Positions 1 through 64,000 of a DNA stretch of 64,000 bases are shown piece after piece. The notes under the pieces are model-generated. The model had not been told where the DNA came from, did not search any database, and saw only the letters and a list, made by a program, of their open reading frames with translations. The translations under genes were made by a program, and so were the position numbers. Numbering within the stretch: the first letter of the stretch is position 1; the number at the start of each line of letters is the position of its first letter. This stretch comes from Octopus vulgaris (lineage: Eukaryota): the NCBI GenBank assembly GCA_951406725.2, contig OX597821.1, forward strand, positions 43,028,001 through 43,092,000. Reading direction: 5' to 3'.

Positions 1-907
1 TGGGGTTTAGGATCTTTAGTCAGCTGGGTTTCTGCCTGGGAGAGTTCTTGTCGGTCACTGGTGTTCCGTCACCATATAGGTTCTGCACGGACTCATTAGC
101 CAAACACTTTACTCTCAAACAAGTTACCAAATCTATTAATCACTATGAAGTGTGTGCATGTGTGCGCGCGCGTGTGTGAACGTTGTATTCAGTGGTAACG
201 CAACATAATTAAGGACCATTTTGTTTATTAGCGGTCATTTTGAGTTCATTTGCTGTCACATATACTTTTGATGGGGAAAGAGATGACTGTGCACAAAGCA
301 TTAGATTAACCATAATTCACTTCTCCATTATAAACACTCTCGCCACAACAATTGCCAAAACAAAATATTTGGGGTAGGATAACAGTTCGTCGCGGTATTA
401 GGCAGTTTTGTGACCTTTGCAGCTATTTCAAGACTGGAGAGAGCGACATGGCTTATAGTCAGCTTGACATTGACATCAGCAAGAAATATTTTGGTAACGA
501 AGGAATTCTAGAGAGCTTGATATCTGAAAAATGAAAGATTGGTCCAAGTAGTTAGTACAGGTCTGGCAGGTGAAACACATTAAAGTACTAAGTTGACTGC
601 AGGTTATATATCGGAGTACCTTCTCCTAGGCTTTTCCTCAAAAAGGATAATGCAAGCCAGCAGTGGTAAGTCAATTTGAATTCAGAGCTTTATTCTCCTA
701 TACTGGTTATCCTAATCACGGGTTCGTTTCAAAGCAGGAGCCCGGTCTTTCCCCATCAACAGTCATGGCTTTGACAGTGCAACCAGTTAAGGGACTGTCA
801 TTACCATGACCTGGTTTTATGCCAGAGTGTCCCTCTCCTAGAAGAGCTGCCTCCACCACGGCTAATGAGCCTCATCTGCTCCCACTCCACACAATATATA
901 TACATAC

Positions 908-960
<53 letters not shown>

Positions 961-966
961 TATATA

Positions 967-1350
967 GGCGCAGGAGTGGCTGTGTGGTAAGTAGCTTGCT
1001 TACCAACCACATGGTTCCGGGTTCATTCCCACTGCGTGGCACCTTGATCAAGTGTCTTCTACTATAGCCTCGGGTCGACCAAAACCTTGTGAGTGGATTT
1101 GGTAAGCAGAAACTGAAAGAAGCCCGTCGTATATATGTATATATATACATGTATGTGTGTGCATATGTTTGTCCCCCAACATCGCTTGACAACCAATGGT
1201 GGTGTGCTTACGTCCCTGTAACTTAGAGGTTTGGCAAAAGAGACCGATACAATAAGTACTAGGCTTCCAAAGAATAAGTCCTGGGGTCGATTTGCTCGAC
1301 TAAAGGTGGTACTCCAGCATGGCCGCAGTCAAATGACTGAAACAAGTAAA

Positions 1351-1353
<3 letters not shown>
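967..1353 (+). mobile_element. tRNA-derived SINE family A (CORE-like ggcaccttg..caagt, internal microsatellite)
   Basis: Pol III A/B-box-like head ggcgcaggagtggctgtgtggtaag...ggttcattccc; many near-identical copies in the window. Confidence 0.85.
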
Positions 1354-1382
<29 letters not shown>

Positions 1383-1385
<3 letters not shown>

Positions 1386-4300
1386 TGATATCCAATGAAG
1401 TACAGATATCCCCGACAAAACACCATCATTGTACAATCATCACTTTTCAAAAGTCCTATGGCGATAGAGGCGTGGCGACGTATGCAGACTTGACCGGTTG
1501 GAAGCAGACAGTTACAAATCTGCACATAATGCGGCAGGGTTCTTATCTTAACATCGCTTATATGTTATCATGGACAGGAACTGTTTTCAGTGGAGAATCC
1601 TGTGTCTGAGCAGCCCTTTCAAGGAGAACACTGCTCACCTGGATATACTGGGAATGTGCTAAAAAAGGTGCCCTAAAAATTGTCTGTCCTCTCTCTGCTG
1701 GTTAGTTTACCGTGGCTAACGGTGGTTCAATTTAGCAGGAATGAACAAAGAATTGATACAAACAATGATAACAAGTATGCAAGGAATAAGGTTTCTCTTA
1801 ACCTGGCCTGTTGGAACGTGAGAACTCTTTTAGATCGAGCAGATAGGCCTGAAAGAAGAACAGCTCCAGTAACTAAGGAGCTAAGGCATCTTAATGTTGA
1901 TATTGCAGCTCTTTCTGAAACAAGATGTTCAGATGAAGATCATCTTGTCGAAAGAGCGGCAGGTTTCACATTATTCTGGATTGGAAAGCTGAAGGGAGAG
2001 AAAAGGGAAGGTGGTGTTGGGTTTGCAATTCGAAGTGATTTGCTAAAAGACCTTGAACAACCACAAAGCATAAATACACGTATAATGAAACTCCGGGTCC
2101 CTCTTTCTTGTGGACGTTTTGCAACTGTTTTCTATATTTATACTCCTACACTTTCAGCAAGTGAGCAAAATATCTATATGTTTTGTGGGAGCTTAGAAGA
2201 TGTATTCTCAGTCCCTTTGAATGAGAAGTTGGTTGTGCTTGGTGACTTTAATGCACTTGTTGGTAGAGACTATGGTGCTTGGAATGTACTTGGGCGTTAC
2301 GGAATAGGAAAGGTGAACAACAGTGGGTTGCATCTGCTACAAATGTGCTCTAAGCAAGGGTTGATTGTTGGGAATACTTTCTTTCATCATAAGATGAATC
2401 ATAAAGTTACCTAGATTCACCCAAGATCAAAGCGAAGTCACATGATTGACACATGGTTGACTTTGTATTAACTCGGAAAGCTGACTTACAAGATTTGTGC
2501 AGTCTCAGAATATTGCGAAGTGCTGATTGTGATACTGATCACAAAATGGTTAGGGCCAAGTTCAAGTTCAAGGTCCGTAAGAAGATTCGTAATACAGGTG
2601 TACGAGTACCAAAGAAAATTGATGTAGAGCAGCTAAAACAACCACAAGTTTTGCAGTTGTTTCAGAAGAAATGCAGCAATTTTCATTTTTAAGGTTCATG
2701 GCAATCTTTCCTTGATGGAATATATAAAATGGGATCAGATGTGTTAGGTTTTAAGAGTAGACAACGCCGAAATTTGTTTGATTCTAATGATACAGTGATA
2801 AATGAGCTTTTAGCAACAAAGAGGTCCACTCATGAAAAGCTTCTTGACCCAAACGGTAAGAACAAAGTGCAACTAGAAAAGTTGTACAAGTCTTAGAAAG
2901 CAAACTTGCAAAAGGAACTCAGGAGACTTAAAGACACTTGGTGGAGAAATTTTTCCAAGGAAGTACAGGCAGCCTATGACAGGTTATTAAAGATCCTGGA
3001 ATAATAAATAGATGGAAAGAACATTTTGCAGAATACGTTTGTAGTGGACATAGATATCATAAACACCATTCCGCAAAGAGAGATAGTGCAGCACATGGGT
3101 GATACACCATCCATTGAAGAGGTAAATCTGACATTATGTAAACTGAGATCAGGTAAAGCTCCTAGATTGGATGATATTCCAGTTGAAATTCTGAAAGCAG
3201 GTGGGGATCATATTTCATATGAAATTCATAACTTGATAACTCGATTTGGGAATGAATCTTCTGTGCCACAAGAATGGATAAATGGCATTCTAATCTCTGT
3301 ATACAAGGGTAAGGGCCCGAAGTCAGTGTAGCAATTCTAGAGGGATAACTCTTCTGGCACATACCGGAAAGATACTTTCAAAAATCATGTTAGATCGCCT
3401 TGTTGAGAATGTGTCCACATGTGATTCCTGAAGAACAGTGTGGTTTCAGACCCGAGTGAGGAATAATGGACAGAACGTGATATTTTCTATGAGGCAAGTT
3501 CAAGAGAAATGCTTAGAGGAACAAATGCCACTATACCAGATCTTCATAGATTTAACTAAGGCATTTGACACAGTGAACAGGGAAGCACTGTGGATTGTTT
3601 TGTGTAAACTTGATTGTCCAACACATTTTGTGAGCTCAGGTAGTCTTTAATGGTGAGCTATCTCATGACTTTTCGGTGGACAACGGTGTCAAACAGGGAG
3701 ATATTCTTGCCCCTACACTTTTCTCTATTTATTTTGATGCATTGCTTTGGCATGATTTCAAGGATTGCAACAGGGGAATCGGAATCAGATTTCGGACATC
3801 TGGTTGTATTTTTAAAATACTTTCAAAATACTTGTTAGAGAATTACTTTATGCTGATGATGCTGATTTATTGGCACACTCAGAGGAGAATACGCAACATT
3901 TAATGGACAGATTTTCCACTGCATGTGTACATTTCGGACTCACAATTAGTTTGGAGAAAAACAAAGTAATGTTTACTTCCGTACTAGGGCAAACATATTC
4001 TGAACCAAACATTTTTGTGAATGGAACAAGGTTAGAAGTCGTTGACACCTTTGTTTACCTAGGAAGCACACTGTCAAGAGATGGTAGTCTTGATGCAGAG
4101 ATATACTATCGAATAGGGAAGGGAATTGTTGCATTTGAAAAGCTAGAAAAGCGAGTATGGGCGGATAGAGGTATTTCCTTGAAGACAAAAATCAATGTCT
4201 GTAAAGCGTGTATATTGTCTGCACTTTTATATTCAAGTGCGACTTGGACCACTTACAAGCGTCATATAAAAATGCTGGAGAGATTTCATCAAAAGTGCTT

Positions 4301-4810
4301 TAGACGTATCTTAGGAGTCAAGAGGGAATGTTTCATACCAGATACAGAGGTTTTGCGCATGACACGTTGCAGCTCAGTTGAACAACATGTTATCTTGGCT
4401 CAAATGAGATGGACTGGACATGTTATTAGAATGAGAGACGAGCGTTTGCCAAAGCATCATTTTTATGGTGAAGCTCAACTCTGGTAAGTGACCACAACAT
4501 AATCCGAGGAAAAGGTATAAAGACTGGTTGAAGGAAGACCTGAAAAAACTAGATATGAACAAAAGTGATTGGACGTAAAAGATATAAGATAGTTTCACAA
4601 AAACATACTTTCAGTATCAGATTCCAAAAGGCAAAGATCCAGAAGAAACTTGAATAATGTTTGTCACTTGTGTTTTAAACCCTGTCAGTCAGCAGCTGGT
4701 CTTAAAAATCATCTCAGCGGTCATGAACGGAGTGATTGTACTGTGATGGGGTGTGGTGTGTGTGTGTTGATGAAACGGCTATCATCGCTCAAGATGAAGC
4801 AATCATCATA
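1383..4810 (+). mobile_element. Near full-length decayed RTE/BovB-type LINE (APE endonuclease, RT, C2H2 finger)
   Basis: ACWNVRTL, ALSETR, GDFNA, DTDH; RT motifs FIDLTKAFDTV, GVKQGDILAPTLF, LYADD; CHLCFKPC...HLSGH; stops and frameshifts; flanked by (TA)n. Confidence 0.92.
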
Positions 4811-4898
4811 TATATATATATATAAACGCACACATTTACATAGACACACACATCTACATAGGTGTATATATGCATACATGCATTCATATATATATATG

Positions 4899-4970
<72 letters not shown>

Positions 4971-5246
4971 TACATGCATACATACATTCATATATCCATC
5001 CATACATACATAACACGCGCTCGCGCATATATATAATTGAAAACGAATAGGGAAGTGGAGATTTATTTACGTCCATAACATTTTATTTAAAAAGTTTTCT
5101 GCAGCATATATAACAATGGCCAACATAAGTTTCAATTACAACAACTACACATTGCTCCGTATGCAATTATGCATCCTAGTAACTGCAATTTCATCAAGGG
5201 TCCATCACTTACGACGTTTTCAATAAGCTTTATATGTGTGTCCGTG

Positions 5247-5314
<68 letters not shown>

Positions 5315-5577
5315 TACACACACAATATATACCACTAATAATGTCTTCTGGCAAAATTCATCTATGAATAAATGAATAACGCTTTCCCGCAACAGCCCAA
5401 ACATCTATGTGAATGAGGTACATGCATATGTACATACACACATACACATTAGCGTATTTATATTTGTGTTATGTAAAGTTTCTATATGTGTGTCTGTGTT
5501 TCTGTTTTAAAAGTCAGGGAGAGAAAGAGGGTGGTGGAGCGAGAGGGAGCAAGAGAGGCAGGCAAGTAGACAGACAT

Positions 5578-5645
<68 letters not shown>

Positions 5646-5809
5646 GAGCAGAAACAGAGGCATGCTGACATACACATGTGTTCTGCATTGCATTCTCATA
5701 AATAACTAGAAATACATAATTACATACATAAGAAAAGGTATACATGCATGCTTGGATGCATAACCTATACACATATATGCAAACGCACGCATGTATATAT
5801 TTATGCATG

Positions 5810-6260
5810 CATACATACACACATACATACATACATACATACATACATAAATACATACAAACATACATACATACACACATACATACATACATACATACAT
5901 ACATACATACATACATAATACATACATACATACACACACACATACATACATACATACACACATACATACATGCATACATACATACATACACACATACATA
6001 CATACATACATACATACACACACACACATACATACATACATACATACATACATACAAACATACAAACATACATACATACACATATACATACATACATACA
6101 TACAAACATACATACATACATACACACACACACATACATACATGCATACATACATACATAAAAACATGCATACATACATACATACATACATACAAACATA
6201 CACACATACATACATACATACATACATACATACATACATACATACATACATACATACGTA
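5810..6260. repeat. Long compound (ACAT)n microsatellite
   Basis: Direct inspection; source of the spurious HTYI/MYVC ORFs. Confidence 0.95.
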
Positions 6261-6314
6261 TATACATTCATATGTACGTAATATTTACATGCACACACAT
6301 GCACAGATATACGC

Positions 6315-6352
<38 letters not shown>

Positions 6353-6949
6353 GCACATACACGCTATTAACGTTATCAGTGTATATAATAATATAAAAAT
6401 ATTTAGACCGGCAGCCATGTTGAACATGCATATTCGCGTGGCTGATGTGGGCGCCAATCATACGTTGGTTAGACATTGATTCCGTTGCTCTTGTAAGGTA
6501 CTTTCGATCACTGTAAATGAACTCAATTATATTCCGTAGGAATCTTATACAAAATGTTCCTCTCTTAGAGCATGCTGCTGTTCTGCTCCTCACGAACCAC
6601 GTGACCATAAATACAAATGCCTATCATACGTAGCCATGGATGTGCGTGTACTCAATCATTTGCAATAGGACACGCCATTGTAATACGCCGCTTTGTTTTC
6701 TGCTCTTATTATTCTCTATTCAGAATTATTGAAAAGGGAAGATAAAAAAGAATATTGTAATTAGGTAATATAGTTGTTGTTGTTAATGTTGTGGACAACA
6801 TGATCATTGGCTTCAATTGATATATATATATATGCATATATATAAAATATACATGTACATACATATATGCATATACATGCGCACATATTCACTTATATGT
6901 ATCTATGCACGTACATATATATATATATATATATATATATTACAACTAT

Positions 6950-7212
6950 GGCACTCCGTCGGTTACGATGACGAGAATTCCAGTTGATCCAATCAACAGC
7001 CTGCTTGTGAAATTAACGTGCAAGTGGCTGAGCACTCCACAGACACGTGTACTCTTAACGTAGTTCTCGGAGAGTTTTAGCCTAATACAGAGTGGCCCTT
7101 TGAAACAAGAAGAATGAGTGAGAGAAAGTTGTGGTGAAGGGGTACAGCAAGGTTCGCCACCACCCCTGCCGGAACAACGTGGAGCTTTAGGTGTTTTCGC
7201 TCAATAAACACT
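6950..7212 (-). mobile_element. SINE fragment (family C central domain with a different 3' tail)
   Basis: Reverse complement shares aagctccac...caccacaactttctctcac with the SINE at 35283. Confidence 0.7.
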
Positions 7213-7224
7213 TTCTTAAATTTT

Positions 7225-7860
7225 GCTGCTCGTGGACATCGTGTTAGCCGTGGGATCCTCTGGGATTACTGCAACTTTGCTGCCTAGTGGCAGTACAGCA
7301 CCCTCAACTTTTAAGCCTCTTCTGGATTTGGCAACATCTGATACACCTACCTGCAACATCAGTAAGAAATTAGACAAGGCAGAAATGCTAAGAAGGCGCT
7401 AGCTCATTGTATGGAATGAATGCACCATGGCACACAAAGGAGCTCTTGAAGCACTTCATAAAACCTTACAGCAGAGACTGTCAGGATCCAATAGGAGGTG
7501 TTATACTTCTGTTGTCTGTGGATTTCAGGTAGACTCTTCCAGTTATTCCCAAAGGAACCCGGGCAGATGAAGTCCGAGCTTGTCTTAAATCCTCTCCATT
7601 GTGGCACCAGGTCACAATATTGACTCTTAACACCAACATGAGAACTGATCTGTACGGCGACCGACTGTCAGCAAAATTTGCTAAGGACATTTAGACACTT
7701 GAACATGGTAAGATGCTTTTCGATAATACTGTTGATGATCTTAAAGCCCCGGTATTTCCCAATCTGAAGGAAAATCCTCACAATCTCGCTTGCCTGTGTG
7801 AAAGAGCAATACTGGCTCCAAAAAACAGCACTGTAAGTAAAATTAACGAGCAGCTGATGT
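7225..7860 (+). mobile_element. Helitron Rep/Hel PIF1-like helicase pseudogene fragment
   Basis: SSGITATLLPSGSTAPSTFK, LIVWNECTMAHKGALEAL, GGVILLLSVDFR*TLPVIPKGTRADEVRACLKSSPLW, LNTNMR, ERAILAPKN. Confidence 0.85.
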
Positions 7861-8061
7861 ACTTGCGCGTACAAATGCACGTTACCACGGTTTTATCGAT
7901 CGCATTCTCACCTGGAATCGATTTTTGTAATTTTTTCAAGACTTATACACGCCCTGATACGGTCAAATTTGTATGTATATATCAAATTTGAGCGCAATCG
8001 GATGGAGGATGCCCGAGATCCTAGAAGATACACACACAGACAGAACGGATTTTATATAATG

Positions 8062-8180
<119 letters not shown>

Positions 8181-8714
8181 TGTGTGTGTGTCTTTTCACC
8201 CTTTGTCAGGACTTATTTTTTCATCCCGCTGGGTGTCAAACAATTACCCACCGTGGTAGCAGTTGAACTCAGAACATAAAGAGTTGAAAGAATTGATGCT
8301 CAGCTCACCAAATAATATTGACTCGAGGCCAGCACTTTTAGGGTAATGAGGATAGTCGACTGCATCGACCCAAGAACTTGAGTGTTACTTTATTTCATCG
8401 ACCTCGAAAGGATGAATGGCTAATTGGACTTGGCATGATTTAAACTCGGAACGTAAAGGGCTGGGGTAAATACCACTGGGCATCTTGTCCGACGCGCTAA
8501 CTATTCTGCCAGCTTGCCATATTAAATAATAATAATAATGATGATAATGAGGATGATGATGATGATTGTTTTATCAAACATATCATCATTTTTTTCCGGA
8601 AATGGCTTATAGTTTTTCAAGCGAATGCATGTAAACATAAACAAAGGACATAAACCTATTTACATGTATATGTTGATGTTTATGAGTAATTTATGTTTGT
8701 GGCAATGTGTGTTT

Positions 8715-8935
8715 CTTTTGTCATGTGTGGCCATGCTGGGGCACCGCCTTGACGAATTCTTTTAGTCGAACGGATCGACTCCAGTACTTTTTAAAGCCTG
8801 GTACTTATTCTATCATTCATTTTTGCCGAACCGCTAAGTTACGAAGACGTAACATGCCAACACCGGTTGTCAAGCGGTGATGGGGAGACAAACACAAACC
8901 CAAAAGCACACAGACACACACATACGCACACACAG

Positions 8936-8989
<54 letters not shown>

Positions 8990-9135
8990 GTATATTCGAC
9001 GGGCTTCTTTCAGTTTCCGTCTATCAAATTTGGTCAGCCCGAAGCTATAGTAGAAGTATGCCCAAGGTGGGCCTGAACCCGGAACCACCTGGTTGGGAAG
9101 CAAGCTTCTTATCATACAGCCACGTCTACTCCTGT
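8715..9135 (-). mobile_element. SINE family A, diverged
   Basis: Reverse complement similarity to 967-1353. Confidence 0.75.
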
Positions 9136-9292
9136 ACATACATATATTAAACTTTTACAAAGGCAAAGGTTGAGAGTGACTTCGAAGTTTACAAATAGTA
9201 TGAAGAATTTCTTCAGTTTAATGTTAAATTGTTTTCAAATAACTTGATTTTAAAGCAAGCATTAAAATGTGTGTGTGTGTGTGTGTGTGTCT

Positions 9293-9374
<82 letters not shown>

Positions 9375-10456
9375 GCGTGTGTGTGTGCATGCGTGCGCGT
9401 GTACGCATTTGTGTGTATTCAGGAGAAATTGCAATTTGATGTGTGTCTGTAAACTGATCGTTAAGAAGGATGAAAGCAATTTATACGTCTAAAATATTCT
9501 GTAATCTCCCAACTACGCCAATGTAGAAAATTAAACATTTTTTAAAGCAAACTTTTAAATAAAATACATCAAATAAAGATAAACAACAGCAACAATAACA
9601 ACAACAATTTCTTTGTTCACACAAGTGAAGAAATCTTTGAAAAGTAGCTAAAAGAAATCAATTTCCTGTGTAAGCCTTAAACTCATTGCTGTTTATACTA
9701 ATTATTTTGTTTGCAACAATACACTCACTGCACATGGTCATTTTGCTAATTTCTCCTGCAGTTATCATTATCGTCGTCATCGTCGTCACCGTCATTATCA
9801 TCATCATCATCATCATTGTCGTCGTCTTCGTCATCATCACCACCATAGTCAACATACTTTCATTCATATCAGAACCGGTTGGATTGTTAGAAAATGTATG
9901 AAAGATGTCAAGAATGTGATACTGCACCCTGTGCTATCAAATATATATGATCCTTGACCATCAAAAACTTCGTATAATGGACTTACGGTTTACTTCTAAA
10001 TGGTTGTATACTTGTTTCCGTATTGGTCTTTACGTACGTGTAAACGTTTAAGAAGAAGCAAAATGCAGAGAGTAAAGCCAAATAAATATGAAGAATGGAA
10101 CTTCGTACGAAGGACTGGATTGGTCATATATCTTCCTTCAAACAGTTACCCCCTCTTTTTCTCTCTCTTTCTCTCATTTTCTCCTATTCATATCTCACAC
10201 TTGACAAATATTCTGAAGTAAACCAAATATAGAAAAATTAATATATTTTCCCCACTCGCATCCCTTCAAAAGTATGAAAAATATATTTATAATTCTTTTT
10301 GGAACGGTGAATCTTGAAGCAGATAAAGTTACAAATAATAAGCATGTAAATGTTGAGCTAAAAAATCTGTGGGTAGAAAATGTCGAAATCTATCCGTGGG
10401 ACTCGAACCCACGTCCCCTGTAAACAAGACAGACGTTTTTTTCTTGAGTGTAATAT

Positions 10457-10920
10457 TCTTTTCTACTCTAGGCGCAAGGGCCCGAAATTTTGGGGGAGGG
10501 GTCCAGTCGATTAGATTGATCTCAGGGGCTAAACACAGAGGGGACAGACAAGGACAGACACACGGATTAAGTCGATTATATCGACCTCTGTGCGTAACTG
10601 GTAATTATTTAATCGACCCCCGAAAGGGTGAAAAGCAATGTCAACCTCGGTGGAATTTGAACTCAGAAAGTAACGACAGACGAAATACCTATTTCTTTAC
10701 TACCCACAAGGGGCTAAGCACAGAGAGGACAAACAAGGACAGACACACGGATTAAGTCGATTAGATCGACCGCAGTGCGTAACTGGTACTTATTTAATCG
10801 ACCTCGAAAGGATGAAAGGCAAAGTCGACCTCGGCGGAATTTGAAATCAGAACGTAGCGGCAGACGAAATACTGCTAAGCATTTCGCCCGGCGTGCTGAC
10901 GTTTCTGCCAGCTCGCCGCT
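10457..10920 (-). mobile_element. SINE family B, head-to-tail multimer
   Basis: Core ttcaaattccgccgaggtcgactttgcctttcatcctttcg; two units plus an alternative tail fragment. Confidence 0.8.
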
Positions 10921-11169
10921 TTCCTTGTGTGTAATATTGTTTTCCCTTGAGGAAGTTTAACAGCCATTGTGTGAGGTGTGTGTGTGTGTAGTAGTAGGGG
11001 CGGGGGGCAGTAGTGTTAATGTAATCAACACCAGTTTTTTTTGTTTTGTTTTTTTGTTTTAGGCTAGTGTCAAAGATCGCTGAGCTTAATTGTACAGTGC
11101 TTTGCCGGAATTTGAAAGATACAAGGCTTGTTTCTCTATAGCGGCTTATTGAACACACTTTTTATAAAT

Positions 11170-11960
11170 GAACTGGCAGTAATTTCAACGCACCAGGCAA
11201 AATGCTTAGCGGCATTTCGTCCATCTTTTCTGTTCTGAGTTCAAATTCCGCTGAGGTCGACTTAGCCTTTCATCCTTTCGGTGTCGATAAAATAAGTACC
11301 ACTTGAGCAGTCGATGTAATCGACTTACCCCGAAATCGTTGGTCATGTGCCAAAAGTTTGAAATTATTATTCGGCCAGTAAGGCGGTAAGCTGACAGAAT
11401 CGTTATTGCGCTGAATCAGATGCTTTAGATGCTTCGTGCCTCTCTCTTTATGTCCTGAGTTAATGTCGCCGAAGTATACTTTGCTTTTTCTCCTTCCAGG
11501 GTTGATAAATTGAAGTTCCAGTTCAAGTATTGGGTTTGTAATAATCAACTTGCCTCTTGCCATATAAAGAATTATTAGTTTGGACCAGACAAAGCCCACC
11601 AAAATGAACTTTGTCTTCCATTCTTTTGAGGATCGATAAAACAATTACCAATAAAGTACTCGGTTCGATTATATTGACGAACCTTATCCCCTGAAAACTG
11701 CCAGTTTTGTATCTAAATTAGAAAACCATAATTAGTTTGATAAGGATGGTGGATTGGCAGACTCGTTAGCGCATTGGTAAAAATGCCTCGCGATATTTGT
11801 TGCAACAATTTACGTTCTGAGTTCACATCTTGCAGAGCTCAGCAATACCTTTCATTTCTCCAGACTGGGTAAAATAAAGTTTGTCAATTACTTGGGTCAA
11901 TGCAATCGACTAGCCCTTTCTCTTTGAAACTGTTGGTTTTGTACCCAAATTTGAGTTTGT
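11170..11960 (+). mobile_element. Cluster of degenerate SINE family B copies
   Basis: Repeated ttctgagttca...ctttcat...gataaa...agtac units of increasing divergence. Confidence 0.7.
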
Positions 11961-12029
11961 CCTGAATTTCACCTGGATGAAAAATTCCTCGTGCCCATCG
12001 CCTTGACAGAATTTCTGAAACTGGTGTCA

Positions 12030-13100
12030 ATGATACTGCTAACGTTCCACTTGAACAGTTACAGGGAGGGAATTCTAGAGTGTAGACGTTCTGGGGAGGG
12101 TTGATTGAGTGTAGTGGTTAGTGTGGGATTTAGGACAGATACAGTATGGGTGACGAAGGCAGACGAGTGAATCGTAAGTGCTTGAGTGACAAGAGACCAA
12201 CCAGATCACAGAAGAGATGACCAGTTTAGCAAAAGTAGAAAAGACAGAAAATACAAAGAGAGGAGACAGCACATCTGTGAGTCAGATATTGTTGTGTGTT
12301 TATGAGCAACTTCATGTCAATTAATGATTAGGCCTTTATTTGGTTGAGGTCTAGGGTAGTTTATTGTGCATCAGCGTCCCGGAAATGAGAAGAGAACATT
12401 ACTATGATCTCACCTGAACTTCTTACAATGTTAATATTTGTGAGGAGCTGAAATATTTTCTGGTCCTGAAGAGAAAGGACAATCTCTGAGGTGCAGTCTT
12501 TATTGTATAAAGAAAGTATAGCTGCCAAGAGAGATCCTCTCCGGTGATAAGTCTTAACATCTGTTGTAACTTTGAGGTCTCTAGATCTTTTGGGAGCTCT
12601 ATATCTTTTTGAGAGCTCTATATCTGTTGAGGACTCCAGATCGCTCAAAGACTCTTGATCAGTTGAGAGTTCTAGATTTGTTCATATCTAGTAAGGTGAG
12701 GTTTGGTAATGATTTCTTGGTATGCGTAGTGATTATGGTCTTTAGTGCGGTTGAAAGAGACAAATTTTGCATGACTCTATCGGTGGATATTTTCGAGGTC
12801 TCAAAGCGTCAGGGTAGATTTAGCGGGAGGTATCTTGGTTGCAAGGGATGACACTTGAGGGAGGAAGGTAAGGGAGGAGTGAAGAGATCGTGAGTGGCTG
12901 GACTGAAGGTAAGTAGGTTATTGACGTGTATGACGGAGGATTGTGTAGGGGACAAAAGTGAACAGTGGGACACACCAAAGATAATAGAAAATGGATCAGC
13001 ATACACCGCTATGGTATGATCTGATAGGAATCCACCAACTCAAGAGGTGAGAGATGGATGATGCCCGCAAGCAGGCAGTTTTGCTTAGAGATTTGCACGT
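12030..13100 (-). mobile_element. Highly decayed LINE remnant (CR1/Jockey-like 3' end)
   Basis: Minus strand HYTQSTLPRTSTL*NSLP resembles the F.PRT..LWNSLP terminal motif; the rest is degraded. Confidence 0.45.
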
Positions 13101-13330
13101 CAGATTAGACGGGATGCTTTGCTAATCCAAAGAAAAGATAGAAATAAAAAAAAGACAGCAAATACGTTTGGAAACAATAACGGTCTCTCTATGATGGAAA
13201 CCTCCATGTATTTTTGGGACCTATATTTACCAGTTTGTACAGGCCTAATGTTAATTGAGACTATACAAAGGAAAAGTAAGGGACACTTTCGGCCATCTAA
13301 CTGTATGTGTCATCAACACATAATGTAGAG

Positions 13331-13771
13331 CAGGGGTCAACAAACTTCTTTTATCATTAACCACCTCCATTGAATTGTTGACAACTTATCGAACCCTATC
13401 ATACAAATTTCTGATGCAAAATTAAAAAATGTAATTAATTTAAAAAAATTGATTTATAAACAATAACTCCTTCGTTATTTTGTGCCGTTGCCGTTTTTTA
13501 ATTAGAAATATCAAAGGAGATTTAATGAAAATACTTAGCGAAATTGGTAAATAACAATAGAATTTCAGTCATATTATATTGATATTATCGGAATATTTAT
13601 TGAGAAATATGTAGTTGGTGAATACTAATAATTGCATCGATGTTTGGTTGGAAACTACTATTCTCTTCCATATTTAGTTCGCTAATAATTTAGCACCCTT
13701 AATACTTAAAATCGTTTCAGGTTTTTATCGACCCTTTGTATAGCCACACAGACTCACTTCGCCGACTCCTG
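13331..13771. mobile_element. hAT (Charlie/Buster-like) MITE
   Basis: Imperfect TIRs CAGGGGTCAACAAA / TTCGCCGACTCCTG; TSD not recognisable. Confidence 0.45.
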
Positions 13772-13789
13772 CACTATTCACTTTGCAAC

Positions 13790-14400
13790 AAATCGCCACT
13801 CACTCCATCCACGGAAATAATCTTCAATTGTGTCATACAAAAATTATCTCCCACAACAGCCCCAGAAGCAATCACTACACTGATCTAGAAAATAATATCG
13901 TATAAACCATTTAAACACGAGCAACACATAACTGGAACCCTCAAGGCTGCGACAAATGCTAAGAATTACAATCACTGAGGATCCCTCTCTGCAATCCCAC
14001 TCGACTGATTGTCATGAAGTCACTCACGGACACAGTCCAACATTCAGTCCCGCAGTGCTCTGTCCTCTCTCTGTCTTTTTATACCTCTACAGCACTGCTC
14101 TAGTGCAACCCATCAAGCACTTCTGACTCACTTGTCTCTTCTCGTCAAACGTAGTCTTCCCACCATATACCTATACCTCACAATGACCACTACATCTTAC
14201 TCTTCCTCACCAAAACATCATCCCTTTGAAATTCCCTCCTTATCCATATTTTCCCTCACAACCATCAACATTCAACTGTTCAAGAGCAACATTAACCATA
14301 TCAATCTCACCAGAATAAGCCATGAACACAACCTCTTCTTCCACATTAAATCGATAAAGTAATTAAACCAAGTACAATGCCAGTCTCGAGATGGCATAAA
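13790..14400 (+). mobile_element. Decayed LINE RT fragment
   Basis: gtcccgcagtgctctgtcctc = VPQCSVLS, resembling GVPQGSVL.P. Confidence 0.35.
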
Positions 14401-16184
14401 CCTTTCCAATCTTTTCCTCCTACTGCAAAAGAGTAGATACTTCGAGCATTTGTTCTGAAACACTCCCGAGTGTCGGTTGATATTTCTTTGTGTAAATGAT
14501 GCTGCTTATAGTTAGTAACCAGCTCTTTTGGAATTATTCAATCTCACTTGCGTGTCACAAGTTGGGGTTAAATTTGTAACTGCCCCAGTGAGTTAAAACC
14601 TATCCAAACATGTGTTCAATTAAATGCTTTCCTCTGAGATCGAGATTATTGAGTTCTAGTATTGACACGGAGCCATCCATTTTGAGGAGAGGGAAGATAA
14701 AAGGCAAAGTTGACCTTGGTGGAAATTGAACTCAGATGTAAAGGGCCTTAACTAAATATCGCAAGACATTATATCCCGCGCTTTAACGATCCTTCCAATC
14801 AACTGCAATATCTCGATTTAATAAAAGCTGTTATAAATGTTGGTTTACATTGTATAGAGAGGCGAGAATGGGAATAAAGAGAGATACCGAGTGAATTAAC
14901 ATACGAAGCTCTGTGACAAGTAATGAGTAAATGGGCGCAACACACACACACACGATCATACAGAAGAGGAGAGTAGATGACAGATTAAGTGTGAGAGGAG
15001 TTTTACAAATGAGAAATTTGTTTTATTTAATTATATTTTAAAGTAATAAATATTTTTTCTTTTGAAAATATATTTTGATAGGACACTCAAAGAAATTCTG
15101 TTGCTTAAGAAAGCTACTGGCAATTAATTGTATAACATTTCTATATGAACAACGAAAACATCTAAAAGGAAAGGGACGTATTATTTCTAGAATTAATTCT
15201 GGGAGCTTCTCAGCGCCATGTAATAAAACCTTTTATTCTTACTTGGACGAGTCAACCAGCATTCAGGCCTGAATGTTGAATGTTTCCAAATGCAGTTCCT
15301 TGGGTTCAGGGTATTAAAAAAAATGCATACATTTACAATGCTAATGGTTTCTTCAGATATGTGGCTCCAGGTTCAACTTTACAGCACAGTCTCTGAGCAA
15401 ATGTCTTTTGCCATATTCTCGGGTCGACCACTGTGTGTGAAATTTGGTTGGTTGTCAAGTAGTAGAGAGGACACACAAACACACACACACACACACGACG
15501 TACTTCCGCGCAATTTCCGTCTACAAAATTCACTCACAAGACATCTGTCAAGCCTATGGCAATAATAGACGACATTTGCACAAGGTGCCGCGCAATGGGA
15601 CTGAACCCGAAACCATAATGTTGTAAAGCGAGCTTCTTAATCACAGCCGCGCTTATGCAAACATATTTTTCTCTGTGTTCTGAAATGAATTTGTTAAAAT
15701 AACCCTTCATTTGTACTTGATACCTTTTTAGCTCTACCGAACGTCGTCATATTTTCAATACTAATTATTTATGTATCCACTTCTACCTTTGTGGTGTTGT
15801 AAATACCCCCCTCGTCGGCAGTATATTTAGAGAAATATATACTTAATCATGTCAGAAATTTTTCTTGACCACAATTTTAATTCACTGAAAGGAAGAGAAG
15901 AACTGTCCCACTACTTAGAAGAGAAATCTTACAAGTATTTCTGTTATTCTCTTTACCGTTTATTCTCGTGCTTTAATATCTCATAGAATTTCTGAACTTA
16001 ATTAACTGCGCCACATTACTCGATACCTCTTTATGCTTCCACATGCCACAACATCCTTACTGTATGATACGACATCTGCAATTGATAAACTATAAATCAT
16101 TTTCCAGACGACTTAACTGTTTGCTTACCCTGGGTACCACATGATACAAAGAACATATTTTCCTGGAGTCAATGCATTATATAT

Positions 16185-16784
16185 GTATTTCTTTACTACC
16201 CACAAGGGGCTAAGCACAGAGGGGACAAAGAAGGACATACAAACGGATTAAGTCGATTACATCGACCCCAGTGCGTAATTGGTACTTAATTTATCGACCC
16301 CGAAAGGATGAAAGGCAAAGTCGACCTCGGCGGAATTTGAACCCAGAACGTAACGGCATACAAAATACGGCTACGCATTTCGCCCGGCGTGCTAACGTTT
16401 CTTATTTCTTTATTGCCCACAAGGGGCTACACAGAGAGGGGACAAACAAGGACAGACAAACGGATTAAGTCGATTACATCGACCCCAGTGCGCAACTGGT
16501 ACTTAATTTATCGACCCTGAAAGGATGAAAGGGAAAGTTGACCTCGGCGGAATTTGAACTCAGGACGTAACGGCAGACGAAATACCACAAAGCATTTCGC
16601 CCGGCGTGCTAACGTTTCTACCAGCTCGCCACCTCTCTGTGTAGCCCCTTGTGGGCAATAAAGAAATAAGAAACGTTAGCACACCGGGCGAAATGCGTAG
16701 CCGTATTTCGTATGCTGTTACGTTCTGGGTTCAAATTCCGCCGAGGTCGACTTTGCTTTTCATCCTTTCGGGGTCGATAAATTA
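16185..16784. mobile_element. SINE family B tandem dimer (minus) followed by an inverted partial copy (plus)
   Basis: Two units at 16185-16631; 16632-16784 is the reverse complement of 16287-16439. Confidence 0.85.
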
Positions 16785-17095
16785 TATATGATACATATTG
16801 CACCGCCTCCACTTTTCTTTTAATCACTAAGGTAACTTAGAGCTTATGAAAACAAAGATTTATATTACTCAGAGCGTATGAAAAAAGGACTAAATGTCTG
16901 AAAACAAGAATGGACGTTTAGGGCAAACTTACGGAAATGCTTTGGACAGACAAAGGGTTAAAAACTATGAGTGTATTGCTTCCATGTATTACGTTAGAAC
17001 TGTAGTTAATTACTCGTATAGTTAGTGTGCTCAATCTAAAATTTTTAATACCAATCTAATTTTTATATAGTGTTTATTTTCAATTTTTAATTTTG

Positions 17096-18005
17096 CTTAC
17101 TCTTTACTCTTTTACTTGTTTCAGTCATTTGACTGCGGCCATGCTGGAGCACCGCCTTTAGTCGAGGAAATCGACCCCGGGACTTATTCTTTGTAAGTCC
17201 AGTACTTATTCTATCGGTCTCCTTTGCCGAACCGCTAAGTGACGGGGACGCAAACACACCAGCATCGGTTGTCAAGCAATGCTAGGGGGACAAACACAGA
17301 CACACACACACACACATATATATATACTAGCAGTATCGCCCGGCGTTGCTCGGGTTTGTAAGGGAAATAACTATATAAGTATTTTTAGAGAGTTACTTCC
17401 CTTATAAATTCGGGCTTTCTTAGCCATTTTTGTTTTGGTGTCTTCAAGCCATGAAGTCGTTGTTCTAAAAGAACGCTGGTTTCCTTCACAACGCATTACG
17501 ACGTTGATTTCTTTACACTCCCTTCCCCACAGCTTCACGAGGGAGGGAAGGGGGAGAAGCAAACAGGTGCAGCTGTGAGCGTGGACGCCAACTCCGCCGC
17601 CATCGACATACGATGCATTTTATGCATTAAAATGGAATAAAAAATGATGTTAAATTATTTTTTAAATCGTAGACTTATCGTTGACGCGCGCTAATAGTCA
17701 GACGGGCTCGATATGAATCACGACTATAAGTTACCCGAATTTGGTTAAACTGCACCGCAAAATGTGGGAGGAGTTAGGAATCTAAATCGAAGGGGACAGA
17801 CACTCACACAACTAGAGTTTTATATATATAGATATACATATATATGACAGGCTTCTTTCAGTTTCCGTCTACCAAATCCACTCACAAGGCATTGGTCGGC
17901 CCGGGGCTATAGCAGAAGACACTTGCCCAAGATGCCACGCAGTGGGACTGAACCCGGAACCATGTGGTTGGTTAGCAAGCTACTAACCACACAGCCACTC
18001 CTGCA
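17096..18005 (-). mobile_element. SINE family A interrupted by a Helitron
   Basis: SINE 3' half at 17096-17326 and 5' half at 17833-18005. Confidence 0.85.
17327..17832 (-). mobile_element. Non-autonomous Helitron
   Basis: Minus strand starts TCTATATATATAAAAC and ends cccgagcaacgccgggcgatactgCTAG (hairpin plus CTAG); inserted between A and T with no TSD. Confidence 0.85.
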
Positions 18006-19559
18006 CCTTGTTTATTCTTAATTTACTTGTTTCATTAATTCTTGTGTTTTTCTACTCTAATTCTAGATTCTCAGTTTCTTGGTGTTGATCTATTTTGTCG
18101 CGACTTTGCTTTTATTCATTTTCTTGTTTTAAACCCTTATTTACCATACTTCTCAAGCCCCATGTCCACACAAATATATTTAGCTGCATTTCGCCCGTCT
18201 TTATGTTCTGAGTTCAAATTCCGCCTGAGGTTGACTTTGCCTTTCATCTTTTCGGTGTTAATAAAATAAGTACCAGTTGCGCACTGGTAAAAAAAAAAAA
18301 AAAAGACCGATAGAATAAGTACCAGGCTTAACAAAATTAAGTATTGGGGTCGATTCATTCGATTAAAAATTCATCAAAGCCAGCATGGCCACAGTCTAAT
18401 GACTGAAACAAGCAAAATAAAAAAAAATTTTTAATTACTTTAAAATAAAATAAAATTAAATTAATTTTTTTTATTTGCGTGATTCTTCCCTTTGCTACTC
18501 TGTCATTTATTCCCTCCCCTCTTCCTTTCCATCTCCCTTCCTCTATTCCTGTGATTCTTTTTCTTCAGCAGTGCGTGTGTGGGGGGGGGGGACTCATTGC
18601 CGGCCACCAAGCCTAGTAAGTGCACTCATTCTACAGCTTTCCAGTTAGTTCTCTCTGTGTCTCTCTTTTATGATCTCTCTTTCCACCTCTCTCTATGCGA
18701 TATAAAGCGTGAATGGAGAAACAAGCAAGCAACCAACCAAACTTTATATCGGTTATTTTCAAATAGTGATTCACGGTTGTAATATTAAATTGTATTCACG
18801 CCAGTTTTTCTTCCATTTCACATGCGTTGATGACAGATACCGAAATGGTATAACTAAGATGGAATTTAATTAACATTATATAAAGGCCTTTGTCTTACAA
18901 TATAATGTATTTATGCATCAGGTTTTCACTATAGCATCGACAGTAGCAAATTTGATTGGTTTAGTCTGTAAATCCGAGTTGTATGTAAGAAACCATTTCT
19001 TCTATTAGCTTTTGTATTCTGTGCGTAGAATGAATATTAGATGTGCATTCAACGCGTCACGAAAGCGGACACTTTGCTAAGAAATAACTGGAACAGAAGT
19101 CAATTAATCGACAATTTACAGTAGAATCAGATCAGTTAATGCTGAATCCATAGTGACATTGGTTACACTGTCAACTTGAAGCATGAGGCATTCAGAGAAA
19201 CTAGAATTTGTTATGTAATACATGAGGTTAAACTTGATATGTGCGAATGTAAGTCTCCACTTCCGCCAGTTTAGTCGACATGTGTCTTACATTCAAAGAG
19301 ATGATGTTCGTAGCTGGAGACCTCTTCCGGACGATCCTGTTATAAAAGTTATCGAATAAAATATAAAAGAAAAGATATGAGATATTGATTGCTCTGAAGA
19401 AAAGTAGTTTGATCATGTACAATAAAGAATTGGGTATAGAAGTGAAGGATCTGACTCCATTGATCCTCCGGTATCTCAATAATTTTATCTCATCTATCAT
19501 TTTGAGACCTTGATAGTTTTAGAAATAGATGCATGACTGTGTTTCTGGGGATGCATGAC

Positions 19560-20597
19560 TGTGTTTCTTTTTCTAGTTAATTTTAGTTAATTTTTGTTTA
19601 TTTTCAGATCATTAAAATGGAATGTCAAGTTAAGAAAAACGAGCATTTTCGACACCGCCTTCTTTTTGCTTTTAATCAAAGTTCTAAGGCCGCAAAAGCT
19701 GATCGTGACGTTTGTGCTGTGTATGGAGAGATGCCATAGCTGACAGAATCGCTCGTGATTGGTATGCCAAGTTCAAAAATGGAAATTTTGACCTCAAAGA
19801 CGCACCTCGTTCTGGCCGTCCAGTTGAGTTCGATGAAAAGCGATTAAATCAACTTTTGCACGAAAATTCTCGTCAAACCACAAGGGAACAGACAGAGAAA
19901 ATGGAATGCTCCCACACTGCTATAGTGAAGCATCTTCAATCGATGGGAAAGGTTCAGAAGTATGAAGCATTGGTTCCACATGCTTTAAATGACAACAACA
20001 AAAATCAACGAGCCACAATCTCCGCTGGTTTCCTTACTCATCACCGCTCAAGTCATGGACACAAGCAACGATTTCTTTACCGAATCGTTACTGGCGACAA
20101 AAAATGGTGCCTGTACATCAATATGAAGCAGCATAAGGAATAAACCTGGTAAGCAAGCGACACCGCGCGTGAAACAAAATCTTCATCGCGTAAAACGATG
20201 TTGTGCGTATGGTGAGACTGGGAAGGGATTATTCATTACGAATTGCTTGAACGGAACCAAACGGTCAACGCGGAACTCTATGTTCAACAGATGGAACGAC
20301 TGAATCCGTCCACACCCACCGTACTCTCCTGATTTGGCACCAACGGATTTCCACCTCTTTCAAATGCTATGTGCGGAGTTTCGTTCAATACTGATGCAGA
20401 ATTGGTTGGACCAATTTTTCGAGTCGAAATCGGGTGATTTCTACAACGAGGTATTGAAAATCTTGTTGAACGTTGGGAAGAAGTTGTAAACATCAAGGGT
20501 GAATACATTATTGATTAATTAGTTGTTATTTTTATTAAAACTTTTTAAAAATTAAAATTTTTTAAAAACCGGCGGGAACTTAGTTGCCAACCCAATA
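19560..20597 (+). mobile_element. Mariner transposon relic (transposase pseudogene 19617-20518, right TIR)
   Basis: MECQVKKNEHFRH..., FDLKDAPRSGRP, LVPHAL, IVTGDKKW, HPPYSPDLAPTDFHL, GEYIID*; internal deletion; terminus gaacttagttgccaacccaaTA; left TIR not seen. Confidence 0.9.
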
Positions 20598-20624
20598 CAT
20601 TGCAGTCTCGGTTTGTTGAGAGTT

Positions 20625-20659
<35 letters not shown>

Positions 20660-20831
20660 ATAGACGTCACCAGGAGAGCCGTGACGTCTATAGTCGCCTG
20701 GGGCTAAATGCATCAGTAACACCCCCACCACCCCGCCCTGTCCCTAGCCACATTCAGATGGCTGGTCCCGCTTATATTACAGAGCAGTTACTGTTTATAC
20801 CTCGCTTAGAGATTTATTATTGTTATATATA

Positions 20832-22491
20832 CCATGTTTCCCCGAAAATAAAACCCGGTCCTATATCAATTTTGCATCCAAAAAACGCATTATGGCTTAT
20901 TTTCGGGGGGATGTCTTATATTTTTGCGGAAAAATCCAAGAAAAACAAAAGAGTCTCATGTCCTCGTGTAAAAGGGAAAAAAATTGTAAAAAGGAAATCT
21001 ATGTTTTTAGTTGTCAAAAGTTTATTTATTTGCTTACGGTTTTTAGTCAAATACAAACATTTCATCCTCTTTTGGAACACATTCATAAATCATCAAATTC
21101 CGAATTTCAGACTGAATTTCTTGCAAATCCATTTCCTGTAGAATCATGGACTCCAGTCATGTTTGGCAATAGAACTTTCTTTAAATGAATCCTTTTTGTC
21201 CAAGTATCCTGCTCGTTGTGCATTGGCAACGCAACTGTCGGTAATTTTATTCCATGAATTCTTCACCCAATTCACGATTTCTTGGAATTTGAGTTTGATA
21301 AAGTTTCCTCGCTGTTTTCTCTCCATTCTGTTTTCGATATATTCATTCACTTCCATCCGTAAATAATCCTTGAAGAGCTTGTTTATTACAAGATCTAATG
21401 TTTGTAGATATCAAGTCTTTCCCGTAGGAATCATTATGTGGTCAATTCCTCTTTCAGAAAGGAAGGTTTTCATATCGTTTGCGTGATGAGTACTGGCCGA
21501 ATCCTAGACTAAAAGACCTCTTTGAGAACCACATAAAACAAATGACATAGTTAAATCAACCCATTTTCTTGCGTGCACCAAGCCTTTTCCGTTTCAAGTT
21601 CCAGCATGACAAATTGCTAAAATACAAGTAACTCTTGCACTTTCTTAATCCGTTGAGGCAACGTTGATTGACGAGGCACTTGTCTGTTCAATTGTCGCTT
21701 TAGATCTTTGGCCCATAAATACTGCAGTCTCATCCATAGCAATTATATTGGATAGATTGTATTTAGAAAATTCGATGCCATCAACGAAGGACTTGAATGC
21801 AGGTGCACGTTGAATCACTTCAGTATCCTCCAGCTAGAACAGTGCTGTCGATCTTCTTAGAGAGAGCTCATATCGCCGAAGGAAGTTATCCAACCAATGA
21901 AGTGATGCTTTGAATATTTCTGGGGGTATATCCAACTGTGGTGCCATTGCAAGAGCAAATTCTTGAATATCAGCCCTACGTACAACCAAAGCCTTTGTTC
22001 TTCTGTCAGCAATCCATCCCAAGGTAATAACTTCCAGATCCGAAAATAACGGTTGTCGACCTGATCCACACTTGCGCTTCTTAGCACTTCCCTCATCCAC
22101 CTGTCTGATGAGATTATCCTACTCTGCTCGCCATTTTCGAACCATTCGGAGATCCATCTTCTTCTTAGAGAAAGCCGTAAGGTTCTTGTTATGTGACTCT
22201 TCCACAATCCCTTTCTTGTACTCCACGGAATAACTCTTTCTTTTTGCACTCATCTTGCCTCGGGAAAAAAAGGAGTCAAACCAGGGCAGACAACTCCGTG
22301 CATGCGCGCTTAGCGCAGACTTTAACCAAGCTTCGGTAATTGGTTTATTTTGCAAACATCACATGGCTTTGCTAACAAGCTGATGCATTTTTGACTAGGT
22401 CTTATTTTCGGGGAAGGGTTTCTATTAAATACATCCTGAAATAAAATGGTAGGGCATATTTTCGGAGTAGGTCTTATTTTGGGGGAAACAC

Positions 22492-22493
<2 letters not shown>
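20832..22493 (-). mobile_element. pogo/Tc2-type DNA transposon (PogK-like), transposase pseudogene 22253-21043
   Basis: TIRs CCATGTTTCCCCGAAAATAAAACC / GGTCTTATTTTGGGGGAAACACGG; BrkDBD-like MSAKRKSYSVEYKKGIV; CENP-B HTH FKASLHWLDNFLRRYELSLRRST; DDE motifs IAMDETAVF and YLQTLDLVINKLFK. Confidence 0.9.
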
Positions 22494-22553
<60 letters not shown>

Positions 22554-23280
22554 AAAGAAAGAAAGAAAGAAAGAAAACAGACATGGGCTTGGTATTCCTT
22601 TATTACATATTTTACGTACGTAAAGAACTATCAAATCCATACCAGTGTTTACTTCTCGCATAATTGATGTTCTCTTTATAATGCAGAAGGAATTTAATGC
22701 GATTATTAAGAGCCACAACTTGAACTGTACATTTATCGTGCACTGAGTGCATCCATTTCCACTTATAGGTGTGTGTGCGCATGTGTATATACATATATGT
22801 GTGTGTGAGTGTGCATTTATCTATCTATGTATGTGTGTGCATATATATATATATATATATATAAACGATAATACAGATGGATTGGGGTTCACTACAGCTA
22901 CTTCAGACGTGTTCTTTATTGATGAACAAAAGTGTCACATCATGTAAAAAAAAAAAACGTTTTCTTCGGGTGAATAAAAAAAAAATTAATATTTAGATAT
23001 TACTGTATTTCGGGAAGATCATTTCTTTTTGTCAAATAAACACACGCACTATATATTCGTTCTTCACTCGTTTATTACTGTTCTTGTTCTAGCTCATGGG
23101 CATTGTCCGGAAATTTTCCGTTATACATCTGTGACCTCCTCAGCGACACTTTCCGACTTCGTGTGTGTTCTTGCTCTGCTTATTCCATTCTTTTCTCCTA
23201 TGATGTGTATCCTTTATAGCGCATGAATTTCTCACAAAATAGAACATAATGAAAGACGACTCTACCAATCAGGTTACAAC

Positions 23281-23314
<34 letters not shown>

Positions 23315-23564
23315 TGTGTGTGTGTGTGTGTATGTGTGTGTGTGTGTGTGTGTGTTTACCTATGTATTTTTATGGCATACCTCACATTAGCTGTATTCTT
23401 GTTTTCAAACTCACATGCACCAATGTGTGCGTGTGTGCGCGCGCGCGAGTATGCTTGTGTTTGCCCCTCCACCATCACTTAATAACCGATGTTGGTGTGT
23501 TTACGTCCCCGTAACTTATAAGTTCGGCAAAATAGACCGACAGAATAAATACTAGGCTTGTATG

Positions 23565-23593
<29 letters not shown>

Positions 23594-23600
<7 letters not shown>

Positions 23601-24195
23601 TACATATGTGGAAAATCGGTGTGTGTTTGTTTGTGGCGTCGTTAGCAAACTCCCCTACATCGTTTTATTGATTTTGATGAAACTCGACACGTGAGTAGAA
23701 CTCATGTCTGGAAATCTCGTGACAAATCGATAATAGGGCCCTTCCAATGGATCCTTCTATCTACTGCATACTACTAATATTTTATTTAAACAACCCATTT
23801 TAGCGAAGCGATCAGTGTTTGATTCTCATGATCAGCCGACCTAATTCTGCATTTCACTACTCACAGTTTTGAACTGCTAAACATTATTATTGCACTTCCT
23901 TAATTTGAATCTTAAACATTAAAGACTTCATTCATACATTTCTATACATACATACTTTTTTGAATGCTCATTACTCCGATAATTCTGCATTTTTATAGTT
24001 GCACTTTTTCCATGACAGTAGATATATTTTTTATTCTACAACGTATTTGTAGTGGCTTGTACATGTTTGCACTTTTTCGTGACGGAAAATACACTTTTTG
24101 TGGCAGTTATAACGAAATTTCTTTCTTATATCACAGTAATAAGGCATTTCAACAGAACATCTTCACCCCCGGGAATTACCGGGTACACTAGCTAG
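23594..24195 (+). mobile_element. Non-autonomous Helitron, family 2 (short copy)
   Basis: 5' tatactacatatgtggaaaatcggtgtgtgtttg; 3' hairpin cccgggaattaccggg then CTAG|T; flanked by (TA)n. Confidence 0.8.
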
Positions 24196-24255
<60 letters not shown>

Positions 24256-24978
24256 CATACACTCAATGTATGTTTTACTTGTTCTTTGGTACACTGTGGT
24301 TTAGCGCGGTAGGGATGGTTTTCTAAAAACACAGGGTGTAAAGACACCTGAAAATGATAGACGGGTAAGACAACTCGCCCCGATTCAGTTCGCCCCCACG
24401 CCTCCCGGTTCGATTCAGCTACACGATGTTGATAAGTCACAAGAATGGCGAAATGTCACTCGCTTGTGCCTGCTGGCTTTCGGCATTTTGTTTTCTGTCC
24501 TATTTTGTTTCCTTCCTCATTACCATTATGATACGCCTAGCGTTTAGTAATACTTGTGCAAAACTTGTCATCAATTCGTGTATCCATTCTAAACGTCAGG
24601 CTTGTTACAATATTAGAAAAAAACTGCATGAAATCTTGTAAGAATGGTCTGAGCGCGCACCTGTAGGTTGAAGAAGGACAAAATAGAGAGAGCACTTGCC
24701 TTAGTAGTCAGGGCGACCGTAGTTTTGTGGTGTTTCGACGAGCAGCCCTACGAAGTTTCCCTCTTTTGGGAAATTATCCATTGTTATAATTCTATTATTT
24801 TGTTACTTTTTTTCTACTTCTAACACGCCTTTTATGTAACCCCACATTGTATTGTTCTGTACCGTCTTCAATGTTTTTTGTGATCTCTTAGTGGTTAATA
24901 AAGAAAACATCATCATCATCATCATCATCATTGTTGTTGTTGTTGTTGGTGTTGTTGTTGTTGTTGTTGTTGTTGATA

Positions 24979-25190
24979 AGGCAGCGAGCTGTCAAAATCG
25001 TTAGCACGCCGGGCAAGACCGCTTAGCAGCATTTCGTCCGTCTTTACGTTCTGAGTTCAAACTCCACCTAGGCTGACTTTGCTTTTCATCCTTCCGGGGT
25101 CTATAAAATAAGTACCAGGTGAACAATTAGGTCAATTTAATCGACTCCCCCTCCCCACGAAATTACTGGCTTTGTGCCAACATTTGAAGC
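24979..25190 (+). mobile_element. SINE family B
   Basis: ggcagcgagctgtcaaaatcgttagcacgccggg head and core. Confidence 0.8.
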
Positions 25191-25780
25191 CATTATTATT
25201 GTTCAAACATGTCCAGGAAATTGTAAGGAAGAATTCTTTTAATTTATTCGCATTGAAAGAGATATGTATCCATATAGCAGTCAGCCAAAACTGGTGTTTT
25301 TAAACAAAATTATATTTTTTGTTATTTGTCTACATGTTTGCCATATCAAATTATGTTCGTTCATTGATTTCCAATGTAATTCTCATCATATTGACTTTGC
25401 CTTTCAACCTTCTGGAGTTAATGAAATAAATACCAGTTACATAACGACTTCAACTCGGTTATATTTCGTCTGTTCAAACGTGTGCTCCTGTGCCGAAGTT
25501 ATAAATTAATATTTAATCTAAGAGAGACACATATCTATTCAACTTTGTTCAGAATGTCTCATACATCAACCAACATTTGACAACCATTTATTCACTCTAA
25601 CACCAACATGGATTTGTTTTTATACCAGATTTCTACTATATTATTTTAATGGCTGCTAACTGTTGGTTGAATTAGATTTCAATAGATGATTTTTCTTCTT
25701 TACCTATGAATAAAATACAGACCGCAATAAGCCTCCATTTAGACTGTGTATGTGTGTGTGTGTGTGTGTGTGTATGTGTG

Positions 25781-25861
<81 letters not shown>

Positions 25862-26299
25862 TGCATTTATGCTTTTAATAGCGTCCGTGTAAAGCCAACT
25901 ACGGAGAAGATCATTTACTACAAAATCAATAATATAACGCAAAAGAAAAAGAATTTATTAGCAGATTTGCCTAACACCATGAAGCTTTCCCATTACTTTA
26001 ATGCTAATAGATTACGCTCCGATAGAATAATGTTGATACTATTCACTAAATGTATAGAATCATACATTGCTTTACTCTTTGCTTGTTACTGTTTATTTAC
26101 TCCAGGCAAAGGAGTACTGCGAGCTGAATGAAAGAAAATAGAGCAACATATTTTCTTATCGATTACCACTTTTATATATTAATGTATTTTGATATTGGTT
26201 GTTGCGTTCCTTTTGGTGAAAATTTGATTTAAAATGACTCAGGATTCTTGGTAAAAGTAAGTAATACCGGATCTAATAGCTTATATAGTAATGAAATGT

Positions 26300-26427
26300 T
26301 ATCGACGTAGGAAGGATGAAAGGCAAAATCAAACCTGGCGGAACTTAAACGCAGAGCGTAAAGACGGACGAAATGCAGCTAAGCATTTTGCCCGGCGTGC
26401 TAACGCTTCTGACAGCTCATCGTCTTG

Positions 26428-26493
<66 letters not shown>

Positions 26494-27062
26494 TTTAGGG
26501 GAGGGGGCCAGTCGATTAGATCAACCCCTGTACGCAACTGGTACTTAATTTATCGATCCCGAAAGTATGAAAGGCAAAGTCGACCTCGACGGAATTTGAA
26601 CTCAGAACGTAGCGGCAGACGAAACACCGCTAAGCATTTCACCCAGCGTGTTAACATTTCTGCCAGCTCGCCGCTTCAATAACAATAATAAGAATCCTTT
26701 CTACTATAGGTACAAGGTCGATTACATCGACCCCAGTGATCAACTGGTACTTAATTTATCGACCCCGAAAGGATGAAAGGCAAAGTCGACCTCGGCGGAA
26801 TTTGAACTCAGAACACGAAGACGGATGAAGTACCGTTAAGCATTTCGCCCGGCATGTTAACGTTTCTATAGGTAGAAGACATCTTGGGGAAGAGGACAAG
26901 TCGGTTGTATTGACTCCAGTTCTTGACTGGTATTTAATTCATTGACCTTGAAAGGATGAAAAGCAAAATCGACCCAGCATTTGGACTCAGACCGTAAAGT
27001 CGTAAAAAATTCTGCAAAGAATTTTTTCCGCCATGCTAATGATTCGGTCAGCCCGCTGCTTT
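26300..27062 (-). mobile_element. Array of about four SINE family B copies separated by (TAA)n and short linkers
   Basis: Repeated aaaggatgaaaggcaaagtcgacc...gaatttgaactcag units. Confidence 0.8.
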
Positions 27063-27074
27063 AATAATAATAAT

Positions 27075-28120
27075 GAAAATCACGAGAGGCGTAAGCAGTT
27101 TCATTCCGTCTTGAAGGAGAGCAAAATATTTGCTATTGACTTCATGCATGATACTCAGACTGAATAATCAGAGGGAGGTGCAGCAATAGTTACTATAAAA
27201 AAGGTAAAATTAAGCACATGAACAATTGGCTGGTAGGTGGAAGCAGAAACCTTTACATGGAAAATATGTGACCCGTAGCAAACAAGCTGATATTGATCAG
27301 AAGCACACCCACCAGTGGTTACGAAGCTCAGAGTTAAAAGCAGAGAGCCAAAGGCTTCATCCTAGCTGCTCAAGATCAAAGCATTTTGATCCGGAACTAC
27401 CGAGCCAATATTATGAAAAATGTAGTAGATCCGAAGTATCGATTCTGCAATGAGATTGAAACAGTGGATCACTTAATCTTGGGCTGTTAACTTTTAGCAC
27501 CAGTAGAGTATAAATGAATACATGACAGAGTTAGCCAATATCTATATTGGTCCATAAGTCGGTATCATAGAATCAAAACTGTTGACAAGTTATATAAGCA
27601 CCACCTTGAGGCTGTAACTGAAGGAGAAAATGTAACAATTCTTTGGAACTTTCCATTACATAATAAAGTCTGTTTATTGATCGGTGATTATTCTTTGTGA
27701 TCATAATATCTCGTCAAACGAATTGGACAAGATTAGAAAATATAGAGGTTTGCTCAATGAAATCAGAAATAATGTGGCATCTCGAGGCAGTTACAATACC
27801 AGTAATTGTTGAAGCGCTAGGAATAATAGAAAAAAGAACTGAAAATTAATTGAAACTGAGCCCTGGTTTATATTCCATGCAAGAAGTGCAATGATTGTTG
27901 TAACTGCTATGTTACATGTATTGAGAAGAGCATTGTCGCTGTGAGAACGACTACCACCCATGTAGATAACTTTTTTTACGTAACTTCATTTGGTTTTGTA
28001 AATGAACAATCTGGTGTATTTATTTTAATGGCCTATCAATGTATACAGTGAATTTCTTTGCTCTAAACGTCGGGAAGATACTTGGAAAAAGAAGAAACAA
28101 AATTGAAAAAAGATAATTTA
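27075..28120 (+). mobile_element. R4/Dong-type non-LTR retrotransposon 3' fragment (CCHC knuckle, RLE region)
   Basis: WKQKPLHGKY...HQWLRSSELKAE, GFILAAQDQS, FCNEIETVDHLILGC, HDRV; follows (TAA)n and ends in (TGA)n. Confidence 0.8.
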
Positions 28121-28152
<32 letters not shown>

Positions 28153-28566
28153 GGTGGTGGTGGTGGTCGTCGTCGTCGTCGTGGTGGTGGTGGTCGTGGT
28201 GATGATGTTGATACTCTCTTTAGTGGCCACCAGGGCCGAACACAAAACATAAAGGACGATACACAAACGAGGGACAGTGGGATTAAACATGTAAACAGCG
28301 AAGAAAACACAACAATTAACAAGGAGATTAAACCAACAATGTATTCCCCCAATAGGGGTGAGTTCCACCGAGAGGTGACCAAAGGAACCTCACAAACTTT
28401 GGCCCTCCTAACACCAAAGGCACCTCAGGTAGGCACCCCTCTCCTCATTCCATCCGGCCTACAGACGCACACTTAGAGCAGGCCCATTCACACGGACTAT
28501 TCTTGCCACATTCACCCACCTTTCAATAAACTTACTATGTGACACCACCTCCCTCTCCAGCATCAC

Positions 28567-28803
28567 TTTCCTTTTCTACTCTAGGCACAAAGCTCGAAAT
28601 TTTGGGGGAGGGTGCCAGCCGATTAGATCGACCCCAGTATGTAACTGGTACTTAGTTTATCGACCCCGAAAGGATGAAAGGCAAGGTCGACCTCGGCGGA
28701 ATTTGAACTCAGCGGCGGAATTTGAACCTAGAACGTAAAGACAGACGAAATATCGATAAGCAGTTCGCCCGGCATGCTAACGTTTCTGCCAGCTCGCCAC
28801 CTT
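28567..28803 (-). mobile_element. SINE family B (alternative tail)
   Basis: Core plus ccctcccccaaaatttcgag tail on the minus strand. Confidence 0.8.
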
Positions 28804-29376
28804 AAAAGAAAACAGGAATTGAGAAAGAAAAAAACTAGCCCTTGGACTGCATGGCCATAGGATCGAGTACAACGTGAAGATCGTTCTAGTTATGAATGAT
28901 TGAAGGAATAATTAGCTAAAAGACAAGTGAATGAGTTAATTAAAGATTTTATACTCATAAATCATTGAAGAATAATACACAAAATATGACTTTAAAAATG
29001 CAAATGAAAGAAAATTAGTAGTGGTATCTCTATCTTTTTCTTCTTCTTTCGCTGGTTTCAATCATTGGCTTCAAGATTATACACTTTCAAGATTATACAG
29101 ATACGATATCGTGACCTTGTATCTATGCTAGAAAAATATACATTATCTTTCAGTCGGTTTGTGCTCCGATCGTCATGAATTGTCTTATTTTTAGATACGT
29201 ACATTACTCCAGTTTGGATTCGAACTAGAAAACTTTCTTTCTAAACTAAAGCTAAGTTTATTCTGCTGTGGTCAACTAAATAAAAGACGTTGATATTCTT
29301 TCTCGAGCACAGTGGATCCCAATCAGAAGTTCGTGAATGTAGTACTGGGGTCGGCAAGTTACAGCGTAAAATATAT

Positions 29377-30090
29377 AATAAAATTCCAAGCAGCGGGGCA
29401 AAATGAGTACGAACACGAACAAGACGTAACAATAAAACTGCAAAAATAAAAATACATGTACAAAAAATACAATTAATTACAAAACGAGAAAATAAAAAGG
29501 TCTTCGCCAGCAAAAGGCTTTTTCGTTCGTCCCCTTGTGTGTTTGATTTCCTGTATCGTTTTCTCTTTTTATTTTCTCGTTTTGTAATTAATTGTATTTT
29601 TTGTACATGTATTTTTATTTTTGCAGTTTTATTGTTTGTCTATGCCAGAAAAAAAGGCTTTTTCGTTCGTCCTCTTGTGTGTTTGATTTCCTGTATCGTA
29701 TTCTCTTTTTATTTTCTCGTATTGTAATTAATTGTATTTTTTGTACATGTATTTTTATTTTTGCAGTTTTATTGTTACGTCTTGTTCGTGTTCGTACTCA
29801 TTTTGCCCCGCTGCTTGGAATTTTATTTTAATTCTCTCGCAGGAAGGCCTATTGGATTAGTGTTCTGTCTCTGCCTTCGAAACATGCCTGACTCCACTAG
29901 CGACAGCTGATGACGGGGATTTTGTCCTTGTGTAGCTCGTCCTGTAATTGTTTTTCGTTTTCTTGTTTTTTGTTTTTTTGTTTTTTCCGTTTCTACGTCT
30001 TATTGTGATGTCCTGTACTCACGTATAATTATTTATATATGCATGTATATATACATGTAGATGTAGGTACGTACATATATGTTTGTATGT
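29377..30090. repeat. Inverted plus tandem duplication with degenerate hammerhead-like motifs (Penelope-like terminus)
   Basis: Arms 29377-29499 / 29705-29827; tandem units 29500-29637 / 29638-29775; gaaggc..gccttcGAAAC at ~29843-29883; CTGATGA at 29907. Confidence 0.7.
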
Positions 30091-30189
30091 ATGCATATAT
30101 ATTTTTATTTATCACCTTATTGTCTGACAGCGCCCCGAATCAGGTTCGTTCCGATTCGTCGTTTCGTTCCACTTCTTGGTTCCTTTTTT

Positions 30190-30238
<49 letters not shown>

Positions 30239-30286
30239 AGGGAAGAAATGGAGCCGAACGAAGATTCTACAAAATTCCTTTTTATT

Positions 30287-30371
30287 ATTTTCTACACATG
30301 TTTCAAAGGCTGCAAATTCCCAAATTCGGATTGAATAAGGAGACCTTTCTGCAGCTTTTCTTCAGGAAAAT
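30287..30371 (-). ncRNA. Type I hammerhead ribozyme motif (inverted copy)
   Basis: Reverse complement of the 31046-31131 motif with a 1-nt deletion at the base of stem II; core intact. Confidence 0.7.
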
Positions 30372-31045
30372 CCAGGAATTTAAAATCTCAAAACAGATGC
30401 GCAGCAAGCTTTTCGAACAAAACGCTCCCTAGGAGCCCATGGTAAAAATGGCACAAAACTGAAAAAAATTGTTTGGAAGGAATTTGGGAAAAATTTTGAA
30501 TTAAATTTGAAAGGGGAAATTACTCCCCTTTTAGCGTATGTTCTGCTACTTTTTTAGAAACAATATCAGGGATTATACTCCCCTTGTTTTTGACAAGTCA
30601 TCTGTATATAAACTGGTCATAGACGAACACACAGACACAGAATTTTATCAGCCGCTTGACCAGCATTGCCTACAATACAATATATTTTCTCTCTAGCTGC
30701 TTCCTAACATACTGCCACACATACATAGGTGCATACACACACACATACATGTACGTAGTTCCTCACACCCAAATAAGATAGCTGTCATTCTTAAAACAAT
30801 TTGAACATTAACACTAGTTATACAGAATATATTCACACTCTTTGGGTTTTGTGTGATTCTTCCCCTACCTGATTTGACCGTGGTTTGACCTAGGTTTATT
30901 CCAACGGATTTTTCGTCGGCCTTCACCCACTCTGACGTCAGCGCATATTGAGAGACAGTTTTGTGCCATTTTTACCATGGGCTCCTAGGGAGCGTTTTGT
31001 TCGAAAAGCTTGCTGCGCATCTGTTTTGAGATTTTAAATTCCTGG

Positions 31046-31131
31046 ATTTTCCTGAAGAGAAAGCTGCAGAAAGGTCTCCTTATTCAATCCGAATTTGGGA
31101 ATTTGCAGCCTTTGAAACATGTGTAGAAAAT
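31046..31131 (+). ncRNA. Type I hammerhead ribozyme motif
   Basis: Stem I attttc/gaaaat; CUGAAGA 31052-31058; stem II gaaagcugca/ugcagccuuu; GAAA 31114-31117; stem III AC-augu-GU; predicted cleavage after GUA at 31125; AATAAA immediately downstream. Confidence 0.75.
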
Positions 31132-31338
31132 AATAAAAAGGAATTTTGTAGAATCTTCGTTCGGCTCCATTTCTTCCCTTCACTAAATATATAAAACTCA
31201 ATTATCCGCGCTAAAGCACGGGGGCGAAACCCCATGGTCGTAACCTCAACCGTGTCTTTTCTGGTGTGATTTTTGCTACACAGGTATCGGTTAAATTTTG
31301 AATAATCCGTAACAAGATAATTCATTTATCCATTTCAT

Positions 31339-31397
<59 letters not shown>

Positions 31398-31615
31398 GTT
31401 ATCGCCATACTAATATGGCATTCTTATAAAAATAAGAAAAAAGCTGTCCGCTTATTAGCTCCATGAGGCCATCGCCTTAAGTTAGCTATTTGATACACAA
31501 ACTGTATCCATATAACGCTGTTCTCTTTTAGAGAGACTTAGTTATTTTAATATTTCTATTATATATATATATATACATATATAATATATATACATATATA
31601 TATACATGAATACAA

Positions 31616-31692
<77 letters not shown>

Positions 31693-31716
31693 CATATACA
31701 TATACATATACATATA

Positions 31717-32845
31717 CTAGCTGGTGTACCCAGTAATTCCCGGGGGTAACGATGTTCTATTGAAATGCCATATTAGTCTGATATAAGAAAGCAATTTCGT
31801 TATAACTACCATAAAATGTGTATTTTCCGTCACGAAAAATTACAAAAAACTGTCAGCTGAAGGAGGGAGAGATTGTTGGAGGTTGGCGAGAGAGGTTTTC
31901 GGAGGTTAGCGAGAAATATTGTCGGAGGTTGGCGAGAGGCAAAGCCACTATTCTGCTTAGCGAAGGCACCTGGGAAATGTATAACTGCAGTCATTCACAG
32001 AAAAAAATATTGTTTTACTGTGAGTAAAGCGCTGTTGAAGTGTTAAGTGAAATTTGGCAATCGAGGATCTAATCCACGCTATGCCTGCATGAAGCCACTA
32101 CAAATACGTTGTGGAATAAAAAAAAATTATCTACTGTCATGGAAAAAGTGTAACTATAAAAATGCAGAATTATCGGAGTAATGGGCATTCAAAAAAGTAT
32201 GTATGTATAGAAATGTATGAATGAAGTCTTTAATGTTTAAGATTCAAATTAAGGAAGTGCATTAATAATGTTTAGCAGTTCAAAACTGTGAGTAGTGAAA
32301 TGCAGAATTTGGTCGGCTGACCGTGAGAATCAAATATTGATCGCTTTGCTAAAATCTGCAGGTGTTAAGAGTTATTTCCCTTGGGTTGTTTAAATAAAAT
32401 ATTAGTAATATGTAGTAGATAGAAGGATCCACTGGAAGGGCTCTATTATCGATTTTTTCAAGAATCTAAGTATGTCACAAGGTTTCCAGACATGAGTTCT
32501 ACTCACATGTCAAATAAAGTATAAAAATGATATTGTCTGCAAAACTTAGAAATTGGACACACAAAAAATCAATATTCAAAGTAATCAAACATAAACAATG
32601 AAATGGGTTATTTTCCTTGAGTGTTTAAAAAAATACTGTACAGGTACTATGGGTTATTTCCCTTGGGTGTTTAAAAAAATTAGTTATATGAGGTAGATAT
32701 AAAGGTATTATCGAGTTTTTTCAACAATCTAAGTATGTCACATTTTACTAACGTGTCAAGTTTCATCAAAATCAATGAAACGATGTAGGAGGAGTTAGCT
32801 AACAACGCCACAAACAAACATACACCGATTTTCAACATATGCACA
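31717..32845 (-). mobile_element. Non-autonomous Helitron, family 2 (long copy)
   Basis: A|CTAGctggtgtacccagtaattcccggg terminus; homologous in reverse complement to 23594-24195, with extra internal blocks. Confidence 0.8.
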
Positions 32846-32861
32846 TACATATATATATATT

Positions 32862-32895
<34 letters not shown>

Positions 32896-32912
32896 CACAC
32901 TCACACACATAT

Positions 32913-33255
32913 AGGCACAGGAGTGGCTGTATGTTAAGAAATTTGCTTCGTGGCACCTTGAATCGATCAAAGCCTTGTGAGTGGATTTTGCAGATGGAAA
33001 CTGAAAGAAGCCTGTCGTATGTGTGTGTTTGAGTGTGCGTGTGTGTGTGAGTGTGCACGTGTGCGTGTGAGTATGTGTAAGTGTGCGTGTGTGTGATTCA
33101 GTCTATGTTCGTCGCCTATCCCCGCTTGGCAACCGATGTTGGTGTATTTACGTCCCCATAGCTGAGCGGTTCGGCAAAAAGATCCCACCACAAAATTCTT
33201 CAAGGCGATACTCTAGCATGGCCGCAGTTATAGACTGAAAAAGGAAAAAGATAAA
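32913..33255 (+). mobile_element. SINE family A, internally deleted
   Basis: ggcacaggagtggctg head and cagcatggccgcag-like tail. Confidence 0.75.
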
Positions 33256-33500
33256 GATATATATAATAGGAGCGTTTATATGTGTTAGATAGTGAGATTT
33301 AAATTCAAATTGCACAATAACCAGTATTTAGAACTCCGTGTATTTTCCTTAGCAATGGCAACACTGTTGCTAATTCAGTAAAATTACAAATGCGATTTAC
33401 AAATCTCTGAAGATTTGATTGGATATAGTTTACATTATATTACGATAACCTTTTGTTTCATACACACATCGTACGCATACACGTGCGCACATACACCCAC

Positions 33501-33549
<49 letters not shown>

Positions 33550-33854
33550 ATTTATTACTCAACCGAAAGAACTACCCATAGTTTCATGCTTTTATGATAC
33601 TTAACTAGACATATTTTTAAATTTGCCTAGTTGGTGTATCATTAGTACATGAAACTTGTCGTAACTCTTTCGATTGTGTATTCAATTTATATTTATCTCT
33701 CACTAGATGACTAGATGAAATACTTTTTTGATGATTCTACCAATATTGGATCTATTTCTCTCTCTCTCTCTCTCCTCTCTCTCTCGGGGACAAAAAATAA
33801 TGTCACAAAGGAATGAGAAAGTAGCCGATAAACAGACGTAAAGAAATCTGAATT

Positions 33855-33937
<83 letters not shown>

Positions 33938-33977
33938 TTGTACACCACCTGTCTTCGTCTTTTTTTTTTTTCTTAAA

Positions 33978-34098
<121 letters not shown>

Positions 34099-34110
34099 TA
34101 GATATATATA

Positions 34111-34667
34111 GGCGCAGGAGTGATTGTGTGGTAAGTAGTTTGCTTACCAACCACATAGTTCCAGGTTCAGTCCCACTGCGTGGCACCTTGGGCAAGTGTC
34201 TTCTACTATAGCCTCAGGCCGACCAAAGCTTTGATAGTGGATTTGGTAGACGGATACTGAAAGAAGCCCGACATATATATATGTGTGTGTGTGTGTATGC
34301 TTGTATTTATCCCCCCACCATCGCTTGACAACCGATGCTGGTGTGTTTACGACCCCGTAATATAGCGGTTCGGCAAAGGAGACCGATAGAATAAGTACTA
34401 GGCTTACAAAGAATAAATCCTGGGGTCGATTTGCTCGACTAAAGGCGGTGCTCCAGCACGGCTGCTATCAAGTGACTAAAACAAGTAAAAGAGTAACAAA
34501 AAGTGTAACAGGAGTGGCTGTGTGGTAAGTAGCTTGCTTACCTACCACATGGTTGCGGGTTCAGTCCCACTGCGTGGCATCTTGGGCAAGTGTCTTCTGC
34601 TATAGCCCCGGGCCTACCAATGCCTTGTGAGTGGATTTGGTAGACGGAAACTGAAAGAAGCCTGTCG

Positions 34668-34719
<52 letters not shown>

Positions 34720-34935
34720 ATTGTGTGTCTGTGTTTGTCCCGTAGCATTGCTTGACAACCGATGCTGGTGTGTTTACGTCCCCGCCACTTAGCGGTTCGG
34801 CAAAAGAGACCGATAGAATAAGTACTGGGCTTACAAAGAATAAGTCCCGGGGTCGATTTGCTCGACTAAAGACGGTGCTCCAGCATGGCCGCAGTCAAAT
34901 GACAGAAACAAGTAAAAGTGTAAAAAGAGTAAAAG
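34111..34935 (+). mobile_element. Two tandem SINE family A copies
   Basis: Units at ~34111-34495 and ~34509-34935. Confidence 0.85.
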
Positions 34936-35076
34936 AGTATATAGTGAAATTTTTTGTCTCATATGGTCCAATGCATTTTTTCTTTTCTTTTCCATTGAAA
35001 GTAATTGTTCTTTGTGCAACTCTGTATTGATTTGCTTTGAGTTTTTTTTTTACGTTTTACTTTCTTCCTGGATTAG

Positions 35077-35196
35077 GTTTCAATAGAACATGGTGCAACA
35101 CACTGTGGGATACTGCTTTGTGTTGGCCTCAGACACTAGCCAATGTCGTTGTAACTCTACAGTGTCCCAAGAACATTCCCGGAGTAAACACAAAAC
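35077..35196 (+). CDS. GPCR exon: hormone-binding domain (C..LWD..LCWP...CP)
   Basis: ttag|GTTTC...AAAC|gtaagt; 120 nt; [39 protein letters not shown]. Confidence 0.92.
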
Positions 35197-38100
35197 GTAA
35201 GTAATATTTACTGCTATTAGTAAACATCATATACCATTCTTTTATTTTTTTTGGGGGGTGGGGGGAGGTAATAATCAACGTGGAGGCACATGGCCTAGTG
35301 GTTAGAGCAGCAGACTCGCGGTCGAGGGATTGCGGGTTCGAATCTCAGACCGGGCGATGTGTGTGTTTATGAGCGAAATACCTAAGCTCCATGCAGCTCC
35401 GGCCCGGCAAAAGGTAATGGTGAACTTCTGCTAACTCTTTCGCCACAACTTTCTCTCACTCTTTCCTCCTGCATATTGCAGCTCACCTGCGACAGACCGG
35501 CGTCCCGTCCAGGTGGGGAACCTATACGCCAAGGAAACCGGGAAACCGGCCCTATGAGCCAGGCATGGCTTGAGAAGGAACAAACAATAATAATCAACAT
35601 TCATCCACATATCTTATGATGGAGGATGAATGAGAAAAATGATAGCTGAATGGATAAGGTGTCACACTATCTGGTCGGTCGACGGGTTGACGGTTCGTAT
35701 TGCGTTGCCGCCACCACACTGTCCATAACCAAATATTTATCTCTTGATAGTTTAGTAAATCTAAAAATAAAGAGATAAAACTGCAAATTAGATGTTTATA
35801 ACCAACAGCTCTTTATTGGTTTGCAATGGTGAGTTCAGATCCTCCTTCTTGCTTGAAAATAAGAGAAATTGTCGACAGTATTCATCCTCGAACATTTCTA
35901 TTTTAGTTTTTTGTATTTTCTGAACAACAGATCTGTCGTGGGTTATCGGTTTCTAATGGATTAATCATTGGTTCATTACATTTAGTATAGAAGGAGTGAA
36001 TTGGGATTATCTGTACAACACAAGAGGAGAATATCACAAGGACTTCATTTGATAGCACGTGGTTTTTCGGTTCTGTCGCTTATGTTTACAACTTTTACCG
36101 TGATACGTACCTGGAACAGACGCACACACCAGAACCATGTGCTTCCCAAGTAAACCCCTTACCTATACAGTCAGTCTCCCAAGGTCCCCTTATCAACTCA
36201 GTCCATTTTCCTATGAGATTCAAATCCAATCTCAATTAATAATAAGACCAACACTCAGATATCTGGGTCAGCTAGTCTTTGTAATATTGGTTTCACATTT
36301 TGGCACAAGGCCAGCAATGTCAGGGAGAGGCTTAGTCGATTACATTGATCCTAGTGTTTAACTGGTACTTATTGAAATGAACTTCATGCAGGCATAGCGT
36401 AGATTTGATCCTCAATCGCCAACTTTCACTTAACAGTTCAACGGCACTTTTCTTTTTTTCTTCTTAATTTAGTTGTAGTAATTTAATTCTAGTACTAGAG
36501 GTATTGAATTCAAAACTATGTTGGGAAGATGGTAGATTTTCTTGTGGTAGATTACTACCACGTCATCTGCTGAACATTGAGACTTTAGTGCAATGATATC
36601 CACAGAAGCAATATGTTTAAGATATAAATGACAAAGGGTATTCGTCTGAAGGCAGTATTTCTCTTAATTTAATTAGCAATGCTTAAATTAATAAATAATA
36701 ATTATGCAGTGAAGAAAAGACAACTTTACTCCCAATGACTAATATTATATAATTCAGTAATGTTAACTCATTGTTGCTTTTTTCCTTCTAGAGAATGCTA
36801 CACGTGTTTGCGATGAGAACGGCACCTGGAACGAAAAGGCGAACTATACCTCCTGTTTCACAGATGATTATAAAATAAATGTAACATCAATTTTAGCTTT
36901 CAACGTATGTTTCTTAATAGTTGCATCATTACCACCAAACTTTTGTTTATAAATTTATTTATTCATTTATTTATATTTATATTTACTGAAATTATCAAAT
37001 AGTTTGCTCTTCTTACATTTTACTTTCTATTCTTTACTATTTTATTTGGTAGAGAAATCACAATTCAGCAGGTCGGTGGAGTTCTTAAATTAAAAAATAT
37101 ACAATTACCCGTAAGTCACACCAGGCACCTACTTCCAAAATATGACTGTAGAGACGAAGACACTTGCACATTGGTCCAGTGGTTTACGAAGCTGAGGTCA
37201 CTTCAGTTCTAAAGGTTAAAAAAAAGTATATTGGTCTGTGTGAAAGTGATTTTTAAAAGCAGATGTGCAAATAACCAGTCTTCTTTCCCGTATATCCAAG
37301 GATATTGGATCTAAGACCAACTATGTCTCACACAGGCATCGTAGAACGATCCACTTCATACATTAATGTGTTAAGGAGGTGCAGAACCTACTGAATTCTA
37401 GATCGGATATTTTCACTAAATGCAAGCACCTGGATAAGTTTCTATTATCTAACTGGAGAGCACCACCCTCTCTGTATTAAGCATAGAGTTTCACAGACTT
37501 TAATCTGTTCCTGTCGAATATGTTCCAGACTTTAATCTGTTCCACGCCAACCATTGTTAATTCCCATTCTTACAAACTCAAAGGACACAACTCTTATCTC
37601 CCTTCCTTCCACACTTTTCTCTTGTTTCCTTTCCTCATTTATTTTTTCCTCTCGTTCTTTCTCATTTTTTCTCAGAGAACAGCCATGCTGTATTTTGAAA
37701 CTAAAAGACTGTCCCTGATAGTACACGGCACGCTATACAACCAATTAAGCAAATCTGTGTGTATGTGTGCGTGTGTGTGTATCTGTCTGTCTGTGTCTGT
37801 GAGTGTGTGTGTGTACACACACATATATATATAGTCAATTCAAAAAACAAACAATTAAAAAATAGAAAATAGAAGAAAACGAATGTGCGGACACGCACAT
37901 GAAATATATTAATTTTAGACTCAGTGAAAGGAAAGAGTTGTTAACGTTTCGAGCATAGCACTTCGTCGCAAAGAGAAAAGTCCAAAGAGAAAGAAGGAAA
38001 ATAAGGAAAAATCGCCAACAATCCACGTGCAGCTCCACGTGTGTATGTATATGTGTATATATATATATATATCCACACACACATACTGCACCCCCCCACA

Positions 38101-38339
38101 CACACACACACATATAGGCGCAGGCATGGCTGCATGGTAAGAAGCTTGCTTCCCAACCAAATAGTTCCAGGTTCACCCCAATGCGTGGCACCTTGGGCAA
38201 GTGTCTTCTACTGTAGTCTCGGGTCGACCAAAGCCTTGTGAGTGGATTTGGTAGACGGAAGCTGAAAGTCCGTCGTATATATATATATATATAAACACAC
38301 ACATGTGTATATATATATATATATATATAAACACACATG

Positions 38340-38416
<77 letters not shown>

Positions 38417-38912
38417 TTGTGGATGTCTTTGTGTCTATGTTTGTCTCCCACCATTGCTTGACAACCTATGGAAATGTATCGTAAGATTCATATGTAATCT
38501 GCACGAATGCACCCCTGAAACGATCGTTGGAACACCTTATTTTTCTATTACATCTTACCCAAAACTCCTTTCAATGCCTATTACTTTCTCTATATTATAT
38601 TTTGAACTTTTAAAGACGTCTTTTTTCTACATTTCATTATCTTTATCTATATTCTGTTATTATTTTTAGATATCTATATATCTGTATGTCCGTGTATGTT
38701 TTTAGCATTCATATATATTTTATATTTCTAATATATCAATATATGTTTCAGATTAAACAATTCTTATCTTACCTTAAATAAACCCGTATATGTATGTGAT
38801 AATCGTAGTCTGCCTAATTTGAACATTTTCTCTTATATCTATTATAGTTGTCTAGCACCTCGGGTTCGACTTGAGCACTTCTACGCCATCTACGTTTTCC
38901 GAAAGAAAATTA

Positions 38913-38985
<73 letters not shown>

Positions 38986-39100
38986 TGTGTGAAAGTTATA
39001 TAATATAATATATATATATTATATTGCGTGAAATTTGATTTAGTATTTCTAAATTGAATTTTTCCCTGTAAGTTAGGATTAATATTCCCTCAAATAACAG

Positions 39101-39137
<37 letters not shown>

Positions 39138-42100
39138 TGTATGTATGTATGTATGTATGTATGTATGTATGTATGTATGTATGTTTGTATGTATGTGTAT
39201 ATGTGTGTGTGTATGTGTGTGTGTGTGTGTGAGTGTGTGTGTGTGTGTGTGTGTATGTGTGTGTGTGTGTGTGTGTGTACAGAGAGAGAGAGTGGTGAGA
39301 CATATGTGTCCATTACTCTTGGACAATATATCTTGCTGGGACACGTCATGAATGATGTAACCTGGGGTCATTAAAGGTGATCATCGTGTCAGGCTGCAGC
39401 GATGTTGGTACTACAATAATTTTATACCCATTTGTTTTAACCAGGGGCGATGAAATAATCAGTTTCGGTTCAGAATTTGATCCCTAAATGTGAGAATGTG
39501 ATAGGATTCATTAGTATAAAGTAGGCAGGGTTTCTTGTTACCTTGGTATGGTTGTACGTGTGAGGGTATTTTCTAATTGATATTAAGTGGTGTATTTTTA
39601 TATAGTAATGCTCGTATATGATTGGCTTAACTGACTGGCCAAAGCTTCCAAGATACTATCACTCTTATTCTTGTTTAAGAAAAATATATGCGTGCATGGC
39701 TGTATGTATAACAGTATTGAGCATTGTGATGAATAAAGAAATTAATACATAATACTTAGATTACTGTCATATCATAATATCAATTTGTGATGTTATAACT
39801 GTTGTTTTTATTTTTGTTTTCGTATATTTACTTTTCCTTCAACTTTATCCAATTTCATCGTAATAATTTTTTAAAATTAATTTCGTGTCTCTTGCAGGAA
39901 GAAAACCACAGAAATATCAGCGATCTTATCATTAACATAATCTACCATTTTGGTTTTTGCATCTCAACGGTGGCTCTTGCGGTGGCTTTCTGCATATTCT
40001 CTGGATTCAGGTAGATTTTGGCAGATAAACTGTATGCACGACTACTGAGAATTGACATTCTCTCTCTGTTCTCTCATCGCACACATATACGTACATGCAT
40101 TCTCTCCATTTCTCTCTGTTCTCTCTTTCTCTCTCTCTCTCTCTCACTTCATTTCTCACTGTATTTGTGTGTGCGCGACGCATGTGAAGTACTGACTGAC
40201 AGACAGAAGAAAGCGTACTTAATTCCATAGTAAAGATTAATAATGTCTTGATCGCATTAGCCTTGCTGCTCGAGACTTTTGCCTCTGGACTCACGGAGTT
40301 ATGAGACAAGTTATGACTAGACACTTTTTCATAAAATTTATTCATACATACATACCTATACAGGATTCCTGTCAACGGATGGAGGAAGGTGATGGAAGAA
40401 AGAAAAAGAAAAATGAGGGAAAACCGAAGAGAAAAAGAAACAAAATGGAAGACAGAGAAATAAAACAGGATTAAGAGGAAAATAAGTTACAGTGGGAAGA
40501 TATTAAATCGATAAATGAATTAAATAGAAATAAAATAAGATATAATATTAATTACATCAAGTTGAATGGGTAACAATGGGATGTGATTATTTTAAAAGTT
40601 TTATATATATACGGTGGTTGTCTACTCCCTATGCAGACTTTGACCACCTCTGTACTTACACCTTAGAACCATCATGGTGTCTGATGTGGCTTTTAAAACC
40701 AGATAATGTATTGAAAAGACACCCACATAATTTGCATATCTGATTTGGACCACCAAGAGTTGTAGTTAAGTTCTAATCTTTGTGGATCTTAAAATGTCTT
40801 TTGAGGCTTTTGTTAGATTTGCAGACCTTATGGCATACATGGCATTGAAAGGTGTGCACTGACATATAGGCAGAATAGTTGGTGGAGGTTCGTTTTTCAT
40901 GGGTCTGCAAATGAGATTTGAACCCAGCAAAAGAAAGGCATGATCTGTCACAAACTGTGCAGTACAAAAAGGTCATAGTGATTCACTTTCTCGATCGTAA
41001 CATTTTTCTTTAAATCTCTCTTGAGTCTTGCATGCATTATCCTGGCCCCTTCAAACACTTTCACTCCACTCCACACTACTGTTCGCCATCCAGCTCGATC
41101 ACAAGCAAGGGCTTCTATATCCTCTGGATCCATTCCAAGTGACTTCATAGTAGTCCTTATGCCGTCCTTAAACCTCTTTTTAGGTTTACACCGATAGCGT
41201 TTCCCCTCTACAAGCTCACCATAAAACAGTTGTTTGGGCATGCGTTCATCCGCCATTCGAACAATATGGCCACACCATCTCATTTGATTTTTCAGAATCA
41301 TTGCCTCTAGGCGCAAGGACATCTGTGTTTTGGAGCAAAAGAACACCATTTAATGTTTAAAATGCGATGAAGGCATTTTTGGTGGAATTGTTCTAATTTG
41401 AAATGTCTTTCATAGCATGTCCATGTTTCAGAAGAATACAAAAGGGATGGTGGTAAGACAAACGATTAGTAAAGAGCCAATTTTGTATTGTTATTTATAT
41501 GTCGTTGGTACCAAACTCGTGACTTCAAACCACCAAATGCTTGTGCTTCCCTTTGAATTCGCAGATGCATTTCAGTGTCCAAATTTCCATCATTTTGTAC
41601 AGAGCTTCCAAGGTAGATGAAAGAATCAACAACTTCAAGTAACTTACCCTTAACAAAACTTTTAGGTGGGTTGCAAACAGCACCACATGTAGGTTGATAC
41701 TTTACAACTGTTTTTTTTTAAGTTGATGGTCAAGTCAAAATCGTCACAAATACTAGAGATTGCAGAAATGTTTCAGAATGACTGACTAGATCGCAGTCGT
41801 GCGTATATCAGTTCCCTAATGAGTGGAGTAAAAACCTTCGTTTTTGAATTTCAGTCTGGTCAGATAAAAAACATTCCCTGTTCGCTATTTTATGTAAATG
41901 CTCTCCTCGGAGTTTTGAAAAGCGTGTTACAGCACAACAGCAAAGTATATTGCAAAGAGGGTAAGTGCATCAAGGTCTCCTTGTTTTACTCCATTTTCCA
42001 CAGCAAAAGATTCAGTGAGCCTACCACCAAAATTAACTCTAGCTTTCATATCTTGATACAAATCCCTGATCATGTTTACAAATTTTTATGGGTAACTTGT

Positions 42101-43898
42101 TTTGCTTAAAATTAGCCACAGAGCATTTCGGTTAACAGTATCGAATGCTTTGCTCATATCAACAAAGTAATGGTACAGGGCAAGATTCTGTTCAATGCAC
42201 TTTCCCCGAAATTGTCTGATAGTAAAGATACAATCAGCTGTGCCCTTGGAGGAGCGAAAACACATTGAGACTCACACACCATATTTGGAACTATGAAGGT
42301 ATTTAAACAGTCTAAAGTTCCTTTCCAACCACAGACAAAAGCGAAATCCCACGAAAATTATTGCACAGATCCTTTTGGCCCCGATTTATACAAGGAGACT
42401 AAAATGGCATTAATCCATGTCTTGAGGCACTTTCTCAGTTCTTCAACAGTGATAAATTAATATATTTAAGAGTTCAAACATTTTGTCACCCCCATATTTT
42501 AAGACCTCTACACAGATTCCATCAGACCCTGGAAACTTATTGTTATTCAGCTTATTCACAGCTAAACGAATGTCATTTAGGGTTGGTTGAAATGCTATCT
42601 CCTCTATAACTGGAAGGTGTTCGATTTTTTTCTATCATCCTCATGTCAGCGGATGATGGTCTATTCAAAAGTGAAACCCTTATGAATAGAAGCGGTGTCA
42701 GTCAGAAGCAAATGTCCATTTGCTGTTCTCACCGGAGCTATTGAAGAAGATTTGAGCCCATATACCTCCTTAACATAAGAGTATCAACCCTTGGCGGCAT
42801 TCCTATCAGCTGTTTCTTGTGCCCCATTTGCTCTATCATTCCACCATTCCTGTTTAATTTTCCTTAGAGCAGTCTGCACTTTCCCTTTCAGTTGTCTGTA
42901 AGCTTCGTTTGATTTGGGATTCAAGGACTAAGGAAGAATTATATTGCCTAAGTTTTGTTTTTCTAAAAGTAGATCATGAATTTCTGCTGATTTGTCTGAA
43001 AACCAGTTACTGGACTTATGCAATTTATATCCCACCGACGAAGTTGCAGCCTGAAATACTTTTGTTTTGAAATCTTCCCATAGATTTGGGTCAAAATTGA
43101 TACTTTCTATAGAATCTTGGAATCTTTGCAAGTTGCTTAGTAATTTGAAGTTTGCAACATTTAACTTTTTCGGTACCTTATGACCAGACTGTTGACTTCT
43201 AAGCATTATCGAAAAATTTATTTTTCTACGCATTAGACGATGGTCAGTCCAGCTCTTTGCTCCTCTCATGACCCGAACACTAGAAACATCTTTCATATCA
43301 CGCTTTCTGATCAAAATATAATCTATGAGATGCCAGTCCTTAGATCTTGGGTGCAACCAGGTGGTTTTATATTGATTTTTCTGCTTAAATAGACTGTTGG
43401 TAACAACCAGATTATTCTCAATACAAAGCGTCAAAAGAGCTACTCCATTTTTATTACATTTCCCATGAAACATAGTCATTTCCAATTCTTGCGTTGAAAT
43501 TTCCCAATATGACTAGCTTGTCAGAAATTGGTACTTTCCTCAGCAATTGTGCTAGATCGTCATAAAATTGTCCTCCAATTTAATTAGAATGAGACATTGT
43601 TGGTGCGTAAAAACAACGGTAAGAAGCCTACCTTTTGTCAGTTTTATACGACATAACATGGTTCGTTCAGAAATACCACTTGGAGATTCTTCAATGGAGG
43701 ATAGTAATAAATTCTTAAGAGCAAACCCAACACAAGATTCTCTATGCTGGCCCTCAGGCAGGCCTTTCCCGAAGGTAGTATATCCATAAGTAGGTTCATT
43801 TATTTGACCCTCACCAGAGATACGAGTTTTAGAGTGCAATTATATCAAGGGAATATTTTTTAAGCTCACGTGCAATAAGTACAGTACGCCTTTCTGCT

Positions 43899-43962
<64 letters not shown>

Positions 43963-46415
43963 AGAAGGTGCATGGGGCTCAGTGGTTAGACCGTCGAGCT
44001 TACGATCGTAAGGTTGTGAGTTCGATTCCCGGAGCAGGCTGCGTGTTGTGTTCTTGAGCAAGACACTTTATTTCACCTTGTTCCAGTTCAGTCAGCCGTA
44101 GAAATGGGTTACGATGTCACTGGTGCTAAGCTGTATTGGCCTTTGCCTTTCCCCTGAATAACATTGGTGGCTTGGAGAGGGGAGACTGGTATGCATGGGC
44201 GACTGCTGATCTTTCATAAAAACAACCCGAGGTTGTGCGTTCGCCGGTAAAGCGACTTTCCGCCCAGATTTATACTCCGGAGGGGAACTTCTTAGGTGTA
44301 CCCATGGTCGTTCGTGACCGACAGAGTCGAGTTTCATATATATATATATATATATGTAACTCTCTTAGGAACCGCATTCACATCTCGCTCCTAAATTCTG
44401 TATAGATATATTTTTGCAGACGAACTTATTTAGATAAAATTATCAATTAAATTTTTTAAATACGATTGTTAAATATATTCTGTTATCAAATTTCAATGAA
44501 ATTTTCATTAAAATGTCGAAAATTACCTGAAGATTAGGTTTTAATTATGAAATAACAAAGTCGGCATGCCGGCAGAAACGTTAGCATGCTGAGCAAAATA
44601 CTTAGATATATTTTTGCAGACGAACTTATTTAGATAAAATTATCAATTAAATTTTGTAAATACGATTGTTAAATATATTCTGTTATCAAATTTCAATGAA
44701 ATTTTCATTAAAATGTCGAAAATTATCTGAAGATTAGGTTTTAATTATGAAATAACAAAGTCGGCATGCCGTTAGAAACGTTAGCATGCTGAGCAAAATA
44801 CTTAGCAGTATTTCGTTCATCTTTACGTTCTGAGTTTAAATTTCGCCGAGATCGACTTTACCTTTCAGGATTGATAAAATAAGTACGAGATGGGCATTGG
44901 GGTCGATGTAATCGACTTGCCCCTATCCTGAAATTGCTAGCCTTGTGTCAAAAATTTAAAATCAATTAATAAATAACATGTATAAATTGGGTAAATTGTT
45001 TTAAAATGTTAAGTGATTGCAAAGATAACCATGAAGTAAACAGCTTAGTTAATGATGTGGAGGCTGGTTTAGCATCAATATTGAAGGTAACAACTTAATT
45101 AGAAAGGCTAACTTACTTAAAATCTGATCAGTTGCTAACCTTCTACTGAGATAGTAGTATTGTACACAAGCCCATGACTAACGTTTGAGTATTGTAAACA
45201 CATCTGGTATTGCTGTTACCAAAAACAGGACATGGGTTTGTAGTTAAAAGATTCACTTCGATACATAATTTTGGGTTCGATCCCATTGGGCAGCAAATCT
45301 CCTATATTATCTCAGTTTGGCCGAAACTTATGAAGGAAATTTTGTAGATGGAAACTAAATGAAAGCCTACAGGCAGTGTAGTTCTTGGTTTGGGGTGACA
45401 CCCTTAATCCATCGCCTAGTTTAACATTGCCACTTATCCCTTGGGTGCCTTTAGTAACGTCCTTTCCACTGTAAGTAATCGAACCAGGTCACTAGTCTAA
45501 GGGTCTTTTCCTCCCTCCCTCCTTCCCTCCCTCCACCTCACCAAATACAGAGGTCTTGAAAGGAGTCATGGGCACTGCACTTCTCCCTCTGACTAAGCCT
45601 TTAAAAATTATATTCTAGGCCGCAAACCCAAAACAAGCTATTTGGCTAACTGGCAAGATCTCATTTGCCAACAATTGTCAACCACCGGTAACATTTCATT
45701 TCAAAATTTTTTCAAACCTTTTCCGAAGCATTCAAGGGAAATGCTTTAGTGAGAATGTAAATACTTCAGCACAATAAATCAATTTGCTGTCAGGAAAATA
45801 TAGATACTTCAGCTGAATAATGTACTCTGTCATATCGTTGAAATATTTAAAGAGTGCTCCAAGGCAAACTGGATGTGTGCACTGGAAATGCACTCAAATA
45901 AAAAATTTAATCAAATTAAGAATTTACGGCAAATATTCTGAAAAAGCATTTTGGAACAGAAATGTTCAGCTTTCAATAAATTGAAGATGCCATTTGAATA
46001 AAATTGGGGAAAATTAGATGATGAATACTTCCTATTGGTTTAAATAGATTTAAGTGAATAGAATTCAATCTACAGCATATATTGGCCATGTTTTATTGTG
46101 CAAGCCAAATAAATTTACAAGTTATACGTTTTGTTTCACAAGCTTTTCCCAGTAAAATGTTCAAATTCTCATTGATTGATTTTCGCCGAGTAAATTAAGC
46201 TGTCATGTAACAAGTTTCATTAACTTCATAAACTCTCACATTCAATTCTCAATACATCTGCCTGCTGCAGTATTCTAATGATAGTTTGAAACCTATGAAA
46301 TCCTTGCAACTCAAAACGTATACGTGATACTTTCTCTCTCTGTCTCCCTCTCTCTCTCTCTCTCTGTATATATTTTTTTGTGTCTGTGCTTATATGCATG
46401 TATTTATGTATGTTT

Positions 46416-46473
<58 letters not shown>

Positions 46474-48007
46474 CTCTTACTCTTTTACTCTTTTACTTGT
46501 TTCAGTCATTTGACTGCGGCCATGCTGGAGCACCACCTTTAGTCGAGCAAATCGACCCCGGGACTTATTCTTTGTAAGCCCAGTACTTATTCTATCGGTC
46601 TCTTTTGCCGAACCGCTAAGTGACGGGGACATAACCACACCAGCGTCGGTTGTCAAGCAATGCTAGGGGGACAAACACAGACACACAAACATAGACACAC
46701 ACACTTATATATATATACATATATACGACAGGCTTCTTTCAGTTTCCGTCTACCAAATCCCTTCGCAAGGCATTGGTCGGCCCGTGGCTATAGCAGAAGA
46801 CACTTGCCCAAGATGCCACGCAGTGGGACTGAACCCGGAACCATGTGGTTGGTTAGCAAGCTACTTACCACACAGCCACTCCTATATATCTTTTATCTTT
46901 TATATTTTACTTGTTTCAGTCTTTAGACTGAGGCCATGCTGGGGCATCATCTTGAAGAATTTTAGTCAAAAGAATTGGCCCCAGTAATTACTTTTTTTGA
47001 GTCTGGTACTTATTTTATATTATTTACATTATTTACAATTGACAGACATTTGTCCTCATCTTGTTTGTTGTTAACACAATGTTTCGGCTGATATACCCTC
47101 CAGCCTTCATCAGGAGTCTTGGGGAAATTTTGAACCTGGGTTCTCATTCCTAAGGTATTTTTCGATGTTGTTGTTGTTGTTGTTGTTGTTCAGTAGCGTT
47201 CATTTGTTGAGTCATATTTGCGTAGGTGTTAATGCCTTTTATGGCAACAATATTTTCTTTTATGGAAATATTTCAGTTTGTGGTTCTGCACTGGAAATTC
47301 TGAGAGCTATTGTTCAAATTTCACCCAATGTCTTGCTACAATAGTATGTATGCATGTATGTATGCATGTCTCTTCTATTTTATTAATTATTATAAATCTT
47401 TCACTGAGAAGGGTGCTGGTTTCCAACAAAGCTCTGCCTTTGGGATATAGTTAACACAGACAAAATCACATTTGGAACTTGAGAAAAGACTTGCATATTT
47501 TTACTGTTTCACTCACTGATTGCACTTGTAATGTACGAATTAGCTGGTTGATTTCTCTTTCTGAAAATCCTAGTTTATCCAGATTCCCCTTTAAGCATTT
47601 ACAAAAAAAAAACCTAGTGCTCCAATTATTTTTAGTATGAATATGAATTCATAGTCTGGATATAGAAGCTGGAGGTTTTGAAGCAGTTGTTCATAGATAT
47701 CCTCTTTTTCTTTGATTTTCAAAGAGATATTTATGTCTGCAGGGCAACTGACCTCTACGATAGTACATACCTTTGCCCTTCTGTCCCAAACAATAATATC
47801 CGGCCTGTTATGTTTACATTTGACAGACTTTTTGAGGGAATATTCCACCAGTGTTCCTTGAGATGGTGTTTATGAATGTATTCCATAACAGAGGGGTTTT
47901 CTAAGTTTATTTCAGGACAGACTTTTTTGTGGATGCATTGTAAATTGTTTTAGCAACATCACGCCGCATGTATGTATGTATGTATGTATGTATGTATGTA
48001 TGTATTA

Positions 48008-48056
<49 letters not shown>

Positions 48057-49084
48057 TACAAGTCATAGCCTACAGGCAGCAGAAAATTTTCCATGAAGGT
48101 ATTTCTTCTCAAATTCATTCAATAATTTTTTTTAAATACTTTCTAAATAAGGTAATTTTTAAATAAAAAATTTTTACTTCATAAAGATTAAAATGTTTTG
48201 GGAATGAGAAATGTATGTTTTCTATGAATGATAATCGATTTTCTAAATTAAAAAGTCTTTAGGAATAATATCTGTTTCAATTACTTATAAATGCTAGTTA
48301 TGTTTATTCATTTTATCCTTTAAGAAGATCAAATCGAGCCATCTTCTGAATTGCTGGAGTACAATAAGTCTGAAAAATAACCAACATTCCAAGATCAGCT
48401 GCAGATTATCAATCTTGTTTTAAAAGGAATGTATCCCAAATATATTGAACCCACATGATTATATTATTTTAGTTATTACTAAACTGGAGTGAGACCAGGT
48501 ACTGATGCTAGTGTTTAAAAATTTTAAATGAAAAATATTCAAAACATATTGCTTTATTTTAAAAAATAGTTTGGCTCATATTTGTCCATAGATATCCTCT
48601 TTTTCTTTGATTTTCAAAGAGATATCTATGTCTGCAGGGCAGCTGACCTCTACGATAGTACATACCTTTGGGGAACTTGTCCGATAATCATATTTAGAAG
48701 CACTGTCGGTAGAGCCACAATGAGTTTACATGATTGAGTTTTATGGAAATATAGGAAATTAATAAAACTATGTGTGTGAGTGTATAAGCATGCCTGTGTG
48801 CATTTTGTTCACTTATATTTTGAACATTTATGCATTTATAAATCTTTTGTCGTTGCTAGGTTGCTAAATGGTGCAAATTAATAATAAGTGCAAATTAATA
48901 ATTAGAATCTTTTGGAAGCTGGTTATATACTTGCCTTTTGTTTTTTTCTATAACCTCTGTGGTAGAAAACAGTCCTGTCTTAGTTATGTGCTTTTAGGTT
49001 TAGCACCACTGTGTGATACTAAATGTCTGTGTGTGTGGGGTGGTATTCATGTGTGTGTGTGTGTGTGTGAGTGTGTGTGTGTGT

Positions 49085-49171
<87 letters not shown>

Positions 49172-52100
49172 CGTGTGTGTGTGTGTGTGTGGCTGTGTGC
49201 GCGTGCTTGTCTAAAGACCTAAATGGATGTCATTGCAAAAAGATTTTCTGTTTTGAACACAAGACAAGAAATTTTATCTCACCTCATTCATTCATCTCTC
49301 TCTCTCTCTCTCTGTACACTCACACACACACATATGCGTGCGTGTGTGTATGTATACAATTCAGCACATACTAAAAAATATATATACATACAGTCATACA
49401 CATACTAGCATAAACATACATATGCATACATTCACACAAATACAGACCTCAACCAAACCAAACCACTATGAAAAATAACTGAAGTTTTAACCTTTGTTTA
49501 ACGTTGTCTCTTTGACAGAAATTCCTGTAGCCAAAATACTGAGTACTGAATTCTTTTACACACATACATTTAAACTTTTGCTTTTATCCTTTTTGTTGTA
49601 TTTTTTGCTTTCTTTAATACATATAAATATATATATAAAAAATACACTTTATTAAAATAAAATTTTCTCCAAAATTAAACATATACAAAGTATATTTATA
49701 ACAACTCACACACAAACATACGCACACATATATACATACAATTCACCATACACTCAAACAACCACATACATACTCACACATACATGCACACACACAAATA
49801 TTTTACCCAAACGTGCCCATAAACACTCCCAGACATTCACATACACACATGCATACATGCAATTGATTCTAACACCAAAAATACAAGCAAGGCTGACCCA
49901 AGCAATTTTGAATGAATAGGTTTACCTTTTAGTATCTGGAGTTGCTAAAATGTAGAAAATACAATCTTTTTTTAAGAACATTTTTATGTAAATCTTCTAA
50001 AATTTGGTGAGACCACCTTCATGAATGTCACAGTATAGGAGGTGACCTCCTTGAGCATGGGGTCCGCTTGGGCATGGAGCCCGATTAGGAGCAATCAGTT
50101 CAATTGGCTTAAGGTTGGCCCTGACCAAGAGAGAGTACGACTATCACAACTTGCTTCTAGCTTCAGTGACACCACTGACTTTACATCACGGGGTCTATGG
50201 AAAAAATGGCACATGATACGAAATTAACAAAACTTGACTAATCTAAAAACTCAACATAAAATATTCTCTATAGATTCTTCACAGTCTGCTGGAGTGGCTG
50301 TCTTCATCATATATTTATACACCATGCGGTTATGGAGAAAAAATTATTCATATTAGTCATTATTCATTTTACCTCAGTTTAGACATCATTTTTTGACAAC
50401 TGAAAATGATCAAATTAAGAAAAAATTGACTTGGAATCCAACAGAGAAAAGACTATTGATTGTCAAACAATAAAATTATCCAGATATTTTATTAGCAGCT
50501 CCAATAACAATCAGGTCGAAGTTTGATGTGACAGTACAAGATAATGATGCAATACTTGCAATGAAATGTTTTCAAACAGGTAGGGAGAAAATAGCAAGAA
50601 ATTAGAAATTATTCCCTTTGCCCCAGTTACCAATTTTGCACACATACCCCTGAAGCAAACGTAACATTTATTTTACAAACTTTGCCCAAGTTCCCTTATT
50701 ATTATAATAATGTTCAGTATATCCTGTTACAATACCCACAGTAAACAAGATGTTTAACGTTGACTTTTTTCTTTAGAAATCTGAGATGTCTTCGAAATAA
50801 GATTCACTGCCACTTAATTATGAGTTTTATCCTTCGTAACATCATTTGGCTGGCCATGCGACATAGTATAGAACACGTGGCTGTTCACAAGCCCCATCTT
50901 GAGGTGAGTAGAGAAAGCAAATAGACACTCATTGAATTTGACTTAACTGATTTTCTGGCCAGTTCATTTACGCAGTATAATATTATTTAATGTATCTTCC
51001 AATCTTCTCTCTCTCTCTCTCTCTTTCTCTCTCTGTGTATGCTGGGATATCAATAGAAAAAAAATAGTTTAGATCTTCAATAAAACCGTATTTGAGACAA
51101 GTTGTGCTATCAAACCCAATGAAAACTGTTAACTTTGGACAAGGCTCTCAGATATTTTGTATCAAATATCATTATATCTAAGATTTCATTTCGCAGTGTT
51201 GGTTAGTAAAACTGGAAACTGATGTATGAGACAAACAATAATTTCTACATGCTTGCCTTCATGTCATAGCAGAAGTTAGGGTGGTGTCACGTCCCAACAA
51301 GAACACTGAAAATGAATGAATGACCAGCATGACACAACCATTTGTGATAACCAGACTAAACAAGTCTTTGGAATAGTACAGTGTGCTACATGACAAACAG
51401 TCTAATAATGTCAATGAATGTTGATAGACTATTAATGGTTTGGAGATATTCAAGCTCATTGGGTATTGAGAATGTTTTGTAGTCTCTATTTATAAACAAA
51501 TCAAAAGTGTGCTTTCGGAATAGCTGTCACAAATTTCTCATTTAAAAAAATTTTCTTTTTTTTTAGGTGGAGGGTCGGTATTTTTCAACATTTTATAGTA
51601 TCCCACATTGCAAAACACTTGCAGATCACTTTTTGTGTATAAACTAAAACCTTTTTTGCAAAATCTATATTTTTAAATGTTTCAGCTCTCTCCGCACATA
51701 TGCACACATGCATTTACACACACACACACTCATGATTTTTTCATCTTCATTATTTTTCATTTCCACATTCTGAAACAATTGTAATTCATATTTTTATAAA
51801 AACTATTTCTCAATCCTCTTTTTATTATACATTTTGCAATTAATGTAATCTGGGGTGAAAAAATTTAACAAATATCTGGTAAATATAGTTCATTAAACTT
51901 ACCTTTCACAGCCATCTGAATAGAAAAAGGAAAAAGGTTTTTAAGATTGGCAAAAGTGTAAAAACGAAGTTGGTTTTGGTGGTGAAATGAAAGATGTTTA
52001 AAAACTGAAATTTAAAGAATTTTGTTTTCAAAAATAGAATGGCAATTTTGGATAAAGGGTATGGAGGTGGGCAAGGTAAGAAATTTGAAAAACATGAATT

Positions 52101-53869
52101 TTTGAAAATAAGATAAAAATTTTTAATGCAAATTACATGTCTATCAGAAGTGTTTCCCAATTTGGAATACTATAAAATTATGTATAATGACAAGAATAAA
52201 CATTTTAATTGTGAATGGTACAATGAAGAAGGAAAAGTGTTTAAGAATTTGTTTTTCCCAAAAATATGAATTCTAAATTATTCAGAACATTCATTACTCT
52301 AAAAAACAAACCCCGAGAAATAGCAAAAAGAAAAGAAAAAATAATCTTTTTAATCATAGTAGCTACTCTGAAGGCACAATGTGGGGGCAGGACTGAGACA
52401 TTTGAAAAATATGGATTTAAAAGGAAAATTCTTTTTAAACTATTTACAAGTGTTTTGCAATATGGAGTACTTTAAAATTCACCCTAAATCCTGTACCTAT
52501 CCCTCACCCCAGGAAATTCCATTTTATTTGTAAAAGCTATTTCAAAAGTCCTAACCAAAACGAGATTGTCAAGTGGCCAAGCCACTATGAATACAAGTTA
52601 ACAGACGAAGACTGTGTGGGGTTTGCATTCTATACACAGGGTTGCAATTTATTCCTGATAAACATAATTATCTCTGAACAGCCAGTTCTAGATGACTTAT
52701 TAATTGCAATAAACACTTACAGAATTGCATAATGAAAATGATTTCGTCAGTTTGCAATGTAGAGCTTTTGATTCTTCTATGGTCAACTGAATTCAATCGG
52801 CTGGTTGAGCAGTTAATGGCTTACTCACTTGAGTGAATAATTAAATGAAAAGATAGGGGAGAGAGAGTACAGAAGGCATGAAAGGACCGTTGAATGAGTA
52901 AGTATTCAAGTAAATAAATGAGTGATTAAGAAAAGGAAAATTTACAAAGGTTATAAAAAATATTTGGCAGAGTATTCTCTTAAAGTTAAATATGAAATTT
53001 TAAATCAAATTAATATTGCACTGTTTGTACTCATAAAAGTTTATTTATTAAACAGTACTAATCTTATGCCCATTGTCTTCTATCTCTAGTGGTTATGTAA
53101 AGCTTTGGTGACAGCTTTCAATTACTTCCAGAGTACAAACTTCTATTGGATGTTTGTCGAAGGTCTCCACTTACACATGATTGTCGTTTGGACGTATTCT
53201 TCAGAAAAACTCCAGCTTTGGCATTTCAAACTAATAGGATGGGGTAAGTAATATTTGTCAAGCATTGTGCATATGCTTTTAGAGGGAATGTATGTGTATC
53301 TGTGTTTGTGCATTTGCCTATGTGTATCTGTGTAAGTCTATCATAGCTAGAATTATTCATTAAGATAATGACTTTCTCTCTATGGGTGCAATCTATCTAT
53401 ACTATAATCAGGACCGGATTTATGAATGGGCAGAGGGGGAAATTGCCCCAAGCATCTAGATATCGGGGGGTTGGGAGCACTGCTAGGAGGATATGTAGCA
53501 CTCAATACAGGAATCAGGCATGAAAAGAGTGTCTTTCAATATACAAAGGTATCTTGACTTCTTAAAAAATGGATTCTCTTTTAGGACAGCCACTTTAGAG
53601 ACATCAAATAATTCAATTAAAAAAACAGTCCCAAAGCACTTCCCAAGGAAATTGTAGCTGCTTTTGGGATGGAAAAGGGAAACAACAGAACACTCCTGAA
53701 AATGTATGTCTGTATGTATCTGTGAGTGTATGTGTGTTTGTGTGTGTATGTAAGTATAAATGTATATAAAGATAAAGAGATTGATAGAAAAATGTTATTG
53801 TCTCCAGGCTAAATTCCTTCTTTCAAAGCATGACTGAGCTTGACCTTGGCTTGACCATTATTGGTTAAA

Positions 53870-53902
<33 letters not shown>

Positions 53903-54994
53903 TTCTACTTCTAAAGTGAGGCTTTGAATGCAAGTAAGTAAAGAAAACTTCTGAATTTAGTTTTAATTATAAAATTACATCTCTCAACAACTAAAAGCAT
54001 TCTTTTTCAGCTTTAAAATTATTGCATATATATTCAAATGTTTCTTAATATTGAACCTTTCCTTTTTCTTATTTTTTCATATTTTTCATCATTCTGTCAA
54101 ATACTTGGAATTACTATATGGAAGCGGGGCAAAATTAGTAACTGGGTCAAAATCAATAATTTCTGATTTCTTGTTATTTTCTCTCATATTGTACCATTGC
54201 AGCATCTTTAGGAGTAAAAATCAGTCAGTATAGTTGTTGTTGAAGTTGAAAGTTTGAAACATAGGTGACAGGTACTATTTTCAAGAAATTTGACTCAACA
54301 GTAATTGAGGTAGATAATAAAATATCTGGATAATTTTTGGTGAAGAAGCTATTTTATTATTTTTTTTATTTCATCAAGTTTCAGCTCATGAGCTGTGGCC
54401 ATGCTGGGGCACCACCATTCTATAATGAAGAAATTATAAAAATATTTTATGATGAGTTTTTAGATTTATAATCTTCTTTCATTTGACCAAAATATTTTAA
54501 ATTTAGTTGTATTTCTGATGTCTAAAGATGGATGTTTATGTGCATGACTCTTTTTCCAAATTTTAGTTCTGGAGAACTGGAAGGGCATATTTACTTTGTC
54601 TTGTCTTACCCATTTTGGTCCACCTAAATTTGTCTTTTATATGCTCAAAGAAAACAGTGATAATTTTCTGAAAGTGTTCTGAATATGTTATATGTTTTAC
54701 TGTGTTTAGAGAAGGTCTTTACTTTGCTGATATAGTTCTGGCAAGGTAGTGAACATTTGTAAAAAATTTTTTTTTTCAAAGTCAAAAATGCAGTTAATAT
54801 TACTCATAGTGCCCCACATGCTCTTACTGGAAAAGCAGACTTTCAGGAATAGCTGTTTGAATTTCACCATTTTTGTCGGGGTTTCCCCTGCTTTTTAATT
54901 TTATTTTTCATCCATTGCAAAACAATGAAGGGAAGCCATTTTAAAAGATGAATTTTTAAAATCCATGTCTTTTAAATGTAGGTATCTCTACCTG

Positions 54995-55042
<48 letters not shown>

Positions 55043-57558
55043 ATGGCTTTGGAACAGCAACAACCACAAAAAGGATTTTTTCTTTTTTGCAATTTTCTGT
55101 CGTTTTATCTTATTCTACATTCTGAAACATGTAACTCACATTAAAAGAAGAAAAAAAAACTTACCCCATTCTTCCCTCCTTCAGTGTACTTTTCACATTG
55201 AAGGAAAAGTCAAACACTGCAAGTGGATGTGTGAAAAACAAAACTTGAATTTTGAAAAAGTGTATCTATAAAGCGACATTTTCAGTCATTTATTTAAACT
55301 TTCTCTGCTAACTCATCAAATTCAATTATTTAAAATTGATAGGTTTTGAGATTTAAATTTGGTAATTGTCTAAGATTTTAATTCTTGTGTATAAGGGACC
55401 CATCAAACTTGAAGTGCTTCAGCCTCCAGTTTAAATCTGGTCCTGGCTATCATACAGAAAGCTGTTTATCAATTAGTTTGGTGTATGTAAATTATATTAT
55501 CAGAAAGCTATTATTAAGTTAGTCTACTCTGTCTAGTGTTATAAATTAATATAATTATATTTCTGAGCAGGCAGCCTATTTTCAATGGTGATAGTCACCA
55601 AATTCAACATTCAGCTTTTGTAGTATTATTGTTGTTACATAATTAAGTAGAGAAGTTTTAGTGTTCCAACTGAAATCACCTTTTGTTGTAATAAAGAGTG
55701 ACAGAAGCAAAGTTTCAAGTGTCAGAAATCATTGACAAATCTATATTGTGTAGAAATGAATATTTATTTCCAAACACTTCGTAATGAATTTTGTGAACTT
55801 CTACGGGTCCTATGTAAAAATATCTTTCAGTCAAAGAGTCTTCAGTTTGACAGTGACATGAGTATGTGTGAAGAAAGGGATTATGTGAATGTATGTGTGT
55901 ATGTGTGTGTGTGTGTGTTTGCATTATAATACTATTTATTTACTTCCCACAAGGGGCTAAACACAGAGAGGACAAACAAGGACAGACAAATGGATTAAGT
56001 CGATTACATCGACCCCAGTGTGTAACTGGTACTTAATTTATCGACCCCGAAAGGATGAAAGGCAAAGTCAACCTCGGCGGAATTTGAACTCAGAACGTAG
56101 CGGCAGACGAAATACCACTAAGCATTTTGCCTGGGGTGCTAACGTTTCTGCCAGCTCGCCGCCTTATAATACTTGATGGTAAGCAATAAGCGCCCACACA
56201 TGGCTGTTGCTGAAAAATATTCAATAATATAGTAATTATAAAGAACAATATCTTATTAAATAGGACAAAATGGAATAAGCAGGACAAGAGGAGGCATGTA
56301 GGACAGAATCAGTGATGAGGACACAGTATGTGTAACAAAAGAACTTTGACAGATGCATAAACTAAAAATAATACAAGTAAAAACTTAAGTGAAGATTGAA
56401 TAAATATTGTGTGTGTTTAATCAGTAAAAACGAAAGAAATGACCATCCCCAAGTATAACAATATCTGTTTTAATACATGTTCATATTAAGAATCTTGCAA
56501 AACAAATACATAACCATAAAGATCTTCTATAAGGGTATATGAATTTAAACACAGCAACTTAAAGCTGGTCTGTGGCTCAGAAACAAATGTTATGTTCTAC
56601 TATTAAAGCCTAATATCCTCCATCCTCATGTTATATTAATCTTACATTATATACATACAGACATATATATATATATAATATATATATATATATGCATATA
56701 TACATACATACATATATGTACATACTATCATATATATATGTGTGTGTGTGTATGTATATATATATGCATATATGGGTATAGTACATCGCAAAATGTAAAC
56801 AACAGTAAACAATGTGAAATATGAAAGCAAACTTAATTATTTGAACAATGAAAGAAACAAATGGGAAACAAGATGAATAAGATAAAAAACAACCCTTCAA
56901 AAGTTGTCGATGGTTTATCTACTCCATATTTGGAGCAATTCATCACAATATGAGGCTTCGAAAAACAGTTGTTCCTGCAAGCCAAAATAAAATTTGGGAT
57001 TTGTGGAGGGTCAAAGTTGGTAACAAAACAGGACAGTGGAGACATACAAGAAACCAAACAAAAGCAAACATGGGTGGGGAGGGGGCTGTTAGGCCAGACG
57101 AAGTAAGGTAGCAAACGTTGGAGGATTGTTGCCATACACATTCGCTAGCGTTCTTACAAAGGGATCTAATGCTCTTACCTTAGACTTTTTGGGGGACAAC
57201 CAGATCGAACCATTTCAAGTGTAACTGTCCGAAATGGTCGTGACTTCTGGTACTTGACTGATGAAAGAAAGCCAAGAATGACCCGTCTTTTTTTGCCTGT
57301 CCTCTAATTGTTGTTTCTCTTGTCCACCTTTGTGTCATCCATCTGTCCGAACGTTTTAATGCCCTCTATTGCGTTTTGTTCTATTTATATATATACACAT
57401 ACACACACACACATCCATCCATCCATCCGTCCATACATACACACATACATACACACATACACACATGCATACATATTTCTTGAAGCTTCTACATTTCCAA
57501 ATGTAAACACACACATACGTGTGTGTGTGTGTGTGTGTATGTGTGTGTTGTGTGTGTG

Positions 57559-57596
<38 letters not shown>

Positions 57597-58502
57597 ATTT
57601 CAAAGAAGATTAAATAGAGCAAATAACATTAGCTGATTCCCTGGAAAATGACAAAGTACCAAAGTAAAGTCTACAATATTTTATTCTCAAGAAATACATA
57701 ACGACTGTCGCTGTAAGTTGACAAGATGGCAAAATTTCAATATCACACACTCTCTAATCTTTCTTTCTCACTCTCCCCCTCTCTCCCCCTCTCTCTCTCT
57801 CCTCTCCTCCTCTCTCCACCTCTCTCTCTCTCTCTCCTCTCCCTCTTCTTCTACACACACACACATGCACAAACATACTCAAACAGACAGATAGACAGAT
57901 AGATGTTTTTCTTTGATATTTGTTTTTAAGAATTTTCTTCTGCTGACTTCATGCCAGTCACTAACAAAGTGGCAAGGCTCTTTTGTCTAAGTCAAGACAT
58001 TGCTTGTGTTTGTGGTTACTTGAAATGGTTAATGTACATGTGTATGGACAAACTTCCACTCAAAGGTGTACACATCCCAATAGAATAAGCGTTTGTGTGT
58101 TTCATTACAATTTAAAAGTGCACATGCAAATGTATTCTATATGTATATGTGACTGTGTGGATGTTGACCCAGGAACCTCAAATGAAGAAGCCCTGAAATG
58201 TTTTACAAGTTTTCATTGTTCCTCTGATTGCATCTATGTATGTTTGCATGCATATATGCGTGCATGCATGTATGCATGTATATGTGTGTGTATGTCAGTG
58301 TACAGTTTCTCAATATTTTTCTTTATGTTTAACAAACTTATAATCTGTTGTCTTTCTTTTATAGGAATTCCTTTACCATTAATTCTTGTCTGGGCACTTC
58401 TAAAAGCTCACTTTGAAAATAACTCGTAAGTAGTTTCTTGAATAAGAATTCTTTCATAATCGTTATTAATTCCCCTTTCACCTGATATATGCAGTATATT
58501 TT

Positions 58503-58572
<70 letters not shown>

Positions 58573-61500
58573 AATTTATACACATGCACATACAGACATT
58601 GCATAAATACTTACTGACAGATAGATATAGTAAGATTGATACATCTGTGTGTAGACACACATACATATATGCATATACATGCATACATAATTCAATGTAA
58701 GTATATATATATATATATATATCATCATCATCATCATCATCATCGTTTAACGTCCACTTTCCATGCTACCATGGGTTGGACGGTTCAACTGGGGTCTGGC
58801 GAGCCCGAAGGCTGCACCAGGCCAGTCAGATCTGGCAGTATATATATATATATATATACACACACATACAGAAATAATGCATGTTGGCTATGTATATGAA
58901 CAGTGACTACTGTCTGTCCAAAACATGTTACATAAACTCCTGTATGATGATCTACTTAGAAGATTTTGACGATAAGATACAAACCTTGTTACAGTAAAGA
59001 CCATTTGTATTTCAATATTTCAAGCTGGTTGTTTCTGGAAATCTTCTTCTCCTGTATGTCTCTTGATGTAGAACAATACTTTCGAAGTTATTTGTGTGTG
59101 TGTGTGCATGCATGCATGCATGCTCAAACTAAAAATAAACATATCACCGATACTTTGTGTATCTTGACCTATTGTAGTAACCCTTTGGCATTCAGATTAT
59201 TCTGTTAAATGTAATGCTTATGTATTCACATTGTTTTTAATTATCTTGCAGATTTGAGATTTCAATGTTAAGGTTGTTTATTTTTAAAATGATATTGTAA
59301 GCTAGATGTGAGAGACCAGATCTGGCTGGTTTCAACAGACAACAATTTGAATGTTTGGGCCAGATGTGGCTGTTTTAAGTGCTAAAGGGTTAATAAATGC
59401 TATGTTTGTTGTAGTTTCATTACTGCTGTGTCAATCATTCAAGAACCATGTTTGAATAAACAAGACACAAGTATGGCTGTGTGGTTAAGAAGTTCACTTT
59501 AGCCCATATAGTTAATGGTTCAATCCCATTGTGTGGATGTTGTTGATTATAACTAACATCTCATACCTTTAGCTGCATGTTAATCAGCACAATTTGATTG
59601 AAATTGGTTGACGAAAAATGAAGCTTCTCATATATCATCATCATCATCATCATCATCATTGTCATTATCAATATCATCATCATCATCATTTAACAATGTT
59701 CTATGATGGCATGGGTTGCATGGTTTGACAGGGTCTGATAGGTCCCCGGACTGTGTTCTGCCCCAGTGTCAGTTTTGCATGATTTCAATAGCTGGGTGCT
59801 TTTCCTAATTCCAACCACTTTATAGCATATACTGGGTACTTTTTTCATGCGACTAGTACTAGTAAAGTCGCCATGCAGCCTGTGAGACTTAGATTCTTTT
59901 TGAGTGAGTGGGACTATAGAAGAGAGGGAAGCAGGTTTATGCTAGGAGGTGAGAGGTTAAAATATGAAAGAAGAGAACAGGACAGAACTCTTGCTGAAGA
60001 AAAGATACAAAGCTACTAACACTATTGAAGACAAGGCAGAAGAACAAGAAATAAAATAGTGGTGATGAAGAGTCCCTTTCATCCATCCTCTCTCTTTTTT
60101 TCCTGCACCACCTTGACTGGCTTCCGTACCGGTGGCACGTAAAAAGCACCAACCATTTGTGGCCGTTGCCAGGCTACCCTGGCACCTGTGCTGGTGGCAC
60201 ATAAAAAGCACCATCCATACGTGGCCGATGCCAGCGCTGCCTTGACTAGCTTCCATGTAGGTGGCACGTAAAAACCACCAACCGATTGTGGCCATTGCCA
60301 GCCTCCCCCTGGCATCTGTGCCGGTGGCACGTAAAAAGCACCCACTACAATCACGGAGTGGTTGGCGTTAGGAAGGGCATCCAGCTGTAGAAACACTGCC
60401 AGATCAGACTGGAGCCTGGTGCAGCCTCCTGGCTTCCCACACCCTGGTCGAACCGTCCAACCCATGCTAGCATGGAAAACGGACGTTAAACAATGATGAT
60501 GATGATGATGTATATGAGAGAGAGAAAGAGAGACATAGATGGATGGATATGTGTGTGCGAGTGTGTTTGTGTGAGTGAGTGTTTCCCCTTGTTTTTATAT
60601 GTGTTTGCTGACTGTAAACAAAATTATTGCTATTCATACAGACTGTTGTTTGCTTGCAGTCTACTGTGAAAGCATGTCCAAGCTATGTAACCCATTGCAC
60701 AATCTTTGTAAACAAAAAGTGCCTTCAAATGGTGTCATTTACTTCCAGTTCTCGGTGTAATTATCTCCTGGTTGTTTGTTTTCCCATAGACTGGAGGATT
60801 ATTACCTTGCTTAGAAACAGGTGAAGGTTGCCTATAGGAAGGGTATCAAGCCATATGCCCTCTCCACAAACATAGTCTCATTTGACCCATGCAAGCATGT
60901 AAAGTAGACATTAAAATGAAGTTAAACTAATTAAAATACTTTATGCAATAAATGTGAAATTTTCTAATAGTAGTTTAAAATTGACTCTGATTTGCATTTT
61001 TCTGTTTTCAGAGTATTATATCACTTGTTTAAGATAAACACAACTTGTCACTTTTGATGTTGTCATTGCTGCATGTTGTTACTGTTCCTGTTTTAATGTT
61101 GTTACCATTGGTTATAATGTATCTACTCAATCTCAATACATTCTGGCAGATTTGACTGTGAATATGCTGATCGCTGCTGTATTTCATCATTGGAGAACAT
61201 CTCATAGCTTTAGACAATGTATGTTCATAACACTCATGATCCATTGATGTAAGGGGATTTTGAGACACCATGGTGTTTCACTGCGTCTCATTGCTCTGTG
61301 TGCACCTCATGAATTATTATTAGTTTGGCATACATCAGCATGCATCAGCAAGTAATTTGCTTGCTGAGATCTACAAATAAAAATCAATAATCTTGTTAGA
61401 TTCATTGATCTGATGGTGGCTTTGACTGAGAAGATACACAAGTTGAAATACTGCTGTGTTTCAAAGCCTCCTTACACTGATGGATCATGTGTGTTCATCA

Positions 61501-63199
61501 TCATCATCACCATCATCATCATCACCATCATCTAATGTCTATTTTCCATGCTGGCATGGGATGGACAGTTTAACTGAAAACTGGTAAGCTGGGGAGCTGC
61601 ACCAGGTTCCACCCTGATTTGACAGTTTCTACAGCTGGATGCCCTTCCTAACGCCAACCACTCCAAGAGTGTAGTGGGTGCTTTTTATGTGCCTCCAGCA
61701 AGGGTGCCAGTTACGAAACACCAGCATTGGCCATGACTACGATCTCACATGGCTTGACCGGTCTTCTCAAGCACAGTATATTGCCAAAGGTTTTGGTCAT
61801 TTGTCACTGCCTCTGTGAAGCCCAAAGTTGGGAGGATACTTTTTACGTGCCACCAGAACAGGTGCCAGGTATATGACACTGGCATCAGCCATGACTACAA
61901 GTTCATTTGGCTTGACAGGTCTTCCCAAGCACAGTATATTGCCCAACATTTGAAGAGTGCTTTTTACATGCCATCAGCATGTGTTATGAGCACATATTCT
62001 CAACAAGGGGGAGATATTCTCCAATGACAAAATGCAATCAGTTTTCCCATTTGAATCTTCCAGAACGTATTAAGAATGAATATTTTGTTGTTTGGATTTT
62101 CACTGTTCTGTATGTACTTCATGAATTATTACCATAGATAATGTTACTGATATTTCATAGATCCTGTCTGTATATTTGTGAATGTGTTCAAGCTTTAGGG
62201 GTTTTACTGGTTTAGTAAAGTTGAAAGGGCATCACCCATGACTGTTTACAGAGCTTCTAAAACTGATGGGAGAGGGAAGAAGGTATCCTGAACTAGAGGA
62301 TTGGTTTGAATGCTTGTAACAAAGTGAACTCCTCAAAAAGCACTCATGATGTCATATGGCATAAAACTAGGCAATGGAATAAGTCTACCACCAAAGGCCA
62401 TTTTAAGATTTGAACTCAAGATGCTAAGAGCTAGAAGAAATAAAGCAAAGTATCTTGACTGATGCTCTAACGATTTCCTTAGTTCAATACTTTGGATTGG
62501 TACTTATTTATTTGATCCCAGAAAAAGAAAGATTAGGTTGATCCTGATGGGATTTAAACTCAGAAAGAAGCTGATATTCTAATGACTTTGCTATCTTGTC
62601 TTTTATATTGAGTTTAAATACTTAATAGCACTAAAGAGTCATCATCAGTGGCAGCAGCAGCAACAACAACATTGCCACAACCACCAGCAGCAGTAGCAAC
62701 ATCATTACCACCACCACCACCACCACCACCATCACCATGTATCATCTGCTTTCAGTAGGATGAATACCAGGGATCACCATCTCAGTCTCTCTTTGGCTCT
62801 CTTTACACATTCACAATATTTTAACTCTGTTCAGTTTTTGATAATTATCTGTCCATGTATTTCTTGGCTTCCATCTTCTGCTTTGGCCTTTCCATAAACA
62901 GTTTCTGTAAATCCTTTTTTAAAAAACAAATTGGCCAAAAAATAATAATGATAAGAGCATACTTTTTATTTGTAACAGTTATAACAGTATTTCATTGGCC
63001 TTATACATTTATGATAGAAGTATATGAAGAGAAGATACAGGAGTGTTGGTGGATAAAATGAATGCAAATGTGATTAGGTATTGTTTATTTAAACAATGAA
63101 AACTTGACTAATACACTTTATTGTTTCAGGTGTTGGATAGCTGTACCTATGTCCAATTTTGACTACATCCATTGTGTGCCTGTATTTCTGGTTCTGTTT
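35077..63199 (+). CDS. Partial multi-exon class B1 GPCR, CRH/diuretic hormone 44/egg-laying hormone receptor-like (7 exons; N-terminal and C-terminal exons not found in window)
   Basis: Exons 35077-35196, 36792-36904, 39898-40010, 50777-50903, 53090-53243, 58365-58425, 63130-63199. All are AG/GT bounded with compatible phases (1,0,2,0,1,2). Joined frame: [252 protein letters not shown]. It has HRM cysteines and 7tm_2 motifs; RCLRN.IH is typical of CRHR/DH44R. Confidence 0.95.
35283..35585 (+). mobile_element. tRNA-derived SINE family C
   Basis: A box tggcctagtgg, B box ggttcgaatct; tail gcgacagaccggcgtcccgtccagg...gaaggaacaaacaa. Confidence 0.8.
36792..36904 (+). CDS. GPCR exon: hormone-binding domain C-terminal half
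   Basis: ttccttctag|AGAAT...TTCAAC|gtatgt; 113 nt; [21 protein letters not shown]... Confidence 0.92.
37833..38040 (-). mobile_element. Short element between microsatellites with a degenerate minimal hammerhead
   Basis: Minus strand gcGACGA-agtgc-tat-gctc-GAAAC-GTT at 37970-37943. Confidence 0.45.
38117..38466 (+). mobile_element. SINE family A, 3'-truncated
   Basis: Head and core similarity to 967-1353. Confidence 0.8.
39898..40010 (+). CDS. GPCR exon: TM1
   Basis: ctcttgcag|GAA...TTCAG|gtagat; 113 nt; [38 protein letters not shown]. Confidence 0.93.
40611..43840 (-). mobile_element. Decayed RTE/BovB-type LINE with three C-terminal C2H2 zinc fingers, in the GPCR intron
   Basis: [59 protein letters not shown]; 3' UTR stem-loop ggtggt..gtctgc/gtagac..accacc; tail runs into (TA)n. 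Confidence 0.92.
43968..44330 (+). mobile_element. tRNA-derived CORE-type SINE (family E)
   Basis: gggctcagtggttaga A box, gagttcgattccc B box, tgtgttcttgagcaagacacttt core. Confidence 0.75.
44403..44805 (+). repeat. 200-bp tandem duplication overlapping a SINE B 5' end
   Basis: 44403-44602 is repeated at 44603-44802 with about 4 substitutions. Confidence 0.9.
46478..46883 (-). mobile_element. SINE family A
   Basis: Near-identical to the reconstituted copy at 17096-18005. Confidence 0.85.
47073..47119 (-). ncRNA. Minimal hammerhead-like motif (Penelope-type), partly degenerate
   Basis: Minus strand gactc-CUGAUGA-a-ggcug-gaggguauau-cagcc-GAAAC-AUU-guguu. Confidence 0.55.
47190..47968 (-). 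mobile_element. RLE-type (R4/Dong/NeSL-like) non-LTR retrotransposon 3' fragment
   Basis: [12 protein letters not shown]...IVEVSCPAD...KEKEDIY...IIGALG restriction-like endonuclease motif. Confidence 0.8.
50777..50903 (+). CDS. GPCR exon: ICL1/TM2/ECL1
   Basis: ttctttag|AAAT...GAG|gtgagt; 127 nt; [42 protein letters not shown]. Confidence 0.95.
53090..53243 (+). CDS. GPCR exon: TM3/ICL2/start of TM4
   Basis: tctctag|TGG...TGGG|gtaagt; 154 nt; WLCK...[14 protein letters not shown]...LIGWG. Confidence 0.96.
53409..55445. mobile_element. Non-autonomous hAT (Tip100-like) element, ~2 kb
   Basis: TIRs CAGGACCGGATTTA / TAAATCTGGTCCTG; flanks actataat / gctatcat match at 6 of 8 positions as a TSD. 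Confidence 0.7.
55937..56165 (-). mobile_element. SINE family B, full length
   Basis: Complete head, core and tail; several CpG decays relative to other copies. Confidence 0.85.
58365..58425 (+). CDS. GPCR exon: TM4/ECL2
   Basis: ttttatag|GAATT...AACTC|gtaagt; 61 nt; [20 protein letters not shown]. Confidence 0.94.
60100..60510 (+). mobile_element. SINE-like family D with (GAT)n tail and internal repeats
   Basis: 3' end catgctagcatggaaaacggacgttaaacaatgatgatg; related minus-strand copies at ~58741-58837 and ~59688-59880. Confidence 0.75.
61530..61985 (-). mobile_element. SINE-like family D
   Basis: ttctacagctggatgcccttcctaacgccaaccactcc shared with 60100-60510. Confidence 0.75.
63130..63199 (+). 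CDS. GPCR exon: ECL2 CW and TM5 start
   Basis: ttgtttcag|GTGT...TTT|gtgagt; 70 nt; [23 protein letters not shown]. Confidence 0.93.
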
Positions 63200-63857
63200 G
63201 TGAGTATCAGGATTTATTTTATTGGTGACATATTGTAAAATTCTCAGCAAACTAAAAGTATGATTTTGATTTGAAGATAATCAAATATACGAAAGGTTTT
63301 AGGCAAAAACATAATCATCAAAACTCACTGATTCTCTTATAAATATTATCAAACTGAAATTCACAACATAGGGAGACCTTAGATACATCACAAAAAACTC
63401 AACATCCTCCCTTCTACATCTTTCCTTGTCATCAATCAGTTTTTTCTTTATTTTCCATTTACATCTCTCTCTTTCTCCAGTCCTTGATGTCACTCATTTT
63501 CCCCTACATGGTCTTCTTATATCTCTTTTACCAGGAAAGGAATTTGTCTATCACAACCAAAATCACTAGACATGGAGTGACATAGTGTCACATTATATGA
63601 CCATGACACTTCATTTTCCATATTCTATCACTGGAGAGAAGAGCATCATGACTTGAAGTCTTCCCAATAATTTCTTTCCTAACACTTGTCAGCTTCGTTT
63701 TCTTTATGGATTGTAAAACAACTTACTTATAAATACAAGATATATATATTTTTTTTAAAGTCCCCATTATTCATTGTGTTTAAACATATGTTGCATGGAA
63801 GATTAAAAGAAACACCAAGAAATCAGTTGCATACTATTCTTCCATTATACTTCAAGA

Positions 63858-64000
63858 TGGTGAGCTGGCAGAATTGCTGGCATAGCAGGAAAATACCTTG
63901 CAGCATTTTTCTTTATTTTTTAATGTTCTGAGTTCAAATGTTCCCAAGGTTGACTTTGCTTTTCATCCTTAAAATAAAGTATCAGATAAGTACTGGGGTC
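63858..64000 (+). mobile_element. SINE family B, diverged, cut by the window end
   Basis: ggtgagctggcagaa...ttctgagttcaaat...gactttgcttttcatcc. Confidence 0.7.

What the first reader, a model, noticed from the sequence alone, without database searches (positions are those of the whole stretch)
30233..31185. Two intact-core hammerhead ribozymes in a 230-bp inverted repeat upstream of the receptor exons
Seen: arms 30233-30461 and 30956-31185 differ by about one indel. Each carries a full hammerhead: 6-bp stem I, CUGAAGA, a long stem II with an internal attc/gaat hairpin, GAAA, a 2-bp stem III overlapping the palindrome ACAUGU, a GUA cleavage triplet, then AATAAA. Known: Penelope-like elements and retrozymes carry type I hammerheads with tiny palindromic stem III that are thought to cleave as dimers, and coleoids have extensive ADAR editing. 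Inference: a transcript from either strand would contain one sense ribozyme plus its full antisense. If this lies in the GPCR pre-mRNA, self-cleavage at 31125 would compete with a 230-bp editable duplex.
Basis: partly seen in the sequence, partly recalled or inferred. Interest (0 to 1): 0.85.

Follow-up and report, generated by a model that had tools for sequence, protein, structure and literature searches.

The report
Octopus retrotransposon end with paired hammerheads
The two hammerhead motifs belong to the 3' end of a common octopus Penelope-like retrotransposon that sits, with an inverted piece of itself, in an intron of a hormone-receptor gene; they are predicted to be locked in a long RNA duplex and so likely do not cut the receptor RNA, but the element's lineage is unusual in lacking the cysteine motif thought to guide such elements into TA repeats.

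Summary
In detail: the arms 30233-30461 and 30956-31185 differ by one base, and each carries a type I hammerhead core. The whole stretch 30233-31342 is one insertion of a Penelope-like element (PLE) into a (TA)n repeat: a 5'-truncated 3'UTR (30462-31342, +) joined to an inverted shorter copy. A near full-length copy encodes a 907-aa telomerase-like RT plus GIY-YIG-type endonuclease. The genome holds 7,324 matches to this hammerhead pattern (control 5), and 9 divergent pairs occur among the first 100 listed; such opposite-strand pairs are already published. Stem II covaries and helix III stays self-complementary across subfamilies, as expected for a dimer ribozyme. The insertion lies in the 54.5-kb first coding intron of a CRF-receptor-like gene, in sense. 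A cleavage/editing switch is unlikely: no compatible sense partner lies in the gene, and the duplex is predicted to win by about 125 kcal/mol and to form first. Editing is plausible but untested. What is new is modest: a Hydra-related lineage with many open ORFs, lacking the CxCX5C linker yet ending in (TA)n, with a 52-56 nt stem II and a 155-nt tail.

The parts
30196..30232 (.). (TA)n target repeat, left side of the insertion
   Evidence: sequence; copies end in TA runs
30233..30461 (-). inverted, 5'-truncated copy of the element's 3'UTR, ending at the 'short' 3' end (no tail)
30272..30381 (-). hammerhead of the inverted copy (C3 30365, G12 30304, A17 30293); lacks G10.1
30462..31342 (+). main copy: PLE 3'UTR, 5'-truncated about 40 nt after the ORF stop, ending at the 'long' 3' end; holds no ORF
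   Evidence: 97% match to L046 downstream of its 907-aa ORF
31036..31146 (+). type I hammerhead: outer stem 31036-43/31139-46, stem I 31046-51/31126-31, core 31052-58 and 31114-17, stem II 31059-31113, helix III unit 31117-24, predicted cut 31125/31126
31072..31072 (+). base shared only by the two arms of this insertion (mirror position in the left arm)
   Evidence: 26-mer with this base: 2 matches in the genome, both here; common form 106 matches
31186..31342 (+). [quoted passage not shown]
31343..31394 (.). (TA)n target repeat, right side
35078..35197 (+). second coding exon of the CRF-receptor-like class B GPCR, 3.7 kb downstream; first coding exon lies 19.4 kb before the window (G000:C8:43008554-43008617)

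Best explanation
30233-31342 is a truncated insertion of a Penelope-like retrotransposon in a (TA)n repeat within the first coding intron of a CRF-receptor-like gene, its two hammerheads are the element's own 3'UTR ribozyme motif copied once per arm, and at this locus they are likely silent because the arms are predicted to pair into a 229-bp duplex. Inferred mechanism of origin: the element's endonuclease nicked both strands of the TA repeat; one nick primed reverse transcription at the long 3' end and the other at the short 3' end of RNA from one source copy; both cDNAs stopped early and were joined head to head. Inferred job of the ribozyme: in tandem or two-pLTR source transcripts two copies pair through the self-complementary helix III and cut at GUA/GUC to process the precursor, perhaps with help from the element's protein. 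Inferred fate here: the antisense arm is made first, captures the sense arm as it emerges, and the intronic hairpin is a likely but unremarkable ADAR substrate that is spliced out.
For: Shown: 54 matches at 95-100% from 40 scored of 1,961 candidates. L046 has inverted copy + upstream repeat + 907-aa ORF + 3'UTR, three hammerheads. The predicted fold's best PDB matches are telomerase RTs; the C-terminal part matches atlas clusters, one with GIY-YIG on 11% of members. 7,324 pattern matches vs 5 control; 9 divergent pairs among the first 100 listed. 21 of 21 loci with both ends scored have one long and one short end, of 40 loci examined. Arms share a base found nowhere else; pooled arm-arm difference 1.4% vs 2.2% to other loci, lower in 13 of 19 loci. 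34 of 38 RT-anchored loci with an endonuclease match carry the hammerhead. Stem II: 7 of 12 pairs with changes on both sides. Helix III: 60 of 85 perfect palindromes, 21 with two G.U. Predicted: dimer -42.2 vs two monomers -35.0 kcal/mol; duplex 124.8 kcal/mol below the ribozyme fold. Published: opposite-strand pairs 100-700 bp apart and no monomer cleavage for a minimal PLE hammerhead (PMC4209133); inverted 5' copies and one-ended tails (PMC8557442).
Against: No cleavage, expression or editing was measured. Two of five covariation measures did not beat the shuffles (59/500 and 52/500), kin can inflate the others, and the outermost stem I pair fails in 17 of 24. The 3' end behind the ribozyme is as conserved (0.82) as the ribozyme body (0.80), so conservation is not unique to it. 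In 6 of 19 loci the arms were not closer to each other than to other copies, and shared bases could also come from conversion inside the hairpin. The end-pairing count is biased because 20 of the 40 loci were picked with a query holding the long end. Pfam and PDB sequence searches gave no RT or GIY-YIG hit. Folding energies ignore proteins, polymerase speed and editing, which could unwind the duplex.
Confidence: 0.9

Rival explanations
1. One reading: cleavage at 31125 competes with the duplex, and ADAR editing that loosens the duplex would free the ribozyme and change receptor output.
For: The element is in the pre-mRNA in sense. Without the left arm the ribozyme fold costs only 4.7 kcal/mol. 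The arms hold 62 and 81 adenosines. Octopus has high hyper-editing and lizard Penelope copies are heavily edited (PMC5625713, passages).
Against: Duplex favoured by 125 kcal/mol and predicted to form first; monomer active fold 0.3%; the only other sense motif in the gene has an incompatible helix III (-0.4 kcal/mol); editing would also hit core adenosines (inference); the insertion is young (arms differ by one base) and the layout is common.
Confidence: 0.04
2. The hammerhead of this subfamily no longer cleaves at all and is kept as an RNA structure for protein binding or RNA pairing.
For: G.U instead of G-C at 10.1-11.1 in 5 of 24 representatives including this one; two G.U pairs weaken helix III (-6.0 vs -10.3 kcal/mol); the long stem II leaves no usual loop 1-loop 2 contact (inference); in the anole PLE, core mutants did not affect insertion in vitro and no RNA-seq ends were found at the cut site (PMC11167929).
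Against: 10 of 11 core positions invariant in 21 representatives while the upstream UTR averages 0.56 identity; position 7 and position 17 vary only as the core rule allows; G.U at 10.1 also occurs in published Hydra hammerheads.
Confidence: 0.2
3. The stretch is a DNA transposon or MITE with 230-bp terminal inverted repeats, or an assembly artefact.
For: Near-perfect inverted repeats flanked by TA.
Against: The right copy runs 157 nt beyond the repeat; inverted arms of other copies have many different lengths; upstream sequence in longer copies is an RT ORF; many other loci show the same layout.
Confidence: 0.01

Closest known systems
Hydra clade of C-terminal EN+ Penelope-like elements (Craig et al. 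2021, PMC8557442), including Hydra-1_Obim and Penelope-13_HM
   Same: RT then C-terminal GIY-YIG-type domain; DKT; no CCHH; C-terminal CxxC and CxH; (TA)n targets; hammerhead near the 3' end; Penelope-13_HM is listed with a 5'-truncated inverted copy and a hammerhead on both strands.
   Different: No CxCX5C linker (present in all 99 other homologues that reach the C-terminal CxxC); RWL for RWK; 3.6-3.7 kb unit rather than under 3 kb; stem II of 52-56 nt against loops of 3-10 nt in the listed Hydra hammerheads; tail about 155 nt against 30-40. Hydra-1_Obim keeps its cysteine motif and has a different hammerhead.
Metazoan PLE hammerheads (Cervera and De la Pena 2014, PMC4209133)
   Same: Type I, tiny palindromic helix III, dimer design, mostly solitary in truncated copies, some pairs on opposite strands 100-700 bp apart.
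   Different: Much longer stem II; G.U at 10.1-11.1 in this subfamily; 8-nt self-complementary unit.
Poseidon element of Anolis carolinensis (Frangieh et al. 2024, PMC11167929)
   Same: Two RT start sites that define a tail; AT-rich targets; both strands nicked and extended; hammerhead that needed protein to cut.
   Different: Other clade; there the ORF starts inside the hammerhead, here the hammerhead is about 300 nt before the next ORF.
Non-LTR retrozymes (PMC7229834; bioRxiv 10.64898/2026.07.22.740005)
   Same: Type I hammerhead of PLE affinity.
   Different: Retrozymes are short head-to-tail non-coding repeats; this is an inverted, truncated copy of a coding element.

Membership tests
Type I hammerhead ribozyme | CUGANGA, GAAA and NUH core joined by stems I-III | tested here: met
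   left arm lacks G10.1
Type I hammerhead ribozyme | compensatory changes in the stems | tested here: met
   stem II 7 of 12 pairs, stem I 2 of 6; 86% of cells paired vs 39-46% when slid; 2 of 5 measures not above shuffles
Type I hammerhead ribozyme | Rfam hammerhead model match | tested here: not met
   none among 101 matches at E<=1
Type I hammerhead ribozyme | self-cleavage | not testable with these tools
   needs in vitro assay or raw RNA reads
Penelope-like elements, EN+ | telomerase-like RT | tested here: met
   best Foldseek matches are telomerase RTs, E 1.2e-8; no Pfam or PDB sequence hit
Penelope-like elements, EN+ | C-terminal GIY-YIG endonuclease in the same ORF | tested here: met
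   AIY..YIG motif and alignment to homologues; atlas cluster with GIY-YIG on 11% of members, a lead only
Penelope-like elements, EN+ | pseudo-LTRs, tandem and inverted copies, one-ended tail | tested here: met
   L046 layout; tandem arrays L066, L067
Hydra clade | DKT motif | tested here: met
   SDKT
Hydra clade | RWK motif | tested here: inconclusive
   RWL here; 89 of 121 proteins have RWK, close relatives RWR or RWM
Hydra clade | CCHH absent; CxxC and CxH near the C-terminus | tested here: met
Hydra clade | CxCX5C linker before the endonuclease | tested here: not met
   absent in all three frames in 36 of 36 loci where the linker could be measured, of 41 examined; replaced by a collinear cysteine-free segment
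Hydra clade | (TA)n targets and hammerhead | tested here: met
Hydra clade | generally under 3 kb | tested here: not met
   unit 3.6-3.7 kb
Hydra clade | RT tree places it inside the clade | tested here: inconclusive
   nested among CxCX5C-bearing homologues (support 0.97), but midpoint root, 45 of 120 homologues, no published Hydra sequence and no outgroup. Filed as Hydra-related, not as a member.
Non-LTR retrozymes | short head-to-tail non-coding repeats each with a hammerhead | tested here: not met
   inverted layout, coding parent

The most novel reading that the evidence does not exclude
In this octopus lineage the hammerhead's self-complementary helix III is an RNA dimerisation device: it pairs two copies of the element's 3' end so that both nicked strands of a TA repeat get a template from one source, which would explain why two-armed insertions have one long and one short end and share private bases; and the lineage finds (TA)n without the zinc-finger-like linker proposed to do that job. 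Mutating the catalytic core would not test this; breaking and restoring the palindrome would. Against it: Naiad elements make inverted insertions without canonical hammerheads (PMC8557442). The linker part alone is much more likely (about 0.7) than the dimerisation part.
Probability: 0.12. Interest if true: 0.7.

Novelty: new variant of a known kind. Interest (0 to 1): 0.3.

Why it matters
The locus itself is ordinary: one of an estimated several hundred inverted two-hammerhead insertions in this genome. The lineage is useful. It has many open 899-908 aa ORFs and ends in (TA)n without the CxCX5C linker, while a second young family in the same genome keeps the motif; the pair offers a direct test of the published idea that this linker steers microsatellite targeting. 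Its graded subfamilies also show a self-complementary helix III kept through several sequence changes, natural support for the dimer model of PLE hammerheads. Its self-inverted copies are a candidate source of the dsRNA behind octopus hyper-editing (untested).

Tried and rejected
Rfam: no hammerhead hit. Pfam on P0001 and on four homologues, and PDB sequence searches: no RT or GIY-YIG hit. Sequencing runs: no RNA holder listed; all 24 runs are contigs. Contigs of X1, X5, X7, X16 laid on 30240-31340 come from many copies, no listed piece spans the stretch or bridges the 30461/30462 joint, none shows this locus's base at 31072, and contigs cannot show ends, strand or editing; not used for or against. 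The constrained energies used an outer stem off by one base; redone (its duplex-timing and helix III rows do not use that stem). RNAalifold recovered only stem II, not stems I or III. Search of the gene span (G000:C8:42998001-43132000) for a second copy of this lineage: none by blastn; six loose motif hits, of which three look like unrelated hammerheads and three were not followed. AATAAA as a poly(A) signal: present in 66 of 85 copies within 16 nt of the cut but in an AT-rich loop and varied in others; left open. MITE and retrozyme readings rejected. Earlier scan findings: two look-ups, nothing. Literature: five searches gave no paper on this lineage; Repbase, Dfam and subscription journals were not searchable, so it may already be catalogued.

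Full report
Observation. The arms match base for base except G31059, which the left arm lacks. Both carry CUGAAGA, GAAA and a GUA triplet with a 6-bp stem I. My descriptor found these two and nothing else in 64 kb; 100 shuffles gave 0.08 loose hits per window and no strict hit. Rfam listed no hammerhead. The missing base is G10.1; 44 of 45 copies counted have it.

What it is. The right arm and its flank match the window's own genome many times: 1,961 candidates, 40 scored, 54 matches at 95-100%. The spacer between the arms is part of the same repeat. Longer copies continue upstream into an ORF; L046 holds an inverted copy, an upstream repeat, a 907-aa ORF and a 3'UTR, with three hammerheads. 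The window copy starts about 40 nt after the stop codon, so it holds no coding sequence. The protein has 420 homologues at E<=0.001. Pfam and PDB sequence searches gave nothing, but the predicted fold (mean pLDDT 79.5) matches telomerase RTs best, and the C-terminal part resembles atlas clusters, one carrying GIY-YIG on 11% of members. A 160-aa RT query gave 7,140 candidates, 150 scored, many with open frames of 899-908 aa and identical scores, some in 3.62-kb tandem arrays: the lineage is young and probably active (inference). A hammerhead pattern matched 7,324 times against 5 for the reversed control; among the first 100 listed, 9 pairs point away from each other within 3 kb, which extrapolates to several hundred loci like this one.

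How the insertion arose. Copies end at two fixed points, 31185-89 and 31342, each followed by (TA)n. Of 40 loci examined, 21 showed both ends, and all 21 had one long and one short end (20 of the 40 were picked with a query holding the long end, and 19 showed only one end or none). The two arms here share a base at 31072: the 26-mer with it occurs twice in 2.8 Gb, both in this insertion, the common form 106 times. Over 19 two-armed loci, arms differ by 1.4% against 2.2% to other loci, closer in 13 of 19. I infer one event with both target strands primed on RNA from one source; conversion within the hairpin is an untested alternative. Inverted 5' copies and a tail at one end are described for PLEs (PMC8557442), and two RT start sites define the tail in the anole element (PMC11167929).

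Is the ribozyme real? Of 41 loci picked by RT similarity or as the full copy, 38 had an endonuclease match and 34 of these had the hammerhead; the other four ran into unrelated sequence. In 21 representatives (five loci dropped: four without the motif, one with a deletion) 10 of 11 core positions were invariant, against 5% invariant columns upstream; the segment 3' of the ribozyme was as conserved as its body. In 24 representatives 86.4% of cells paired (shuffles 80.2, slid 39-46), 38 cells had two-sided changes (0/500 shuffles), while two measures were not above shuffles and the outer stem I pair mostly failed. Of 85 motifs in 71 loci (some overlapping), the helix III unit was a perfect palindrome in 60, self-complementary with two G.U in 21, and neither in 4; four different words and two lengths occur (the search fixed the first three letters). 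Folding predicts 0.3% active monomer and a dimer 7 kcal/mol below two monomers. This fits the published dimer model, where a single minimal motif did not cleave (PMC4209133).

The receptor. An exon at 53096 matched a protein named corticotropin-releasing factor receptor 2 of Octopus sinensis at 100%, with 7tm_2 and HRM domains. Seven exons lie on + in the window from 35078 on; residues 1-22 map 19.4 kb before the window, followed by a GT donor, and the acceptor is at 35076-77. The element is thus in a 54,460-nt intron, main copy in sense. On that transcript the antisense arm comes first; 97 of 97 possible inter-arm pairs are predicted by the time C3 appears, and forcing the ribozyme fold costs 124.8 kcal/mol, against 4.7 without the left arm. 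No second copy of this lineage was found in the gene span; an unrelated sense motif 40 kb upstream has an incompatible helix III. I conclude that cleavage here is unlikely and the hairpin is a plausible editing substrate; neither was measured.

Comparison. The protein has Hydra-clade marks (DKT, no CCHH, CxxC, CxH; PMC8557442 section 11) but lacks CxCX5C, which the other 99 of 100 proteins reaching the C-terminal CxxC have (121 examined). The loss holds in 36 of 36 measurable loci; an asparagine-rich linker of 127-184 aa, largely disordered in the model, ends in a conserved cysteine-free segment collinear with the motif. A second young family in this genome keeps the motif and has a 12-nt stem II motif. 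The RT tree nests the cysteine-free lineage among motif-bearing homologues, without outgroup or published sequences. I file it as a PLE, Hydra-related, not as a Hydra member. The published Hydra-1_Obim is a different family, and Penelope-13_HM already shows an inverted copy with hammerheads on both strands.

Papers seen. PMC8557442: passages, section 11, supplement part 2 of 59 and search hits in it; unread parts may bear on linker variants. PMC4209133 and PMC11167929: parts 1-2 of 4, no supplements. bioRxiv 10.64898/2026.07.22.740005: part 1 of 5; its supplements are closed. PMC5625713 and PMC7229834: passages. Hammerhead numbering and the loop 1-loop 2 contact are from PMC4209133 and my own knowledge.

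Verdict. Real feature, known kind of arrangement, little reason to see gene regulation; a modestly new variant lineage. Interest 0.3.

Noticed in passing
L088:321-410 (G000:C8:43018321, same intron, + strand): An unrelated hammerhead-like motif with an 8-bp stem II base, about 55-nt insert and self-complementary helix III, but a weak stem I.
   Followed up: partly
L086:7509 and L086:97, - strand (upstream of the first coding exon): Two near-identical hammerheads with long stem II and palindromic helix III, beside a broken Hydra-type RT (45% to P0001) and a LINE; long stem II may be common in octopus PLEs.
   Followed up: partly
L143-L180: A second young, high-copy Hydra-type family that keeps CxCX5C, has a 12-nt stem II motif, kilobases of simple repeats after the ORF and a 5.7-kb tandem period.
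   Followed up: partly
L066, L067: Head-to-tail arrays of the 899-aa subfamily, 3.62-kb period, with identical hammerheads: natural dimer substrates.
   Followed up: partly
window 29400-29800: A local inverted and direct duplication of about 100-200 bp just left of the insertion; weak match to a plant miRNA model, probably chance.
   Followed up: no
window 23797-24234 with 31678-32355: Another dispersed repeat in inverted orientation (236 nt at 95%, 169 nt at 89%), about 8 kb apart in the same intron: more potential dsRNA.
   Followed up: no
window 1677-4484 (+), 41349-43839 (-), 19709-20140 (+), 21147-22358 (-): Broken LINE-type RT/endonuclease remnants and transposase-like fragments (names from recalled motifs, no family search).
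   Followed up: no
G000:C18:34104513-34307005: A paralogous CRF-receptor-like gene, with a match to the CxCX5C family at 34299765 inside its span.
   Followed up: no
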